IMG/VR virus record: IMGVR_UViG_3300025736_000014
Span: 5,708 to 69,707 of that record
Strand: one strand, 5' to 3'
DNA from: a virus
Length of the DNA: 64,000 nt
A program made the translations under genes and the position numbers. Positions 1 through 64,000 of the stretch are shown here, in pieces; the stretch's first letter is position 1, and every line of letters starts with the position of its first letter. The notes beneath the pieces are model-generated. The model was not told where the DNA came from. It saw nothing but the letters and a program-made list of their open reading frames with translations, and did no database searches.

Positions 1-13
1 TAACATATACTAG

Positions 14-42
14 AGTATATAACGACTCTAGTATATTGTCAA
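14..42 (-). promoter_or_regulatory. sigma70-type promoter overlapped by a 12-bp inverted repeat
   Basis: TTGACA (42-37)-N17-TATACT (19-14); ATATACTAGAGT (5-16) / ACTCTAGTATAT (25-36). Confidence 0.7.
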
Positions 43-43
43 T

Positions 44-562
44 TTATGATTCATCATATATCCAAGTGAATCCACCATAAGGAGTGTCTCCAGCAGGAGC
101 CGAAGCACCTGATGTCAACTGAACTCTCAAATATGAAGGTCCATAACCTGTTGCACTTCCTAGCGTAAGTGTAGCTAGGGCAATAGCAGCATTGGTAGCT
201 GAACCAGTTGGAACACCAGTATCACTAGCACCACCAGCGGTAGCTGCTGTAGCAGATGCAGTTGATTGTGTATAACCAGCAGCACTTGTGCCAACAGCGG
301 CATAGTTTGTGTTTGTGAATGTAGTTGATTGGTAAAATCGAATATTACTAAAAGTATTTGTTGCGTTTGTAGAAAAATAAGGTCTAAAGTGTAGACCAAA
401 AGAGTTCTGACCAGCAGGAATATTTGAACCAGCAGAATTATAGTTCTGTGTACCAGCGTTAGTAGCTTGCTTGAAGTTCCAAAGAGAACCTGTAGCACCT
501 AGTAACGAAGCAGAACCAGTATCTGATCCATATTGCTGAGCAACACTAAAAGTAGCAGCCAT
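44..562 (-). CDS. Ala/Gly/Thr/Ser-rich putative virion structural protein
   Basis: 172 aa ORF, GGAGG-like RBS (AAGGTGGTGA), low-charge beta-rich composition, downstream of head genes. Confidence 0.5.
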   Translation of the reverse strand: MAATFSVAQQYGSDTGSASLLGATGSLWNFKQATNAGTQNYNSAGSNIPAGQNSFGLHFRPYFSTNATNTFSNIRFYQSTTFTNTNYAAVGTSAAGYTQSTASATAATAGGASDTGVPTGSATNAAIALATLTLGSATGYGPSYLRVQLTSGASAPAGDTPYGGFTWIYDES

Positions 563-592
563 GTATTATTCACCACCTTTCAAAATTACAAA

Positions 593-814
593 TTAGCCTT
601 TCTTGGCTTTTATATATTTCTTCTCACTAATTTTTTTAGCTTTTAAATAAGCTTGTTGATCTTCTGGAGTAGCATCCACCAAAGGTAGACCTGTTGAGTC
701 AATACACTCAACCACCTTGTCTTTCTTTAAAATTTTCTTAGCCGTCTTGTCGTCAACAAAGACAACATCTCCAGCTTTATTACTTTTCATATTCACTAAA
801 TATCTTATCCACAT
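593..814 (-). CDS. small hypothetical protein in structural operon
   Basis: 73 aa ORF with AAGGAGG RBS. Confidence 0.6.
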   Translation of the reverse strand: MWIRYLVNMKSNKAGDVVFVDDKTAKKILKKDKVVECIDSTGLPLVDATPEDQQAYLKAKKISEKKYIKAKKG

Positions 815-835
815 AGAACCTCCTTTTTAAACAAT

Positions 836-857
836 AAAAAAACCGCCAATGCGGTTT
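836..857 (-). terminator. intrinsic terminator in the leader of the structural operon
   Basis: minus strand AAACCGC-attg-GCGGTTT followed by T-tract. Confidence 0.6.
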
Positions 858-915
858 CTAATAGATTAGATTCCAAATAAGAGCCTGAATGCCCTTAAAG
901 AAAACCCTTCATACT

Positions 916-945
916 ATTCTAGACAAATAAATCTAATTATGTCAA
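916..945 (-). promoter_or_regulatory. sigma70-type promoter
   Basis: TTGACA (945-940)-N18-TAGAAT (921-916). Confidence 0.6.
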
Positions 946-1301
946 GTGCGGATAAAGCCAAGGATAGTAGTACCAGATAGAGTAGTAACTATTACTTGAG
1001 AATTAACGAAGAATTTTCTTACTTCACCTGGATCAAGTTTATATCCACCCATCCCTGTTGTTGATAGATAGCATGGAAATTTACCCTGATTCTTAATAGT
1101 AGCTTGACCCTGTGTATATCCATCAAAAAGTTTGACTTTTCCCTTGATAGGAATTTCTCCAATTAATAGTTCTAAGCACTCGTCACGCAAAAACTCAGGC
1201 ATGAAATCTTTTAATCCACGAAGAAAATCAAAGTAAAGTTTCTTTAATTGCTTTCTGTCGTCAGCGTTTGGAATTTCTGGATTATCTACTCCCCTGCCCA
1301 T
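942..1301 (-). CDS. hypothetical protein
   Basis: 119 aa ORF coupled to the gpF-like gene. Confidence 0.6.
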   Translation of the reverse strand: MGRGVDNPEIPNADDRKQLKKLYFDFLRGLKDFMPEFLRDECLELLIGEIPIKGKVKLFDGYTQGQATIKNQGKFPCYLSTTGMGGYKLDPGEVRKFFVNSQVIVTTLSGTTILGFIRT

Positions 1302-2110
1302 AAAATCTTTACCTCTTTACTAAATTTTGGCATTGTCATACAACGACAACGAACATGTTGTGGCGATGATAAAACCCCTCCTGGGAATTCATCACCAACT
1401 TTTACATCACCAGCTTCTTCATTGGTCATACATTCAACACAAACCATCTCATCCCTACTCGTTATCCAACTATGAAGTTTGATCTTGTTACGCTTAAATA
1501 CTTCAACTTCCATCTCTCCCATAATTAAAGCAGCCTCTTGTTCGGCAACTACCTCAGCTCTCTCTTTAGCAGATGAAGTGGCGTTTCTTCTAAGCATAGA
1601 GGCAATCTCATATTCAGATAAACCTTTATTAACGCCCTCTTCTATTGTTCTAGCAATCCAATCTTGTGTTGTTCCATCAACGAATTTAACTAACTCTGAT
1701 GGTCTTTTTTTGATAGAAGCAAGTAGAGCTTTATTCTCAAGTTTGAACTTAAGATCAGACTTAAGCTTATTAACACCAGACTGACCACCTTTATTCCCAG
1801 CCCATTCAATATACGAAGCTATCTCAACTTCAGTAATAAAATTAGTCAAAGGAATCCATATCAATATAATGTTCTTAAGTAAATCTTTATTATTAAGTTC
1901 TTTAACTGCTTTATTCACTCCAATAACCTGAGCAACTTTATTCTTTTTAGAAAAAAACAAAATCTGCTTAAGGATAGCCTTCTCAATCTTCTTTCTAAAA
2001 TCGTGGTGTTTCTTGTTATCTAAGGTGTCATGTAGGGCAATATTAAATCTAGCTTTATAAAAGAAAGCCTCAACTGCTCTTTTGACCCTTTTTAACTGTT
2101 GTTTTTTCAT
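1286..2110 (-). CDS. phage minor head protein, Mu gpF/SPP1 gp7-like
   Basis: C-terminal W-x-T-x2-D..C-x2-C..P-x-H-x2-C-R-C motif; follows portal. Confidence 0.85.
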   Translation of the reverse strand: MKKQQLKRVKRAVEAFFYKARFNIALHDTLDNKKHHDFRKKIEKAILKQILFFSKKNKVAQVIGVNKAVKELNNKDLLKNIILIWIPLTNFITEVEIASYIEWAGNKGGQSGVNKLKSDLKFKLENKALLASIKKRPSELVKFVDGTTQDWIARTIEEGVNKGLSEYEIASMLRRNATSSAKERAEVVAEQEAALIMGEMEVEVFKRNKIKLHSWITSRDEMVCVECMTNEEAGDVKVGDEFPGGVLSSPQHVRCRCMTMPKFSKEVKILWAGE

Positions 2111-3845
2111 CGACTATATCTTTCACATTATCATAAAGCTCTAACATAGATGTTAGCATGTTATTCTCATGACTAATGAAAGGATCAAATAATTGATCTA
2201 TATCCTCTCTTTTCTTGATTGTCATTAAGCCATCTCCAATAATCCTCTTAGTTCTAGAATCAATTATTTCAGAACTGAAAGCTCTAAATTCACGATTCTT
2301 TTTGAAATCGTTTTTAGTTGCCTTTTTCCATCTCTTCAACTCTTCAAACAATTCTTTATCAGCAATTTTTTTAATCTTGCTAGTAACTGAATTATCTTTA
2401 GGTGGAGCTGTCTTATCTTTTGGTGTACCAGGTTTATCTTTCGGTACGGGTGGTTGTCCAGTTCCATCTTTAGGTAAATATGATTGTGGCAATATAGGTG
2501 TTCCTTGCTCTGACATCTCAATCAAGTCTTTAACAAACACTGGACCTGTAGGCGTAGTAATATAGTGACCCATCCCAATCGGCTCATAACCTTCTCCAAT
2601 CCTCCACTCGTCAACTGATACGGCACCATACCCAACCAATTTAGCGAATACATCAGCCTCCTCTTTCTTATTAGTTGGATTGATATTTGTCCATACAAAT
2701 TCAAGCTCATCTTGTCCTAAATCTTCCTGAACCATGCGATCAAAGATCTCTTTCAAGAAGTTAGCAGTTGGATAAAGACCACGTTCTTTACCGATTTCCC
2801 ACTCTGCCTCAGTTGCCCCTTTGCCCCTATCAAATTGAAAACCAATAGACTGTGGTGGTACTTCCATTACTGAACAAGTATTAAGCAATAGCCACTTCTC
2901 AAACCTATCAAACTTCATATCGTCTGGTTTTCTAATTGGATGCCACTGCATTCCCTCTGGTAAGAATTTAATCTTTCTCTGAAATCTTGGATCACCTGAA
3001 AACATAGCATCCCACTTGCTTTGCCATACCTGCATCTGCTCTGGGCTATCAGCAACTTCCTTTGGAAGTTCGACAAAGCCCTCTGGAACATTCCCTTCTG
3101 TTAAGTAAGCAAGGTTATAAGAAGACAGTTTTAAAGCTGTTGTTACTGTGATAATTAGTGTTTCTACTGGGCTTAACCCATATGGGGTGTTAGTCCTTGG
3201 GTTCATAAGTCTATAAATTAATTCATCTGTAGATAGCTTCGCTGTTAATTTCCCATCAATGACCTGAACGTATGCTTTACGTGGTGCCGCAGGAACTGTC
3301 CCATCCTTATTTAGCATCAATTTAATGGTTGCACTATCTATTGGTAAATATCCATATAAATCACCTTTCCTATTCAGACGCTTATAGATAGACACAGCAT
3401 CCAATACCATCAAGTCCTCAATGATTTTATTAACAAATATTCTGAAACTCATTGTTTCATCTCCAGTAGGATATTTTAAGAAATCTTTTGTAGTCTTAGA
3501 TTCTTCTCTTAATCTATCTTTCTTCTTCTTATCTTTAACAACTTCACGAGGAACAATATCCCAATCTAACTGTGTAATTTGTCTTTTGCGATAATTGACA
3601 CAAGACCTAAGGATCGGATAGAACAAAGCAAACTCTCTTAAAATACCATAACTGATTCCGCCAGGGAAACTCTTCTTAACTACCTTTCTATTAATCGTAC
3701 CAGCACCATCTGGATATGTGTCAATTGGTAATGACTGTGTCGTTAATCTCTTTTTTAATTCTCCATCTTTCTCAATCGTTTCTTCGAGTGATTTCTCAAT
3801 CACAGGGTTAATAACTCTCTTCAAAAGATTATCAAAAATTCCCAT
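2070..3845 (-). CDS. phage portal protein
   Basis: 591 aa directly after TerL; portal-like motifs (YGLSP, GNVPEG, VPPQSIG). Confidence 0.85.
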   Translation of the reverse strand: MGIFDNLLKRVINPVIEKSLEETIEKDGELKKRLTTQSLPIDTYPDGAGTINRKVVKKSFPGGISYGILREFALFYPILRSCVNYRKRQITQLDWDIVPREVVKDKKKKDRLREESKTTKDFLKYPTGDETMSFRIFVNKIIEDLMVLDAVSIYKRLNRKGDLYGYLPIDSATIKLMLNKDGTVPAAPRKAYVQVIDGKLTAKLSTDELIYRLMNPRTNTPYGLSPVETLIITVTTALKLSSYNLAYLTEGNVPEGFVELPKEVADSPEQMQVWQSKWDAMFSGDPRFQRKIKFLPEGMQWHPIRKPDDMKFDRFEKWLLLNTCSVMEVPPQSIGFQFDRGKGATEAEWEIGKERGLYPTANFLKEIFDRMVQEDLGQDELEFVWTNINPTNKKEEADVFAKLVGYGAVSVDEWRIGEGYEPIGMGHYITTPTGPVFVKDLIEMSEQGTPILPQSYLPKDGTGQPPVPKDKPGTPKDKTAPPKDNSVTSKIKKIADKELFEELKRWKKATKNDFKKNREFRAFSSEIIDSRTKRIIGDGLMTIKKREDIDQLFDPFISHENNMLTSMLELYDNVKDIVDEKTTVKKGQKSS

Positions 3846-3846
3846 A

Positions 3847-6549
3847 TTATTTTACCTCTTTTATCCTTTGGGCGTTTACTCTTATCCAATCTATCAAGCC
3901 AGGATTTTCATCCTTACCTGGTTGGCTGTAGTAATCCAAAAGAGCCTTTCCTGTTAACGCTCGAGATTGAGCCATACGAGCAAAATTTAAGGCGTGGAAA
4001 TAGTGGTCAGTTCCTTGCCTGGTCTCAACCCAGAAAGCAGTTTCCTCACCAGTTCTTCTGTTTTTCTTCGTAACTCTCGTTAACGATCTTAACTGGTTAT
4101 AGAAACCTGGAACTGTTTCTATGTTCCTTGGCAGCTCTACCACCTTATTTTGTATATCACTTACAAGATAATCCAGACTGATCGTCCTGTCAAGTTTAAC
4201 CTCATATTTTATATTGTCCCACCTAAAATATTCTTTGACAGTAAACTTGGATGACGGATAGGTTGCTGCAAATATCCTCCTGGGAAATTTCTCTATCAAT
4301 TCTTTTACTAACCCCTGTTCTGGCAATTTATCAACGACAGCAATTTTAATATCATAAGCTCCCATAACACTCTCAATGCTATTAGCTGGTCCGAAGAATT
4401 TGCTAACAATACCTGCCCAAACTACACGATATCCTTCGCCTTTTATTTTCTGGACAACAACAACGTTATGGACTTTACTACCAATATCAATACCAGCGAA
4501 ACAAGACTTTTTGGATTCAATAGGAATCTCATACTCTTTTTTACATGCGTTTAACTCAGAAATTTGGACAACCTGTCCTGAAACCTCGTAAGGAAGCCCA
4601 AGGTCTTGATTATAAAACTGCTGTAAAGCAGAAAAACCTATAAGTTTTGCACTCCGATATTTCTTAACAATATCAGCAATAGTTACTGATGGATTATACA
4701 TCCCATTAACTCTATATCCATGAACATCACTAGATGGGTTTTGAGCTTCCCATCTACCATCAACAATTCTTTTCATCTTCTTTTTACACTGACGGCAAAC
4801 ACAAGTTTTATTTTTATAATTAATATTCTTAAAGAAATCTAACTCTTGCCATAATCCACAATTCTTACACTTAATCTGCCATACTCTTTGATCGCTATCT
4901 AAATAGGCTTGGTGAATAGCATGCTTTGGTAGAGTAGGAGTAGAAATTTCACGTCTCCACTTTAGATCAGAAGCGTTCATACGCTTATCAATAAAAGGAA
5001 CATTCCTTTCGTCAAACCTATCTCGTTCATCTAAGAAAACACAATCAGCATCAACAGAAATAATCTGTTTCTCGTTTGTGCTACCACGAAAATAAATATC
5101 TCCTTTGCCTATCTTTTTTAAACCCAACGTCTCGACTCTTTTTCCCTGAACAGACTCAACCCGATCTTTTAAGTAGTCAGACATGTTAAGAACTGGATTA
5201 AGACGAGCTTGGACAAACTCTTGTAACTGCTTCTGGGCGGGGAATGTGTTACCAGTCCAATAAATTGATCCCTTTCTCCTAGCTAAAAATGTTCCGTTAT
5301 CTGTTCTTGGACACCAAACAATACCATCATAGTCAATATGCTTCCTATGTAACTTCCTTACAGATATATTATTAGATAGATATAATTGCATATTAGATGA
5401 TCCGTCTTTTCTTTTTACAATCCTTGTTGATATGCCAGCTAAAGAGCAAACCATAGTCCATATGTCAATTCTTTGCTTATTCTTCTGTGTAAAGGCTCTA
5501 ACTAGATTGCCTCTCTTTGTTTTTCTTCTCCACCCGTCTGCATCTAGTGATGTTTCTATAAATATATTCAATTGGTTTTTTGTTAAAGATAAAATAAATT
5601 CTATTGATGGAACTTTGTTTGGCATTACTAACCTTATTTTTCTTGCTACCTCTCCCTTAAACATAAGCTGAACACAATTAGAGTCGTTATTGGAAAGATG
5701 TTCTTTATAGCTAAGTTTGTTGAGTTTTAGACATCTTTTTATCTTCTGAACTTTATCATGATTAACTTTCTCTGATTGTGTTATACCTATTAAACTTGGT
5801 CCTATGCCTCGAATTCCTTTTCCCTGTGCTTTTGCAAAGTGTCCATCTGTCCAAACCCAAGCACATAATTCAACAAATTGATTTGAGTATGTTTTGTCCT
5901 TTGGTAAATCGGCACAAGAAACAGCACGAGGAATATATTTATCTCCAATAAACATATCTTTGGTTTGTGTAAAGTAAAAACCCTGCTTCTTATGTTTGTT
6001 GATCCACCCATCTTTTACTATCCATCTATGATTGTTAGTAACAAGTGCAGAAAACTTATTTGTCTCCAATAAAATAAGTTTAGTTTTAACCTTCTTGGTA
6101 AAAAGCTCTTTAGATTTTTTCCACTCACTCTTTCCAGTTATTTTATTCATAGTAAGTATAACTTCACCATCTCTTATCTGATTAAACCTTAACCACCCTC
6201 TTTTAGATAAAAGCTCTGTTTTTTCGTCTACGCAATAGAGTACATTCTTCCCTAGAATATCAGCAATCCACACAGCCTCAGAAATACCACGCTCAGACAA
6301 TCCCATCTGTGATGCCTTGGTATACACAATATTGTGATACTGGTCAGTATAGATTTGTACTAAATATTTCCTGTCGGAGAATTTAAGAGGTTTCCCCTTT
6401 GAGGTAAGCCAAACTGCTTTTACCCAAGTGAAATAATCAGACAACTTCTCCTTCTTGAACTTCTGCTGTGCCTTTATTAGCAGTTGCTTCTCCAGCACGG
6501 CTAGCTCTTTCTCGTTTAACTTCTGCAAGGAGCTTGAGAACGCCTTCAT
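3847..6549 (-). CDS. terL: terminase large subunit, GpA-like, intein-containing
   Basis: KASQMGLSE Walker A variant, VFLDERD Walker B, ISTPT coupling motif, CxxC..CxxC, C-terminal nuclease (GIDIG, DHYFHA). Confidence 0.9.
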   Translation of the reverse strand: MKAFSSSLQKLNEKELAVLEKQLLIKAQQKFKKEKLSDYFTWVKAVWLTSKGKPLKFSDRKYLVQIYTDQYHNIVYTKASQMGLSERGISEAVWIADILGKNVLYCVDEKTELLSKRGWLRFNQIRDGEVILTMNKITGKSEWKKSKELFTKKVKTKLILLETNKFSALVTNNHRWIVKDGWINKHKKQGFYFTQTKDMFIGDKYIPRAVSCADLPKDKTYSNQFVELCAWVWTDGHFAKAQGKGIRGIGPSLIGITQSEKVNHDKVQKIKRCLKLNKLSYKEHLSNNDSNCVQLMFKGEVARKIRLVMPNKVPSIEFILSLTKNQLNIFIETSLDADGWRRKTKRGNLVRAFTQKNKQRIDIWTMVCSLAGISTRIVKRKDGSSNMQLYLSNNISVRKLHRKHIDYDGIVWCPRTDNGTFLARRKGSIYWTGNTFPAQKQLQEFVQARLNPVLNMSDYLKDRVESVQGKRVETLGLKKIGKGDIYFRGSTNEKQIISVDADCVFLDERDRFDERNVPFIDKRMNASDLKWRREISTPTLPKHAIHQAYLDSDQRVWQIKCKNCGLWQELDFFKNINYKNKTCVCRQCKKKMKRIVDGRWEAQNPSSDVHGYRVNGMYNPSVTIADIVKKYRSAKLIGFSALQQFYNQDLGLPYEVSGQVVQISELNACKKEYEIPIESKKSCFAGIDIGSKVHNVVVVQKIKGEGYRVVWAGIVSKFFGPANSIESVMGAYDIKIAVVDKLPEQGLVKELIEKFPRRIFAATYPSSKFTVKEYFRWDNIKYEVKLDRTISLDYLVSDIQNKVVELPRNIETVPGFYNQLRSLTRVTKKNRRTGEETAFWVETRQGTDHYFHALNFARMAQSRALTGKALLDYYSQPGKDENPGLIDWIRVNAQRIKEVK
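5248..6234 (-). mobile_element. intein (329 aa) with LAGLIDADG homing endonuclease in TerL
   Basis: starts CVDEKTELL, TxxH block B (TNNH), two LAGLIDADG-like helices (AWVWTDG, TSLDADG), ends WTGN followed by Thr; exteins rejoin as NVLY/TFP. Confidence 0.92.
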
Positions 6550-7003
6550 AATCAGAATCCTTTAATAATTTGTCTAAATTTGTATTCGGTAATTCAATGT
6601 TAATCTGCGTTAATCCTCCACCATGAGGAGCCCTTTCGCCCATACCTAAAGCTTTTCGCTCTTCTTTCATCCCAGCAATAACCATACGTCTTGCCTCATC
6701 AATAGTTTCAATCTCTAACGTTTTTAATTTCTTTGCAGCTTTAGCTTGAAGATATCTCGCCAATCTTGCCTGTCTTTGTCTGACAGCAGTTACCTCATCA
6801 ACACTTTGACTAACCATCTTATTCTTAGCCTCATCTGTCATCCTCTCTTGAAGTGCCTTCTTCTCAGATGCCCACCCCGCTGTCTGGTTAAAATTAGTAG
6901 TAGGAATTTTCTTAGATTCTAGAAACTTCTTTACCGTCAACCAATCTCCAGTGAGATATTCACGCTTCAATTTAGGCCAATTCCACTTACCTCTTGTTGC
7001 CAT
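6437..7003 (-). CDS. putative terminase small subunit
   Basis: 188 aa basic helical protein immediately upstream of TerL. Confidence 0.55.
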   Translation of the reverse strand: MATRGKWNWPKLKREYLTGDWLTVKKFLESKKIPTTNFNQTAGWASEKKALQERMTDEAKNKMVSQSVDEVTAVRQRQARLARYLQAKAAKKLKTLEIETIDEARRMVIAGMKEERKALGMGERAPHGGGLTQINIELPNTNLDKLLKDSDYEGVLKLLAEVKRERASRAGEATANKGTAEVQEGEVV

Positions 7004-8483
7004 GTTTTTTTACCTTCTTTGGTGGCTTCCAATTCTTACGTTCCACCTTAAGATTATTATACACCTCAGTGAATAAATTGTCCCATAGTGGTGAAATTTT
7101 CTTCCAACTATAATCTTGTACCCACTTGTATGCCCTCTCTGTTATTTTAGTTACCTTGTCTGGATTATCGTAAATCCAAATCATCTTCTTGACCGCATCT
7201 TCAACGTTGCCAAGTGGTCTGATTCTTTCATAGTCAGCAGTGCCATATGTCGCCCACTCTGAACTATTAGCACCACTCTTATATGGAATACCCCTCACTT
7301 TCTTGGCTAAAGATTCTATATCATCTAGACTATCAGACTTATCATAATTAAATAACTCTGGATGAACGGTATTATCAGGAGCTAAAACAGGAGTTTTAGT
7401 AGCAAATCCCTCCATGTTATAAAAACCAAATCCTTCGCCCAAACTTGTACTAATAATCATATCAGACACGTTATAGATTAGGTTCATAGCTTCTACAGGA
7501 AATCCTGTATTAGCAGAGAATTTCGCAGGAACAGCCCAGTCTTTACCCATCTCTAGGTTGAACTGCCTACCATACTCTAATAGCGATCCCCAAGCATCAG
7601 TTTCCTGACAGTGAAGATATAAGAAAGAATCTGGTCGACGCTTTTGAAATTCCTTAAATATTTTCATCGTTCTTGGTAAGTCTTTTCTCTGTTGATTCCT
7701 AGCAACGGCAGTTACTAAGAAAGTCTCTGGTTTGACTTTACCATCAAATAACTGCTTCCTATACTTTACTTTTTCCTTATCACTAATTGGATTAAAAATA
7801 TCTGTATCTACACCGTGATAAATAACTCTTAATCTCTTAGGAACTTCAGTTGGTCTATCCAAAGTATTATCAGCTTTGATAATCTCCTCTTTTCCATACT
7901 TAGTGTATGCCACTGGATAATCAGCCATAGAAATCGAGTTTTCAACCCAATTAGCTTTTAGGGGAGAATCAACTGGCCAGTAAGAAACAACCTTAAAGTG
8001 CCAATCTGGCGGAAGACTATCCTTTGAACTCTTTTGCGTCTTCTTAATTACTTTCATAGTTCCTACATTAAAAACAGGAAGGGGCTGTTCTAAGATAAAA
8101 GCATCATTAAGTGTAAAGACAATATCCCAAGGGGGAAGTATATCTGGATCTTTACCTAGTAACGCTGCTACCAGTCTAGCTCTACCATAAATATCTCCTC
8201 CTATACCTAGTTGAGCACCAGGTTTAGCAGGAAAAATTCTATAAGGATATTTAATCGGATTTTTCCAGCCACCCCTATCGTTCACCCCAATAATATCAAT
8301 ATCATACTTTCTAGTCTTTCCATCTGCTTTCTTAAGCATGGCGATATAATTAAAAATTCCTCTAGCAACCGTAGCGAACCCTGTAGCACAAGAAGGAGAA
8401 TCAATCCATATAAGTAATCTAATCCTATCTGTTTTTTTATTAGTATTTGGTAAAACTATCTTAACTTTATTTTTCTTACTCAT
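6987..8483 (-). CDS. GT-B glycosyltransferase (GT4-like)
   Basis: DSPSCATGFA N-terminal motif, RNQQRK, EGFGFYNMEGFA (E-x7-E); probable start MSKK at 8483. Confidence 0.85.
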   Translation of the reverse strand: MSKKNKVKIVLPNTNKKTDRIRLLIWIDSPSCATGFATVARGIFNYIAMLKKADGKTRKYDIDIIGVNDRGGWKNPIKYPYRIFPAKPGAQLGIGGDIYGRARLVAALLGKDPDILPPWDIVFTLNDAFILEQPLPVFNVGTMKVIKKTQKSSKDSLPPDWHFKVVSYWPVDSPLKANWVENSISMADYPVAYTKYGKEEIIKADNTLDRPTEVPKRLRVIYHGVDTDIFNPISDKEKVKYRKQLFDGKVKPETFLVTAVARNQQRKDLPRTMKIFKEFQKRRPDSFLYLHCQETDAWGSLLEYGRQFNLEMGKDWAVPAKFSANTGFPVEAMNLIYNVSDMIISTSLGEGFGFYNMEGFATKTPVLAPDNTVHPELFNYDKSDSLDDIESLAKKVRGIPYKSGANSSEWATYGTADYERIRPLGNVEDAVKKMIWIYDNPDKVTKITERAYKWVQDYSWKKISPLWDNLFTEVYNNLKVERKNWKPPKKVKKHGNKR

Positions 8484-8484
8484 A

Positions 8485-8823
8485 TTATTTGTTTCCTTTC
8501 TTAGGTCGACCATGATAATGGACATGATCGGGAATAGACCTCATATTTTTATCAAGAGTCCACTTTCCCTTTCCATATACTTTATCACAAACCTCCGATA
8601 ATCTCCAAACCATCTGACTGTCAACCCTATGTCTAGCTTCTTTAACATGCTTTCTGAATACAATCATTGGACACTTACACTTTACACAGTCAAGTACTAC
8701 ATACTTCTTGGATTCAAAATACCACTTCGTCTTTTTTTCTAGCTCACAAAGCTCACAACCCTCCTCTGGTTTCTCTTTTTCTAATGCCTTAGCTATATCA
8801 GCTATTGATGAATTAACGTCCAT
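8485..8823 (-). CDS. HIT-like protein
   Basis: N-terminal CxxC and C-terminal HxHxH (PDHVHYH). Confidence 0.6.
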   Translation of the reverse strand: MDVNSSIADIAKALEKEKPEEGCELCELEKKTKWYFESKKYVVLDCVKCKCPMIVFRKHVKEARHRVDSQMVWRLSEVCDKVYGKGKWTLDKNMRSIPDHVHYHGRPKKGNK

Positions 8824-9112
8824 CTTCTACCTCCTTTAATTTTGCTTTAAGATAATTAACTTCAGATTTTAATCTTGCTGAGTCATCTTTTAGTACTATT
8901 ATTTGCTGCTCTTGATCTTTAGTAGTATCAATAAGTGCTTGGAAATTACTATTTATATCTTTAGCACCAATTATATCTCCGTCATTAAAAACCTTACAAG
9001 TGTTGGCGTTCTTTTTCACCGCTCCACACTCACACACATAATCAAAGCCATGGGCTTTCCACTTATGGTCCCCTAATAGCTTGTGCATTGTTTTATCTGC
9101 TTTTCTTATCAT
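8813..9112 (-). CDS. small Zn-finger protein, paralog 4 of tandem array
   Basis: MHKLLGDHKW..CECG N-terminus, coiled-coil C-terminus. Confidence 0.7.
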   Translation of the reverse strand: MIRKADKTMHKLLGDHKWKAHGFDYVCECGAVKKNANTCKVFNDGDIIGAKDINSNFQALIDTTKDQEQQIIVLKDDSARLKSEVNYLKAKLKEVEDGR

Positions 9113-9456
9113 GATGCCGCTCTCAAATCGCTAATAGATACTGAACCGACTGGCGTATTAATATACTGAGATGCCGTACTCAAGTGATTCATTGACTTTG
9201 GTTTCTTAGTACTATATCCAGATTGATAACCAACAGATGTTGTCCCTAATGCAGATGTAGTATAAGTACCTGATCCGCTAAAAGAAGGTACAGAACCATA
9301 TGTATCTTTTGGATAAAGGAGATTGCCACACTTAGTACATCTAGTTATTGGATTGCCATAACTATCAAAGTCAGCAACTGGTTGATGACCATCATCACCA
9401 CAGTCTAACAATCTACGCATGGTTTTATCGAATTTTTTAGGTTTCGTCATACTCAA
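9109..9456 (-). CDS. small Zn-finger protein, paralog 3
   Basis: DKTMRRLL..H..CTKCG, Ser/Thr-rich tail. Confidence 0.7.
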   Translation of the reverse strand: MSMTKPKKFDKTMRRLLDCGDDGHQPVADFDSYGNPITRCTKCGNLLYPKDTYGSVPSFSGSGTYTTSALGTTSVGYQSGYSTKKPKSMNHLSTASQYINTPVGSVSISDLRAAS

Positions 9457-9730
9457 ATCTTAATTTTTTCGGTAATAAATAAAGTGGTGAACTTACTGGC
9501 TTATTGTTTTCCAAGGTTGCGACTGCTTCTTCTATGTCCTTTAAAGTTAAAGTACCACCAGTATTAGCAGTGTAAATAGTAGAAGAATAGTTTCTATAAA
9601 AATCTTTAAAAATAGGTGACTTGCGAGTTTCACCACAAATAGAACAAATCTCGACAGAAATATCAATACCATCTGTTTCCCACTCATGATTCCCCAATAA
9701 CTTATGCATTACTAAGTCAACCTTCCTCAT
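9437..9730 (-). CDS. small Zn-finger protein, paralog 2
   Basis: MHKLLGNHEW..CSICG. Confidence 0.7.
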   Translation of the reverse strand: MRKVDLVMHKLLGNHEWETDGIDISVEICSICGETRKSPIFKDFYRNYSSTIYTANTGGTLTLKDIEEAVATLENNKPVSSPLYLLPKKLRFEYDET

Positions 9731-10161
9731 AATGGATCTTTTAATGAGGCTAATTCAGACTTATATTCTTTAAGTACTTCTCCGACTTCTTTCGGTGTCA
9801 TAGTGTAGGATGTAGACGAGCCGATATTTGTTCCAAATGTAACACCAGATGATCCACTTCCACCTCCACCTACATAAGTTGTCTCCGTACCCTCAGTTGT
9901 AGTAGTCCATGGCTGCTGTGGGTAAGTAGTAGTCCAGTCTTCAGTTCCTTTCTTTGTATTTTGTGCCAACTGATTTTCTAAACCAGCAATCCTAGCTTCT
10001 AGTAGAGCAATTAGCTGATTAAGGGCATCTTCATCTACAGTTTCTTTTCCACAATTTTTACACACCTTAGTAAACTTACCTTTCTTCTTCCACTCATGGT
10101 CATCAATGAGTTTACACATCACTTCTTTTGGTGGACGTTTTTTAGGACACTTTTTTACCAT
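9727..10161 (-). CDS. small Zn-finger protein, paralog 1
   Basis: MCKLIDDHEW..CKNCG, coiled coil, Thr/Gly-rich tail. Confidence 0.7.
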   Translation of the reverse strand: MVKKCPKKRPPKEVMCKLIDDHEWKKKGKFTKVCKNCGKETVDEDALNQLIALLEARIAGLENQLAQNTKKGTEDWTTTYPQQPWTTTTEGTETTYVGGGGSGSSGVTFGTNIGSSTSYTMTPKEVGEVLKEYKSELASLKDPL

Positions 10162-10927
10162 ATGGCTCCTTATATTTGAATCTTATTGAATCATCGTTTG
10201 GCGTAACACGATTGTGAGGATCAAATCCCCACTTATCTCTAAAATAGGCACGATTAGTTTCATAACTACGTCTGTTCTTAATACCTAACTCCTCATCTAC
10301 TTTAATAGTCCTAGACCCAAAGTGATAAAACAAAGATGAAGCTGTTTTGCCAGCTTTTTGTCCAGCTCTTAAAATCCGATTATGATAATCTCCATCTTCA
10401 AAATATGCTGGTTTATAGCCTTCATCAAAAAGCCCTGGGTATGTCTCTCTTGTATTTAATTCTTTCTTTCTAAGAATCTCTACTGTCTTAGGTGAAATCA
10501 TGAAACATGAGAAGTGTGGATGCTCATCGAAACTATCTCCAATGGGAGCACTATTGATTGTTCTCATATCAATATGTTCTGCTGATGTCCACATAATAAA
10601 CTCTGGGTGATCCTCAGCAAATTTAACTAAGTTATCAATAGCTTCTGGATGAAAGATTAAATCGTTGTTTGGGATAATAATGTAATCAGAATTGTTATTT
10701 AAACCATGCTTAATGCCAATATTCCAAGACTTAGACAAGCAATTCTCATCGTTATTATAAAACGTACCAAGCTTCTTCATGCGTGGTATAAATTCTGACT
10801 TACAGTAGTTATTAACTATCACAATCTCATAATCATGTGATGACTTAATAGACTCAACTGTCTTTTCGGTAAACTCAGCAAGAAGCTCATCTGAGATATA
10901 GATAGGTATAGTAATAGTTACTTTCAT
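10142..10927 (-). CDS. GT2-family glycosyltransferase
   Basis: IVIVNN, NNDL (DxD-like), YFEDGD motif. Confidence 0.85.
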   Translation of the reverse strand: MKVTITIPIYISDELLAEFTEKTVESIKSSHDYEIVIVNNYCKSEFIPRMKKLGTFYNNDENCLSKSWNIGIKHGLNNNSDYIIIPNNDLIFHPEAIDNLVKFAEDHPEFIMWTSAEHIDMRTINSAPIGDSFDEHPHFSCFMISPKTVEILRKKELNTRETYPGLFDEGYKPAYFEDGDYHNRILRAGQKAGKTASSLFYHFGSRTIKVDEELGIKNRRSYETNRAYFRDKWGFDPHNRVTPNDDSIRFKYKEPYGKKVS

Positions 10928-11202
10928 AAATCTTCCAGTAATCTTACCATAGTTATCTCTGCTTTTGTAGGTGGTATTCCCCCCATCTTCCTAATCACTA
11001 TTTCTGCTATTTCTTTCTCACTATAAGCAAATCTTAACTCATCTCTGTTAAAATAGACTCTACCGCTACCCCTTCTTCTACCTTTTGAATAAACAAAAGC
11101 AATTTCGTTCTTTTTTGGTTTGTCAAATATTGCCCACTCACCACCCTTAAGTTTTATTAATTCTTCCTTAATTAAATCTAGCGAGAACTTAAATTCATCC
11201 AT
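10924..11202 (-). CDS. hypothetical protein
   Basis: 92 aa ORF coupled by overlaps on both sides. Confidence 0.6.
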   Translation of the reverse strand: MDEFKFSLDLIKEELIKLKGGEWAIFDKPKKNEIAFVYSKGRRRGSGRVYFNRDELRFAYSEKEIAEIVIRKMGGIPPTKAEITMVRLLEDL

Positions 11203-11896
11203 AGCTTATTTTTTCCCTCCATCTAATTATTTCCTTTATGGTTTTATTCCTGTCTTCATAATGATTCTTGCGTTTATGATATAAGCCAATACCCTTCTCA
11301 TCAAGTTCTATAGCCATATTTGGCAAAACAAAATTCTCAGCGTGTCCAAAATAAGTATTCCCCATAGACAACACAATGTCATCTTGAATCATACCGTTTA
11401 TATTCAAATCTATTTGAGTGGTAATCTGATGTGCGTGAACAAGCTTAGATCGTTTAAAGAATTGTAGTCTACCTAACACAATATCTACCATCGTTGGTGT
11501 ATCAACATCTCTAACATCTTTCCCAGATGTGTACGGAGTGTCTATACTATTACCAATATTCTTACCATAAAAACCTAAAATAGCTTCTGGGAATAATTGT
11601 GACTGTTCGATTAAATATTCAAGCGTATTAGGTTTAACTGTCAAATCATCATCTATAAATAAACAGTGTTCAGTTCCAGACAATAACCCAATTGAATGTC
11701 TAGCTACACAGCTAAAATTATGACTAGAGTTAATACAAATCTGGTTATCTAAATGAGGTTTAAGTTCTGTCTTCGGATCGTTATTCCAGACAATTATCTT
11801 ATCGGGTTTAACTGTTCCTTTGTCTAAATCTTCAATCAACCTAGTAACGTTTGATGCTCTCTCTGGCCAATAATGCAGAATAATTACTGAGATCAT
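11195..11896 (-). CDS. GT-A fold glycosyltransferase, tandem copy B
   Basis: IIVWNN, LFIDDDL, DDIVLS motifs; close paralog of 11941-12639. Confidence 0.8.
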   Translation of the reverse strand: MISVIILHYWPERASNVTRLIEDLDKGTVKPDKIIVWNNDPKTELKPHLDNQICINSSHNFSCVARHSIGLLSGTEHCLFIDDDLTVKPNTLEYLIEQSQLFPEAILGFYGKNIGNSIDTPYTSGKDVRDVDTPTMVDIVLGRLQFFKRSKLVHAHQITTQIDLNINGMIQDDIVLSMGNTYFGHAENFVLPNMAIELDEKGIGLYHKRKNHYEDRNKTIKEIIRWREKISYG

Positions 11897-11948
11897 ACCA
11901 TAGTTATCTCTGCTTTTTTAGAATTAATGAAAACTTAAATTCATCCAT
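11896..11948 (-). pseudogene. internally deleted remnant of the 92 aa gene (10924-11202)
   Basis: keeps the ATGGATGAATTTAAGTT start and a 22-bp match to the 3' part (11896-11917 = 10945-10966). Confidence 0.75.
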
Positions 11949-12639
11949 AACCCATCCTTCTACTCCATGCTAATATTCTCTTAAGAGACTTATCCCTTCT
12001 TGGATAATGATTTTTAGTGTAGTGATAACCAACACCCTTCTCATCAAGTTCTATAACCCGATTTGGAAAAATATAATTACTCTCCATCTCAAATATTTTA
12101 TTAGCCATAGATAGCACAATATCTTCTTCAACAACTCTATTAATCAATAGATCGACCTCTGTCTCTAACTTAAAAGCGTTAGCAAGTTTTGTTCTTTTAC
12201 AAAAGTGTATTCTACCTAAGACTATATCTACCTTTCTCATAATATCAACGTCTTTAATATCATGACCAGAAGTGTATGGATGATTTACATCTAGACCGAT
12301 ATCCTTACCATAAAATCCCAATATAGATTCTGGGAAGATTCCAGACTTTTTAACTAAAAACTCAAGCGTATCTCTTTTTACCGTCAAATCGTCATCTATA
12401 AATAAACAGTGATCTGATTCAGAAATTAACCCAACAGCATACCTAACTAAACAGTGAAAATTGTGACTGGAGTTAATACAAATCTGATTGTCTAGATGAG
12501 CTTCTATCTTTGACTTTGGGTCGTTGTTCCAAACGATTATCCTGTCTGGTTTAACAGTGCCAGAATTTAAGTCTTTTATAATCCTGGCTATATTACCAAC
12601 TCTTTGTGGCCAATAATTAAGAATTACCGCAGAGATCAT
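11941..12639 (-). CDS. GT-A fold glycosyltransferase, tandem copy A
   Basis: same motifs as copy B. Confidence 0.8.
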   Translation of the reverse strand: MISAVILNYWPQRVGNIARIIKDLNSGTVKPDRIIVWNNDPKSKIEAHLDNQICINSSHNFHCLVRYAVGLISESDHCLFIDDDLTVKRDTLEFLVKKSGIFPESILGFYGKDIGLDVNHPYTSGHDIKDVDIMRKVDIVLGRIHFCKRTKLANAFKLETEVDLLINRVVEEDIVLSMANKIFEMESNYIFPNRVIELDEKGVGYHYTKNHYPRRDKSLKRILAWSRRMGYG

Positions 12640-13571
12640 ATCATGAAGTATGGAACTTCATCTTTCATATCTGCTGGCACTTTCTTCCACCAATCAACAC
12701 ACTTTTTAATGCCATCTTGGAAAGATGTCTCTGGTTTCCAGCCAAAATCGTCTAACACTTCTTCACTGGTCACGTTTTTCAGCTTAGGCTCTACTCTAGC
12801 TTGCGTAATATAGGAAATCTTAGCTGGATAGTGTTTGACAACTTCTTCAGCAATTTCGCGAATAGTAACAAACTCAGGACTGCCTAAGTTATAAACCTTA
12901 TTATCAGCTTTTTTGTCAAGCAATCTAACTTGGGCATCACACATATCTCCTACATATAGGAAGTTTCTACCCTGTAGACCATCACCCATAATTGAAATCA
13001 CTTTATATTTCTCTGCTTGTTGCATAAAAGCTCTCACAACTAAGCCATCCCACATACGCTCACCATAGGGAATCCCGTAACGCATGATAGTAAAATTAGG
13101 TGCTTTTTTCTCCGCAAGCATCGCATAAAATACCATCTCACTAGAGAGTTTCGTTGCACCATAGATTGTATTCATCTTGTGAACTTCAAAAGGATCTAAT
13201 TCGCTCACTACATCGCCTACCTGAAGCCCTGCCATCCAAGTGCTAGATGCGTACAGAACACGGGGTATATCGTTCTTTAAACAGGCACTAGCGACGTTAA
13301 AAGTGCCTTGTAGGTTCGTTCCATATGCTTTTCTTGGAAATTGTCCGCACGCACGAGCATTAGCAACAGCCGCTAGGTGGTAAACAGCGTCATAACCACT
13401 AATAACATCATCTAAATTCTCTCTAATATCTTTATTAATCCACTTTGTTATTAAAGAGCTATCGACTGGTTTCCTAACATCTAAAATATCTACCTTATGC
13501 CCTGCAGCTCTCAGCTTTTCAACTAAGTGAGAGCCGATAAATCCTGAACCGCCAGTAACTAGAACTTTCAT
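12636..13571 (-). CDS. NAD-dependent epimerase/dehydratase (extended SDR)
   Basis: TGGSGFIG, HLAA, YxxxK (YGATK). Confidence 0.92.
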   Translation of the reverse strand: MKVLVTGGSGFIGSHLVEKLRAAGHKVDILDVRKPVDSSLITKWINKDIRENLDDVISGYDAVYHLAAVANARACGQFPRKAYGTNLQGTFNVASACLKNDIPRVLYASSTWMAGLQVGDVVSELDPFEVHKMNTIYGATKLSSEMVFYAMLAEKKAPNFTIMRYGIPYGERMWDGLVVRAFMQQAEKYKVISIMGDGLQGRNFLYVGDMCDAQVRLLDKKADNKVYNLGSPEFVTIREIAEEVVKHYPAKISYITQARVEPKLKNVTSEEVLDDFGWKPETSFQDGIKKCVDWWKKVPADMKDEVPYFMI

Positions 13572-13573
13572 AT

Positions 13574-13732
13574 TTAACCCCTTAAGTTATATTTTTTAAC
13601 AATTAAGTCATAAATCTTTTCATAATCTTTAGTTGGACTATCTAGAAAGGCATAGGCTCTTACAAAAGCCCAAAGCAATACTGATCCTGGTAGCTTCCAT
13701 GCTATCCATCTAGCAAATTTATAATCTGTCAT
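13574..13732 (-). CDS. 52 aa hypothetical protein, not in ORF track
   Basis: MTDYKFARWIAWKLP..., ATGA overlap with the DegT stop; fills the gap. Confidence 0.55.
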   Translation of the reverse strand: MTDYKFARWIAWKLPGSVLLWAFVRAYAFLDSPTKDYEKIYDLIVKKYNLRG

Positions 13733-14850
13733 AAATGCTCCTTTATATTCTTTTTAATAATTTTGATTACATAGTTTATCTCCTTTTCAGTCATGCCATA
13801 CCATGATGGCATACAAATCATCCTTTTTATCTTCTCTAGCCAAACTTCATTCATATTAGTCATGACCTTATCTTTCAAATAAACTGGTTGTTCTGGTAAT
13901 GTCCAATCATAAACGTTTCCTTGAAATTTAACTCCATCTTTAGCACATCGTTCGATAAACTTAGACTTATCAATATTAAATGCTAAATAGGCAATTATCT
14001 TATAGCCGTTAAAAGAGTGTTTCCCCTTTGGCTCTGGATTAAAAGATAACCCAGTAATAGCATTAAGTTTCTTTCCATATAATTTCCTAATTTTCTTTCT
14101 ATTATTGATTATCTTGTCATCTTCAATCTGCGGAAGTAATACAGCAGCAGAGAATTCACCCATACGACAATTCCAACCCTTTGCATAATGATATGACACC
14201 CAAGGATTATCTTTCCCAAAATTACGATACATCTTTACATGATATGCATAATTAGGATTATCAGTTAATACTGCACCACCCTCACCACCAGTAACAACTT
14301 TAGTGGCAAAAAAGGAGTAAGCTCCTATATCAGCGAAAGTCCCCGCATGTTTTCCTTTAAGAGTACTACCATATGCTTGACAAGCATCTTCACACACCCA
14401 AAGTCCATTACTCCTACAGGCACGGATAAATCTCTTAACATCCTGTGGGATATTACCACCCAAGTCAACGAAAACAGCACCAACACAATGCTTCATGTAA
14501 TTCTCCAAGTCAGCATCATAAATCTTATTGAAACCGTTACAATAAAAAACGGTTTCGAATCCAAGTCTCTCAAAAGCTAAAGAAGTAGCTAGAAAAGTAT
14601 TTGCGGGTATCAGAACTTTTCCGACACCATGCTCTTTCCTAAAAGCATAAGCGGCTGACTCTAGAGCAGAAGTTCCACTTGATACAGCGAAGAAATTTTT
14701 AACCCCAACCTTCTCTTTAATACGATCTTCTACTTCCCTGACATATTTTCCAGTTGCAAACATCCCAGAATCCAATACATCACTTATATTTTCCTTAATT
14801 TTACTTTTAAGTGTTTTTGATAAATCAATCTTAAAACTTGGTAATTCCAT
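13729..14850 (-). CDS. DegT/DnrJ/EryC1/StrS PLP-dependent sugar aminotransferase
   Basis: SSGTSAL, EDACQA, SFFATK catalytic Lys, GEGG, GWNCRM. Confidence 0.92.
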   Translation of the reverse strand: MELPSFKIDLSKTLKSKIKENISDVLDSGMFATGKYVREVEDRIKEKVGVKNFFAVSSGTSALESAAYAFRKEHGVGKVLIPANTFLATSLAFERLGFETVFYCNGFNKIYDADLENYMKHCVGAVFVDLGGNIPQDVKRFIRACRSNGLWVCEDACQAYGSTLKGKHAGTFADIGAYSFFATKVVTGGEGGAVLTDNPNYAYHVKMYRNFGKDNPWVSYHYAKGWNCRMGEFSAAVLLPQIEDDKIINNRKKIRKLYGKKLNAITGLSFNPEPKGKHSFNGYKIIAYLAFNIDKSKFIERCAKDGVKFQGNVYDWTLPEQPVYLKDKVMTNMNEVWLEKIKRMICMPSWYGMTEKEINYVIKIIKKNIKEHL

Positions 14851-15535
14851 ATTTACCCTTCTCCCAATATTTTCTCCATGCCGATTTGCCTTTATATATA
14901 ATTACAGAGAAAGAGTGAGGCATGTATGAGTGATCTATAACCACTCTTTCTGACAAAGTATGAGCAAACTGAAAAACCTTTTCTGGATAAAACAAAGCCT
15001 GAGCTTCTTCATCAATCGTTTTGTAGGCCGATAAAAAGGTAACATATACCCCCTCACTCGCTTCGTGAACCATCTTCTCTAACATCTTCTTAGCATAAAC
15101 AACTGTGTCAGGCATATTTCCAAACTTACGATCAAAAATAGAAAAAGCAATTATCACATCCACACCACCTTCTACGTCAACATCTAAATAGTTCTTTTTC
15201 GCCCAAGTGGTGTTAATTTCTCCACCATATTCTTTATCGAGTTCTTTAGCCTCTTTTATCATATCTTTTAACGGATCAATCCCAGTAAATCTAGATGGCT
15301 TAATTCCCCTATCAACAAGATACTTTAATAAATCTCCCCTTCCACAACCAACGTCTAAAACTTTCTTCCCGTCTAAACCAAAATATCTCAATATGTTCTT
15401 GAATCTTTCAATCTGAGATGGAATAGACCCATATAAATTATTCCCCTTTTTAAGCTCTTGTAAATAATAGTCATCAACTACCTTTTGATCGAATTTCTTA
15501 GTAAATTTATTCATGTTGACTCTTCCAATCATCAT
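14831..15535 (-). CDS. class I SAM-dependent methyltransferase
   Basis: VLDVGCGRG motif I. Confidence 0.85.
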   Translation of the reverse strand: MMIGRVNMNKFTKKFDQKVVDDYYLQELKKGNNLYGSIPSQIERFKNILRYFGLDGKKVLDVGCGRGDLLKYLVDRGIKPSRFTGIDPLKDMIKEAKELDKEYGGEINTTWAKKNYLDVDVEGGVDVIIAFSIFDRKFGNMPDTVVYAKKMLEKMVHEASEGVYVTFLSAYKTIDEEAQALFYPEKVFQFAHTLSERVVIDHSYMPHSFSVIIYKGKSAWRKYWEKGKYGITKF

Positions 15536-17924
15536 AGTTCTTATATCGTTTGATTATTATACCATGTTTAGCACATTCGTCAACAAATTCCCCTGTTCCG
15601 AACTTCTGTCTTTCACACATCTCTGATCTATACCAACGACCTTCTTCTTTATATGGAAGTCTAAGTTCGTTATCTTTTTCTAACTCAACTTGTTGGGCTA
15701 GAGAATAATATGTTTTATCTCCATCCTTTGAATGGTCAATTCCAATCAAATTAATTCTTCTAGCACCCATGGTTAAAACAGCAAATAATATGCTATGTAA
15801 TACTGTAGAATATGCTCCAGCAATAACTGGTTCATGCTTAATTGCCTTTCTTATCAACTTCCTGAAATCAGTGCCAAGCAAATAACTTTCATCTTTAGTA
15901 TATCTAACCAGAATTGGGAGTGGTTTTCCTGAAGATGCTCCAAGATCGTTACCAAGATAATATTGTACTGGAATATCTGGATGAAAGGGATTAGTACAAA
16001 TAAGTTTTTTATCAAAAAATTCTGGCTTCGATTTTAGAAAATATCTAATAATCGGACTTTCACAAACACCACGGTACGAAGCATCTGGAAATTTAAGATA
16101 AGCCAAGTGTAATGTTACCCCAGTTTTATCATCTAAAAAATTATCTGGATAAGTATCCAAAGACGGTCCTGAGCCAGCAATATAAATATCTTTCCCGCTC
16201 ATAAGGTTTTTCTTATCCTCTGCATACTGCATCTTCGCTCTAAATTTATATCTATCAATATTACCCCCAAATCCTTTTACAATTATTTTGTCAAACCCGC
16301 GATCTTTCCAGAACTCTTCGTTTGTAAAACTATACATACCATCATACCCAACACCTTTATATCTTAAAGTTTCAGTATGTAACCCCAAATATCCAACCCT
16401 ATAAGCACAAAATTCAAGCACAAGGTCTGTATTAGGTTCAGGAGCAATCTTTGATAACTGTTTGCGTTTGTTTGCTAAATAACTAGCTCCACTAATCAAA
16501 TCTTTATAATCACAATCTTTAACGATTTCCATATACTTCTCGAAATATGGTTTAATATCTTTCCATGTTTGTTTCCAAAAACCCTGTTCCCATCTTTGAG
16601 CAAAACCATATTGAACCTTATCTCTTAGGTGTTTCTCAAATCTATTATCCCCTTCAAATTTACCTCGAATATATGATGTTTGCAAAATCCCAGCTTTTTT
16701 ATTATCTTTAAACTGTTTGAATAGTGTCTTAATCGTCTTAATATAATGTCTATTAAGATTTAGATCATTATCTAGCATCATCACATACTCATATTGTGGA
16801 AAAAGTGTTGATAGCATCTCATATTTTTGAATGGCAGTCTGATTATTTTCGTGCTTGAAAACAATTGTTTTGTTTGGTATGGGTGACACTTGGATAGCCC
16901 TTAAACACTTAAAAGCATCCACATCTTGAGCATATCTCTTCCCAGAGAAAGGGTTTATAGCACCATCTATATAAAAATAAAAATCAACATTACGTGGGTA
17001 GTTCTTTTTTATATCTGACAATAAAAGCTTTAACCTCTCTACCCTCTTGAGTGTTCTTATCGCTACGCAAAGCTTGTTCCTAAAAACCTTAAATTTTTTG
17101 ACATTATTCACTTTGGGCAAAATAATTTTATCTAACCCTGACTCCTCCCACTTTTCAGGAGTAAAAGTATATAAACCATGAATGCCAACGCCTCTATGTC
17201 TAGGAAGTCGAGTACATACTCCTTTTAACCCCGATATAATCATGGCGATTTCAATAGATTCATCAACGTGAAACGAGCCATATTTCTCAAGTAATTTTTC
17301 CCTGATCGTGCCAAAATTAGGCTCATGGAGTAATTGTTTAAAATCATAATTTTTAAGCTCATCATAGAGTGGTTTCAACTTAGGCCAAATCTTTTTCCAG
17401 CTACGCTTCCATAGTCCTTGTTCCCATCTCCTAGAAAACGTAAACTGAATTTGATCTTCCAACTCTAATACTTTCTTGCTTTTTAAAGGAACATCTAAGT
17501 AGCTTCTTAAAGAAGTTTGAATCATTCCCACTGATGGGTTTTTCCTAAACTGTTCAAACAAAGTCAACAAAGTTCGAACATAGTATTTGCTAAAAACAAG
17601 ATCGTTATCTACCGACACCACATACTCGTATCCTTTGGAGAATAACTCTCCAAATATCATCAATCGTTGTAAACCAGCCCCAATATTATCTTTATGTTGT
17701 CTAACAAATCTATTAGGTAATTTTGATTTTTTGAATAAATCAACGCACTTCTGTATCGTTTTGCCATCAACGTATTGCTCGCATGAGCATGAATTTACTC
17801 CGCCATCTTGATATAAATAGAAATCAACTTTATTAAGACTCAAGTTTTTCTCTAAAGAACTTAAGCACTTTTTTAGATATTCTGGTCTATCTAGACTATT
17901 AATAGCAATCGCCAATTTGTTCAT
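15507..17924 (-). CDS. fusion of two GT-A domains and a DUF115/Maf-like domain
   Basis: two internal repeats (DNDL, SRRWEQG/AQRWEQG) plus C-terminal AGSGPSL..IGID domain. Confidence 0.7.
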   Translation of the reverse strand: MNKLAIAINSLDRPEYLKKCLSSLEKNLSLNKVDFYLYQDGGVNSCSCEQYVDGKTIQKCVDLFKKSKLPNRFVRQHKDNIGAGLQRLMIFGELFSKGYEYVVSVDNDLVFSKYYVRTLLTLFEQFRKNPSVGMIQTSLRSYLDVPLKSKKVLELEDQIQFTFSRRWEQGLWKRSWKKIWPKLKPLYDELKNYDFKQLLHEPNFGTIREKLLEKYGSFHVDESIEIAMIISGLKGVCTRLPRHRGVGIHGLYTFTPEKWEESGLDKIILPKVNNVKKFKVFRNKLCVAIRTLKRVERLKLLLSDIKKNYPRNVDFYFYIDGAINPFSGKRYAQDVDAFKCLRAIQVSPIPNKTIVFKHENNQTAIQKYEMLSTLFPQYEYVMMLDNDLNLNRHYIKTIKTLFKQFKDNKKAGILQTSYIRGKFEGDNRFEKHLRDKVQYGFAQRWEQGFWKQTWKDIKPYFEKYMEIVKDCDYKDLISGASYLANKRKQLSKIAPEPNTDLVLEFCAYRVGYLGLHTETLRYKGVGYDGMYSFTNEEFWKDRGFDKIIVKGFGGNIDRYKFRAKMQYAEDKKNLMSGKDIYIAGSGPSLDTYPDNFLDDKTGVTLHLAYLKFPDASYRGVCESPIIRYFLKSKPEFFDKKLICTNPFHPDIPVQYYLGNDLGASSGKPLPILVRYTKDESYLLGTDFRKLIRKAIKHEPVIAGAYSTVLHSILFAVLTMGARRINLIGIDHSKDGDKTYYSLAQQVELEKDNELRLPYKEEGRWYRSEMCERQKFGTGEFVDECAKHGIIIKRYKNYDDWKSQHE

Positions 17925-18484
17925 AATTTATTTGCTCGAATGATTGTTACTTCATCGACTCTATGTAGGTTGGTACGATATGATTTAATTACTTTAAACA
18001 AGTCTATCTCCCATCGACCAGATATAAAAAATCTTTGCCAATCTTCAAGGGTTGCAATCCTCAGCATCGTGTCGATTGGATCCTCATGGTAGGGATAGCC
18101 TGTTGATGGACAACTTGCATAACACACACCCTTTGACTTTAATACTCTATAAATCTCAGAAATAGCACTATGGGGATAAAACAGATGCTCTATTGTATTA
18201 GTGAATAGAACAGCATCATAGATTTTGTCTCCGACTTTTCTTCTCATATCTTGGCAATCACAAATAATATCAACGCCTTCCCCCTCAACCATATCTAATC
18301 CATGAATCTTATTTTTTCTATACATCAATGGGTTAATAACATCATCAAGGCACCATGGGTGGTATCTTATTAATTGTTTTGTTGACATACTTCCTATGTT
18401 TAAAATCGTTTTCTTTTTTAAACCTTTAAGTAGTACTCTTAGAACTTTTGCCTCTTCAAGTAACATATTTTTTTGCCTCATCAT
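17921..18484 (-). CDS. SAM-dependent methyltransferase (type 11-like)
   Basis: ILNIGS, GLDM..GVD, IEH, YPYHEDPID. Confidence 0.75.
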   Translation of the reverse strand: MMRQKNMLLEEAKVLRVLLKGLKKKTILNIGSMSTKQLIRYHPWCLDDVINPLMYRKNKIHGLDMVEGEGVDIICDCQDMRRKVGDKIYDAVLFTNTIEHLFYPHSAISEIYRVLKSKGVCYASCPSTGYPYHEDPIDTMLRIATLEDWQRFFISGRWEIDLFKVIKSYRTNLHRVDEVTIIRANKL

Positions 18485-19220
18485 AACTTTTAATCCAATT
18501 TATCTTCGTATAAAACTTAGACCTATTAATTATCTTTTCAGTTCCCTCTTTCATCAGTTTGCCTTTCTTTGCATAAGGCGTAGATGTGTCTCGATATTGG
18601 TTATTATCATTAGCAAGTTTAAAGTGTTCTAAACCATCTTTAGATTCATGATTACAACCAATAATATTAATTGGTTTCCCATGCATCATCAGTGCTACAT
18701 ATAAAGCTCCATGAAGACATGTTCCCCAACCACCGAAGTCAACTCCTCTTGCGTGCCATGCCCTAACAACGCTTGTCTTTTTTGGATAAGGTCTAAGTGC
18801 CAAGAAATAATAATTTTCTCTGTCTAAGTCTATCAAAGAATTACACTCTCTCTCTGTCTTGTTATAGAAGGGGAAAGCAAAAATATTATCTTTATCTAAA
18901 TACTCTGGACGATTCTCTTTAAACCACTTCACTCGATCATATTCGTTAGCATATCTATAGGTAGTGTTTGGGAACTTAAGATACGCTAGATGTAGTGCTA
19001 TAGAGAACTTATGGTGTAGGAAATCGTCTGGATACTCATCAAGTGATGGTCCAGAACCAGCGATCCATATTGGAGCGTTTTCTAAAATATTCTCAGCTTT
19101 TTTTGCTAAATTTGTTATCCACTTCATGAATTTTCCTTGTTTCAAGTTTAGTAATCCACTTTCTAAAATAGTATTCCCTAACCTCCTGAAATTCATCCCC
19201 CTTGTGTAGTGCTGTATCAT
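18456..19220 (-). CDS. DUF115/Maf-like protein, paralog of the C-terminal domain of 15507-17924
   Basis: IAGSGPSLDEYPDDFL..HLAYLKFP; true start probably near 19127. Confidence 0.65.
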   Translation of the reverse strand: MIQHYTRGMNFRRLGNTILESGLLNLKQGKFMKWITNLAKKAENILENAPIWIAGSGPSLDEYPDDFLHHKFSIALHLAYLKFPNTTYRYANEYDRVKWFKENRPEYLDKDNIFAFPFYNKTERECNSLIDLDRENYYFLALRPYPKKTSVVRAWHARGVDFGGWGTCLHGALYVALMMHGKPINIIGCNHESKDGLEHFKLANDNNQYRDTSTPYAKKGKLMKEGTEKIINRSKFYTKINWIKSYDEAKKYVT

Positions 19221-19812
19221 CGGTCGCTTCTTTCAATAATTCATATTTATCAGTAGCAACCACAGTCATCTTCTCAACCTTACCACACACTTTAAGCCAG
19301 TGTTCCCACCACCAATCACCCATAACGAATATCTGTTTACCAGAGAAAAACCTGGTAGGAATGCTCATAGGATCAAACCCAACAAAGTTCTTTTTATGTC
19401 CTAAGATACAAAGCCCACAAAGATAATCAACATCTGTATCTTCTTTGAGATTTTCACCTCTATATCCAGTAGCATCATAGTAAGTTGCCCCAGTAAACTT
19501 CTTTCCCATAATCCCAACAAGTGATTTGTCAGTCCAAGACCCAAGTAAATCTCCAGCTAAATCGGCTTTAGCAACCAAGTCATCATCTCCCCAAATAATC
19601 AGCTTGTTTTTAGCTAAAAGTGGGGCAACATATCTAAAATATGTTCCATAATTTTTATTGCTATTCAATACAATCACTGGTAGATCAGTTTTAAAAGTTC
19701 CAGAGTTATCGCAAACAATAACCTCATCGACCTCGTCCTGATCTAGCCATGACTGAATAACTCTTTCAAAATTATCAAATCGTTTGTAACAAAGAAGTAT
19801 CACTGTTATCAT
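19093..19812 (-). CDS. GT-A fold glycosyltransferase
   Basis: LLCYKR, IVCDNS, WGDDDL. Confidence 0.8.
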   Translation of the reverse strand: MITVILLCYKRFDNFERVIQSWLDQDEVDEVIVCDNSGTFKTDLPVIVLNSNKNYGTYFRYVAPLLAKNKLIIWGDDDLVAKADLAGDLLGSWTDKSLVGIMGKKFTGATYYDATGYRGENLKEDTDVDYLCGLCILGHKKNFVGFDPMSIPTRFFSGKQIFVMGDWWWEHWLKVCGKVEKMTVVATDKYELLKEATDDTALHKGDEFQEVREYYFRKWITKLETRKIHEVDNKFSKKS

Positions 19813-20450
19813 ATTTTTCTAAAAATACCAAAATATTTCTTTAATTTTTGTCCAGACTCCTTCACATGATCTTTGGTGTTTGAAAACTCTAATTCTAATC
19901 CTCTGCTAATAATCCAATCAATTGATTTCTCATCTATATAGTGAGGGTGGGCGACAGTCTTGGCTGGTCGATACAGATTTACATAAAGCAAGAATACTCC
20001 ATTATGTTTAAGAATCCTTATTACTTCATCTGTTCCTTTCTTCCAATCATTCCAATGATCTAATGAATTAAAGGTTAAAACCATATCAAGAGAACCGTCT
20101 GTAAAAGGCATATCCTCAGCATATCCAGCAATAGTCTCTACATCACTGGAAATATTTTTGTAACCTTTTAATAGTTCTCCAAATTCTTTGGCTAATGGGT
20201 CGAGAACAACTCTCCTGCTTGACTCTAAGAATGGCCAAAAGTGTAAACCGCTAAGTGGTCCACCACCAATATCTAGAACCGACTTGCCAACAAACGTATC
20301 TGGTTTAAGTTCAAAATCTTCTATAAGTGTTCTTTTATAACTCCTATTTTCCCAAGTTTCAGGATTTCTTATTTTCTTTCCATCATTATCTACTTGGCTA
20401 TACTTCTTTTTATGATAATTTAATTCTTCTTGTTGACCTGATGTTAACAT
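19809..20450 (-). CDS. SAM-dependent methyltransferase (type 11)
   Basis: VLDIGGGP, AEDMPF, NSLDH. Confidence 0.85.
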   Translation of the reverse strand: MLTSGQQEELNYHKKKYSQVDNDGKKIRNPETWENRSYKRTLIEDFELKPDTFVGKSVLDIGGGPLSGLHFWPFLESSRRVVLDPLAKEFGELLKGYKNISSDVETIAGYAEDMPFTDGSLDMVLTFNSLDHWNDWKKGTDEVIRILKHNGVFLLYVNLYRPAKTVAHPHYIDEKSIDWIISRGLELEFSNTKDHVKESGQKLKKYFGIFRKI

Positions 20451-20452
20451 AA

Positions 20453-20827
20453 TTATTTTACTAATTTATTCCATATTCTATCATAGAATACATACATGAT
20501 AATTTTTATAACAGTATATGTTCCAGTAATATAAGTCACTGATTTCCATGTACCAGTAAAGAAATAGACTATTAAACCACCAAGACCCATCCCTAAAATA
20601 ATTTCATAGGTAATAGCCTTAATCCAATGGGTTGGTTTTCTAAGCCATAACCAAAATCTCTCATGTAAATAAAACACTATTAAGAAAGTTGTGTGATGAA
20701 CAAGCGTGCTTCCTAGCGTAATTTGCCACTTCCTTGTAAAGAAGTAGAAAATACTCGCATAAACAAAAACGCCCATGATTCTCCAAACAAGACTTTTTAA
20801 AGCTGAACTTTTATGAGTTGCCATCAA
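20453..20827 (-). CDS. DUF2061-like membrane protein, two repeats
   Basis: LKSLVWR..YLHERFW / IKAITY..FYDRIW. Confidence 0.7.
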   Translation of the reverse strand: MMATHKSSALKSLVWRIMGVFVYASIFYFFTRKWQITLGSTLVHHTTFLIVFYLHERFWLWLRKPTHWIKAITYEIILGMGLGGLIVYFFTGTWKSVTYITGTYTVIKIIMYVFYDRIWNKLVK

Positions 20828-21244
20828 TTATTCACCGTCCTCCCAATTATCTTTAATATTCTTTTTTATCTTTGTAGAACTTTGTCCACCATAATACGGC
20901 ATGACAATTACCTTTTTACCTAATCCTCCCATAACTCTTTTTGCTTCAGCGACAGCCTCATCAGTATGACTTGTACTCTCAAACAAAATATCAGCAATCT
21001 TTGATGCATTATCTAATGGAGAATAAGTCTCCTGAGATACAGCAATATCAACACACTCAAATGCTTGAACAAGACGCAATCTTTCATCAAAGGGGATAAC
21101 TGGTTTAACTTTATTCTCCATCACAGATTTATCTGTCAATACTCCAACGACTAATTTATCACACAGTTTACTACAAGCTTCTAAATGATTAAGGTGTCCG
21201 ACATGAATCAAATCAGCACAAACATATGCATAACCTATCTTCAT
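20828..21244 (-). CDS. cytidylyltransferase-like nucleotidyltransferase (TagD-like)
   Basis: DLIHVGH (HxGH), SSTKIK. Confidence 0.85.
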   Translation of the reverse strand: MKIGYAYVCADLIHVGHLNHLEACSKLCDKLVVGVLTDKSVMENKVKPVIPFDERLRLVQAFECVDIAVSQETYSPLDNASKIADILFESTSHTDEAVAEAKRVMGGLGKKVIVMPYYGGQSSTKIKKNIKDNWEDGE

Positions 21245-22608
21245 AATTTCTTCTTTTTGTTAACGATTTTCATATACAATCTGTTTTCTTTTCTTTTTTG
21301 CTCAAATAGATCAAAATTCTTATCAGATTTAGACCTCTTATGACTACTTGCACCACCAACATGTTTTAAATACACATCTTTTCTCCAGATTGTCTTGAAA
21401 TTAGATTTCTGAACTCTATGTAACCATTCCATCTCTGAATGAAGATAAAAATCATCACTAAAGAAACCAACCTTATTGAACACATACTTTGGAAAGAGTA
21501 AACAAATATTAGATAACTGAAACGCCTTGCCGTACTCTTCTTTAAAATCAACGACCGTCCTTCTTTTTGGGACGGATGATTTTTCTAGTTTCTGTGCAGT
21601 CCAGCACTTATCAAAAGATGGTCCAACAGCACCCACATCTTTTTGTTTTAACTCGTAAAGCAATTTCTCTAACCATCTCTTTGGCAATTTAACATCACTA
21701 TGAAGCAAACAGATGTATTTAGCATTAGACTTACCAATAATGTCATTCCAAATCATAGATAAAGAATCTTTCTTCTTGTAATTATCATAAAAGGTTACCC
21801 TAGTATTGGGGTACCTAGTATTATCAACAATAGAATTAAAGCAAGCCTTATCCATATCAGTAGTATTAAACCTAATGACAATAATATCTACGAGATTATC
21901 TGTATTTAAGGGAATCGCATCTTTCTTCTTTTTCTTGGTTTTAACCTTGAAATAATGATCGTGCTTCTTTCTTATATAATCCTCTGCTTCACTTAGGTCT
22001 TCACTAGAAGTAATGTCACTATTCCTAGATGAAGTATTAAACAAAACTTCATCCACCAATATACCGCTACCGCCTTTACCAAGAATAGATAACCATAAAT
22101 CACGATCTTGTAATCTTTTTAGATTCTCATCAAACCCCGTAAAAGACTTAGCTCTAATTAAAGAACACATATCAATCAACAGTTCTCCAGTCTTAAGTTT
22201 TTCTTTATCAAACTCTTTAGTCTTATTGTGGACACCATCTCTTTCGAACCAACAATAAGCATATGCTTTATCCTTATTAGTTAATAATTCTTTAAATAAT
22301 GAGCTTAATGCGTTAGCTTTTAAAAGCTTATCTGCATCCAAAAATAATAGAAATTCACCCTTAGCTTCTTTATAACCCCTATTTCTAGCTATGTTTGAAC
22401 CCTGATGCCCTTGTTTAACTCTAGTAACCTTTATTGGCGGAACGAGTGCTAAATACTGATCTAAAAGCAATTGAGTAGCATCTGTCGAACCATCATCAAC
22501 AACTATTACTTCAAAGTCATGAAAATCTTGTCTTTCTAACTCTACTAAAGTTCTAATTAGATGTTCGCCGCAATTATATGTTGGTATTATTATTGATATT
22601 TTTGACAT
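21241..22608 (-). CDS. glycosyltransferase with two GT2 domains
   Basis: IIIPTYN..VVDDGSTD..FLDAD..QDRD; second domain LLHSD. Confidence 0.88.
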   Translation of the reverse strand: MSKISIIIPTYNCGEHLIRTLVELERQDFHDFEVIVVDDGSTDATQLLLDQYLALVPPIKVTRVKQGHQGSNIARNRGYKEAKGEFLLFLDADKLLKANALSSLFKELLTNKDKAYAYCWFERDGVHNKTKEFDKEKLKTGELLIDMCSLIRAKSFTGFDENLKRLQDRDLWLSILGKGGSGILVDEVLFNTSSRNSDITSSEDLSEAEDYIRKKHDHYFKVKTKKKKKDAIPLNTDNLVDIIVIRFNTTDMDKACFNSIVDNTRYPNTRVTFYDNYKKKDSLSMIWNDIIGKSNAKYICLLHSDVKLPKRWLEKLLYELKQKDVGAVGPSFDKCWTAQKLEKSSVPKRRTVVDFKEEYGKAFQLSNICLLFPKYVFNKVGFFSDDFYLHSEMEWLHRVQKSNFKTIWRKDVYLKHVGGASSHKRSKSDKNFDLFEQKRKENRLYMKIVNKKKKL

Positions 22609-22631
22609 ATTATTTGATTAATTATACTCAA

Positions 22632-22760
22632 TTACTTTCTTTTGGTAAATCCTTTATGGACATAAGTTACCCATAAATCCATAGCTTTAGTTAATTTATC
22701 CCAATATTCGCCCTTAATTGATTTTTCTCTTATTGTGGGGATAACAATAGTTGCCTTCAT
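22632..22760 (-). pseudogene. 42 aa collapsed remnant of a GT-A gene (RGP/UDP-sugar mutase-like ends)
   Basis: MKATIVIPTIRE joined directly to YWDKLTKAMDLWV. Confidence 0.5.
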
Positions 22761-23434
22761 TCTGTGATTACTCCCTCTGGGAAATTTTGTTTCTCCTCTT
22801 CATCATGACCAGTAGTATTACCACCAAAGGTGTTTCTTATCCCACAATGATAAATAACTTGATTCTTCATCCTTGCGATTTCCCATCCTTTTTCAGATGC
22901 TAAGGTACAAAACTTACAATCTTCTTTGCCTAATTCTTGGGTTGGATAATGTAAGAATGGTCCAGTATCTAACCAAGTTTCTCTCCTGATTAACATAGAA
23001 AAACCTGGCTGTTGATAACAAATTTCTATACCTAAACCTCCTACATCTCTACTTTCTATCGCACCATGATATGCATGCCCTTTGCCACCTAACACTCCAA
23101 TCTTCTTAGAAGTTTCCATAATCTTAATCATCTTCCCAAGCCACCCTTCTGTAAAATATATATCGTTATCTGAGTGATAATAATATTGACTATTTTTAGC
23201 AACAGCCATTCCAGCATTCCTAGCGACAGCACAACCCTTTGCGTCACGCATCAAAGTAACCCTAGCTTTCCCAGAAATAGATTTTAGATAATCAACTGTT
23301 TCCTGCCCTGAATTATCAGAAATAATTATTAACTCAAAGGGGTATTTTGTGTTATTAAAAAGAGATTCAATTGTCTGCCTAGTTAAATTTAATCTGTCTT
23401 TAACTGGCATGATTATTGGAATTTTATTTGTCAT
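22757..23434 (-). CDS. GT2-family glycosyltransferase
   Basis: IIMPVK, ISDNS, ARNAG, HSDND, KEDC. Confidence 0.88.
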   Translation of the reverse strand: MTNKIPIIMPVKDRLNLTRQTIESLFNNTKYPFELIIISDNSGQETVDYLKSISGKARVTLMRDAKGCAVARNAGMAVAKNSQYYYHSDNDIYFTEGWLGKMIKIMETSKKIGVLGGKGHAYHGAIESRDVGGLGIEICYQQPGFSMLIRRETWLDTGPFLHYPTQELGKEDCKFCTLASEKGWEIARMKNQVIYHCGIRNTFGGNTTGHDEEEKQNFPEGVITE

Positions 23435-23594
23435 ACTTCATATGTCTAGTAACTAGACTACCATCTTTCAATTTAACTATACACTCTGCCATACCGATCT
23501 TAGCACTATATAAAGGTTTGTTCCACTTTTTACCCTTCATCTGTTTTCTGTTTTTCTTATGCTTCGAGATTAATTTGACTATTTTTGAGGGCAT
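23424..23594 (-). CDS. 56 aa basic hypothetical protein, not in ORF track
   Basis: MPSKIVKLISKHKK...; overlaps both neighbours and fills the gap. Confidence 0.5.
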   Translation of the reverse strand: MPSKIVKLISKHKKNRKQMKGKKWNKPLYSAKIGMAECIVKLKDGSLVTRHMKYDK

Positions 23595-24457
23595 ATCGCA
23601 TCTCCTTTAAAATCATAGTGTGGTCCCGCTGGTCCTACTCTAAAGCTAAAATCGTCCTCTACATATAGTGGCAGAACATCTTTCCACTTTTCTGTAAATA
23701 ATCTAGTGTTTTCTTCATGCGTCCACTTATCTCCAGTAAAGCCAACGTTTTGGGTTTTATTATCAATCCAAGTCTGATATTCAGAGCGATTAGCAGTCAA
23801 GCCTGACAAGTGATGACACGGTATATCCACCACTATATTCTTATATCCATGTTTGAGACTCTCTAAGGCTGAATCTCTATCATACAAGTGATGAAAGTGA
23901 TATCTTTGGTCAAACCCATTAGATTTCTTTAACATCTCCATACGGAAAACTTGCATGAATCCATCGAAGATAGCGGCTGAACGCCATGGTTGTTCTAATC
24001 TCATTCCATGAATCTCCGCTTCAAGCATATTTGACATACCAGCAGCTATACCAGATGGAACATCTTGGATTCTCTCTCCGATTGGACCACAACCCTGTGA
24101 ACCAAAGAAACCAACACCACCGAGATCAGGCATCTTCTCAAAATATGAGATGACCTTCTTATCCCAATCCTTTTCATAAACTAACACATCGTTATGAGAA
24201 AGAGCAATGAGATCAGTACTACAATTTTCATAAGCCTGTTGAAGTGTCTTCAACATCCCTAGATTCTCTTGATTTCTGATATAATTCAATCTCTTTGGTC
24301 TTAAAGATTTTCTCAAAAAGTTCTCAACTGGATCGGTTGAACCGTTATCTATAACCATAAATTCAGTATCATCTGATGTCATGTATCTAAACGTACCCAT
24401 ACAACCCTTTGAGTCATTAAGTTGATTATAGACTGGGATCACAAGAGTTAAATTCAT
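23579..24457 (-). CDS. GT2-family glycosyltransferase
   Basis: VIPVYN, IDNGSTD, HNDV, HLYD. Confidence 0.88.
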   Translation of the reverse strand: MNLTLVIPVYNQLNDSKGCMGTFRYMTSDDTEFMVIDNGSTDPVENFLRKSLRPKRLNYIRNQENLGMLKTLQQAYENCSTDLIALSHNDVLVYEKDWDKKVISYFEKMPDLGGVGFFGSQGCGPIGERIQDVPSGIAAGMSNMLEAEIHGMRLEQPWRSAAIFDGFMQVFRMEMLKKSNGFDQRYHFHHLYDRDSALESLKHGYKNIVVDIPCHHLSGLTANRSEYQTWIDNKTQNVGFTGDKWTHEENTRLFTEKWKDVLPLYVEDDFSFRVGPAGPHYDFKGDAICPQK

Positions 24458-24699
24458 GTATCATCCTCTCCTAATAATTTATCCATAGTTCCACCTTTTA
24501 ATTCTACACCTATTTCAGGTTTAGCTACATAGTCATCTGGAACATCTATATCAACCTCTGGTACAAATCTCTCGAAAAACTTATCAGAAATTGTCAAATT
24601 AAGTTTGACCGCCACTTCATTACTATTTAACTTAGGTTTCCCTTTTCTAAGAGATAGAACCCCATGTTTAGTAAGTATTACATAGGCTGATGTTTTCAT
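24454..24699 (-). CDS. hypothetical protein
   Basis: 81 aa ORF in operon. Confidence 0.55.
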   Translation of the reverse strand: MKTSAYVILTKHGVLSLRKGKPKLNSNEVAVKLNLTISDKFFERFVPEVDIDVPDDYVAKPEIGVELKGGTMDKLLGEDDT

Positions 24700-25895
24700 A
24701 TTTTAGGAGAAAGACTTTGCCAATTTTTCTCCTCTCCCATCAATTTTCCATAACGCTTTCTTATCACATCGACATATTTTGGATCAATTTCCATCATAAA
24801 ACATGTTTTGCCCAACTTCTCGCAAGCTACCAATGTAGTACCACTTCCACCAAAAACATCTAAAACAGTATTCGGTTGAAAACTCTTAATAATATCCATA
24901 TATAACGATAAGGGTTTAGGGCAAGTATGTTTAACATGTTCACCAGAAATATTATGCTCAAATAAATCTGTTGGTCGTCTTTTTTTTGTCATCCCATAAA
25001 AAATAATCGGCTCCCAAAGTCTAAGGTGGCTAATCTCTCCGTTATTCATGGCGTTTTTCTTAATCCATGGTGCAACAGACCTCCAAGGTTTTATTTTTGC
25101 CCACATCGCTAAATTAACAGTACCAGGCGTAATTACCTGAAAATTGCTATTCTTCTCTAATATCTGGAACCATTTAAAACAAAAAGATTCATACTCTTCA
25201 TTGGTCTTATTATCTTCGTAGGAATTATATTCATATCCAACATTATATGGAGGATCAGTTAAAGCCATATCAACTTTTATATAATTTAATAAAGATTCAA
25301 CCTGATCTATTTTCAAAGCATCCCCGCACATTAATCTATGTTCTCCTAATTGATAAATCTCGCCAAATTTGCTTTCTGCTTTACCTGATAACTCAGGGAC
25401 TTCGTCATCATCGCCCACATCTTCGTCTGGTCCAAATTTATCCATTACCTTAGCGAGCGACTCTGGAAATTCTAAACTAACTTTATAATCTTCTATATCG
25501 AAATCATCCTCATATTTGAATAGCAACTCAGCTAACTCTTCATCAATATAATACCCCGCACTATCGTTATCAGATAACGCATAGGCCAGCTTCTCCCCTT
25601 CTGTCTTAGGATGTACTGGAGAAACCCAACACTTAGTTTTACCAAGTTGTTGATAAGCTTTAAGTCTCATGTTCCCGCCCAAAATCTCACCTTTCACTGG
25701 AATATGGGCGCCGCTATTAACAATTAGCGGTTTATATTCACCCAAATCTTGAATCTGTTTTTTCAGTCTTTTGAAGTCATCTCCCTTTATCGCCCTCGGA
25801 TTATCTTTCCATGGGATTAGAGAATCTATCGGCCAATATTCTCTGCCGTGTGCTGATTCATCTAGAAATTTATTTGCTTTATCTTTTTTGCTCAT
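24696..25895 (-). CDS. ParB-like N-domain fused to amino-DNA methyltransferase (N6/N4)
   Basis: PWKDNPR..ILGGNMR ParB/Srx-like; TDPPY and DVFGGSGTT. Confidence 0.88.
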   Translation of the reverse strand: MSKKDKANKFLDESAHGREYWPIDSLIPWKDNPRAIKGDDFKRLKKQIQDLGEYKPLIVNSGAHIPVKGEILGGNMRLKAYQQLGKTKCWVSPVHPKTEGEKLAYALSDNDSAGYYIDEELAELLFKYEDDFDIEDYKVSLEFPESLAKVMDKFGPDEDVGDDDEVPELSGKAESKFGEIYQLGEHRLMCGDALKIDQVESLLNYIKVDMALTDPPYNVGYEYNSYEDNKTNEEYESFCFKWFQILEKNSNFQVITPGTVNLAMWAKIKPWRSVAPWIKKNAMNNGEISHLRLWEPIIFYGMTKKRRPTDLFEHNISGEHVKHTCPKPLSLYMDIIKSFQPNTVLDVFGGSGTTLVACEKLGKTCFMMEIDPKYVDVIRKRYGKLMGEEKNWQSLSPKI

Positions 25896-26608
25896 CTTTT
25901 TTTAAGATTCCAATAACTACCAACCTCATACAAAGCGTCAAACGTTCCAGCATCTCTCCAGAAACCATCAAGCTCAGACCAACTAAGTTTACCTTCTTTA
26001 ACGTATAAATTATTCACATCAGTAATTTCTAACTGACCACGCTTTGACGGTTTACATTGTCTGATTTTATCCCAAATAGTATTATCATAAATATAAAGAC
26101 CAGTAACAGCTAAATCACTCTTAGGTTTTCGTGGTTTTTCTTGTATTTCTACTATGTCGTTATCTTCATTAAAGACTGGTACTCCAAACCTTTTTGGATC
26201 AGAAACCTGTTTTAGAAAGACTACTGCCCCATCTTTGAAATTCTTGACTGATTTGGAGATATCAGCATCGGTACAGTTATCCCCTAAAATTACAGTTATA
26301 TTACCATCGTCAGCAAAATTCTCAGACATACTCAATGCATCTGCAATCCCTCCTGATGGACTCTCCTGATAAAGATATTCAATTCTACGAAGTCCTAGCT
26401 CAGAGCCACTTTTAATAGCTCTAATAAAGTGACCTACGTGTGGACCAGAAGCAATAATCGCTACCTCATCAATCCCCGCTTTTACCAACGTTTCGATTGG
26501 ATGATATATCATCGGCTTATCGTACACAGGAAGTAAGTGTTTGTTAGTAATGTGAGTAAGAGGATAAAGACGGGTTCCAAGACCACCCGCACAAATCACA
26601 CCGCGCAT
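25892..26608 (-). CDS. rmlA: glucose-1-phosphate thymidylyltransferase (RmlA/RfbA-like)
   Basis: AGGLGTRLYPLT..KHLLPVYDKPMI, EKP, LEITD, WRDAGT. Confidence 0.92.
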   Translation of the reverse strand: MRGVICAGGLGTRLYPLTHITNKHLLPVYDKPMIYHPIETLVKAGIDEVAIIASGPHVGHFIRAIKSGSELGLRRIEYLYQESPSGGIADALSMSENFADDGNITVILGDNCTDADISKSVKNFKDGAVVFLKQVSDPKRFGVPVFNEDNDIVEIQEKPRKPKSDLAVTGLYIYDNTIWDKIRQCKPSKRGQLEITDVNNLYVKEGKLSWSELDGFWRDAGTFDALYEVGSYWNLKKR

Positions 26609-26678
26609 AGATGTCTCCTTATCTATTTGTTATATATACAAATACAATATACCACAAAACCCAAAGATTTCAAATAGA

Positions 26679-28013
26679 CTAAGATTGCATCACTATTACC
26701 CTACCAAAAGGAACTTTACGGTCTTTATCATAATTATTCTTAGGAACTAACCATAAGACGGGATAGCTAGGTTTATTTCTAGGAAAATCTGTCCACAAAT
26801 CTGTAAAACAAACAACAACTTTTGGCTGCCAGCCTTCTTTCTTTATTGCCCTGAAAACAGGGACATGGGAAGTACCTCCACCTCCATAAAACCTTTTTGT
26901 TTTCTTTATATCTTCTAGTGGTAATATTTGTCCAACCTCAGCATCACAATCCATAACCCAACCTTTAGAATTAGGGAAATACTTCATCAATCCTTTAATT
27001 TCACTTACAAAAGTATTCAGTTCTCGTTCACTAATGCTTCCGCTAGTATCTAGAACAAAAACAGCGTTTTTTAACTCGTCCTCGTTTCCTAAATCTGGAA
27101 GATAGAAAGGCTGACCTAATGTCCGTCTGTCACGTCTCATAAAGTCAAAATCTGTTTTTGACGAAGATAAGTAAGTAGCTAAAATCTTTCTCCAATTCTC
27201 TTTAGGTTTCAAATCCTCGACAATTCTCTTGAAACCAGCAGGAGTCTCTCCTTTACTTTTAGATACAGCGTCTTCCATCGCAGCTCTCCACTTACGTTGT
27301 AAACGCCTCATCTGCCTTTTAGATAGTTTCTTCCCTCCTGGTTTATCCCAAAAAGCATGGCTAGAACAACACTTGTGGCTTGTTGTAGTAGCTTTTTGTC
27401 TCTGCTTACCACTCTTTTTACCTTTGCCCTTATCTTTGCCCTTACCCTTGCCCTTACCCTTACTAGGACTTCCGCCCTTACCCTTTTTTTCTTTACCTTT
27501 ACCACCCTGCCCAATTTCTTTTAATTCCTTGCCACAAAAAGGACAAACAACTTTAACATCAGGAAGTTTGCTATAAATCTTCTCTGCGTTCATCTTCCTG
27601 TATTTTTGGCTAAACAAACAGCCTGGGGGAAGCTCGTATCCGTTATCTGTAATAATTAAGTTAGTAGCGTAATCAGCGGCAAAATTCCACTTATGTTTAT
27701 GTCTCTTATTTCTTCGCCAAATATGCCCCATTGCGGCATGGATAACTTCGTGAATTAAAACACTCAGTAGATGATGATCTGACAAACTATTAATGAACTT
27801 ATAATTATAATAAAGTTTATCTCCATCAGTTCCCGCAGTTGGCACCCACCAGTTTTCCTCCATCGACATATGAAGGCATAGTGTTCCGAAAAAAGGCTCT
27901 TTTCTAGTTAAAGTGATTCTCGCCTTAATTAGTTTCTCCTCTGCTTTTTTACGAGCCACTTCATCCCTGTCTTGCTCCTCTTTCTTGACTTGCTTCTTCT
28001 TGGCTTTTCCCAT
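26679..28013 (-). CDS. DUF2201-type metallopeptidase-like + VWA domain protein
   Basis: TAGTDG, HEVIH (HExxH), A-x-D, G/K-rich linker, DTSGS MIDAS, GGGT, FTD. Confidence 0.85.
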   Translation of the reverse strand: MGKAKKKQVKKEEQDRDEVARKKAEEKLIKARITLTRKEPFFGTLCLHMSMEENWWVPTAGTDGDKLYYNYKFINSLSDHHLLSVLIHEVIHAAMGHIWRRNKRHKHKWNFAADYATNLIITDNGYELPPGCLFSQKYRKMNAEKIYSKLPDVKVVCPFCGKELKEIGQGGKGKEKKGKGGSPSKGKGKGKGKDKGKGKKSGKQRQKATTTSHKCCSSHAFWDKPGGKKLSKRQMRRLQRKWRAAMEDAVSKSKGETPAGFKRIVEDLKPKENWRKILATYLSSSKTDFDFMRRDRRTLGQPFYLPDLGNEDELKNAVFVLDTSGSISERELNTFVSEIKGLMKYFPNSKGWVMDCDAEVGQILPLEDIKKTKRFYGGGGTSHVPVFRAIKKEGWQPKVVVCFTDLWTDFPRNKPSYPVLWLVPKNNYDKDRKVPFGRVIVMQS

Positions 28014-28014
28014 C

Positions 28015-28140
28015 TTATGTTCCTACAATCATAATTGAAATAATAATAGTCAACAATATTAAGACTAACGTTCTATAAAGATATTCATGTCTGGCAATCC
28101 AAGTTAGTAATATACCAAGTAAAAAATATGTCCAATTCAT
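28015..28140 (-). CDS. 41 aa hydrophobic peptide between AAA and VWA genes
   Basis: MNWTYFLLGILLTWI..., exactly fills the gap. Confidence 0.45.
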   Translation of the reverse strand: MNWTYFLLGILLTWIARHEYLYRTLVLILLTIIISIMIVGT

Positions 28141-28141
28141 A

Positions 28142-29140
28142 TTAATCTAGATAATTTCCAAATTTATTAGACCACTTATTCCAATATTTTCCCTCTTGAA
28201 TTTTCTCTGCCCACCCGCTTCGTGCGGCATCTCTAACAGCAAGTGTCGAAAACTCTGGTTGTAATCTAATCACATATTTCATGAAGTTCTCTAGATTTTC
28301 ATCACTTAATTTAGTTGTTAAAGCACCAACGAGAGCATATAGTACGTCTGTCTTCTTGGGGATTTTTGTAACTTTCCCAGCCAATATTCCATCTACATCT
28401 GGTAAATCCTTATAGATACCCAAAAAGGCATAAAATTCTTTACACGGACCTTCCCCCACAATTCCATCAACTACTTTCTCCGCCATATCTATATCAGAAT
28501 AGTTTTTAAGGGTTCTTGATACAAACTCCCATGAACGAGGTGTTGGATAAGCTTTAATCTCATCTTTTGGTAAGTGGGATAACAGTTTCGGTCTGTAGTT
28601 CAAGAAAGCGATAATTCTCTCGTCAATCTTACCTACTGCCCACTTTTTCCAGTCTTCTATATTAGCATCAACATTAATATGTATTAATCTGTTAGCAAGT
28701 GGAGATGGCATTGTAGTCACAGCAGCCTTATCTGTTTCCCTGTTCCCAGCGGCAATAATTCTCCACTTCTTAGGAAAGAAGTAATTTCCAATATGTCTAT
28801 CTAGAAGTAACTGGTAGGCGGCAATCTGAACTGATGTAGGTGCGGTATTCAACTCATCTAGAAATAAAATTCCCTGTTTCTTCCAACCATTGTCTTCAGT
28901 GGGCAAAAATTCTGGCTTAAGCCACACTGCTGTATTCTTATCTTTACCTAGATATGGCAATCCCCTTAAATCAACAGGGTTTAATAGAGATAAACGCAAA
29001 TCGACTAACTGCCAACCCTTCTCACTACAAATCTGTTTTATAATACTAGACTTCCCAATACCAGGCGGTCCCCATACAAAAACTGGAATAGTATCCTTTA
29101 AGAGATTGTCTAAATGGCTTTTGGCTTCGTTAAGATACAT
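28142..29140 (-). CDS. MoxR-like AAA+ ATPase, partner of the DUF2201/VWA protein
   Basis: GPPGIGKS, LFLDE, AAGN, LANR, PTPRSW. Confidence 0.9.
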   Translation of the reverse strand: MYLNEAKSHLDNLLKDTIPVFVWGPPGIGKSSIIKQICSEKGWQLVDLRLSLLNPVDLRGLPYLGKDKNTAVWLKPEFLPTEDNGWKKQGILFLDELNTAPTSVQIAAYQLLLDRHIGNYFFPKKWRIIAAGNRETDKAAVTTMPSPLANRLIHINVDANIEDWKKWAVGKIDERIIAFLNYRPKLLSHLPKDEIKAYPTPRSWEFVSRTLKNYSDIDMAEKVVDGIVGEGPCKEFYAFLGIYKDLPDVDGILAGKVTKIPKKTDVLYALVGALTTKLSDENLENFMKYVIRLQPEFSTLAVRDAARSGWAEKIQEGKYWNKWSNKFGNYLD

Positions 29141-29177
29141 AGTATTTCCTTTATCTCATCTATTTTATATATAAGTG

Positions 29178-29206
29178 ATTATAATATAGTTTACTCAAGA
29201 AGTCAA
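29178..29206 (-). promoter_or_regulatory. sigma70-type promoter
   Basis: TTGACT-N17-TATAAT. Confidence 0.75.
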
Positions 29207-29562
29207 ATATTGTCTTCCCCAGATTGATCTTTATCTCTGATCTTTTTGCCAACAGCCTTCCAACCCTTCGGGTCGCGATTCAAATTATATCTCGTTTCTG
29301 ATGGATCAAATCTTTTACCCTTCTTATCAATTGCTATTGGTTGACCAGTTTTTTTATCATGACCAAAAGCTACTGGTTCTTTATACTTCTTTACATGAGG
29401 TGCACCAGTAAATTTAGATGAACCTTCCCACCAAGCACTACCCTTACACTTTGGACATTCATACCAAGCTCTGTCTTTTTTACCTTTAAACGTATAGCCA
29501 CAATCAACACAGATAAATTTCATATTAAGATAAGTAACTTTTACTTTTTCCTGGCTTACCAT
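29203..29562 (-). CDS. Zn-ribbon protein
   Basis: CVDC..CPKC. Confidence 0.6.
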   Translation of the reverse strand: MVSQEKVKVTYLNMKFICVDCGYTFKGKKDRAWYECPKCKGSAWWEGSSKFTGAPHVKKYKEPVAFGHDKKTGQPIAIDKKGKRFDPSETRYNLNRDPKGWKAVGKKIRDKDQSGEDNI

Positions 29563-29941
29563 GAGTCATACCAAGGTAATGACTTAATTCATGCTTGAGA
29601 ATATAATAGAGATGTTCTTTAATCAAATCCTTCTGCCATAAATTAACAGCCATAACATCAAGTCTGTAAACTAGAATCAAGGCCATATCAGCCTTTGGCT
29701 TCCCTATAAATCTACCAAAACACCAATCCATACCCATATAGTGTTTCGTTTCATCACCCTGCTTTACTAAAACACGTATCTTGCGAGCTAGATCTCTAGT
29801 ATTTTTTTTCTCGTTTATCACTTTAATCCAAATCTTAAGCATAAAGTCATTAAATTCCTTAAGATTTGGATTCCAACACTTAAGTTTCTTCACTCTTTTA
29901 CTCCTTAACTCAACTAATTCTTGTTCGTTTTTTGTTTTCAC
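29525..29941 (-). CDS. hypothetical protein with zincin-like motif
   Basis: HELSHYLGMTH (HExxHxxGxxH). Confidence 0.55.
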   Translation of the reverse strand: MKTKNEQELVELRSKRVKKLKCWNPNLKEFNDFMLKIWIKVINEKKNTRDLARKIRVLVKQGDETKHYMGMDWCFGRFIGKPKADMALILVYRLDVMAVNLWQKDLIKEHLYYILKHELSHYLGMTHGKPGKSKSYLS

Positions 29942-30174
29942 TTTATGAACTCCTCAAACTTCTTCTTCATGAAAAACTTTTTAATACAGTCTTGATTACA
30001 AAAGTGAAGCACAGTAGGGGCAAGTTTACTTCTGAACTTCCACTTGTTAGATTCTTTTGGGTCTACCCATCCCCACTCTTTCAGATCCAGAACAATATGA
30101 CTAATTGCTATGTTCTCAGATGGGTCACTCAGGGCTTTTTTACATCCATCGCAAACATACTTATAAACTCTCAT
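29938..30174 (-). CDS. small Zn-binding hypothetical protein
   Basis: CDGC..HFC..C. Confidence 0.55.
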   Translation of the reverse strand: MRVYKYVCDGCKKALSDPSENIAISHIVLDLKEWGWVDPKESNKWKFRSKLAPTVLHFCNQDCIKKFFMKKKFEEFIK

Positions 30175-30356
30175 GATTTCTTTGCTCCTTTATATTTACA
30201 CATATGTTCAATGTACTTCTCATCATTGCCGAATACAACTGCTTCAACGTTGTCCTTTTCCTTATCTGGAACATAGATTGCCACGTATTTGAATAAACCC
30301 TTCGCACATAGACAAATAGTGTTCATCAATAAAGTTTTAAACCATCTATCAATCAT
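30171..30356 (-). CDS. hypothetical protein
   Basis: 61 aa, ATGA-coupled. Confidence 0.5.
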   Translation of the reverse strand: MIDRWFKTLLMNTICLCAKGLFKYVAIYVPDKEKDNVEAVVFGNDEKYIEHMCKYKGAKKS

Positions 30357-30976
30357 AAAAGTTCCTTTGCTATTCCCTTAGTTATAAGAGTTGACCATGG
30401 AATACAAACAGATAAAGATAATCCTTTCCCTTTAGCACTAACAACAAATTTATGTTTAGATGGACTAGAGTCGTAACCCCTCATATTTTTTCTAAACCAT
30501 GTAACATCTCGTTGTGTTAGCCCATCGCCTGTACGCTCTGCTTCTTCCATAGCTACTTTTGGACTAATCAATATCGGAAACTGCTGTTTTAATTTAGACA
30601 TGTCGACAGCATAAATCTTTTTAGGTTCTTCAGCATCAACTGATTCACAAAAAACATTAATTACTTGTTCTGATTTACAATGATAAAACCAACCAAGTTT
30701 GTATCCACTCATAGGTGGCAAAACATCCTGTAATATCTCAATCAAGAAATCATTCCAGACATGAGTGCGAAACTTTTCCTCTATTTTAATCTTTCTACCA
30801 TCTCTCCCTAAAAATAAATCCCTACCGACCTCGCCATCTTTAGTGTATCTACTAATAACCTCATAGCCTAATCCCTTATAAAACTTGTCCATCCATGGTT
30901 TTAGTCTTTTTTCAAAAGACTTAAATACGTCAACCTGTTTTTGACTAAAAGCGGTATTGTATTTTGAAGTCTGCAT
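30353..30976 (-). CDS. possible PD-(D/E)xK nuclease
   Basis: RDLFL..IEEK pattern. Confidence 0.4.
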   Translation of the reverse strand: MQTSKYNTAFSQKQVDVFKSFEKRLKPWMDKFYKGLGYEVISRYTKDGEVGRDLFLGRDGRKIKIEEKFRTHVWNDFLIEILQDVLPPMSGYKLGWFYHCKSEQVINVFCESVDAEEPKKIYAVDMSKLKQQFPILISPKVAMEEAERTGDGLTQRDVTWFRKNMRGYDSSPSKHKFVVSAKGKGLSLSVCIPWSTLITKGIAKELL

Positions 30977-31002
30977 ATTATATCTTATAGTTACTTATAA
31001 TA

Positions 31003-32091
31003 TCACAGTTTATTCACTTCGTCAACTCTCTTGAGACACATCTTGTGCCAATATTTGTCTGGTTCTACTCCAATAAATTTACGATTTAATCTTTTAGCAG
31101 TTGATAACACCTCTCCTGAACCAGAAAAAGGGTTAAAAATTAAGTCGCCTACATTAGTCGACATCTCAATCAATTCTTCCAATAACGCTACTGGTTTTTC
31201 TCTATCATGCCCGTATACTGATTTAGAATCATATTCCCAAACATCGCCACGGATTTCGTTTAGATTATATATAAGCTTATCTCTTGAGCCACATAAAATT
31301 AGTTCGTGTTGAAAACTGAGGCTATTAATATTGGCTGGCTTTGAGAAATTTGGTTTTTTCCAGACTAAGATTCTAACTTTAGAGAATCCTTTCTCCCTTA
31401 AGCTCTCTAAATATTCCCTACAGTTACGATGGTCGACAAATACTAAAATTTGACCAGATTTCTTAATCTTATCTGAGAAAACCGTAATCGCATCTTCATC
31501 TGGAATAGTCGGTGGAGCGAAAATCATCGCATCAATAGAGTTATCGGCAATTTTATTCAAAACACTCGCATTCGAGCCTAATATGATCGAGTTATTACCA
31601 ACACTATCGCCAACATCAGTCTGGATATCAGTCTTTAATGGCTCATCTATTACTTGCTGTTGTAATTTTAATCTTTCTTCTTTCAGCTCTTTGCGTAAAT
31701 CAATTGTTCTTAGTTCTCTAGCCTTGTCGAGCCACTCGTTAGTTGTATTAGGTTTCTTCTTAACAATAGAGAGGATGTCAAATAACTTAGTAACATCTAT
31801 TTTCTTAAGTGAAGATGTCTTCACTTTCTTCTTTACTACAAAAAACTCGTGAATCGAAATTAGATACCACGCCATCCTGACTGAAATCCCTAGAGTAGAA
31901 AACCAATCAGTAATGTTCTCAAACCCTAATTCAACATGGAGTCTATCTTCTCTGATCTCGAATAAAATCTTACCAATATCTAGAAAGGTCAAATTAATGT
32001 CCTCTTTCTTGGCTATTAACTCCTTTTCTAAGGCAAAAGCACGATCGGCTCGTTTTTCAATAGCAATATTTCTTTTTTCAAGAGTAGACAT
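31003..32091 (-). CDS. DNA methylase-like protein with degenerate catalytic motif
   Basis: FAPP in place of DPPY, EKP..L, NPFSGSG; helical N-domain. Confidence 0.65.
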   Translation of the reverse strand: MSTLEKRNIAIEKRADRAFALEKELIAKKEDINLTFLDIGKILFEIREDRLHVELGFENITDWFSTLGISVRMAWYLISIHEFFVVKKKVKTSSLKKIDVTKLFDILSIVKKKPNTTNEWLDKARELRTIDLRKELKEERLKLQQQVIDEPLKTDIQTDVGDSVGNNSIILGSNASVLNKIADNSIDAMIFAPPTIPDEDAITVFSDKIKKSGQILVFVDHRNCREYLESLREKGFSKVRILVWKKPNFSKPANINSLSFQHELILCGSRDKLIYNLNEIRGDVWEYDSKSVYGHDREKPVALLEELIEMSTNVGDLIFNPFSGSGEVLSTAKRLNRKFIGVEPDKYWHKMCLKRVDEVNKL

Positions 32092-32092
32092 A

Positions 32093-32590
32093 TTATCCTT
32101 TCTTAATTGACCAAAAGCTTCTACCTAATAAATTTGGATCTAATCTAAACTCATCTTTTGGATCAAAGTGCTTATCTACAAAATAAATAAGCGTCGACGG
32201 TTTCGGATATAAATTAGCACAACCATGCATAACACCTTTGGGAATTCTTAATAACTGATTCTTATGTCCGCCCATCACAAATCTCATCACTAAATAGCGT
32301 GTGGGAGAACCTGATCTTAAATCTTTTAATCCTACTAATAATCTAGAACTTGGGGGAACAAACCAAACATCATCTTGTTTCTCGTGGAAGTGAAAAGCCT
32401 TTACAGTATTGGGTTGCATTACTGAGTAGTTAATCTGCTTTACTTTAAAGTCATCAAAATAATTCAGACTGCCACTCTTTTGGATGCGACCTAATTCGGT
32501 AAAATCTCCACCTTCATCTGGGAATAGTTTTAAATCTATAAATTCTACCCCATCTATATTTAATTTTTTACTATAGTCTTGTAATTTCAT
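32093..32590 (-). CDS. rmlC: dTDP-4-dehydrorhamnose 3,5-epimerase (cupin)
   Basis: DEGGDFTE, KAFHFH, GLKDLRSGSPT, GVMHG. Confidence 0.85.
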   Translation of the reverse strand: MKLQDYSKKLNIDGVEFIDLKLFPDEGGDFTELGRIQKSGSLNYFDDFKVKQINYSVMQPNTVKAFHFHEKQDDVWFVPPSSRLLVGLKDLRSGSPTRYLVMRFVMGGHKNQLLRIPKGVMHGCANLYPKPSTLIYFVDKHFDPKDEFRLDPNLLGRSFWSIKKG

Positions 32591-32867
32591 ATAGCTTGGT
32601 TGCGCCACGAGAGGCCCCTTGTTCTCTTAGAGTTACTTGCTATTAAATTCAAACGTGCGACGTTTGCTCGTCTCTTACATGCATCTTAGATAGCTAATCT
32701 AATAGCCGATGTGGACATTCGTTTCAGCCCTTTTCCATCTGTTTTTAACGACGGCAGACAATTCCGTCGGGGTAAACACCTTGCTCACGCCAATCTAGAT
32801 TGCTGTCTAGATAACATCAGCCCCTTGGCGAAGTCTTCTGGATTTATAGTCCGCCCTAAGACTACAC

Positions 32868-33158
32868 TTATGTTCTCTGCGGCGGTATTGATCTGTCAAT
32901 TATATCGTATGTTCGTCTGAGGCTACGCTTAACCTCAAACACCATATCTTTTAATACTTTATAGTTTTTAAATAATTCAAGCGGGTTCGCTAGACCATCA
33001 CCTGAAAAGTATTCATCACAGATACTTTCAGCAACTTCTAGCGGTTCAAATTTAAAGAATATCTGAGTAGGATCGCTTTTATCTAATCCAATAAATTTAA
33101 CATCCTCCTTTGTATATAGGTATGATGCTAACGATAGTAAGTTAGTTTGGTATGTCAT
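32868..33158 (-). CDS. DUF5659-like protein
   Basis: TNLLSLASYL..FFKF..YKVLKD pattern, recognised from memory. Confidence 0.55.
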   Translation of the reverse strand: MTYQTNLLSLASYLYTKEDVKFIGLDKSDPTQIFFKFEPLEVAESICDEYFSGDGLANPLELFKNYKVLKDMVFEVKRSLRRTYDIIDRSIPPQRT

Positions 33159-33192
33159 AACTAAGCTTATAATAACACAAAGAGAGCTAAAA

Positions 33193-33354
33193 TCAACAGC
33201 AACTAGGGCAGACATAGAGAATCATCTTACCTTTGCCGACTACGCAGAGCTTCTTAAGAAGTTTATTACTCTCAATTGGCTTGCCACACTCTTGACAATA
33301 GCTATAGTTGTCCTGAACGTATGCTTTGCTTTTGTTGTAATCTTTTTGAGCCAT
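33193..33354 (-). CDS. 53 aa Zn-finger protein, not in ORF track
   Basis: CQECG..CPSC. Confidence 0.55.
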   Translation of the reverse strand: MAQKDYNKSKAYVQDNYSYCQECGKPIESNKLLKKLCVVGKGKMILYVCPSCC

Positions 33355-33355
33355 A

Positions 33356-33607
33356 TTATTTATAGAGATTTACGTATTGTATTATAATAAGAATTATATA
33401 AGCTAGACCCACTCCATATGTCGTATATGTCAAAAATTTCCTTTTAACCATTAATTTACGTAATTCACGTTCCCATCTACTCATCTTCTTCTCAGTTGAT
33501 TCCTGTTTAGACTTTAGTACATCAATATCTTCTCTGTCATTCTTTAACTTATCTCTAATACTCTCTTGATTAGAACCTAGTAGTTTTTCCATTGTGCTAT
33601 CAATCAT
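33356..33607 (-). CDS. coiled-coil protein with C-terminal TM helix
   Basis: 83 aa; hydrophobic C-terminus. Confidence 0.55.
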   Translation of the reverse strand: MIDSTMEKLLGSNQESIRDKLKNDREDIDVLKSKQESTEKKMSRWERELRKLMVKRKFLTYTTYGVGLAYIILIIIQYVNLYK

Positions 33608-33609
33608 AA

Positions 33610-34092
33610 TTATGGAGCCGTATTGGTACCTGATAATCCTCCTAATGTTTTGAAAATATCTCGATCAGATGGTTCCTTATCCTTAGCGGCTTCGTTAATA
33701 AATCTTTTTGCCCCTTCTTTCTTGCGAACAATTTCGTGACACTTTTTATGAAAAGGAGAAGGCGTGTATTGATCGGGTTTGCGTTGGTAAGAATCTTCTT
33801 TCTTAATATACTTATCACACCAACGACATCTAGCTCTTTTATAAGTAGGTTTGACCCTAGACATTAAATATCCAAGCCAATAAGCGAAAAGATGAGAACT
33901 CCCCTTAGATGATATATTAAACTCATGTAGGAATTTTGTGATAGAAGAAAACTTTTGTTGGGGTATGTCAATTCTAAAACCATCATGAACAACTACATAT
34001 CCACCCATTGTTTTCTGACGAATAGTTGGCTTACTTTGAGTAGGTTTTTCTGCGTCTGACATATGAATAGATTTTTGTGGGGTGTATGCCAT
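33610..34092 (-). CDS. hypothetical protein with CxxC..HxxC
   Basis: 160 aa ORF. Confidence 0.55.
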   Translation of the reverse strand: MAYTPQKSIHMSDAEKPTQSKPTIRQKTMGGYVVVHDGFRIDIPQQKFSSITKFLHEFNISSKGSSHLFAYWLGYLMSRVKPTYKRARCRWCDKYIKKEDSYQRKPDQYTPSPFHKKCHEIVRKKEGAKRFINEAAKDKEPSDRDIFKTLGGLSGTNTAP

Positions 34093-34093
34093 A

Positions 34094-34423
34094 TTATGAT
34101 GATGTTGTTATAATATTAGCGTTTGGGTTTAAATTCATTCCAGACAGAGTTGGACCAGAAAAATATTCACCGTTAACTGCCTCATCTAAGAATCTTTCTG
34201 CTTTTTCTGTTTTAGTCATATCTCTTAATTGACCAGTCTTTTGATCTAGTATCATACCCCTAGGCTGTTCATTATATATAGACCATCTATGAGTACGACC
34301 TTTGATATTAACAGCATCAGGATATGTTCTCAGTCCAGATGCTAAATTTAGAGAGTCTTCTGAAATTTCATTATCTGGTGTAAAATTAGCAACCATGAAT
34401 ACACTCCCCTTTTTTATTACCAT
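34094..34423 (-). CDS. hypothetical protein
   Basis: 109 aa ORF. Confidence 0.55.
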   Translation of the reverse strand: MVIKKGSVFMVANFTPDNEISEDSLNLASGLRTYPDAVNIKGRTHRWSIYNEQPRGMILDQKTGQLRDMTKTEKAERFLDEAVNGEYFSGPTLSGMNLNPNANIITTSS

Positions 34424-34565
34424 GAGTACACAAACCAGAGTTAGCAGATTCCTTTAAGAATTTTGAAGCCTTATTTTTTCTTTTACGATGATACATCGTT
34501 TTACATGAGGCACCACAAAAAACATGTCGATCTAGAGGTTTTTTACAATAAGAACATCTCAGCAT
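34386..34565 (-). CDS. 59 aa Cys-rich protein, not in ORF track
   Basis: CSYC..C..SC and C-terminal CTHGNKKGECIHGC; TTTACT-N17-TATAAT promoter upstream. Confidence 0.55.
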   Translation of the reverse strand: MLRCSYCKKPLDRHVFCGASCKTMYHRKRKNKASKFLKESANSGLCTHGNKKGECIHGC

Positions 34566-34637
34566 ATTTATATAATCTTATTATACAACACAGTTGACCC
34601 AAAGTAAACAGTTTTATGTATTATGGGTCATCAAGGT

Positions 34638-34835
34638 CTATTTACACCCAAATTTACAGAGACCCGTAGCAAATCCATGCTTACAGGTCTTTTTTTCTCC
34701 GTTAGGCTTTTTTCTTTTGGAGCCAAACATATGAGTGATTTTCGCCACTGGTTTATTGTACCTCGTTAATACTATAGGTAACTTATCTAAGTATTCTGAA
34801 GCGTGTCGTTGAAATTTTCTTACAGAGATTCTCAT
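34638..34835 (-). CDS. Phd/YefM-like N-terminus plus Cys motif
   Basis: ISVRKF..PIVLTRYNKPVA and CKHGFATGLCKFGC. Confidence 0.55.
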   Translation of the reverse strand: MRISVRKFQRHASEYLDKLPIVLTRYNKPVAKITHMFGSKRKKPNGEKKTCKHGFATGLCKFGCK

Positions 34836-35134
34836 GAATTTATTTCAATTTTATACTTTTCTTTAACTTTTTCTTTTACATGTCTGAGGGAAAATAAAAC
34901 AGCGTCTAAGATGACGCTACGTTTAATGGATTCTTCCTTTTCGGGATCCATCTTGGAGATTCTATTGACGAATAACTCATCCTCAAATTGCTTTATCGCC
35001 CATAGAACATCTTTCTCAGCTTGCTTTGTTAACGCTACAATAGCACCTTCTGGGGTTTTGATATTTCGACCATAAATTAAATCCGCAGCTAAACTGCGGA
35101 TGTCTTCAGGTTTGTTTGAGTTTTCGGTTTTCAC
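34832..35134 (-). CDS. hypothetical protein
   Basis: 100 aa ORF. Confidence 0.55.
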   Translation of the reverse strand: MKTENSNKPEDIRSLAADLIYGRNIKTPEGAIVALTKQAEKDVLWAIKQFEDELFVNRISKMDPEKEESIKRSVILDAVLFSLRHVKEKVKEKYKIEINS

Positions 35135-35477
35135 TTCTTAGTCCCCTAATTTTCGTTTTTAACTTATTGATTTGGGTTTGATGGTTTTCTTCTATCGTTT
35201 CTATTTTATCTATTTCTTTCATCATAGCTCTGCCTTTTTCGTTTTGTCTTATATATTGCTGGATATACATACCAAATCCGAGAAAAGACAATCTTATCGA
35301 AAAGTGTTCTCCACACATACGATCTAGCTCTACTTCAAACTGAATAAGCTTAAAGTCAAGCCAGTTATATCCTCGTTGATGAGCAAACTGTGACCAGTCG
35401 TTAGATAGTTTAACGTATCCTTTTTCCCACTCTATAAAAGTGCGATAACCGTTTTCGTCTGTATTAAAAAATTTCAT
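35106..35477 (-). CDS. hypothetical protein
   Basis: 123 aa ORF directly after the tRNA array. Confidence 0.55.
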   Translation of the reverse strand: MKFFNTDENGYRTFIEWEKGYVKLSNDWSQFAHQRGYNWLDFKLIQFEVELDRMCGEHFSIRLSFLGFGMYIQQYIRQNEKGRAMMKEIDKIETIEENHQTQINKLKTKIRGLRSENRKLKQT

Positions 35478-35480
35478 GTG

Positions 35481-35555
35481 TCAGGATGACTGGATTTGAA
35501 CCAGTGATCTCATCGTCCCAAACGACGCGCGTTGGCCAGACTACGCTACACCCTG
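35481..35555 (-). tRNA. tRNA-Pro(UGG)
   Basis: cloverleaf, loop TTTGGGA. Confidence 0.9.
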
Positions 35556-35582
35556 TTTTAGCTATTACTGTTGTTGTCTTTG

Positions 35583-35655
35583 CAAGAACGGTAAGAATCG
35601 AACTTACCCACGGGGATTTGGAGTCCCCATCGCCAGCCTTGGAACATTCGCTCTT
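35583..35655 (-). tRNA. tRNA-Trp(CCA)
   Basis: cloverleaf, loop CTCCAAA. Confidence 0.9.
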
Positions 35656-35661
35656 ATTTTG

Positions 35662-35743
35662 CGGAAGGTATAGGATTCGAACCTATGAACGGTTGCCCGT
35701 TACGGCTTAGCAAGCCGCTCCATTACCACTCTGGCAACCTTCC
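35662..35743 (-). tRNA. tRNA-Ser(GCU)
   Basis: long variable arm, loop TTGCTAA. Confidence 0.9.
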
Positions 35744-35889
35744 TAGTCAATGGCGGAAGTTTACATAAGTTACGATAGGTTTGACAGCTCATGTCTGGTT
35801 CCGCCGAGCGACTATAAGCTCTTAATTATATGCTACGCCCCAACCTATTGGGGTGTTTAAAGTAGCACATCTATCTTACTTTATTTTAG

Positions 35890-35963
35890 TACTCCTAGCA
35901 AGATTCGAACTTGCAACCTGCGGTTTCGAAGACCGACGCTCTTGTCCATTGAGCTATAGGAGC
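35890..35963 (-). tRNA. tRNA-Arg(UCG)
   Basis: loop CTTCGAA. Confidence 0.9.
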
Positions 35964-35967
35964 TTTG

Positions 35968-36040
35968 TGAGTCATATAGGTCTCGAACCTACGACAACCT
36001 CGTTAAGAGCGAGGTGCTCTACCAACTGAGCTAATGACCC
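35968..36040 (-). tRNA. tRNA-Lys(CUU)
   Basis: loop CTCTTAA. Confidence 0.92.
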
Positions 36041-36046
36041 ATTCTG

Positions 36047-36121
36047 TGAGTGCAGAGGGACTTGAACCCCCGACATTCTGCTTAAAAGGCAGACGCTCTT
36101 GACCAACTGAGCTATGCACCC
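36047..36121 (-). tRNA. tRNA-Lys(UUU)
   Basis: loop CTTTTAA. Confidence 0.92.
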
Positions 36122-36125
36122 GTTA

Positions 36126-36394
36126 TCAGAAAGTAATAAGCCAGATTCTGTTTTATGATGACATCTGTCTATGCCTTCGAACTTTAGACCTTGGTGGAAC
36201 ATCCTCAAACGGTCAATTCGGAAGTTGCTGCGACGGAGATTGCTCGTTTCACCATGCGACCTTCTAGTAGAAGGCGGCGTGCTCGTCTCTGTAGCTCTAA
36301 TCAGCGGTTTTACCCGTCTTAGGATTTAACCTAAGCAGTCTGTTCCATGCAGTCTGGACTTTCCTCTTTTTCAAGCGTCATCTCGCTTTCTGAT
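36126..36394 (-). ncRNA. rnpB: RNase P RNA, compact bacterial type (~269 nt)
   Basis: GAGGAAAGTCC, GGTGAAACG and AAACAGAATCTGGCTTA conserved blocks; P1 TCAGAAAG/CTTTCTGA. Confidence 0.9.
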
Positions 36395-36396
36395 GT

Positions 36397-36468
36397 TACC
36401 AAGGTAGGTCTCGAACCTACAATCTTGTGGCTCAGAACCACACGTGTTGCCGATTACACTACTTGGCA
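36397..36468 (-). tRNA. tRNA-Gln(CUG)
   Basis: loop TTCTGAG. Confidence 0.9.
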
Positions 36469-36469
36469 G

Positions 36470-36541
36470 TGCCTCCACAAAGAATCGAACTTTGATCCGC
36501 GACTTAGAAGGTCGCAATTCTGTCCGTTGAACTACAGAGGC
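36470..36541 (-). tRNA. tRNA-Arg(UCU)
   Basis: loop CTTCTAA. Confidence 0.9.
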
Positions 36542-36545
36542 TTTG

Positions 36546-36618
36546 TACTCTCGATAGGAATCGAACCTATGTATGCCTGATTAGGAATCAGGTGCGTTGT
36601 CCCCTACGCTACGAGAGT
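36546..36618 (-). tRNA. tRNA-Arg(CCU)
   Basis: loop TTCCTAA. Confidence 0.9.
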
Positions 36619-36624
36619 ATTTTG

Positions 36625-36696
36625 TTGGGGAGATAGGATTCGAACCTATAACCTACTCTGTATAAGAGAGTTGCTCAGCCATTGAGCTAATCCCCA
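36625..36696 (-). tRNA. tRNA-Ile(UAU)
   Basis: stem ACTCT/AGAGT, loop CTTATAC. Confidence 0.85.
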
Positions 36697-36700
36697 ATTG

Positions 36701-36775
36701 TAGGCGATGAGGGATTTGAACCCCCGACGAACGGTATGTAACACCGCCACTCTGACCAGGCTGAGTTAATCGCCT
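36701..36775 (-). tRNA. tRNA-Val(UAC)
   Basis: loop GTTACAT. Confidence 0.88.
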
Positions 36776-36779
36776 ATTG

Positions 36780-37095
36780 TGGACTTGGTGGTATTGAAAC
36801 CACGTCCAGACTATTAATTTAACATCATCTACATGTTTAGTATCCTAATGGATGCGTAAGGTATATGACACCCTCATCAGCGTTTTTGATTTTAAGCTCA
36901 AATAGCAAAAGCGTAGTTTGCGTTGGTTGGTGAAAAAAACATGCCCACAAACGAAACGATTGTTTCTTTCACGTCCTCTTTAAGTTGGGCGAGGAAACCC
37001 CTAATTGTTTTTGCAATTATGTCTTTGGACCTTTAACGATGTGTCAATCGACATGCAGATATTAAACTTGTAATCTGTCGAAACTATACAAGCCC
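36780..37095 (-). ncRNA. ssrA: tmRNA with a 38-codon tag
   Basis: 5' GGGCTTGTATAGTTTCGAC, 3' T-arm plus CAAGTCC-A acceptor with G3.U70; ATAATT-GCA resume context; tag ORF 37014-36898. Confidence 0.9.
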
Positions 37096-37198
37096 ATATG
37101 CGGCTATAAACCATATCTTACGACTTAGATTTACGCCGTTAATTCCCCTCTTGAAACCCTTACGAGTGAACAGACGCTCTTTCGAGGTAGGGACTGTG

Positions 37199-37270
37199 TA
37201 GATGAGATTGGATTCGAACCAATGATCTCCTCTGTATCAGAGAGGTACCTTACCGCTTGGCTACTCATCT
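37199..37270 (-). tRNA. tRNA-Ile(GAU)
   Basis: loop CTGATAC. Confidence 0.9.
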
Positions 37271-37305
37271 GTAGCTGAGTATAACACGGATGTAATACTT
37301 CAGCA

Positions 37306-37382
37306 TGGTGCTACTTGAAAGATTCGAACTTTCACTACTCGGGTTTTGAATCCGATCCCTCTACCAGTTGGGGTAAAGTAGC
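37306..37382 (-). tRNA. tRNA-Leu(CAA), short variable loop, CCA encoded
   Basis: loop TTCAAAA, 5-nt variable region. Confidence 0.85.
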
Positions 37383-37435
37383 AAACGGGGCACGTTCGGG
37401 ATTCTTCGGAGTTCCTCAGATTCCCCATGCCCGTG

Positions 37436-37509
37436 TGCTTCAAATAGGATTCGAACCTATACTGTGTCGGTTTTAAGCCGATTACCTCTACCAGTTGGGT
37501 TACTGAAGC
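37436..37509 (-). tRNA. tRNA-Leu(UAA), short variable loop
   Basis: loop CTTAAAA, 5-nt variable region. Confidence 0.85.
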
Positions 37510-37588
37510 ATAGTAGCCTGTCTCCCAGCTTGTAGGCTACAAACCTACGCGTGGTTTCAAGAGTAAAAACTCTTTCAGACTACTTGTG

Positions 37589-37670
37589 TGCCAAATATAG
37601 GATTCGAACCTACATACCTTACGGCACGAGTTTCTAAAACTCGCGTGTATACCTATTCCACCAATTTGGC
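37589..37670 (-). tRNA. tRNA-Leu(UAG)
   Basis: loop TTTAGAA, long variable arm. Confidence 0.9.
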
Positions 37671-37671
37671 T

Positions 37672-37748
37672 TGGTGACGATAATGGGGATCGAACCCATA
37701 GTCTCTGCCTTGAAAGGGAAGTGTGTTGGCCATTTACACTATATCGCC
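37672..37748 (-). tRNA. tRNA-Glu(UUC), CCA encoded
   Basis: loop CTTTCAA. Confidence 0.88.
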
Positions 37749-37754
37749 TTTTAG

Positions 37755-37825
37755 TAGCCCTGTAGGGAATCGAACCCTAGCCTGATGTCTGAGAAACATC
37801 TGTCCTGCCTCTAGACGACAGGGCC
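37755..37825 (-). tRNA. tRNA-Glu(CUC)
   Basis: loop TTCTCAG. Confidence 0.88.
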
Positions 37826-37826
37826 G

Positions 37827-37898
37827 TAGCGGAATCTGAGAATCGCACTCAGTTAAGACAGGTTATGAGCCTATCGAGATACTTACCTCCCACCCGCT
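37827..37898 (-). tRNA. tRNA-Met(CAU), probably initiator-like, atypical T-loop
   Basis: loop CTCATAA; purine11-pyrimidine24-type D stem; T-loop TGCGATT. Confidence 0.75.
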
Positions 37899-37907
37899 AT
37901 ATTTAAC

Positions 37908-37918
37908 TGTCAAAGAAC
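37908..37918 (-). promoter_or_regulatory. internal boxA-like antitermination site
   Basis: minus GTTCTTTGACA in a tRNA spacer. Confidence 0.55.
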
Positions 37919-37927
37919 TTAAACGGG

Positions 37928-38012
37928 CGGAAGATGTAGGAGTTGAACCTACAAGACCTTGCGGTCGCTGTTTTCAAAACAGAGGCGGTGCCAATTACGC
38001 GTGTAATCTTCC
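37928..38012 (-). tRNA. tRNA-Ser(UGA)
   Basis: loop TTTGAAA, long variable arm. Confidence 0.9.
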
Positions 38013-38017
38013 ATGTG

Positions 38018-38101
38018 TGCTGATTCTAGGTAATGCTCCTAGGTTGGCGATTAGGCTACGGGTTTACAGTCCGCTCTCCCTCTTTAGAAGACTACATCAG
38101 C
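38018..38101 (-). tRNA. tRNA-Tyr(GUA), non-canonical T-loop
   Basis: loop CTGTAAA; T-arm CTAGG-AGCATTA-CCTAG. Confidence 0.7.
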
Positions 38102-38107
38102 TTTTTG

Positions 38108-38179
38108 TTACGGAACTAGGATTTGAACCTAGAATCTGAGGGGTCAAAGTCCTCCGTGTTGCCGTTACACTATTCCGTA
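38108..38179 (-). tRNA. tRNA-Gln(UUG)
   Basis: loop CTTTGAC. Confidence 0.9.
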
Positions 38180-38184
38180 GTTTG

Positions 38185-38257
38185 TGCAAAGGATTGGAAT
38201 CGAACCAATATCTGATGTTTTTCAGACATCCGTCGTGACCAACTTGACTACCTTTAC
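38185..38257 (-). tRNA. tRNA-Phe(GAA)
   Basis: loop CTGAAAA. Confidence 0.9.
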
Positions 38258-38262
38258 ATGTG

Positions 38263-38334
38263 AGACCTGTACTGGGATCGCACCAGTGCATAACCGTTTT
38301 GCAAACAGCTGCGTTTCTCCTTCGCCAACAGGTC
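38263..38334 (-). tRNA. tRNA-Cys(GCA)
   Basis: loop TTGCAAA, U73, T-loop TGCGATC. Confidence 0.85.
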
Positions 38335-38417
38335 ATGGGGGAAGTAAAATACAATATATGTCATCTCACTTCCCAAGATCAATCCAGTAAGGCTTTAAAA
38401 CCGAACCAGTTGATTTG

Positions 38418-38491
38418 TGGACAAGATGGGAATCGAACCCATCACAGTTTGCTTGCAAAGCAATCTCGCCAGCCTTGGTACATGCTCGCCC
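38418..38491 (-). tRNA. tRNA-Ala(UGC)
   Basis: loop TTTGCAA, G3.U70. Confidence 0.9.
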
Positions 38492-38499
38492 AATTTGTG

Positions 38500-38568
38500 T
38501 TGCGATAGTGGGAGTCGAACCTACTTGCAACTGATTATGATTCAGTGCCTCTACCCAAGATTATCGCA
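38500..38568 (-). tRNA. tRNA-Met(CAU), elongator-like, reduced D-arm (69 nt)
   Basis: stem ACTGA/TCAGT, loop ATCATAA. Confidence 0.65.
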
Positions 38569-38573
38569 GTTTG

Positions 38574-38647
38574 CGGCTTGTACGGGATTTGAACCCGTGA
38601 TTTCTACCTTGACAGGGTAGTGTCATACCAGACTAGACTAACAAACC
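38574..38647 (-). tRNA. tRNA-Asp(GUC)
   Basis: loop CTGTCAA, G73. Confidence 0.9.
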
Positions 38648-38653
38648 ATTCTG

Positions 38654-38724
38654 CACTCACGCTAGGATTCGAACCTAAATCTTCTCCTTAACAGGGAGTC
38701 GTTCTGCCGTTGAACTACACGAGT
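38654..38724 (-). tRNA. tRNA-Asn(GUU)
   Basis: loop CTGTTAA. Confidence 0.9.
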
Positions 38725-38725
38725 A

Positions 38726-38801
38726 TGGAGCTATATGTTGGACTCGAACCAACCACCTTCTGATTACAAAACAGATGCTCTACCAGATGAGCTAATACAG
38801 C
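38726..38801 (-). tRNA. tRNA-Thr(UGU), CCA encoded
   Basis: loop TTTGTAA. Confidence 0.92.
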
Positions 38802-38802
38802 T

Positions 38803-38814
38803 TGGAGCAAGATA
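38803..38814 (-). repeat. duplicated 3' end of tRNA-Gly, downstream of the HNH gene
   Basis: GAGCAAGATA at 38805-38814 and 39312-39321; this copy carries the CCA. Confidence 0.75.
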
Positions 38815-38815
38815 C

Positions 38816-39277
38816 TTATTCTTTCCAAGATTCTTGCCTTAACATAGTACCGATTGTACTATATGCTAATTTATATTTCTTTGCTAATCCCCTATGAGTC
38901 AAACTATAATCTTTAGAATAATCTTCTCTAATTTTTCTTACTAATTTCCAAGTTAGTTTGTGACATCCTTGCTTTTCTCCAGTTGCTCTATTACTTCTAT
39001 TTGGCAATCTATGTCTTTTTTTCGACATAGCATCGGCAGTATTTTCTTTCATGCTACCGAGAAACAAGTGTTTCGGATTAACACAAAGTCTATTATCACA
39101 CTTATGACAGACAACTTTATTTTTAGGAATTTTTCCAAAGTGTAAATTCCAACTTAATCTATGAGAGTCAACAGTTTTACCATCTACCTTTATACAGCCA
39201 TATCCAGTACCTCTATTGGCACCAGTCCATAACCAACAGGATTTAGTTTTATTAACTTTACTCCAAAATCTATCCAT
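38816..39277 (-). CDS. free-standing HNH homing endonuclease
   Basis: FWSKV..CWLWTG..GYG..HRLSW..VCHKCDN..CVNPKHL. Confidence 0.92.
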
Positions 39278-39312
39278 AAATAAAATAAATTATTTTATAA
39301 AAGTTAAATATG

Positions 39313-39383
39313 AGCAAGATAGGAGAATCGAACTCCTGTCAACTGATTGGAAATCAGTAGTTAAGCCACTTAACTAATCTTGC
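39313..39383 (-). tRNA. tRNA-Gly(UCC)
   Basis: loop TTTCCAA, U73. Confidence 0.9.
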
Positions 39384-39460
39384 TGGGGTAGTCGATGGGA
39401 TTCGAACCCATGTGGGTCACTTCACAGGCAACCTTCTGAGACCTCTCGAATACGACCACC
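39384..39460 (-). tRNA. tRNA-His(GUG), G-1 and CCA encoded
   Basis: loop CTGTGAA, G-1:C73. Confidence 0.9.
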
Positions 39461-39469
39461 ATATTAAAT

Positions 39470-39481
39470 TGTTAAAGAGCA
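39470..39481 (-). promoter_or_regulatory. rrn-type boxA antitermination site
   Basis: minus TGCTCTTTAACA, identical to the E. coli rrn boxA consensus, 10 nt before the first tRNA. Confidence 0.8.
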
Positions 39482-39662
39482 ACAACAGCTTTCGCTTAAT
39501 ACTGGAGAGCTTAATGATCTATCCTGCTTGGAAGATCGAAGCGACTCCCCAGATTTAAGAGAACGCAGATTTTAGCAGTTTATTACTAAAACTTGTTTTT
39601 TATTGCTTCAGAAAGGGTTTACCTAAATAAGCGATATCTAGTCCACTCACTAGAGCAACTCT

Positions 39663-39692
39663 AGTATACAAAAGTGTCGACACACTTGTCAA
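39663..39692 (-). promoter_or_regulatory. sigma70 promoter of the RNA operon
   Basis: TTGACA-N18-TATACT, with palindrome GTGTCGACAC in the spacer. Confidence 0.8.
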
Positions 39693-39802
39693 GTGTAATT
39701 TTATGAAGTATAATTATGAGGTATTAACCAAGTATACTAGATAGGAGAATCTCATGGCAACGTGATAGTTTAATCACAAAAGTTGATGACTATACGTCTG
39801 TT

Positions 39803-40165
39803 ATGAGCCACACACATAAACATGAGTGGAAATATCGTAGTAAGCAGTATTGGCTTAACTACGGACCACTTATTATAAGAGAAAAGAAACTTATTCCCCC
39901 AAGTGATACTACTTGTGACTTGATGAATCGCTTAGCTGGCGACTATGTTGAAATTGAATATAGATTGCCAAGACCTGAACAGGGAAGTCCCGATCCATAT
40001 CCATATCATCATTGTGAGATAGATGATGATAGAAAGAAAGAAGTTAAGCAGATGCTCTGGAGAAGACATCGTAGAAGTTGGAAACAAGCTTTAAGACAGA
40101 GAGATTGGGACAAGCTCGTTAAATTACCACGTAGGCCAGGAAGATATGCTTGGATTCTTTGGTAA
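39803..40165 (+). CDS. basic hypothetical protein, lone rightward gene
   Basis: 120 aa ORF with Arg-rich C-terminus. Confidence 0.55.
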   Translation: MSHTHKHEWKYRSKQYWLNYGPLIIREKKLIPPSDTTCDLMNRLAGDYVEIEYRLPRPEQGSPDPYPYHHCEIDDDRKKEVKQMLWRRHRRSWKQALRQRDWDKLVKLPRRPGRYAWILW

Positions 40166-40166
40166 A

Positions 40167-40560
40167 GTTTACGATTAGTCAACATGTAGGTGTTACATTA
40201 CAGAATGTTACAGAATGTTACAGCATTACACAGCGTCACATGTTCACTACATTGTGCGACACTAATTAAGACTATAGGTTTGTGAAGATAAGGATTAGGT
40301 TCAAAGTCTGACTTTGTTGTGTTTACGATTAGTAGACAGTTTATCACCTGTATATCATGTAGCATCATATAATTCGCTGATTTTGTGTATTTCTAGGAAT
40401 AAAGTCGACCTTTTTGTGTATTTTCAGTCAAAATAATATCAAAGTTGGGTATAAAGTCGATTTATTTATCACTTTTTGTCTAAAATAGAAAATAACTCTA
40501 CCTATTCGACTAATATTTGACTAATATTCGACTATTGTAAAGTTATTTGTAAAGTTAATT
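40167..40560. repeat. non-coding region with short tandem and dispersed repeats
   Basis: GTTACAGAAT tandem, GACTAATATT tandem, TTGTAAAGTTA x2, GTTTACGATTAGT at 40167 and 40321. Confidence 0.6.
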
Positions 40561-40570
40561 GTCAAATTTG

Positions 40571-40780
40571 CTATATTGAATCCTTTATTGCTGATTTTGC
40601 TTTTCCCCATTTGTGTACTTCGTCAGTTAATTCTATACACCGAGCCATTATATCTTTATAGGGGTCTTCCCCGCTTGTCTTGCGACTTGCTTGTTCCCAT
40701 GCTATTCCACTAACCATATCTATCAATTCCAAAACTACCTCTTTTAAGTCCTTCTTTGGTTTATAAAGTTGTTTTAGCAT
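40571..40780 (-). CDS. hypothetical protein
   Basis: 69 aa ORF. Confidence 0.5.
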   Translation of the reverse strand: MLKQLYKPKKDLKEVVLELIDMVSGIAWEQASRKTSGEDPYKDIMARCIELTDEVHKWGKAKSAIKDSI

Positions 40781-40790
40781 AGTTAATCCT

Positions 40791-40940
40791 TTAGGGTGTT
40801 AGTAACTTTCTTCTACCATATTTTGTTTCATAAGTGTAAACATCATCATTAAAGAATATCTCTGAGGCTTGCCTCAAAGGAAACCAAGTTGAACCATCCT
40901 TGAATTTTATGTATTCCTTTACTTTCTTTGATTTATCCAT
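40791..40940 (-). CDS. 49 aa protein sharing start and end sequences with the Fic gene
   Basis: MDKSKKV..LLTP; strong RBS. Confidence 0.55.
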   Translation of the reverse strand: MDKSKKVKEYIKFKDGSTWFPLRQASEIFFNDDVYTYETKYGRRKLLTP

Positions 40941-40964
40941 AACTTAATCTCCTTTTTGGTTATA

Positions 40965-41912
40965 TCAAAATAACTTCTTAAAGTATTCTATGCCCTGAAG
41001 AATATCTTTGAATCCTAAAATCTCATGCTTATTGCTATTCATCAATAAAGCAATTCCTCCAATTTGTCCTGTCCTCTGAGCCTCTTTACTTAAAAATCTG
41101 TCTTGAAGTTTGTAACCTCCTGAAGCACAATATAGAACGTCACGCTTACCTTCCCAATCTTCTACCTCATCATGGTCAACTGCTCTTTCGTGGTGGTGGG
41201 CGGTTATGAAAGCATCAGCTCCGTGGAAGCGATCTCTTTCGAGGCGCCTAGCGGCGTGGCTAATTGAGTAAATAGACGAGCCTTTTCCTTTGTGACAACA
41301 GGCTATTTTATACATCTGATTTCCGACTACAATCTCTATTTTAGCTGGACCAATCATAAACGGGAAATCCCCAATCGCCCTCTGAATCCCCCGATACATT
41401 GATAACCCTGATCTTTTAAATCCCCACACTTCATCATGGTCGCCACCTAAAGTAAAAGCTAACTTGTCTTTGTTAAAATATTCCCTCATTACTTGTTTAG
41501 CCCATAGGTGTTGAAACTCAGGTTCGTGAGTTTGCTCATACATCCCTGAAGCAAACCAAGTATTGTCCACAATATCCCCTAATAAAGCAACTTTAGCGTT
41601 GGGAGTTTCCATGATCGCTTTACGATCCTTCTCGAACTTATTTACTTCCATTGACCTCGCCCCAAAGTGAGTGTCTGATTGGACACATAATAAAACAGGA
41701 CTGTCGCCATAGACAATCCTTGTGTAAAAAAAGTGAGGATCGAGAACATCCATGTCCACTTTTCTTTCGTCAGCCTTTTTTGCGAACCAAGCGGCATCTG
41801 GAGCAGGTACTGTAGCCATATCAAATAGAGGTTTTATCTCCTTACAATTTTTTATTGCTATTTCGTTTCTGCTCAAAAACGCACCATCTGGGTAGAACAA
41901 ACACTCTTTCAT
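40965..41912 (-). CDS. calcineurin-like metallophosphoesterase
   Basis: SDTHFG, GDIVD, GGDH, CH, AHHH motifs. Confidence 0.85.
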   Translation of the reverse strand: MKECLFYPDGAFLSRNEIAIKNCKEIKPLFDMATVPAPDAAWFAKKADERKVDMDVLDPHFFYTRIVYGDSPVLLCVQSDTHFGARSMEVNKFEKDRKAIMETPNAKVALLGDIVDNTWFASGMYEQTHEPEFQHLWAKQVMREYFNKDKLAFTLGGDHDEVWGFKRSGLSMYRGIQRAIGDFPFMIGPAKIEIVVGNQMYKIACCHKGKGSSIYSISHAARRLERDRFHGADAFITAHHHERAVDHDEVEDWEGKRDVLYCASGGYKLQDRFLSKEAQRTGQIGGIALLMNSNKHEILGFKDILQGIEYFKKLF

Positions 41913-42212
41913 ACCATTCCCTTATTTGTTTATTCAACACTTTATCCATGTTCATAGATGTTTCAGGTTTATGTTTCTCTGAGTTATTATAGCACGTTTT
42001 TCCCATAAAGATATGGCTAATTTAAGTTCTGTTCTTTTTGAAATTCTTCAGCTTTCTCTCGAGTAGAAAACCAAGTACGCTCGAATCCTTCCCTACCTCT
42101 CTCATTGATTGTCTTTATAGTAACAACCCACATATTTGCCTTCTTAACGTGCTTTATCATATCGTGTAGATGTAAAAAGGGTTGTCATGAATGAGTTTTT
42201 TCATGTAAGGAT

Positions 42213-42242
42213 ATTATACTATGTGGAAGTATAAAGTGTCAA
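42213..42242 (-). promoter_or_regulatory. consensus sigma70 promoter
   Basis: TTGACA-N18-TATAAT. Confidence 0.8.
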
Positions 42243-42340
42243 GTAATGCTTTTAACGTAGATGACTGATGAAACTAATCACTAGAATAGAGATAGCGATA
42301 AGAAAGGCAATAATAGAGAAAAGATGTTGATAGTCTTTGT

Positions 42341-42715
42341 TCATCTTTCAAATATCTCCTTACAAGTTACCCAGAGGGCATCTATTAATTCTTTCCTGAA
42401 TCTACTGTTATGATGTGTTGTATCTGTAACACTATATTTATTATTAGCCCACTTTGATATTCCTATAAACTTCCATCTCTCATCTAAAAACTCTATCATC
42501 TGACCTATGTTGAGGAGAGGGTTCTTTTCCATATACTCAACTTCAGCATATGTCTTTAGAGTTTTAGGATCTTCAAGAGCCTTTTTATCACCAAATAATT
42601 CTTTTATTAACTTATAATCTCTATCTAAATACTTCTTAATCCACAAGTCCTCGTACCTCTTTTTCCCCTTCTTAGATAACTCATCTCGTTGTTTAACTGT
42701 GATGTGTTGTTTCAT
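42341..42715 (-). CDS. hypothetical protein
   Basis: 124 aa ORF. Confidence 0.55.
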   Translation of the reverse strand: MKQHITVKQRDELSKKGKKRYEDLWIKKYLDRDYKLIKELFGDKKALEDPKTLKTYAEVEYMEKNPLLNIGQMIEFLDERWKFIGISKWANNKYSVTDTTHHNSRFRKELIDALWVTCKEIFER

Positions 42716-42780
42716 AGGTTAATCCTTCTGATAAATTAAGAATAATAAAACTATAATAATTAAACCCCCTAAGCTCATAT

Positions 42781-43047
42781 CTATCTCCTTATAAATCCAG
42801 GTTGATAAATTTCTAATTCATCTCTGATATTTTTTATCTTAAACCAATCACCAAGCAATATAATCTCTAAGCCTCTTTTAAGCCCTCTTAAGTGATGCTC
42901 ATGACTTACTAAAATAGTGTTTTCTTTATCTATATTATTTTCTCTCAAGTATTCCTTGTAAATTGGATGATGTGGTGTAATTATAATTTGTTCTTTCATA
43001 CTTTCCTTTCTGGGTTTCCCAATTTGTTTAGATATAGGTTGTTTCAT
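42781..43047 (-). CDS. hypothetical protein
   Basis: 88 aa ORF. Confidence 0.5.
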   Translation of the reverse strand: MKQPISKQIGKPRKESMKEQIIITPHHPIYKEYLRENNIDKENTILVSHEHHLRGLKRGLEIILLGDWFKIKNIRDELEIYQPGFIRR

Positions 43048-43346
43048 AAAAACTTCTGTAAATACTTAATAGGGTCTCTACCTTCTTGAATCTCATCTAA
43101 CATTTGGTGTTGGTAATATTCCCACCCTTCAAGTGGTTCTTCACCAAAAAAAGCCTTAGCAAAGTCAGGGGAGAAATAAAACCTTTCGCCTAATATACTC
43201 CCATCGTTTAACTTCCAACCCCCAGGACTATATAATTCCCAAGTTACAGAATAGTCATTTTTAATAAGTTCTAAATCCAAATCACCCCTCCACCCATTCT
43301 TTACTGCTTTGGCTATGGCTTTCTTTAAGATTGTTTCGTTTTTCAT
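43044..43346 (-). CDS. hypothetical phage protein
   Basis: 100 aa ORF. Confidence 0.55.
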   Translation of the reverse strand: MKNETILKKAIAKAVKNGWRGDLDLELIKNDYSVTWELYSPGGWKLNDGSILGERFYFSPDFAKAFFGEEPLEGWEYYQHQMLDEIQEGRDPIKYLQKFL

Positions 43347-43430
43347 ATAGACCTTTATATAATAATTGTTAATATTTAATGTTCTTGTTCATAATCACGC
43401 CATAATCGCGACATTAATCACGCCAATTAT

Positions 43431-43697
43431 TTAATGTTCTTGTTCATAGATTGCTTGTCTTAGATAAACTACTAAATCTAAAGCCTCTTCGTAGGCGTCC
43501 TGTAAAACGTTTCTACCATTATGGGGCTGTAATCTGACACCATATCTCTCCAGGCCGAATTTATCTCTCTTATTCATATCCAAAATAACTAGATCCCAGA
43601 CTGCGGGTAGTTTGTTTTTCTTTGGTCTAGGCTGTTTCTTATTCATATAGTAATTTAAACATTGGTTCTTTCCAAGCACGTTCTTCTTTGTATCCAC
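43431..43697 (-). CDS. all-alpha NTP pyrophosphatase-like phage protein
   Basis: G-x2-RYG..L..HNGR..DAYEEALDLVVYL. Confidence 0.5.
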   Translation of the reverse strand: MDTKKNVLGKNQCLNYYMNKKQPRPKKNKLPAVWDLVILDMNKRDKFGLERYGVRLQPHNGRNVLQDAYEEALDLVVYLRQAIYEQEH

Positions 43698-43947
43698 AAT
43701 GAGAGCAGGTGTAGTCGACTAGATATGACACTTCTATCCTAATTTTACTTGGAACTGGGCACGATGAATAAAGATTTTCATAAGTTATTGGCAATAGGTT
43801 CTCTATTTTTTTATCTATGCTCGGGGTGATGTGGGCAATAACATGAGATTTACAGCTACGGCATTGAAGGGTACAAATACCGCGTGTTCTTCTCTTAAGC
43901 CGATCTTCGGCACTAAGAGGATCGTAAGCTGAGGAAGTAATCGCCAT
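43639..43947 (-). CDS. Zn-ribbon hypothetical protein
   Basis: CRSC..CSHCG. Confidence 0.5.
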   Translation of the reverse strand: MAITSSAYDPLSAEDRLKRRTRGICTLQCRSCKSHVIAHITPSIDKKIENLLPITYENLYSSCPVPSKIRIEVSYLVDYTCSHCGYKEERAWKEPMFKLLYE

Positions 43948-43974
43948 ATATAGATTATATCATAAATAACTCAG

Positions 43975-44067
43975 TAGCTGGGGCAAGGACTTGAACCTTA
44001 CAAAGAGCCCGTAATATCAGGAATCGGGCAACACCTGAACATTCTGCGATTCGTTCGCCTCCCAGCT
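43975..44067 (-). ncRNA. tRNA-like RNA with a pseudoknot replacing the anticodon arm
   Basis: acceptor AGCTGGG/CCCAGCT, D-like GCGA/TCGC, T-arm with TTCAAGT loop; TCAGG/CCTGA and GCCCG/CGGGC interleaved. Confidence 0.6.
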
Positions 44068-44099
44068 ATTCAGTTATCAAAGAGTAGCTTATTATAGCA

Positions 44100-45300
44100 T
44101 ATGTGTCGACAGATTTCTATCGCCATTTACCTTTCTATTTTTTTTAATTACCGTCTTTTGTAGTAAAGACTATAGGGTATTTGTCATTGATTTTAGGGCA
44201 GGCCTAACGGAAGTAGCTAGTTTACGATTAGTAGACATAGTCTCCTGGATTGCTCCATTGCTTCCAGAGTAGAAAACCCCGTTCCCATTATATATAGCAT
44301 TACATTAGGGAAAGTGTCGACAGATGGGTATATGAAGTACAGTTTAAGCAATAACGATGTACGGTACCCACTATAGGCTATCCACAATAGATTTTCTGAC
44401 TAGGGGGCCTATAGTGTTCCACATGAGAGAAGAAAACGCATAACTACTCTGTTAAAATTCCGTTTGATATAATCTTTTCTATACTATGAGTTGTCCTATA
44501 GTAGAGTGATGATACTACTAATCAAGAGATAGTCCTATAACAATACACTAGAAGATATACGCTATATAATTCCATTCATCTATCTACTAACTACTAACAC
44601 TGTAGTATTTACTATGGGGAAATCATCTATGTAGTACTAGAATCCTATAACATAAACTATACAGTCTAGTTCTAACTATAACTATTACTATAAGTTATGT
44701 CCTGTAGTATCACACTATAGTCTTAGATCCATAGAGAAATGACTTATAGTGTTGACTATACTGCCTGTTAAGTGCGTTTATAATAAACACTATTGGATAA
44801 CTTATAATGTAGTACTATATCATCATCTTTTGTCCTATAGTAATGTGATCATCTGTATAGTCCTATAGTATGATGTAAGATGATATAAGATACACTATAG
44901 TAACTACTATCGGACACGAAACTGTTACTTCTAAGACACGCTGTTTTTCATATCGCATAAATCATCATCAATAATAATAAAATGCGTTAGAATTGAACAG
45001 GACAAGTCTTTTAATATCTTTAATCTGTTATCTAAGTATATATAGTCGAAATAGTAAAAATTCCAACAGACCTCGAAACTGATACTATAGGATTCTGATG
45101 ACTTTCTTCTCTGTTATATTGCTACTTGACAATTTTGTATAATAGTTTATCGTTAAGTTACTGATGATATTAGTATAAGTAATTTTTCATCGTCTCAGAT
45201 ACAGAAAAGAGATCACACTTTAACAAACAGATCAGACAACAACAGACTTGATACATCTGATGATCTTAAAATCTGATAGTCTTATCTAAGTAGTCAAGAG
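44100..45300. other. divergent non-coding switch region with iterated (G)TCCTATAGTA-like motifs
   Basis: no ORF in track; GTCCTATAGTA at 44493, 44832, 44860 (and 46392); variants at 44532, 44642, 44699. Confidence 0.6.
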
Positions 45301-45313
45301 AATTGAGATACTT

Positions 45314-45652
45314 ATGATAGATAAAATAGAACGATTTATTTATTTAACTGTATTGTTTTTGTTTTACTCAATGTTATTATTTAACATATCGAGAAGTTAT
45401 GAAAGAAAAGACTTCGAGTTTACTGTTGAGAATTGCTTGATAAAAACATCAGACAATCAATTGCAAGTGTTAAAAAAATACGATTGTTACGAATATTTTT
45501 ACTCACTTGCTTATGATCTTAATTATGCGATCAATGAAGACATAAGTTTCCAATCTGTTAAAAAATGTTTAACTTATGTTAACAATAACAGATACGAAAT
45601 AGTCGCAACTGACGCTTGTTTAGATTATTTTTACAATCTTGAAAACTACTAA
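45314..45652 (+). CDS. hypothetical protein with N-terminal TM segment, no Gly/Pro/Trp
   Basis: 112 aa; first rightward gene; in the GG/CC-free block. Confidence 0.6.
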   Translation: MIDKIERFIYLTVLFLFYSMLLFNISRSYERKDFEFTVENCLIKTSDNQLQVLKKYDCYEYFYSLAYDLNYAINEDISFQSVKKCLTYVNNNRYEIVATDACLDYFYNLENY

Positions 45653-45738
45653 CTTACTAATTATTTATACTTGACTGCTTAACTAAGACTATCAGAACTG
45701 ACTGACTGCTTTATATAGTCAAGTGAAAAGAGATTTTT

Positions 45739-45957
45739 ATGACTAACTTATATAAAAAGATGTTAACAAAAAAACAAAGAAAAGTTTTTTCTTCTGTTTT
45801 ATCACTTGATTATTTTAACGATCTGCTAGTTTTTCTTCGTGATGATGATAAACTTAACGCTGACAGTTGTTTCGATTGTGTTGCTTATCATAAGTTATCA
45901 CAACTTGATGATAACTTTTTAACAGAGTTAAACAACTTAAGACAAAAATATCAATAA
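45739..45957 (+). CDS. hypothetical protein, no Gly/Pro/Trp
   Basis: 72 aa; AGTGAAAAGAG leader. Confidence 0.65.
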   Translation: MTNLYKKMLTKKQRKVFSSVLSLDYFNDLLVFLRDDDKLNADSCFDCVAYHKLSQLDDNFLTELNNLRQKYQ

Positions 45958-46041
45958 AAAAATAAATCTTGACTATATAACGAAGTCAGTCAGAAAACGC
46001 TTGACTAACACAATCAGTCAACAGAGTGAAAAGAGATATTT

Positions 46042-46344
46042 ATGAGTAATACAATTAAAAATTACAATAAAATCGCTGTTGAACTGAGAAAACTAGAACA
46101 ATTGCGACAACAACTCAGAGAACAGAAGAAAAAACTTGTTAACTCTGAAGATTATAAGTCAGTTAAAAGACAAGAAGACAATAAGAAAAAGAAGTATTGG
46201 AATAAGGCCCATAATACTTCTGCAAAATTGTTTCGAGATATGTCTGTCGATACTGTCAATAAGATTAAGAACATAGTCTCTAACGATCAAAAGACTATGA
46301 TTGATGTTATCGTTTCTAACTTGAAACAGTATCAAGGCCGATAA
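46042..46344 (+). CDS. coiled-coil hypothetical protein
   Basis: 100 aa; same AGTGAAAAGAG leader. Confidence 0.65.
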   Translation: MSNTIKNYNKIAVELRKLEQLRQQLREQKKKLVNSEDYKSVKRQEDNKKKKYWNKAHNTSAKLFRDMSVDTVNKIKNIVSNDQKTMIDVIVSNLKQYQGR

Positions 46345-46640
46345 TTATAAATTATAAGTTAAAATCTTTGTTGATTGATTAAGTTAGTCAAGTCCTATAG
46401 TAAAAAACTCAATTTCCAAGAGTGATATTATGAAAAAATCAAACACGAAAATTCCACGAAAGATTTTCAGTGTTTTTTTTCAAAACTATTCCATGCGAAA
46501 ACAAGAGCATACAAAAACCAGATGTATAGCAAATCCATGAGTATGAGCTACCCACCTAGAAATTTGTGATTTTGCTCAGGGAGCGAGAACCTTCTTGAGC
46601 TAAATTCCAAATTATCAATTAAATCCATAAACGGTGAATT

Positions 46641-46889
46641 ATGGAATATGAAATAGATAAAAATATAATCAGAGAATCCGTCCATCTCGCTTGGGTTTCC
46701 GATACACTAAGCGAAACTCTAGTTGGAAGAACTAGAAGATGGATGGAAATAAAATATCATAAGTCTATATCCAAGCTAAAGAAGCTTGGACAACCCAAGT
46801 CAACGAGTATCCAATTACTCAGAGCCTTGGGTGTTTCAGTTCCTGAGATACATGTAAGGAAAATAAAAGTTATTAAATTACCCAAATAA
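46641..46889 (+). CDS. hypothetical protein
   Basis: 82 aa ORF. Confidence 0.55.
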   Translation: MEYEIDKNIIRESVHLAWVSDTLSETLVGRTRRWMEIKYHKSISKLKKLGQPKSTSIQLLRALGVSVPEIHVRKIKVIKLPK

Positions 46890-46891
46890 AT

Positions 46892-47098
46892 ATGTTTTAC
46901 AGATTAAGTGTTATATTACCCGATAAAACTATTGAAGAAATCGGAGAGTTTCGCACTAACAAACGCCAAGCTCTCGTATATTCCAAGCAATTACTAAGGG
47001 TAGCCCCCATTGGAATTGTGCGGATAGAAAGAAAACGAAGTTTAGACGGGAAATATCAACCTTGGATCAAGAGAAGTTTCTCGTCCAAGAAAAAATAA
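46892..47098 (+). CDS. hypothetical protein
   Basis: 68 aa ORF. Confidence 0.5.
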   Translation: MFYRLSVILPDKTIEEIGEFRTNKRQALVYSKQLLRVAPIGIVRIERKRSLDGKYQPWIKRSFSSKKK

Positions 47099-47112
47099 AG
47101 GAGGTGAAAGTT

Positions 47113-47301
47113 ATGCTAAAAACAATCAAATTAACCGAAGCAGAACAGCAATATCTTTCCGAAATACTTTTGAAGCAGATAAAAATATTAGCTGATATCT
47201 TGGATAAAAACAAAGCGGAAAAATACTTAAGGAAAATAGATAAAAACCACGCCTATACAATTTACCAAAAGATTATTAATAAAGGAGCTATTTATGGATA
47301 A
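47113..47301 (+). CDS. hypothetical protein
   Basis: AGGAGGTGA RBS before ATG 47113. Confidence 0.6.
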   Translation: MLKTIKLTEAEQQYLSEILLKQIKILADILDKNKAEKYLRKIDKNHAYTIYQKIINKGAIYG

Positions 47302-47456
47302 AAGTCCGTATAGTGATGAATCCTTGGAGTATGAGGAGGAAATTTTAGAGCTTGTGGATAACCGAGATGAATTTACTCGGAGTGATTTACAAGCTATAGT
47401 TACCGCTTTAGTCCAGAGGATAATATCAGAAACAAAGAAAAGGAGGTGAAAGTTAT

Positions 47457-47813
47457 ATGTCCAAACAGTCTACATGGGATAAAGTAATGGCTTGTAAGCC
47501 CAAAGATACTAGACATAATGGATTAGCTAATAATCTAAAACCAGATGAACTAGAAACAGTCTTAGCCACTTTAGACTTCTTTGGAGGCAATATTCAACAA
47601 GCTAGTTTTGACTTAAAAATAGCAAAATACCGAATTTTCGATTGGATAGCTATGGGAGTCCAAGGAGATAGAATGGGTAATCTCTGTGCTACTCAAGTTA
47701 TAGCTTATTCCTTCCTAAAGTGCGAAGGAGATATTGATAAGTGGATCGAAGATTTAAGAGTTAGTGATTACCAGATGGACACAGCTTGGGAGAATACCAA
47801 GTTGGGTTATTAA
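47457..47813 (+). CDS. hypothetical protein, possible HTH
   Basis: GNIQQASFDLKIAKYRI; strong RBS. Confidence 0.55.
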   Translation: MSKQSTWDKVMACKPKDTRHNGLANNLKPDELETVLATLDFFGGNIQQASFDLKIAKYRIFDWIAMGVQGDRMGNLCATQVIAYSFLKCEGDIDKWIEDLRVSDYQMDTAWENTKLGY

Positions 47814-47970
47814 AATAAATCGCAGTGGGGTAATACTCGACCCAAGTTAACAGCTTGGGTGGCGGATTAGATGTGGGAGGGACTAGATGCCCGATGATCC
47901 TTCTGATCCGTTGCCTGAGCTGTTAAAGCTCAATTAACAATTTAATATCCGTAAGGGAGGTGAAACCTTT

Positions 47971-48459
47971 ATGACAAAAGGTAAAGCCGTCCCTCGCTGG
48001 AAGTTCGAAGTTGTCGTTATAACGCTTTTAGTTATAATCCTAGCGATACTAATTCGGGTCTACAAAGTAACTTTTGATACTCACGAAATTTTATCGCCTG
48101 TTGCAACTCAGACAATAACAATTATCCGACAAGAAACTGTGGATAATATGATTTCTGAGGCAGCCGTTGAATATGGCGTTCCAAGATATGTGCTTCACTG
48201 TGTAATCTTCCATGAAAGCAACAGAGGCATTGGTCAATATGACCAAAACGCTGTTGGGGATAATGGAAAAGCAATGGGATTCGCACAATTTTGGCTTAAC
48301 ACATGGAAAGGATTTCAAAGACTAAGAAATCGACCAACGACAATCAGTAGAACAAATCCAAGGGAGTCTATTGATGCTCTTGCTTGGGCAATCGCCAATG
48401 GCAGGGGAACTCATAACTGGACTCCAATCAGCGATGGACGATGTCCACTCAGCTACTGA
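47971..48459 (+). CDS. membrane-anchored lytic transglycosylase-like protein (SLT/lysozyme fold)
   Basis: N-terminal TM helix, VIFHES catalytic Glu, AMGFAQF. Confidence 0.75.
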   Translation: MTKGKAVPRWKFEVVVITLLVIILAILIRVYKVTFDTHEILSPVATQTITIIRQETVDNMISEAAVEYGVPRYVLHCVIFHESNRGIGQYDQNAVGDNGKAMGFAQFWLNTWKGFQRLRNRPTTISRTNPRESIDALAWAIANGRGTHNWTPISDGRCPLSY

Positions 48460-48536
48460 GTGTGGGGAGAGATTAATTTCTCTCCCTTACTGAATAGCTA
48501 AGTAAAAATTATAACCACGAAAGGTGGTGGAAAATT

Positions 48537-48737
48537 ATGGCAGAAAAACAATACTGCTTTGAAGTTAACATAAAGTGGGTTCATATTCTATCCGCTAAAA
48601 ATCTTAAAAAAGCAAGGAAAGCTGTAAAAGATATTTTCCGTGAAACTTACAATTTTACACCCGAAGACAAGGAAATTATCCATGTTAAAAAACTTAGTGA
48701 TTTGGATGATGATTTGTGTATTGAATCCAAAGCTTAA
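48537..48737 (+). CDS. hypothetical protein
   Basis: 66 aa with RBS. Confidence 0.55.
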   Translation: MAEKQYCFEVNIKWVHILSAKNLKKARKAVKDIFRETYNFTPEDKEIIHVKKLSDLDDDLCIESKA

Positions 48738-48813
48738 GATTTGTTAGGGTAACTGAAATTATCGGTTACCTAATAGAAATCTTAATTATTACCAATAAAG
48801 GAGGTGAAAAGTT

Positions 48814-49191
48814 ATGAAACCGTTATATTATAAGCGTGATGGAACTCCCTATACTAGCAAATGGGCTACTAGACGCTGGGCAAAAGACTATGAAAATAAA
48901 AAACTCCGAGAAGTCAAGCAGGAAACTCTGAAAAACGGGTTGTATATATCAACCGTTTGGCTCGGACTAGATCATAGTCATGGACTTGGAAAACCTCTTA
49001 TATTTGAAACTATGGTATTTGAACATAAAAGAGGAAAGGGGTTATCTAGTCTAGGAAAAAGCTTAGATCAGCAAAGATGGTCAACCGTAGCTGAAGCCTT
49101 TGCTGGACACTATCTTATGATTAAGAAGTGGAGCAGTTTCCGAGGATTAAAACCTTTTAGAAAATACTTTGCCAATAAGGGGGTGAAATAA
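48814..49191 (+). CDS. conserved phage protein
   Basis: ISTVWLGLDH..PLIFETMVF motif. Confidence 0.6.
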   Translation: MKPLYYKRDGTPYTSKWATRRWAKDYENKKLREVKQETLKNGLYISTVWLGLDHSHGLGKPLIFETMVFEHKRGKGLSSLGKSLDQQRWSTVAEAFAGHYLMIKKWSSFRGLKPFRKYFANKGVK

Positions 49192-49193
49192 AT

Positions 49194-49457
49194 ATGCTAT
49201 CCATAATCGAAGTCGACGATTTTTTAAGGCGACTTGGAAGCAAGGAAGGATGTAATTTCCGTGTAGATAAAAGAGGAGAAAACATCTGGAATTGCGAAAA
49301 CGATCACAAATACGCCAAAGCTATCTTGAAAAAGATGGGCGTTTCCAAAGCTAATGTTAAAAAGCTTTTAGGAATAGCCAAAGCTAACGGTGGACATTGT
49401 GATTGTGAGATATTATTTAATGCGGAGGATGCTTTATATGATAAAGCGACCAATTAG
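49194..49457 (+). CDS. DUF2695-like protein
   Basis: GGHCDCEIL. Confidence 0.6.
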   Translation: MLSIIEVDDFLRRLGSKEGCNFRVDKRGENIWNCENDHKYAKAILKKMGVSKANVKKLLGIAKANGGHCDCEILFNAEDALYDKATN

Positions 49458-49675
49458 AACGCAGATTTCTCTCTTTCCTCTTAAGATGCTTGGATGGAGG
49501 GAAATCGGAAAGTTTGGGAAAGGAACAATCTTTTCCAGAGGTAAAAAGAAAAGAGTCGTTGGAAGATACGGCTTTAATTTTACCATGAGCAAATCTTAGA
49601 ATTTGTGCGGTTGGTTGAGTTAATCTTGACCAACTAGCAGAAATCCTAAATTAAACCTTAAAGGAGGTGAAAAAT

Positions 49676-49915
49676 ATGACAGCCAGAAAATTAACTTGGT
49701 TGTGCTTTATAGTTGGCATGTTTATGCTTTGGAAAACAACACATAACTGGACAGCTATGTTTTGGGCTTGGATAGCATCTCTTAACTTTACTTTTCCAAA
49801 TGATAATGTCCAAAAGGAATGGGAAAAATTAAAAGTTGAGTGGAAAGAACTTGTAAAGCAAGCCCATAAAGCTAAAAGAGCTAAGGAAGCATATAAGAAA
49901 GCTAAGTCCAAATAA
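49676..49915 (+). CDS. membrane protein with C-terminal coiled coil
   Basis: two hydrophobic segments; AGGAGGTGA RBS. Confidence 0.55.
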   Translation: MTARKLTWLCFIVGMFMLWKTTHNWTAMFWAWIASLNFTFPNDNVQKEWEKLKVEWKELVKQAHKAKRAKEAYKKAKSK

Positions 49916-49984
49916 AGAGATTTGCCCATCGAAAGGTGGGCAAACCTAATTAGTTGGAGTCAAACTGTGATTTATTTCACCCTA

Positions 49985-50013
49985 TTGACTTATAAGCTAT
50001 ACTATGATATAAT
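49985..50013 (+). promoter_or_regulatory. sigma70 promoter
   Basis: TTGACT-N17-TATAAT. Confidence 0.8.
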
Positions 50014-50072
50014 AAGATATATTAACCAGTTAAATAGTGGAGAATAATATCTATTACTCCACGCTTGTTATG

Positions 50073-50110
50073 TCCACTTAGTAATTCCTACTCTAAGTGG
50101 AGTTTTTATT
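50073..50110 (+). terminator. terminator-like hairpin about 55 nt after the promoter
   Basis: TCCACTTAG/CTAAGTGGA followed by GTTTTTATT. Confidence 0.6.
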
Positions 50111-50126
50111 AAGGAGGTGAATAGTT

Positions 50127-50474
50127 ATGAAAAAGATAAATCTTAGAGAACATAAATTCTGGGTTAAAAAAACTCAGTTAGATTTATTCTGGGGCAACCG
50201 TATTGTTTGTTTTGTTGAATTCCCTGGAGAGATGAAAGTTGATAATGTTGTTAGGGAGCTTTTTTGGGCTAAAAGTTGGGAGGTTGTAGAAATGTATGAT
50301 GGTCTAAAAGTTAGGTGTCATGTTAAACCTTGGCATTGGAAAGAATTTATCAAAGTTAATAAGGGAAGGTTTTTAAGACATAAGTGTTTGGTTGGTGGAA
50401 CTAAAAAAGAACCAAATATTGTATTTGAAGTAAGGGAGAGTCCAAATTGTAGTTCCCTTTATCACTTTAATTAA
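50127..50474 (+). CDS. hypothetical protein
   Basis: 115 aa, AAGGAGGTGA RBS. Confidence 0.6.
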   Translation: MKKINLREHKFWVKKTQLDLFWGNRIVCFVEFPGEMKVDNVVRELFWAKSWEVVEMYDGLKVRCHVKPWHWKEFIKVNKGRFLRHKCLVGGTKKEPNIVFEVRESPNCSSLYHFN

Positions 50475-50518
50475 ATAAATAATAAAAATACCGTATTTAT
50501 AAAGGAGGTGAACATATT

Positions 50519-50884
50519 ATGGAGAAAAATTATATAGAGCTAACTATCAAAACACCAGACGGAGATATCCAAAGAAGGAAAGTCCGAGGGTTGGTTTATA
50601 TTGCACAGTCGATTAAAAATTCCGACGCAACCATGTGTGGAACAGTTGGCACGGGAGGTAATCTAGCAAAAACAATGTCTCAATTAGATGGAGCCGTCAG
50701 GAGATTAAAGAAAAGATTTATAGAACAGTTCGTAAACCAACATCCTAAAGTAGCAGAAAAAGTAGCAGAAGATATGAAGGATTTTATTTCTAGTCTTAGT
50801 TCAAAAAACCCAGAGATGGGTAAAAAACTGTCAGCACTTGCTAGAAGCAGTCGTCCGCTTACTCGACAGAAAGTTGTTAATTAA
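50519..50884 (+). CDS. hypothetical protein
   Basis: 121 aa, AAGGAGGTGA RBS. Confidence 0.6.
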   Translation: MEKNYIELTIKTPDGDIQRRKVRGLVYIAQSIKNSDATMCGTVGTGGNLAKTMSQLDGAVRRLKKRFIEQFVNQHPKVAEKVAEDMKDFISSLSSKNPEMGKKLSALARSSRPLTRQKVVN

Positions 50885-50964
50885 GTTTTGACTTCATGGG
50901 TTAATTTACCCATGAGGCTAATACTCAATATAAAAATAAACCCTTGAGAGGGGGTGAAAAAATA

Positions 50965-52098
50965 ATGGAAAAAACAAACAAAAAGAAGTTTTCCTATGGC
51001 GGACATAAGATAGATATCCTCTATCAGAAATCCAGCCTTATTCCAACTGAAGCTTTTGATATAAAGCTACCCAGTGCTGATAAGGAAGCCATTGCGATTG
51101 CTATGGTAAAAGATCTTCCAGCCCTATTCGTAGGTGAAGCTGGTACAGGAAAAACTTCTATTGTCCGATATTTAGCTTATAAACGAAAACAGGGATATAC
51201 CCGTATCAATATGCATGGTTATAACACTCCAGATGAATTGATTGGCTCTAAGTCAGTCAAGAACGGCTCTACTTACTACGAGCAGGGGATTTTAACCGAT
51301 GCTATGATTAGAGGACATATGGTTGTGTTGGATGAGATTAACGCTACTCCACCCGATTGTATGTTTATTCTTCATGGCTTATTGGACGAAGATAAAAGAA
51401 TATCTTTACCAAACGGTGATATTATAAGACCGCATAAAGACTTTCGGTTTTTTGCCACTATGAACCCCGACTACGAGGGGACTAGAGGATTAAACCGAGC
51501 GTTCTTAGATAGGTTCGCTGTTGTTTTGGACATTGAAGTATTGAAACCTGCCAAAGAAAGAAAATTGCTTAAAAGCAGATTGGGTATCAATGAAGAACTA
51601 ATTGAAAAGATGGTAACTGTTGCTTGGATGGCTAGAAAAGCCTACAACGAGCAGAAAACCATGCTTTGTATTTCTACTAGAACCCTACTTCACTGGGGGA
51701 ATTTGATTCTTAACGGAATTTCTCCAGAAGTTGCTTATGTTAAAGCAATCGCTAACAAATCCAGAAAGGATGAGAGGCTAGCTTTTACAGATTTCTACCA
51801 TGCTGTGTTTAAGTCCGCTGCAGATAGCGTGGATAATGATACTCCCATACTAACAACTAAGGGAGAGATCAAAAGATTGGAACAACAAGCTACGAATTTC
51901 AGAGAAAGCTATGAAAAGAAAGTGGAAGACCTGGAAAAAATACAGGAACAAATCTATAAGGTAGAATCCAAGCTTAAAAGATCAGTTACTAAGATAACCC
52001 ATAACAAACTACGAAGGGAAAAGGTAAAGTTAGAAATCAAATTAAGAGTAGAGAAGAGACGGGTTAGAAAATTAGAGAGAGTACCGAAAAAGTCTTAA
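50965..52098 (+). CDS. MoxR/CbbQ/CobS-like AAA+ ATPase
   Basis: GEAGTGKT, VVLDEIN, ATMNP, LNRAFLDRF; C-terminal coiled coil. Confidence 0.9.
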   Translation: MEKTNKKKFSYGGHKIDILYQKSSLIPTEAFDIKLPSADKEAIAIAMVKDLPALFVGEAGTGKTSIVRYLAYKRKQGYTRINMHGYNTPDELIGSKSVKNGSTYYEQGILTDAMIRGHMVVLDEINATPPDCMFILHGLLDEDKRISLPNGDIIRPHKDFRFFATMNPDYEGTRGLNRAFLDRFAVVLDIEVLKPAKERKLLKSRLGINEELIEKMVTVAWMARKAYNEQKTMLCISTRTLLHWGNLILNGISPEVAYVKAIANKSRKDERLAFTDFYHAVFKSAADSVDNDTPILTTKGEIKRLEQQATNFRESYEKKVEDLEKIQEQIYKVESKLKRSVTKITHNKLRREKVKLEIKLRVEKRRVRKLERVPKKS

Positions 52099-52165
52099 GT
52101 CTTGAGGTATGGCGGGTGGATGCCCGCCTTCCTGAATACTTAATTATAAATTAAAGGATACATAT

Positions 52166-53725
52166 ATGGATGCTACCCAACAATATATAGAAGCCTTAAC
52201 AGTAGGTTTATCCAGTCAAACTGGTATAAAAATTAAATCTGGTGATAACTGGTCAGCTAACGTTAAGGATAAAGTGCTAGTATATAACTTAGGACACTTA
52301 ACTAGCTTACCTTTTGGAGTAGTCCGTGGTCTACTTCTACATGAAATTGGACACTTATTATATTCAAAATCTATAAAAAGATCCCCTGCTGTTAAAAAGT
52401 ACGGTGGAAAGATGATGGAATTATATAATCCACTAGAAGATATCAGGATTGAAAGAAAATTAGGGAATGATTATGTATATTATGCCCAAGAGCCTATTAA
52501 CGAGATGAATTTCTGGGGTATTCAAAACCTTCTTAATCAATATAATAAAGATTTTACAAAATTACCCAAAATAAGACAGTTTTCCTTCATCTGCTTATTT
52601 AGTATAGCTTCCTCCAGAGATGACTTTACTAGAAGGTACCTTGTTGGGTATGGAGCAGAGTGGGCAAAAAGATGCCAATATGGATTTAAGTTTGATAAGA
52701 AAGTTACAGATAAATTCAAAAATCATCATGTAGCAATCAGCGATATTCTCTGGGAATGTGAACGGCTTAATAGTATAAGTAAACTCCAAGAACTCATAGA
52801 CACTAGATTATTACCTCTGGTTAAAGACTTGTTTGATGACAAGGGTAAGGGCAAGAAATCAAAATCAAACAATAAGAAAAGTGGTCAGAGTAGTAAGGGT
52901 AGAGGTGGTCAGGGTAATAGTAATAAAAAAGATAAGGATAAGAAACAACGAGGAAAACAATCTAATGCCAGTTTATCGGATGCCAGTAAAGGCAATAAAT
53001 TCGGACTACGACCTACTAAGAACAAAAGACCAATAAAATCCCGCCCCACAGAGTCAGAAGCAACAGCTCTTATGTATCCATATGCTGTCACTCTGGCTCA
53101 AAGATTAAGGGATATTCTTAAGGAACAATCAGCTCTCCGTTGGAGAGGACAACATCTGAGTGGAAAATTATTAGGCAAAGATACCTATAAAGTTTGTATT
53201 CCTAAAGCAAAAAGAATATTTAGCAAGAAAACAACGCCAGATGCTCCCGATTACGATATGTATATGGCTATAGACAGTAGTGGATCTATGAATGGAGAAA
53301 GATCCGTTCATGCTTTTATGTCTGCTTGTTTATTGAAAAAAACCTGCCAAATATTAGGTTTTGACTTGAAATTATATAAATTTAGTATTGATTGTGATAA
53401 ATTGGACACGCTAGATGATTATAATTCAACTGGAGACGGTACGGTTGATGGTAGTGCTTTTGAAGCGATTAGTAAAGATATGAGCGACAAACCAAGTATA
53501 GTATTTATCGTTACTGATGGAGAAACATCAAAAACGTTTGGAGATCGTAATAGCTATATAAAAGATATTAAGAAAAAAGGTGGGACTATTTATGGTATTG
53601 GTATTGGCTCTGATATTAGCGAGTCAACCATGAGAACGAACTATGAAAATCCTGTTTTAATAAATAAATCTGAAAACCTGCCAAGAGAAATAATATCAAT
53701 TATGAGGAAAATAATTAAAAGATAG
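52166..53725 (+). CDS. CobT-like VWA protein, partner of the AAA+ ATPase
   Basis: HEIGH, NPLEDIRIE, S/K/G linker, DSSGSM, GT, TDG. Confidence 0.85.
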   Translation: MDATQQYIEALTVGLSSQTGIKIKSGDNWSANVKDKVLVYNLGHLTSLPFGVVRGLLLHEIGHLLYSKSIKRSPAVKKYGGKMMELYNPLEDIRIERKLGNDYVYYAQEPINEMNFWGIQNLLNQYNKDFTKLPKIRQFSFICLFSIASSRDDFTRRYLVGYGAEWAKRCQYGFKFDKKVTDKFKNHHVAISDILWECERLNSISKLQELIDTRLLPLVKDLFDDKGKGKKSKSNNKKSGQSSKGRGGQGNSNKKDKDKKQRGKQSNASLSDASKGNKFGLRPTKNKRPIKSRPTESEATALMYPYAVTLAQRLRDILKEQSALRWRGQHLSGKLLGKDTYKVCIPKAKRIFSKKTTPDAPDYDMYMAIDSSGSMNGERSVHAFMSACLLKKTCQILGFDLKLYKFSIDCDKLDTLDDYNSTGDGTVDGSAFEAISKDMSDKPSIVFIVTDGETSKTFGDRNSYIKDIKKKGGTIYGIGIGSDISESTMRTNYENPVLINKSENLPREIISIMRKIIKR

Positions 53726-53741
53726 AAAGGAGGTGAAAACC

Positions 53742-54341
53742 ATGCATTATAGACTAATAGTAACTATAGATAAAAGACACGCTCAAACATCCAAAAAGGC
53801 TCGTGAATATGTAAATAATCAGCTATCTGATGATAGTAGCTTTTGTGGTGAAGGCGGGAGGTTTTCTTCCCCGATAGCTGACTGGTTTCTGATTGGTGGG
53901 CGTTGGTCTGGTGAATTATCAAACAAAACATGGGCAAAGGGTGTTGTAAAGAAAATTACAGCACTTGAAAAAGATAAAGATATCCGAGTCGCTGGTGTCC
54001 ACTATGGTGATGACAAAAAGAAAAAAGAACAAGCCAAAGTTAAAGATATGGAAGAGGCGATGTATAAAGCAGCCACACCAAAGAAATATAAGAATAAAGG
54101 TTTATGCTGGGATAGAGATTCATATAATCAGACGGGATATGAAGATGACGCTATGATCGTTGATGAGGAATTATACAAAGCCTTCTTGAAAGGATGGGAG
54201 GGCGAAGATAGTGGTTATGACAAGAAAGAATATGATAACCACTCATGGAAAGAATTACACTTTGTTGACCTAGATGGTGATTGTGTAGATAAAGACATGA
54301 TTGGTAAGAAGTGGATAGTCGTAGTGGACTATCATACATAA
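53742..54341 (+). CDS. conserved phage protein
   Basis: DWFLIGGRWSG..VVVDYH motif. Confidence 0.6.
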   Translation: MHYRLIVTIDKRHAQTSKKAREYVNNQLSDDSSFCGEGGRFSSPIADWFLIGGRWSGELSNKTWAKGVVKKITALEKDKDIRVAGVHYGDDKKKKEQAKVKDMEEAMYKAATPKKYKNKGLCWDRDSYNQTGYEDDAMIVDEELYKAFLKGWEGEDSGYDKKEYDNHSWKELHFVDLDGDCVDKDMIGKKWIVVVDYHT

Positions 54342-54420
54342 TTGATTATCGCTCATAGATAACTGCTTCTGTTCCTAGTGATCGCTGGGAACAGGGCTCA
54401 GTTATTTAAGAAAGGAAAAT

Positions 54421-54819
54421 ATGATTGAAGTAAAAAAAGCTGAGGATGCCATTAAGTTGGCTAAGCATAAAATAAGAAGTTGGGATAAAGAACATCTTAT
54501 TGGTCTATATCTCGATTCAAAAAACAACCTCAAACATTCTGAGTTAATTAGTATGGGCTTATTAGATAGCACACTGTTAGCACCCAGAGAAATACTACAG
54601 CCAGCAATCCTGTATAGCTCGGCTGGTTTTGTGTTGTTACATAATCACCCAAGTGGTGATGTTAAACCATCTAAAGAGGACATAGCAGAAACTTTAAGAA
54701 TAGAAAAAGCCTCTAAGATCATGGGAATTTTGTTTATCGACCATATTATATTCTCTAAGGGTAAAATTTATTACTCTATGAGGGCAAATAAAAAGATGAA
54801 GGGAGGTGAAAAGCTATGA
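54421..54819 (+). CDS. radC: RadC-like JAB domain protein
   Basis: KEH..YLD, PREI, HNHPSGD..PSKED, DHII. Confidence 0.9.
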   Translation: MIEVKKAEDAIKLAKHKIRSWDKEHLIGLYLDSKNNLKHSELISMGLLDSTLLAPREILQPAILYSSAGFVLLHNHPSGDVKPSKEDIAETLRIEKASKIMGILFIDHIIFSKGKIYYSMRANKKMKGGEKL

Positions 54820-55193
54820 GTAAGGAAAAATTACCGCTTAATAAGTGGATAAAAGTCGGCATGTGTCCTGTTGATAGCGGACAAATCATGTTAGTCGATC
54901 CATGCTATGTATTAGCAGATGGAAAAGCTAAAGGTTATAGCTATAAGAAACTAATTGACCAGTGGGATTACGCTACTAAGGACATTGTTAAAAGTAAAGT
55001 ACTTAATCCAATCTTTTCTGGTATAGCAGGAGAGGGCGTTGTGGTTAGTAGCGGATTAGGAGACGGATGCTACGCTGTTTATGCCAAATTTACTGATATT
55101 GGTGACGGAGATATTCGTATAGCCGAAGTAAAAATTAAGTTCTTACCCCATTCTTTATTGGGTAATGATTTATCAAAGCTAGGAGGTGTATGA
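54816..55193 (+). CDS. DUF4241-like protein
   Basis: VDSGQ..DPCY..SSGLGDGCY. Confidence 0.55.
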   Translation: MSKEKLPLNKWIKVGMCPVDSGQIMLVDPCYVLADGKAKGYSYKKLIDQWDYATKDIVKSKVLNPIFSGIAGEGVVVSSGLGDGCYAVYAKFTDIGDGDIRIAEVKIKFLPHSLLGNDLSKLGGV

Positions 55194-55399
55194 CCGATAC
55201 ACAGTTAAAAAATATCGTGGCGTTTTGTGCCTTGATGGAAAACGGTAGCGGGATCTCAGGTAAATCCCCTAGCTATATCGAGGAAAAATTCAAACGCTAC
55301 TGCTTATCTGACCAAGATGAAACCAAGTGGGGATTAGATGGAATCCGTCAAGTCATAGTTATTGCTTGGGAAATAAGATGGTTAAAAAATAAAAAGTGA
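55190..55399 (+). CDS. hypothetical protein
   Basis: 69 aa, AGGAGGTG RBS. Confidence 0.55.
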   Translation: MTDTQLKNIVAFCALMENGSGISGKSPSYIEEKFKRYCLSDQDETKWGLDGIRQVIVIAWEIRWLKNKK

Positions 55400-55431
55400 A
55401 GACATCTTCACACAAAGGAGGTGAATAAAAT

Positions 55432-56085
55432 ATGGGACAATATTATAAACCTGTCAGTTTAGATAAAAAAGAATATCTATACACCCATGATTTTAAGACT
55501 AAACATACCAGAGATGATGGAAAAACATTCATAACTGGAGAAGGATTAAAACTAATGGAACATAGCTATATCGGGAATAAAATTATGAACGCTGTTGAAA
55601 ATCTAATTATTCCTGGCGGTAGCTGGTGTTTTACCAGACTCGTTTGGGCTGGGGACTATGCTGATAATGAAAAAGATACAGAAGACAACATCAATTCAAT
55701 TATGGAGGAAAAAGGTAAACAAATAAAACCGTCTACTAAAAAAGTTGATAAAGCGTATCGCTATCTACACAACCACACCAAGAAATTAGTGATCGACTTA
55801 TCGAAAATAAAAGACATTGAGGGTGAAAAGGATTTTAAGATACACCCCCTATCTTTGCTGGTATGTGAGGGTAACGGTAGAGGTGGTGGTGACTTCCGTG
55901 GCAAAGATCCACGAATAGGAGTCTGGGCTAGAAGTGTTATTTCTTTGGAGAAAACTGTCTTAGCTGGTTATAAACTAATAGATGGTAACTTCTCAGAACA
56001 AAGAGAAGCTAAAGGAATTACTATGAAAAGCGGAAAAGCAAGTACTTTGAAGCCAGACATGGTAATCGGACTGAAAAATAGTTAG
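55432..56085 (+). CDS. conserved phage protein
   Basis: MGQYY..KLMEHSY..WAGDY..HPL..GRGGGD. Confidence 0.65.
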   Translation: MGQYYKPVSLDKKEYLYTHDFKTKHTRDDGKTFITGEGLKLMEHSYIGNKIMNAVENLIIPGGSWCFTRLVWAGDYADNEKDTEDNINSIMEEKGKQIKPSTKKVDKAYRYLHNHTKKLVIDLSKIKDIEGEKDFKIHPLSLLVCEGNGRGGGDFRGKDPRIGVWARSVISLEKTVLAGYKLIDGNFSEQREAKGITMKSGKASTLKPDMVIGLKNS

Positions 56086-56603
56086 CACGGGTGGATTGAG
56101 TTTTGATGTGGTAGCCAAGCGTCCTTGACTACCACCGCATAAACTTAATTAAAAAAGAGGTATGTTTACCTGCCTCAAGCTCTAAAAGTCGCTTAGAAAC
56201 GATCTGGTAAGTTCATCTTGAGTAAAAAAATAATAAAAACTAACTTATAAGGTTAATTAAACCAGAATTATAGGATAAAGGGGGTGAAATAATATGAAAA
56301 CTATTAACCATCTAGGACATAGGTGGACTATACACAAAAGCAGTTTAGGAGATAAGTTTGTTCTATTAAAACGAACAAACTGGCTATCTGATCTTAAAAG
56401 ATTAGGTCAAGTAGCGACTGCTATTGATGTTCATAAAATAAACTTAATTAAATAAGGAGTATATATGACTGATAAAGAAATTATCAAATTAGCCGAAGAA
56501 TTAGGAGATGAAAACCCCAACTTTGAGTTTTACAGAACTCATACAGTTGAAGAAATAAAAGAAGCACTAATAGCAATAGATGAATAAAGGAGGTGAAATA
56601 AGC

Positions 56604-56780
56604 ATGAAAGCTAAAGAATTAAAGAAGATGTTAGAGATCATCCCAGATAATGCTGAGATTATTATGTCATCAGACGCAGAAGGAAATGATTTTTCTGAAG
56701 TAGATGGCGTATATGGTCAAAAGGGTGATGATTTTGATGGATATTGTTTATATCCTTCTCACGACCGTTTAAAAATTTGA
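56604..56780 (+). CDS. hypothetical protein
   Basis: SSDAEGNDF motif; RBS. Confidence 0.55.
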   Translation: MKAKELKKMLEIIPDNAEIIMSSDAEGNDFSEVDGVYGQKGDDFDGYCLYPSHDRLKI

Positions 56781-56801
56781 AAGAATTGAAAGGAGCAGTA
56801 T

Positions 56802-57026
56802 ATGAAATTTTTTAAAGCAGTATTAAAGGAAGTTAAAGACCCTATGTCTTACGCTTATGGTCTTGGTTGTAATACCAGAATAGAAGATAGAATAGAAAAA
56901 AACGGTAAGTGTCCCGAATGTGGTAAAGACAAGTGGTTCTTCTTACCTAAAGAAAGTAGTTCTGTCAGAACTGGTGGAAAACCATATATCGAATGTCTCG
57001 GTTGTGGTTATACATCCCACTTATAG
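56802..57026 (+). CDS. Zn-ribbon protein
   Basis: CPECG..CLGCG. Confidence 0.6.
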   Translation: MKFFKAVLKEVKDPMSYAYGLGCNTRIEDRIEKNGKCPECGKDKWFFLPKESSSVRTGGKPYIECLGCGYTSHL

Positions 57027-57084
57027 GCTTGACTTATTTTAGCAGTCGTGTTATTATACTGCTAATATATAAATATATGAAAAG

Positions 57085-57939
57085 ATGATCGCTACACCCA
57101 TAAATTTAATTCCAACCGATAATATGAAAAGACTTAAGTCTGGTATTATTGGTTTTGACAAATTGCTTGGAGGTGGGTTTGTTCCAGGTCAAGCAATACT
57201 ATTCGCTGGGGTTCCTGGGGCAGGGAAATCTACCCTCGTTTTTCAAATTGCCAACTCAATAGCAAAGCATGGATATAAAGTTTTGTATGCCACTGGGGAG
57301 GAAAGCTTAGGGCAGATTAAATTACGAGCAGAGCGGATAAAAACGCTTGAACCCAAAATCTTATGCTCAGATAAAATTAAGCTAGAGGAAGTTATAAAAG
57401 CATCTAATGAAATTAAACCTAAGGTAATTATAGTGGATAGTTTACAGATGATTTCTTCAGTATCGCTTCGGCAATCACCTGGTTCTCCATCTCAGATGAA
57501 GTATGGGCTTTCATCTTTAATAGAGCATGTAAAAGAAACAAACCGAATCCTAATTGCGATTGGACACTCAACTAAAGCTGGACTGATAGCAGGAATGCTA
57601 GGAATTCAGCACATGGTCGATGCTTCTTTCTATATGCTAATTAAGGAAGATAGTTCGAGGGAAATATTTAGCAAGAAAAACCGCTTTGGGGAATCTCAAA
57701 TTAGTTGGGTAGTTAGCATGACCGCTAGTGGAATAAAAGATCCAGCAATCAAAGAGGTTGAAATCGAGACTAAGACAATCAAAATTAAATCAAAGCAAAT
57801 TAAAAAAGCACTAGAAAATACTGGGTATATAAATAGAAATATAATTAAGAGCGATTTTGAGTGGTTATTAAAAAATATAACTGGCAAGAAAAAAAAGATA
57901 GCTAGTTATGATATAATCTACCAACTTGAGGAGAAATAA
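57085..57939 (+). CDS. RadA/Sms-like RecA-fold ATPase lacking Zn finger and Lon domain
   Basis: GVPGAGKST, YATGEES..RAER, IIVDSLQ, HMVD, KNRFG; TTGACT promoter at 57029. Confidence 0.85.
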   Translation: MIATPINLIPTDNMKRLKSGIIGFDKLLGGGFVPGQAILFAGVPGAGKSTLVFQIANSIAKHGYKVLYATGEESLGQIKLRAERIKTLEPKILCSDKIKLEEVIKASNEIKPKVIIVDSLQMISSVSLRQSPGSPSQMKYGLSSLIEHVKETNRILIAIGHSTKAGLIAGMLGIQHMVDASFYMLIKEDSSREIFSKKNRFGESQISWVVSMTASGIKDPAIKEVEIETKTIKIKSKQIKKALENTGYINRNIIKSDFEWLLKNITGKKKKIASYDIIYQLEEK

Positions 57940-57940
57940 T

Positions 57941-58405
57941 ATGAGTTATGATAAATATTACAGAGTAAGATGTGATATGTGCGGATTGTATTGTATCCCC
58001 TTTGATGATGAAACCCCTTATGGTTGTAGTTCTTATGATCCCCCAGAACCTCACGATCCATATCATTATTGTAGGAAGTGTTATCCAGAGTTAAAAAAAC
58101 AATGGCTAAAACAACTCAAAGATTCTCCTAGCAATGGTGATTGGCATAAATCTAGGGCAGAGAATTGGGCAGCCAAAAAGTTAGGTTTAGCATGGTCTAA
58201 CGGGATAGGCATATTGGGTTCAAAAGGAGATTGGGCTGACGCTCATCAATACATAACACAAAAAGAATATGATCGCTTATCAAAATTACCTTATTGGGGA
58301 TATTGTGAGAAGTGTGGAAGTAAAAACGACTCTTGTCATGTTCTTTATGGAATGGTTTGCTCTAATAAAAAGTGTAAAAGATATAGAAAATATAAGCAAA
58401 TATGA
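57941..58405 (+). CDS. Cys-rich hypothetical protein
   Basis: several CxxC pairs. Confidence 0.55.
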   Translation: MSYDKYYRVRCDMCGLYCIPFDDETPYGCSSYDPPEPHDPYHYCRKCYPELKKQWLKQLKDSPSNGDWHKSRAENWAAKKLGLAWSNGIGILGSKGDWADAHQYITQKEYDRLSKLPYWGYCEKCGSKNDSCHVLYGMVCSNKKCKRYRKYKQI

Positions 58406-58764
58406 AGATAAAACTAACTAATCCGTTTAATAAAAAGAAATATGAGCTAGTCCTTAGACCAGAGTTTGTAGCTCCGACTAAGCCCCAAGTTGATATGACA
58501 CCCACTTCGGTTACAATCAAAAATACTTTTGTAGGTGCCTATTATCTAGCTATGGGCGGAAACTTAGCAAGTGTCAGAAAAATTAGACTTACTAAGAAAA
58601 AAGCAGGGAAAAAAGGTTATCCTATACAGTGGATCATGACTATCGCTAATGTTCCTAAGCATGCTATTAACTTATATCAATCAGGGAAAGCTACTTGTTC
58701 CGTTGATATGTTGGCAAACTGCCGAAGAAAATTAAAAAGAGAAATTTATAGGTTATTACCATGA
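58402..58764 (+). CDS. hypothetical protein
   Basis: 120 aa ORF. Confidence 0.55.
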   Translation: MKIKLTNPFNKKKYELVLRPEFVAPTKPQVDMTPTSVTIKNTFVGAYYLAMGGNLASVRKIRLTKKKAGKKGYPIQWIMTIANVPKHAINLYQSGKATCSVDMLANCRRKLKREIYRLLP

Positions 58765-58887
58765 GTGCTATTTGGCGAAAAAGAAAACGAAGAAAAATAA
58801 ATAAGAGGAAACGCAGAAGGCGGGGAAAGAAGAAGTGAAAGGTACTATTGACAAAGTTATTAACTATGCTATACTATTTATAAATAT

Positions 58888-59253
58888 ATGAAATCTAATA
58901 CAACAAAAGCCAATATCGCAACCAAACAAATTCTCCAAGATGTTGCCGAAGGAATAAAGCGTAATACCCGCAAAAAAGAAGAAGAACTACGGAATATTCT
59001 ACACACTGAATACGATCATGATTGTAAAGCTGGACCCGAAAGTGGTTGTCGTGTTTGTGCTTGGATTGATAACGCAACCCTGCCCGAACTAATAGCCAAG
59101 AGAAAAGAACTGGATAACGATCTTCAGTTGGGAAGAGATGAGCATATAGAAGGAGATGAGCATGAACATCCAACCCCATCAGATACCAAAAACGCAATAG
59201 ATAATTTTGGAGTTAATCTGGATAATAAATCAAAAACAAGTAAGATACTATAA
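58888..59253 (+). CDS. hypothetical protein
   Basis: 121 aa; TTGACA-N16-TATACT promoter at 58848-58875. Confidence 0.55.
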   Translation: MKSNTTKANIATKQILQDVAEGIKRNTRKKEEELRNILHTEYDHDCKAGPESGCRVCAWIDNATLPELIAKRKELDNDLQLGRDEHIEGDEHEHPTPSDTKNAIDNFGVNLDNKSKTSKIL

Positions 59254-59277
59254 GAGAAATTAAATAAGAAATAATTT

Positions 59278-59478
59278 ATGAAAAGAGAAACTATAGTTAA
59301 AAAAATATTAAAATTTGTAGCTGAAGAATGGGAGTTTGAATCAGAATATGCTGGAAGAATGGAAGATTATTGTAGGTTTTGTGGTAAGTATCAAGAACGA
59401 GAACATAAAGGAGAACAGCATAATAAGAGTTGTTTAGCATTAAAGGCTAGAAAATTATTAAATAATGAAGATAAATAA
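59278..59478 (+). CDS. small Zn-binding protein
   Basis: CRFC..H..C. Confidence 0.55.
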   Translation: MKRETIVKKILKFVAEEWEFESEYAGRMEDYCRFCGKYQEREHKGEQHNKSCLALKARKLLNNEDK

Positions 59479-59590
59479 TATGTTTTTAATATTCTATTTA
59501 TTATTTGTAATCTTAACACCCGCCAAATTCAGTTGGTTCTGGTTCATCTTCTGGCTAATTATGAGTGGGATATTTAATGAGGAGTAATAT

Positions 59591-59836
59591 ATGAAATATA
59601 CCCCAGAACAGATCAAAGAGTGTAAAGACTATCTTGGCTTATGCGTTAAAGAAGGTTACATGGATACACCAGAGGCAGAGGAGATTATAAAAAAGAAAGA
59701 CTGGAAGAAAGTTTATTACTATATGGACAAAGCTGAGTCTATGGCTAATGATAACGAATATCAAGAACGAGCGGAAGATGAACCAGAACCAGATCCAGAG
59801 GACTTTCCAGATTATAAACCAAATAAAAAGGAGTAA
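59591..59836 (+). CDS. acidic hypothetical protein
   Basis: 81 aa with RBS. Confidence 0.55.
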   Translation: MKYTPEQIKECKDYLGLCVKEGYMDTPEAEEIIKKKDWKKVYYYMDKAESMANDNEYQERAEDEPEPDPEDFPDYKPNKKE

Positions 59837-59837
59837 T

Positions 59838-60182
59838 ATGAAGAAAATAAGATTATTTGATAAACCATCAGAGGAATTTTCCCATCCTGCTGGAGGTGGG
59901 AGTGGAATAGCAAAAAAGTATTATTTTGCTAATGGTTATGGAGCAAGTGTAGTTAGATTTAAGTTGGGTAGCGATCCTTCTGTTAAAATGTTCGCTGAAA
60001 ATAATAGATATGGGAGTTACACAAGTAACGAAAAGGAATGGGAGTTAGCTGTCATAAAAAAGACAAAGGGCGAATGGGGATTAACTTATGATACTCCGAT
60101 TACTGATGATGTGATTGGACACCTATTAGAAGATGACGTAGAGAAGATACTACAGAAGATTAAGAAATTACCTAAGGAGTAA
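59838..60182 (+). CDS. conserved phage protein
   Basis: FANGYGASVV..WELAVI..TPITDDVIG. Confidence 0.65.
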   Translation: MKKIRLFDKPSEEFSHPAGGGSGIAKKYYFANGYGASVVRFKLGSDPSVKMFAENNRYGSYTSNEKEWELAVIKKTKGEWGLTYDTPITDDVIGHLLEDDVEKILQKIKKLPKE

Positions 60183-60184
60183 AT

Positions 60185-60538
60185 ATGATTAAATATATTC
60201 TTATAGTTGTAGCCATATATACGATAGGTTGTTGGAAAGAGATAGTTAAATTTATTAAGAAAAAAACAGAGTATTGGAATATTGGAGAGATTTTCTTAGG
60301 TTTGTTTTTCTTAGCAATGATAGGATTCTTTATATTTGGTATCTATAAAACAGCAACATCTGGGAGCTATGGAGAGAATGGATGCGATAAGTTTGGAGAA
60401 ACTCATAAGATAGAAACAGTCTATGATGGCTATACCTGTTGGGTAGTTACTCTAGATGGGAAAATAGATTCAGGTGCTTACAGGAATTCGTTAATTGATA
60501 AAGGCCATAGCATACTTAAATATTATGAAAGTAACTAA
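60185..60538 (+). CDS. membrane protein
   Basis: two TM segments. Confidence 0.55.
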   Translation: MIKYILIVVAIYTIGCWKEIVKFIKKKTEYWNIGEIFLGLFFLAMIGFFIFGIYKTATSGSYGENGCDKFGETHKIETVYDGYTCWVVTLDGKIDSGAYRNSLIDKGHSILKYYESN

Positions 60539-60548
60539 AGGAGGATTT

Positions 60549-61306
60549 ATGGCAAAACCAAAATTGCCAGTAAAGAAGTTTTATCAAAAAAGAGTTATCG
60601 AGGATACTCCAGATAAAGAGAACGGATTATCTGAAAGCCCAACATACTTCCGTTATTTTTTTATTGCGGTTATTGTTGCGGTAATTTCTGCTTGTGCTGG
60701 GCTTCCCCTACGAAAATCATGGGGTGAAATCATGTTCGCTATACAGCATCCAGAAATTGTCAGGGAAGTAAAAAACCTTTATCAGATATCACATGATGAA
60801 GCCGATAAAGAAATCCTGCTCAGGCAGAGAATGGCTCTTCCGACTGAAGAAGTAAAAAAAGAGTAGAACTTGCCGACGCCCCTGCGGTAAGTACCAGTCT
60901 AGACATAAGGGGAAAAGATTCTCGGCTTGCTATCGAGTTAATTATTAGAAATCAATTAAAAGGTACACCTATGCAAGGATTAGAAAACCAATTTACCGCT
61001 TGCGAAATTGATCCTATACTTTTAACAGCAGTGGGAATAGAAGAATCTAGGCTGGGTTCTGCTTATTCTAGTGAATTTAATGCTAGACATCATAATGCTT
61101 TCGGAATTATGGATGATAATGGGCTAAAATCCTTTTCATCTTGGGAAATAGGAATTTTTGAAGCCTGTGGGATATTAAAGAGACAAATTAACAAGGGGGC
61201 TAAAAATCTAGACATGCTAGGGGCTGTTTATGCTACTAGCTCTAGTTGGTCTACAAAAGTAGGAACTATTTATAACAAGCTATTACACGAATTAGAAGTT
61301 TTATAG
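60549..61306 (+). CDS. TM-anchored glucosaminidase/lysozyme-like protein split by a -1 frameshift at 60854-60860
   Basis: frame 0 ends TAG 60864; -1 frame open 60848-61306 with IDP.LL.AV..EES..G..NAFGI..F.SW motifs; A7 slippery site plus pseudoknot. Confidence 0.7.
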
Positions 61307-61503
61307 TATAATATGAAGAATGAAAGGCATGCTCACTACTAAACAAAAATTAGATATTCTAAGGAGAAGGTGGATGAACGAACCACAAAACAGAGAAAGA
61401 ATAGAAAATCGAGCAAGCCTATTAAAGATGGCCGAAGAAGAGAAATCTAAAGGGTTCATCAGAGATGCCGAAAAGATTTTCGGAGCAAGTGCAAAATAAC
61501 TAT

Positions 61504-61935
61504 ATGGCAGAACGATTTAACAAGATATTTAACCAACGCCAACAGCAACGCGAACAGAAAATCAACGAAGCCTTCAAACGGCAGAGATTAGATTTACCTG
61601 TAGATATTGAGCCAATTCATCGCCTAACAGAAGATTTAATTGATAGTGAGGGTTGGACTGAGAAGTGTCCAGTAGGGAAAGGTATTCTATACACTAAGGG
61701 TAATGAAAGAAAAGTAGTTACTCCTGGCATGGAAGATTTACGCTTTGTTTCCCCAGTGGTTATCTACCAAGCCCCTAAGGGTATGGAGAAGAAAAGCCCT
61801 GAAGAACTGAAAAAGAATTTGGAAGAACACAAGAAAGCCAAGCAAGCCAAAGATTGTGCTGATGAAATTCACCCTGATAATGGAAGAAAAACCAATGGCA
61901 AAAAACATAAGGGGAATTGGGGGAAACACAAATGA
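61504..61935 (+). CDS. hypothetical protein
   Basis: ORF, probable start 61504. Confidence 0.5.
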   Translation: MAERFNKIFNQRQQQREQKINEAFKRQRLDLPVDIEPIHRLTEDLIDSEGWTEKCPVGKGILYTKGNERKVVTPGMEDLRFVSPVVIYQAPKGMEKKSPEELKKNLEEHKKAKQAKDCADEIHPDNGRKTNGKKHKGNWGKHK

Positions 61936-62093
61936 GAGATAAAACTGAATTATATATAAATGCTTGGTGGAATAGAACGCTTGATTGTATTGATTTGGAC
62001 AACGATGGAGTAAAAATACCTAGATGGAGTAAAGGAAGATGGAAGATGTGGGTTAGAAAAGAACTAAAGAAATTACTAAAAGGAGATTAAGTT

Positions 62094-62603
62094 ATGGATA
62101 AATCAAAGAAAGTAAGGGAGTTTTTGAGAGAGAGTAATGCTATTGAGGGAGTTTTTGATGAGGATAGTTTAAAACAAGCGGAGATTGCTTGGAAGTATTT
62201 AGAAGAACAGAAGGAATTAGACATCCAAGTTATTTTGAGAACCCATAGAATCCTTATGCTTAACCAGCGAATTAGAGGATTTGAAAGGGGATATTTTAGG
62301 AAACGACCTGTTTTTATAGGTGGTAAAGAAGCCTTACATTATTCAGAAATCAGGGGTGCGATTAAAAGTTGGCTCAAGGATGTTGAAACCTCAATTGAAA
62401 TGCCTGGTAAGAACGGCAAACATATTCAACTAGACCATATTACTTTTGAGAAGATTCACCCGTTTATTGATGGCAATGGCAGAATCGGTAGGATATTTAT
62501 GAACTGGCAAAGGAAGAAAGCGGGATTGCCAATACTCGTTATTAAAGAAGCAGAAAAACAAAAGTATTATGATTGGTTTACTAACACCCTAAAGGGAGAT
62601 TAA
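62094..62603 (+). CDS. Fic domain protein
   Basis: HPFIDGNGRIGR; SNAIEG. Confidence 0.92.
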   Translation: MDKSKKVREFLRESNAIEGVFDEDSLKQAEIAWKYLEEQKELDIQVILRTHRILMLNQRIRGFERGYFRKRPVFIGGKEALHYSEIRGAIKSWLKDVETSIEMPGKNGKHIQLDHITFEKIHPFIDGNGRIGRIFMNWQRKKAGLPILVIKEAEKQKYYDWFTNTLKGD

Positions 62604-62606
62604 GTT

Positions 62607-62774
62607 ATGGATAAATCAAAGAAAGTAACAGATTGGGATAAATACTACAAAAAGAATAAAGCGAATTTGTGGTGGAGATTTAGAATATGGATATACAACC
62701 TTATTAACAACCAAAAAGGAGAGAAAAACCAAACTCCTAATGGTGGATCAGAAGGATGGAAAGGTGGAGGCTAA
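62607..62774 (+). CDS. 55 aa protein with the same first 7 codons as Fic
   Basis: 34-bp direct repeat 62082-62115 = 62595-62628. Confidence 0.5.
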   Translation: MDKSKKVTDWDKYYKKNKANLWWRFRIWIYNLINNQKGEKNQTPNGGSEGWKGGG

Positions 62775-62796
62775 AAAATATGGAGAAAGATTATGT

Positions 62797-64000
62797 ATGA
62801 AGTATATAGATTTATTTGCTGGCGTAGGAGGATTCCGTTATGGGCTTGAAAAGGTTAGGCAACATTTACAAGTCGGGAGGACAAGCAGGGATGATATACG
62901 ACAAAACAGGGTTAAGTCCGACACTAACACCAGCCAAAAGGGGAGGAAAAGCGGCAATGCCTTTAGTTGTGTGTGGTCCAGCAAACTCGAAAAAGTCAGA
63001 GTATCAGGGAATAGGAGTTCACGATCCGTACACGGGCGAGGCAAAAAGAGTTTACAACCCCAAGGGGAAAAGCCCTCCATTAAAGAGACACCCTTACTTG
63101 TGTCCTACTCAAACGAATGGGACAAATACGCCAACTCAGTCTACCGATACCACTACAAAGAATGCGACCAAAGAGACATCAGAGCAGTTAAAGCTGACGA
63201 AATCCCCAAACACGACCTCTTATGTGGAGGTTTTCCCTGCCAATCTTTTAGCGTGGCTGGAAAAAGGGGAGGATTTGAAGACACTAGAGGCACTCTCTTT
63301 TTTGAAATCGCTAGGATTCTCAGGGACAAAAGACCCCGATATTTACTACTCGAAAATGTTAAAGGTTTACTTAGTCACGACAAGGGAAAAACTTTCCAGA
63401 CAATCATTGGGGTTCTCTCCGACATTGGGTATGGAGTGCAATGGCAAGTACTTAATAGCAAAGACTTCGGAGTTCCCCAAAATAGGGAAAGAGTGTTCAT
63501 TATCGGACATTCTCGAAAAGTCAGTCGACCAGAAGTATTTCCTATCAGACAAACAAACCCAAAGTCTCTTAACTACGTTGGAGCAATAATGAGCAAGCAA
63601 AATAAACAATGGTTAAAAGATGGTAAAAAACTAAGTAGAAATTTCCCACAAGGGCAAAGAGTTTATAATAGTAGTGGAATAGGAGCCACAATGGCAAGTA
63701 ACGCTGGCGGGTTAGGTGCTAAAACTGGATTATATATGGTAGATGATCCATCTAGAAAAAAAGGGATCATAGATAAAAATATTGCCCCCACTCTTAGGAA
63801 AGAATCTCATGGCAATCTTCCTGCGGTAGTAATGCCAGTTCTTACCCCAAATAGATTAAAGAAACGCCAACATGGTAGAAGATTTAAGACAGATGGTGAA
63901 CCTAGTTTTACACTTACAGGACGGGACATTCATGGGGTAGCAATCCAGAATCCATTGAAAGGAAAAACAAAATATGGTTGGCACTTTGAACAGAATGTTT
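62797..64000 (+). CDS. C5-cytosine DNA methyltransferase, runs off the window end (absent from ORF track)
   Basis: DLFAGVGG (I), GGFPCQSFS (IV), ENVKGL (VI), QNRERVF (VIII). Confidence 0.92.
   Translation, partial: MKYIDLFAGVGGFRYGLEKVRQHLQVGRTSRDDIRQNRVKSDTNTSQKGRKSGNAFSCVWSSKLEKVRVSGNRSSRSVHGRGKKSLQPQGEKPSIKETPLLVSYSNEWDKYANSVYRYHYKECDQRDIRAVKADEIPKHDLLCGGFPCQSFSVAGKRGGFEDTRGTLFFEIARILRDKRPRYLLLENVKGLLSHDKGKTFQTIIGVLSDIGYGVQWQVLNSKDFGVPQNRERVFIIGHSRKVSRPEVFPIRQTNPKSLNYVGAIMSKQNKQWLKDGKKLSRNFPQGQRVYNSSGIGATMASNAGGLGAKTGLYMVDDPSRKKGIIDKNIAPTLRKESHGNLPAVVMPVLTPNRLKKRQHGRRFKTDGEPSFTLTGRDIHGVAIQNPLKGKTKYGWHFEQNV
62840..63589 (+). CDS. overlapping +1-frame ORF in the methyltransferase gene, beta-subunit-like
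   Basis: GQAGMIYDKTGLSPTL and KRVYNPKGKSP repeat modules; C-terminal CSLSDILE..KYFLS. Confidence 0.5.
   Translation: MGLKRLGNIYKSGGQAGMIYDKTGLSPTLTPAKRGGKAAMPLVVCGPANSKKSEYQGIGVHDPYTGEAKRVYNPKGKSPPLKRHPYLCPTQTNGTNTPTQSTDTTTKNATKETSEQLKLTKSPNTTSYVEVFPANLLAWLEKGEDLKTLEALSFLKSLGFSGTKDPDIYYSKMLKVYLVTTREKLSRQSLGFSPTLGMECNGKYLIAKTSEFPKIGKECSLSDILEKSVDQKYFLSDKQTQSLLTTLEQ

Follow-up and report, generated by a model that had tools for sequence, protein, structure and literature searches.

What would lead a phage to give up two dinucleotides, GG and CC, over a kilobase of its DNA while keeping them in the rest of its genome? The question is raised by a block in the window (the whole 64-kb stretch of DNA analysed here, part of a 76,726-nt virus record recovered from salt-lake metagenomes). 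A first-pass annotation had described the block as containing no GG and a single CC (at 45550), and had guessed roughly that 30–40 such steps would be expected by chance. Both the extent of the block and its single exception were reproduced by counting:

45092–46198, no strand: GG/CC desert, 0 GG and 1 CC in 1107 nt, with weaker depletion on to 46393

The depleted tract as a whole extends over about 1.1–1.3 kb. From the base composition of the desert one expects 22.3 GG and 19.8 CC (about 42 together), and in 20,000 shuffles of the same sequence the number of GG/CC steps had a mean of 41.8 (sd 5.7) and never fell below 21. The Poisson probability of finding one or none is about 3e-17.

A GG/CC-free tract peculiar to one block

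The two GG/CC-free gaps in the desert (460 and 649 nt) are the longest of the whole 76,726-nt record, in which the longest gap outside the block is only 122 nt, so that similar runs of about 1 kb, which the first-pass annotation had allowed might be common elsewhere at this GC content, do not recur. Although the desert is poorer in G and C than the genome (27.6% as against 36% GC), deviation among the 16 dinucleotides in it is limited to GG and CC: the other steps made of G and C are close to their expected numbers (CG 19 observed, 21 expected; GC 15 observed, 21 expected) and no gapped dinucleotide or trinucleotide approaches the same depletion. Over the whole record GG/CC stands at 1.16× expectation, and the word missing from the block is thus present elsewhere. 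As a further measure we calculated, for each of the ten strand-symmetric dinucleotide classes, the number of copies expected within its longest gap. The maximum of this statistic in five phage records, GG/CC tracts excepted, was about 12, and in the control (T5, 1–30 kb) it was 9. The shuffles, the ten-class comparison across these records and the T5 segment rule out chance and base composition. Misassembly was likewise ruled out: ORF1, the first gene of the block, was found in 24 independent contigs, and the ten aligned places (from JGI, ENA and Logan) match the stretch, nine of them letter-for-letter. GATC, which is avoided genome-wide (0.56), is retained in the block, with six copies against 2.8 expected from its genome density, and the block thus cannot be regarded as free of sites in general.

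Control region and three helix-enclosed genes

The left edge of the desert is sharp and coincides with an operator-like site and a putative promoter, beyond which the desert spans the first rightward transcription unit. The control elements are as follows.

44169–44914, no strand: operator-like or iteron-like array of sites with a CTATAG core, in a divergent non-coding control region
45083–45092, minus strand: left bracket, an exact copy of TCCTATAGTA whose GG (45090–91) is the last GG/CC before the desert
45126–45153, plus strand: sigma-70-like promoter (TTGACA, 16 nt, TATCGT; 10/12 matches)
46393–46402, plus strand: right bracket, an exact copy of TCCTATAGTA, inverted relative to the copy at 45083–45092

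Three further exact copies of the 10-mer TCCTATAGTA lie within the array (at 44494, 44833 and 44861), bringing the total to five in 1.9 kb; the rest of the window has no copy (about 0.1 expected by chance). The whole block is flanked by an inverted pair of these operator-like sites. A genome-wide T7-type promoter was ruled out as the function of the CTATAG-containing motif, as its exact copies are confined to the 2-kb control region. The promoter was called by consensus match only, in a scan that overall gave no more sites than shuffled sequence, and is presumed to be the start of an immediate-early transcript. In the assembly graph a unitig covering 43667–45197 was 1.6-fold deeper, with a recurrent branch at about 45168–45197; the presumed variant branching at this point was not recovered.

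Downstream of the putative promoter the block consists of three small orphan genes, each lying within its own inverted repeat of about 27 nt.

45272–45298, plus strand: helix 1, 5′ arm, pairing with 45670–45696 (27 nt, 89% complementary)
45314–45652, plus strand: ORF1, 112 aa, Tyr-rich with a hydrophobic N-terminal segment, without Gly, Pro or Trp
45670–45696, plus strand: helix 1, 3′ arm, pairing with 45272–45298
45698–45723, plus strand: helix 2, 5′ arm, pairing with 45968–45993 (26 nt, 92%, 24/26)
45739–45957, plus strand: ORF2, 72 aa, rich in Asp, Leu and Lys, without Gly, Pro or Trp
45968–45993, plus strand: helix 2, 3′ arm, pairing with 45698–45723
46000–46026, plus strand: helix 3, 5′ arm, pairing with 46366–46392 (27 nt)
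46042–46344, plus strand: ORF3, 100 aa, basic, predicted all-helical (AF2 pLDDT 85)
46204–46215, plus strand: first copy of the 12-mer AAGGCCSATAAT, containing GGCC and kept in the related phages L074 and L075
46334–46345, plus strand: second copy of AAGGCCSATAAT, at the ORF3 stop codon
46366–46392, plus strand: helix 3, 3′ arm, pairing with 46000–46026

The three pairs of arms (26–27 nt, 85–92% complementary) form helices in both the minimum-energy and the centroid fold, and comparable inverted repeats did not arise in any of 150 dinucleotide shuffles. Comparison of helix 3 with its counterpart in L075 revealed four compensatory and two one-sided changes, with 25 of the 27 positions paired in both. 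These predicted RNA helices are long, conserved and placed at cistron boundaries, as stems of the RNase III type are, and by analogy they are probably processing or stabilising stems; none of the RNA sequencing runs contains this sequence. The single CC of the desert lies within ORF1 in the context TTCCAAT. The desert is ended within ORF3 by a Trp codon (46198–46200) and the first copy of AAGGCCSATAAT, of which the window holds just two copies, and the first breaks past the block were found as the first-pass annotation had listed them (TGG at 46199, GGCC at 46206 and 46336).

No match to ORF1–3 was found in PHROGs, Pfam or the ESM Atlas, and the AF2 model of ORF3 had no fold match in the PDB or BFVD. 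Homologues of ORF1 and ORF2 were looked for and none was found. Searches of the phage database with blastn, an exact-match scan of metagenome contigs and single-protein scans of viral contigs gave nothing, and motif scans of viral contigs gave chance-level matches only. A minor variant in which most of ORF1 is deleted was also observed.

Level and lineage of the purge

As the translations of ORF1 and ORF2 do lack Gly, Pro and Trp, as had been read from the sequence at the outset, the absence of GG and CC might be a consequence of protein composition. A pure amino-acid effect was ruled out, as the non-coding parts of the desert contain no GG/CC against 17 expected and the codon junctions contain one against 9.3 expected (P = 5e-4, codon-order shuffling). 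The constraint therefore operates at the nucleotide level. Its cost is evident in the codons for Gly, Pro and Trp and in the canonical Shine–Dalgarno sequence, all of which have been given up: the ribosome-binding sites of ORF1 and ORF2 are of a GG-less GAAAAGAG type, whereas genes downstream use AAAGGAGGTGAAA, a difference that the first-pass annotation had picked out for the second and third genes. ORF2 and ORF3 share the leader AGTGAAAAGAGATTTTTATG. GG and CC are depleted equally on one strand, so that the purge is strand-symmetric and points to a reader acting on the duplex, or to one that reads both strands.

The purge is restricted to this lineage. The sister phages L074 and L075 are without ORF1 and ORF2 (cassettes 1 and 2), the interval being 457 nt in these phages and 1204 nt here, and homology with both resumes exactly at the 5′ arm of helix 3 (46000). 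No desert is present at the corresponding place in either. The homologues of ORF3 in relatives (71, 44 and 34% identity) carry GG/CC at the expected rate and contain Pro, Trp and some Gly, showing that the desert is a lineage-specific state and not a conserved property of the gene; as the close relatives are not purged, any GG/CC reader would also be specific to this lineage. ORF3 of this phage has six GG/CC against 14.7 expected, all six of them in DNA segments conserved with L074. It has no private GG/CC sites, whereas L074 has six, and at three of these the two phages differ only synonymously (L074/this phage: CGC-C/AGA-C, GAG-G/GAA-G and ACC-G/ACT-G). On these alignments the purge has a direction in this lineage. 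A deaminase signature was not seen at the six sites differing from L074, where transitions and transversions are mixed.

The MoxR gene led to four related records, of which G003/L008 alone contains a comparable tract (375 nt, 20 GG/CC expected), situated mostly in the non-coding early control region. No tract in these records or in T5, however, matches the desert of this phage. The 439-nt GG/CC-free gap of L010 is very AT-rich iteron DNA (10.5 expected) and the 271-nt gap of G001 is within a repeat-protein gene.

Candidate readers and comparison with known systems

The best explanation we can offer, and a tentative one, is that targets have been removed to evade something that reads GG/CC on duplex DNA. 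The block would be the immediate-early operon of a lytic tailed phage of about 100 kb, in which transcription of three small-gene cassettes, each enclosed by its own predicted long-range RNA helix, would start from a host-type (sigma-70-like) promoter in the divergent control region. Selection in this lineage would have stripped the GG/CC steps from both strands of the operon, leaving an agent that reads GG/CC on duplex DNA unable to act on the DNA needed first, and this first-expressed DNA would presumably yield takeover or anti-defence proteins. The candidate reader is a CRISPR PAM: to our knowledge no other documented reader in prokaryotes is determined by the GG/CC dinucleotide alone. The PAM is NGG in the case of Cas9, while type I-F and some type I-B systems use CC. 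As there is no GG/CC on either strand, no protospacer would be possible in the GG/CC-free DNA of the operon. In published work, leading regions that lack the motif determine whether a phage escapes restriction (PMC12455610), some phages are depleted of the CC PAM (PMC12174588) and spacers are concentrated on anti-CRISPR loci and early positions (bioRxiv 10.64898/2026.10.15.759504). The phage itself is visibly shaped by DNA-targeting defences: over the genome CCGG is lost (0 against 44 expected) and GCGC nearly so (5 against 57), and each relative avoids its own distinct set of 4-mers.

The first-pass annotation had likewise suggested a PAM-free or target-free early zone carrying anti-defence genes. 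This is the best available idea and is partly supported: the purge is indeed at the DNA level and strand-symmetric, and it covers the first rightward unit, but the annotation had counted free use of GG, Gly, Pro and Trp in homologues against its reading, and those of ORF3 do carry GG/CC, Pro and Trp, with some Gly. A PAM-free island would also leave the other ~75 kb of the record unprotected (GG/CC 1.16×), and the removal of a single PAM is a small gain. Total elimination, together with loss of the Shine–Dalgarno sequence, fits an agent acting at every site better than a spacer-dependent one. As regards entry of the DNA, the independent assemblies (contigs, not reads) terminate at different places, the assembly of the related G001 closes into a circle through a 127-nt k-mer overlap, and the only hint on termini is a TerL 26% identical to the terminases of Herelleviridae, phages with long fixed terminal repeats. 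For the one host-like gene searched, the match was no better than 50% and lay in a Verrucomicrobiia MAG contig.

An agent of the every-site kind would be an undescribed host or phage activity that hits each GG/CC step, such as a frequent-cutting nuclease or nickase, a CC-context deaminase or some other base modifier; the operon would escape as target-free, and protection of the remaining genome would follow later, perhaps through an inhibitor that the operon encodes. We regard this as unlikely and hold the same view of its extension to a wider class of dinucleotide-purged early cassettes in which the dinucleotide differs by lineage. Elimination is as total as that of CCGG genome-wide, the pattern to be expected if each single site is harmful, and selection was strong enough to override the Shine–Dalgarno sequence and three amino acids. 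Enzymes that read two or three bases exist (Nt.CviPII and M.CviPII at CCD, M.CviPI at GC), but we know of no bacterial activity of this kind with GG/CC specificity. A candidate gene was not found here, former GG/CC sites show no deaminase signature relative to L074, and an extra mechanism would be needed for the ~5,800 other GG/CC sites.

The remaining explanations are each improbable. The first-pass annotation had offered as its second idea that GG/CC contexts are modified by phage or host; in the form considered here the phage would mark its own DNA at GG/CC and leave the early operon unmarked for host RNA polymerase or to evade type IV restriction. The genome does encode three DNA methyltransferases (a pair of N6/N4 enzymes fused to ParB and a C5 enzyme), and its glycan-building locus of about 20 kb could in principle decorate DNA. 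However, CCGG is absent from the genome (0 against 44 expected) and GGCC is reduced threefold (27 against 83). The absence of CCGG and the reduction of GGCC indicate that sites containing CC/GG are exposed to restriction, which is hard to reconcile with CC/GG being protected. The only C5-methyltransferase found aligns best with M.HhaI, including the target-recognition loops, and so points to GCGC specificity. The parts scanned (74% of the genome) yielded no gene for a hydroxymethylase, a DpdA-type enzyme or any other base replacement. Self-marking is disfavoured on these grounds, and we give it little credence.

A constraint on the RNA seems to us equally doubtful. The early transcript would avoid GG (as in Shine–Dalgarno-like, CsrA-type or RegB-type GGA/GGAG sites) and CC, either to escape a ribonuclease or RNA-binding repressor or to keep the mRNA unstructured save for three designed helices. 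The desert does coincide with one transcription unit, the three gene-enclosing helices indicate that RNA structure is under selection here, and GG-directed cleavage of RNA has a precedent in T4 RegB, whose target is GGAG in early mRNAs. Against this, no known RNA reader demands equal removal of GG and CC, GC and CG steps are kept, and every later gene of this phage carries a strong GGAGG site. GG/CC is lacking, too, from the 68 nt preceding the likely transcription start (2.6 expected, alone not significant).

There is a similarly slim chance that the desert is a passive legacy, cassettes 1 and 2 and their promoter having been acquired from, or having originated in, DNA of another composition. 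The absence of ORF1 and ORF2 from L074 and L075 (457 as against 1204 nt), the GC content of the block (27.6% in a 36% genome), a GATC usage unlike the rest of the genome and the minor variant deleting most of ORF1 would all be in keeping with this, but it merely moves the question, as a 1-kb tract with one GG/CC observed and 42 expected needs a cause wherever it arose. Moreover cassettes 1 and 2 are built with leaders and arms of the same design as in the native cassette 3, and native ORF3, compared with its homologues, has been purged as well. Two further candidates were ruled out: an early-promoter hotspot for type III CRISPR, which has no PAM and so cannot account for a dinucleotide (PMC13575424), and Rho, which binds YC, as TC is at expectation in the desert.

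If target removal is indeed the explanation, its interest lies in the shortness of the word. Motif avoidance in phages concerns restriction sites of 4–8 bp, and PAMs mildly, whereas here a 1.1-kb operon is nearly free of GG/CC. That it was purged at the cost of three amino acids and a normal ribosome-binding site indicates that selection on a two-letter word can match the absoluteness seen for restriction sites, and such selection would be confined to the DNA expressed first. Should the reader be a CRISPR PAM, this would be the first clear PAM-free locus, in keeping with early and anti-CRISPR loci being preferred CRISPR targets; should it be something else, it would point to a new class of dinucleotide-specific defence or phage weapon. 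Packaging early phage genes one by one inside RNA helices, as predicted for the three cassettes, is unusual too.

Several known systems share part of this organization. Like an acr-aca operon the block has small genes, a promoter-like site and palindrome-like TCCTATAGTA sites, but no HTH domain was detected in ORF1–3 or in the seven neighbouring small proteins tested, and an HTH repressor of the Aca type was not found among them. Long double-stranded stems punctuate the polycistronic early mRNA of T7 and rRNA operons as they seem to do here, and the arms of the 16S and 23S rRNA stems flank the enclosed unit, as in the three cassettes; the T7 RNase III sites, in contrast, are local hairpins between genes, whereas the helices predicted here span a gene. 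As an analogy the RNase III stems would account for the inverted repeats and not for the GG/CC purge. Avoidance of short palindromic restriction sites is strong in this genome too (CCGG, GCGC and GGCC), but avoidance of palindromic 4-mers is unable to remove all GG/CC, and GATC is avoided genome-wide but not in the block.

Parallels are also found in the leading region of Autographiviridae and the FST DNA of T5, the latter annotated as the first to enter, where, as may be the case here, early DNA transcribed by the host polymerase carries small, variable orphan or anti-defence genes, although no homologues of Ocr, A1 or A2 are present in this phage. In leading regions the absence of a motif from that region alone decides escape even when the motif is present elsewhere (PMC12455610), and here too the absence is confined to the block. 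The missing word is, however, a restriction motif of 6–8 bp in leading regions and a bare dinucleotide here, and T5 has no dinucleotide desert. The depletion of type I-F PAMs in Pseudomonas aeruginosa phages (PMC12174588) involves the same CC/GG and the same logic of motif removal. The under-representation seen here is complete locally, in the block, and does not extend genome-wide: the published depletion is mild and spread over the genome, whereas in this phage it is total over about 1.1–1.3 kb, with the rest of the genome at an observed/expected ratio of 1.16.

The GG/CC-free tract

The 1107 nt at positions 45092-46198 of the window (27.6% GC), which cover the first rightward genes, are devoid of GG and hold just one CC, at 45550, against 22.3 GG and 19.8 CC expected from base composition, and thus the desert described in the first-pass annotation is confirmed; in 20,000 mononucleotide shuffles of the tract the mean GG/CC count was 41.8 and the minimum 21. 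GG and CC are the only deviating dinucleotides (CG 19 versus 21 expected, GC 15 versus 21), and no gapped dinucleotide or trinucleotide in the desert shows nearly comparable depletion. The adjacent pair of GG/CC-free gaps in the desert (460 and 649 nt) exceed all others in the full 76,726-nt virus record in length; the next longest outside the desert region is 122 nt. As a background statistic we determined the longest gap of every strand-symmetric dinucleotide class (ten in all) and the count expected within it. The two desert gaps correspond to 24.5 and 17.1 expected counts; in five phage records the value is at most about 12 for all classes, GG/CC tracts excepted, and in T5 (1-30 kb, first-step-transfer repeat included) it is never above 9 and there is no desert. 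ORF1 is present in 24 contigs from JGI, ENA and Logan assemblies, and an assembly artefact is excluded because the ten places aligned, among the matches listed, agree with the window. The left edge is sharp, with 53 GG/CC in the intergenic region 44120-45091 (52 expected), and the last GG to the left lies within an operator-like site. The sole CC and the first GG beyond the desert (46199) belong to one word on opposite strands (TTCCAAT / ATTGGAA), of which further TTCCAA copies occur at 45063 and 46416.

The constraint falls on the nucleotide sequence itself, in a strand-symmetric way. The three non-coding parts of the desert hold no GG/CC (17 expected) and the codon junctions one, against 9.3 expected from codon-order shuffling within ORFs (P = 5e-4). 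ORF1 and ORF2 lack Gly, Pro and Trp, as had been claimed, and all other GG/CC codons as well. The ribosome-binding sites, already noted as atypical, read GAAAAGAG, which matches the canonical AAAGGAGGTGAAA of downstream genes minus its GG. In all later genes GG/CC is at or over expectation.

Anatomy of the block

The record, about 74% complete by CheckV, comes from salt-lake metagenomes and belongs to a tailed phage with TerL, portal, a large glycan-building locus, MoxR/vWA and replication genes. Further annotated genes, at 62094-62603 and 54421-54819 and, on L072 (part of the same record), at L072:1995-3512 and 5143-5643, include those for a Fic/DOC protein, a RadC-like JAB protein, a LAGLIDADG-interrupted metallophosphatase and an ERF recombinase; a weak sigma-70 region-4 match lies at L072:4426-4929. 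In 35481-39460 Rfam finds, all on the minus strand, about 25 tRNAs, a class-A RNase P RNA just over the gathering score (36121-36394) and a tmRNA (36777-37095). Divergent transcription originates in a non-coding region some 1 kb long, where CTATAG-core sites form an array; the window's five exact copies of TCCTATAGTA all fall within 1.9 kb.

Features of the block
45083-45092 and 46393-46402, two inverted TCCTATAGTA copies bracketing the block
45126-45153, sigma-70-like promoter, consensus match only
45314-45652, ORF1
45739-45957, ORF2
46042-46344, ORF3
46000-46026 and 46366-46392, arms of helix 3, enclosing ORF3
46204-46215 and 46334-46345, AAGGCCSATAAT, present just twice in the window, both times within ORF3 and at a spacing of 130 nt

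ORF1, ORF2 and ORF3 are each flanked by their own 26-27-nt inverted repeat, which we read as three predicted RNA helices, each enclosing one cistron: the minimum-energy fold and the centroid fold each contain all three arm pairs, and not one of 150 dinucleotide-preserving shuffles gave even a single comparable repeat. Helix 3 is conserved in L075, a sister-phage contig, relative to which it carries four compensatory and two one-sided changes, with 25 of 27 positions paired in both. Like the stems that enclose rRNAs, these helices may serve in RNase III processing or stabilization.

In sequencing run X5 a minor variant (depth 3.5) skips 248 nt at 45407-45656, removing most of ORF1; the variant letters near the deletion (45350, 45353 and 45361) create no GG or CC. 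In three runs (X5, X8, X10) contigs or depth bins within non-coding 43667-45197 have about 1.5-2 times the depth found elsewhere (the X5 unitig has depth 52.9 against about 33 for unitigs on its right), and at least two runs show a branch in the assembly graph at about 45165-45197. These observations suggest a co-occurring variant with a common control region but a different early cassette, although searches for such a variant recovered none.

A purge in one lineage

No detectable homologues of ORF1 or ORF2 were found. Homologues of ORF3 have 71, 44 and 34% identity, the first carried by the syntenic sister-phage contigs L074 and L075. Homology of the window to these two ends at 44796 and restarts at 46000, precisely where the 5' arm of helix 3 lies; the interval is 457 nt in them against 1204 nt in the window, and they therefore lack promoter, leader and cassettes 1 and 2 (ORF1 and ORF2 with their repeats).

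GG/CC in ORF3 and its homologues (observed; expected)
Window: 6; 14.7
L074 / L075: 12; 12.8
L076: 14; 20.4
L077: 21; 22.5

The desert therefore does not characterize the gene family as a whole; homologues with free use of GG in relatives, which the first-pass annotation had named as telling against its reading, do occur for ORF3. All six window sites are common to L074 and fall in two conserved DNA segments, which include an invariant Trp codon and the two copies of the 12-mer AAGGCCSATAAT. L074 has six additional sites, three of them differing from the window only synonymously, and the window has no private site, so the purge of its lineage came after the divergence. Conserved elements requiring GG/CC define where the desert ends on the right. 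In L074 and L075 both AAGGCCSATAAT copies are preserved as DNA sequence, and the 12-mer may be a functional site obliged to keep GGCC. The sister early control region has two GGCCGGCC palindromes beside CTATAG-type sites (L075:1899-1906 and 2207-2214), with none at the corresponding place in the window.

Among distant relatives found through MoxR, a comparable tract occurs only in G003/L008 (375 nt, 20 expected, in a non-coding early control region). A 271-nt GG/CC-free tract (L046:9946-10216, equal to G001:C1:89946-90216; 14.7 expected) lies within an 809-aa protein with xxYVKADI-type repeats; protein repeats alone can therefore yield gaps of this size, not of the size of the window desert.

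Candidate readers of GG/CC

Target removal is the simplest reading, because the dinucleotide constraint is strand-symmetric, absolute and confined to the first transcription unit: a reader of GG/CC on duplex DNA would find no target there. We favour it tentatively, at somewhat short of an even chance, with a PAM as the most concrete candidate. To our knowledge the CRISPR PAM (NGG, or CC) is the only documented prokaryotic determinant of exactly dinucleotide size. Three reports give grounds to expect special pressure on early DNA: lack of the motif in the leading region suffices to determine escape from a type I restriction system (PMC12455610), CC PAMs are depleted in Pseudomonas aeruginosa phages (PMC12174588), and in Acr-carrying phages spacers are enriched on anti-CRISPR loci and earlier positions (bioRxiv 10.64898/2026.10.15.759504). 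The PAM itself as the reader is nevertheless doubtful, as a PAM-free island leaves the rest of the genome unprotected. Total elimination, moreover, is easier to reconcile with an agent that acts at each site than with one that depends on spacers, and this speaks for an undescribed agent directly reading GG/CC, a rival we consider unlikely.

The phage genome is heavily shaped by restriction.

Genome-wide word counts (observed; expected)
CCGG: 0; 44
GCGC: 5; 57
GGCC: 27; 83
CGCG: 14; 39
TGCA: 85; 186
GATC: 191; 344

The non-palindromic AATG/CATT is halved (355 versus 731), and the avoided set differs among related phage records (CCGG, CGCG and TCGA in G001; GGCC, 0 versus 43, in G004). GATC is not avoided in the block (6 versus 2.8 expected from genome density), so that the block is not free of restriction sites in general; what it lacks is GG/CC specifically.

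These counts also argue against the first-pass suggestion that GG/CC contexts are modified and the block must stay unmodified, since avoidance of CCGG and GGCC would be needless if CC/GG contexts were modified. The sole C5-methyltransferase found is M.HhaI-like (GCGC), recognition loops included, and no base-replacement genes were seen in the scanned parts of the roughly 74% complete record; we give this explanation little credence.

C5 cytosine methyltransferase
62740 onwards (G000:C1:68447-69967; L072:448-1968), 506 aa, nearest M.HhaI, carrying two inserts (about 85 and 107 residues)

GCGC is almost absent from the genome that carries this enzyme. An RNA-level constraint, or a passive legacy of imported cassettes, seems in each case improbable.

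In the literature searched we met no earlier account of a dinucleotide-free phage operon. We would place the block with the motif avoidance already known in early or leading phage DNA, here carried to a dinucleotide and to completeness.
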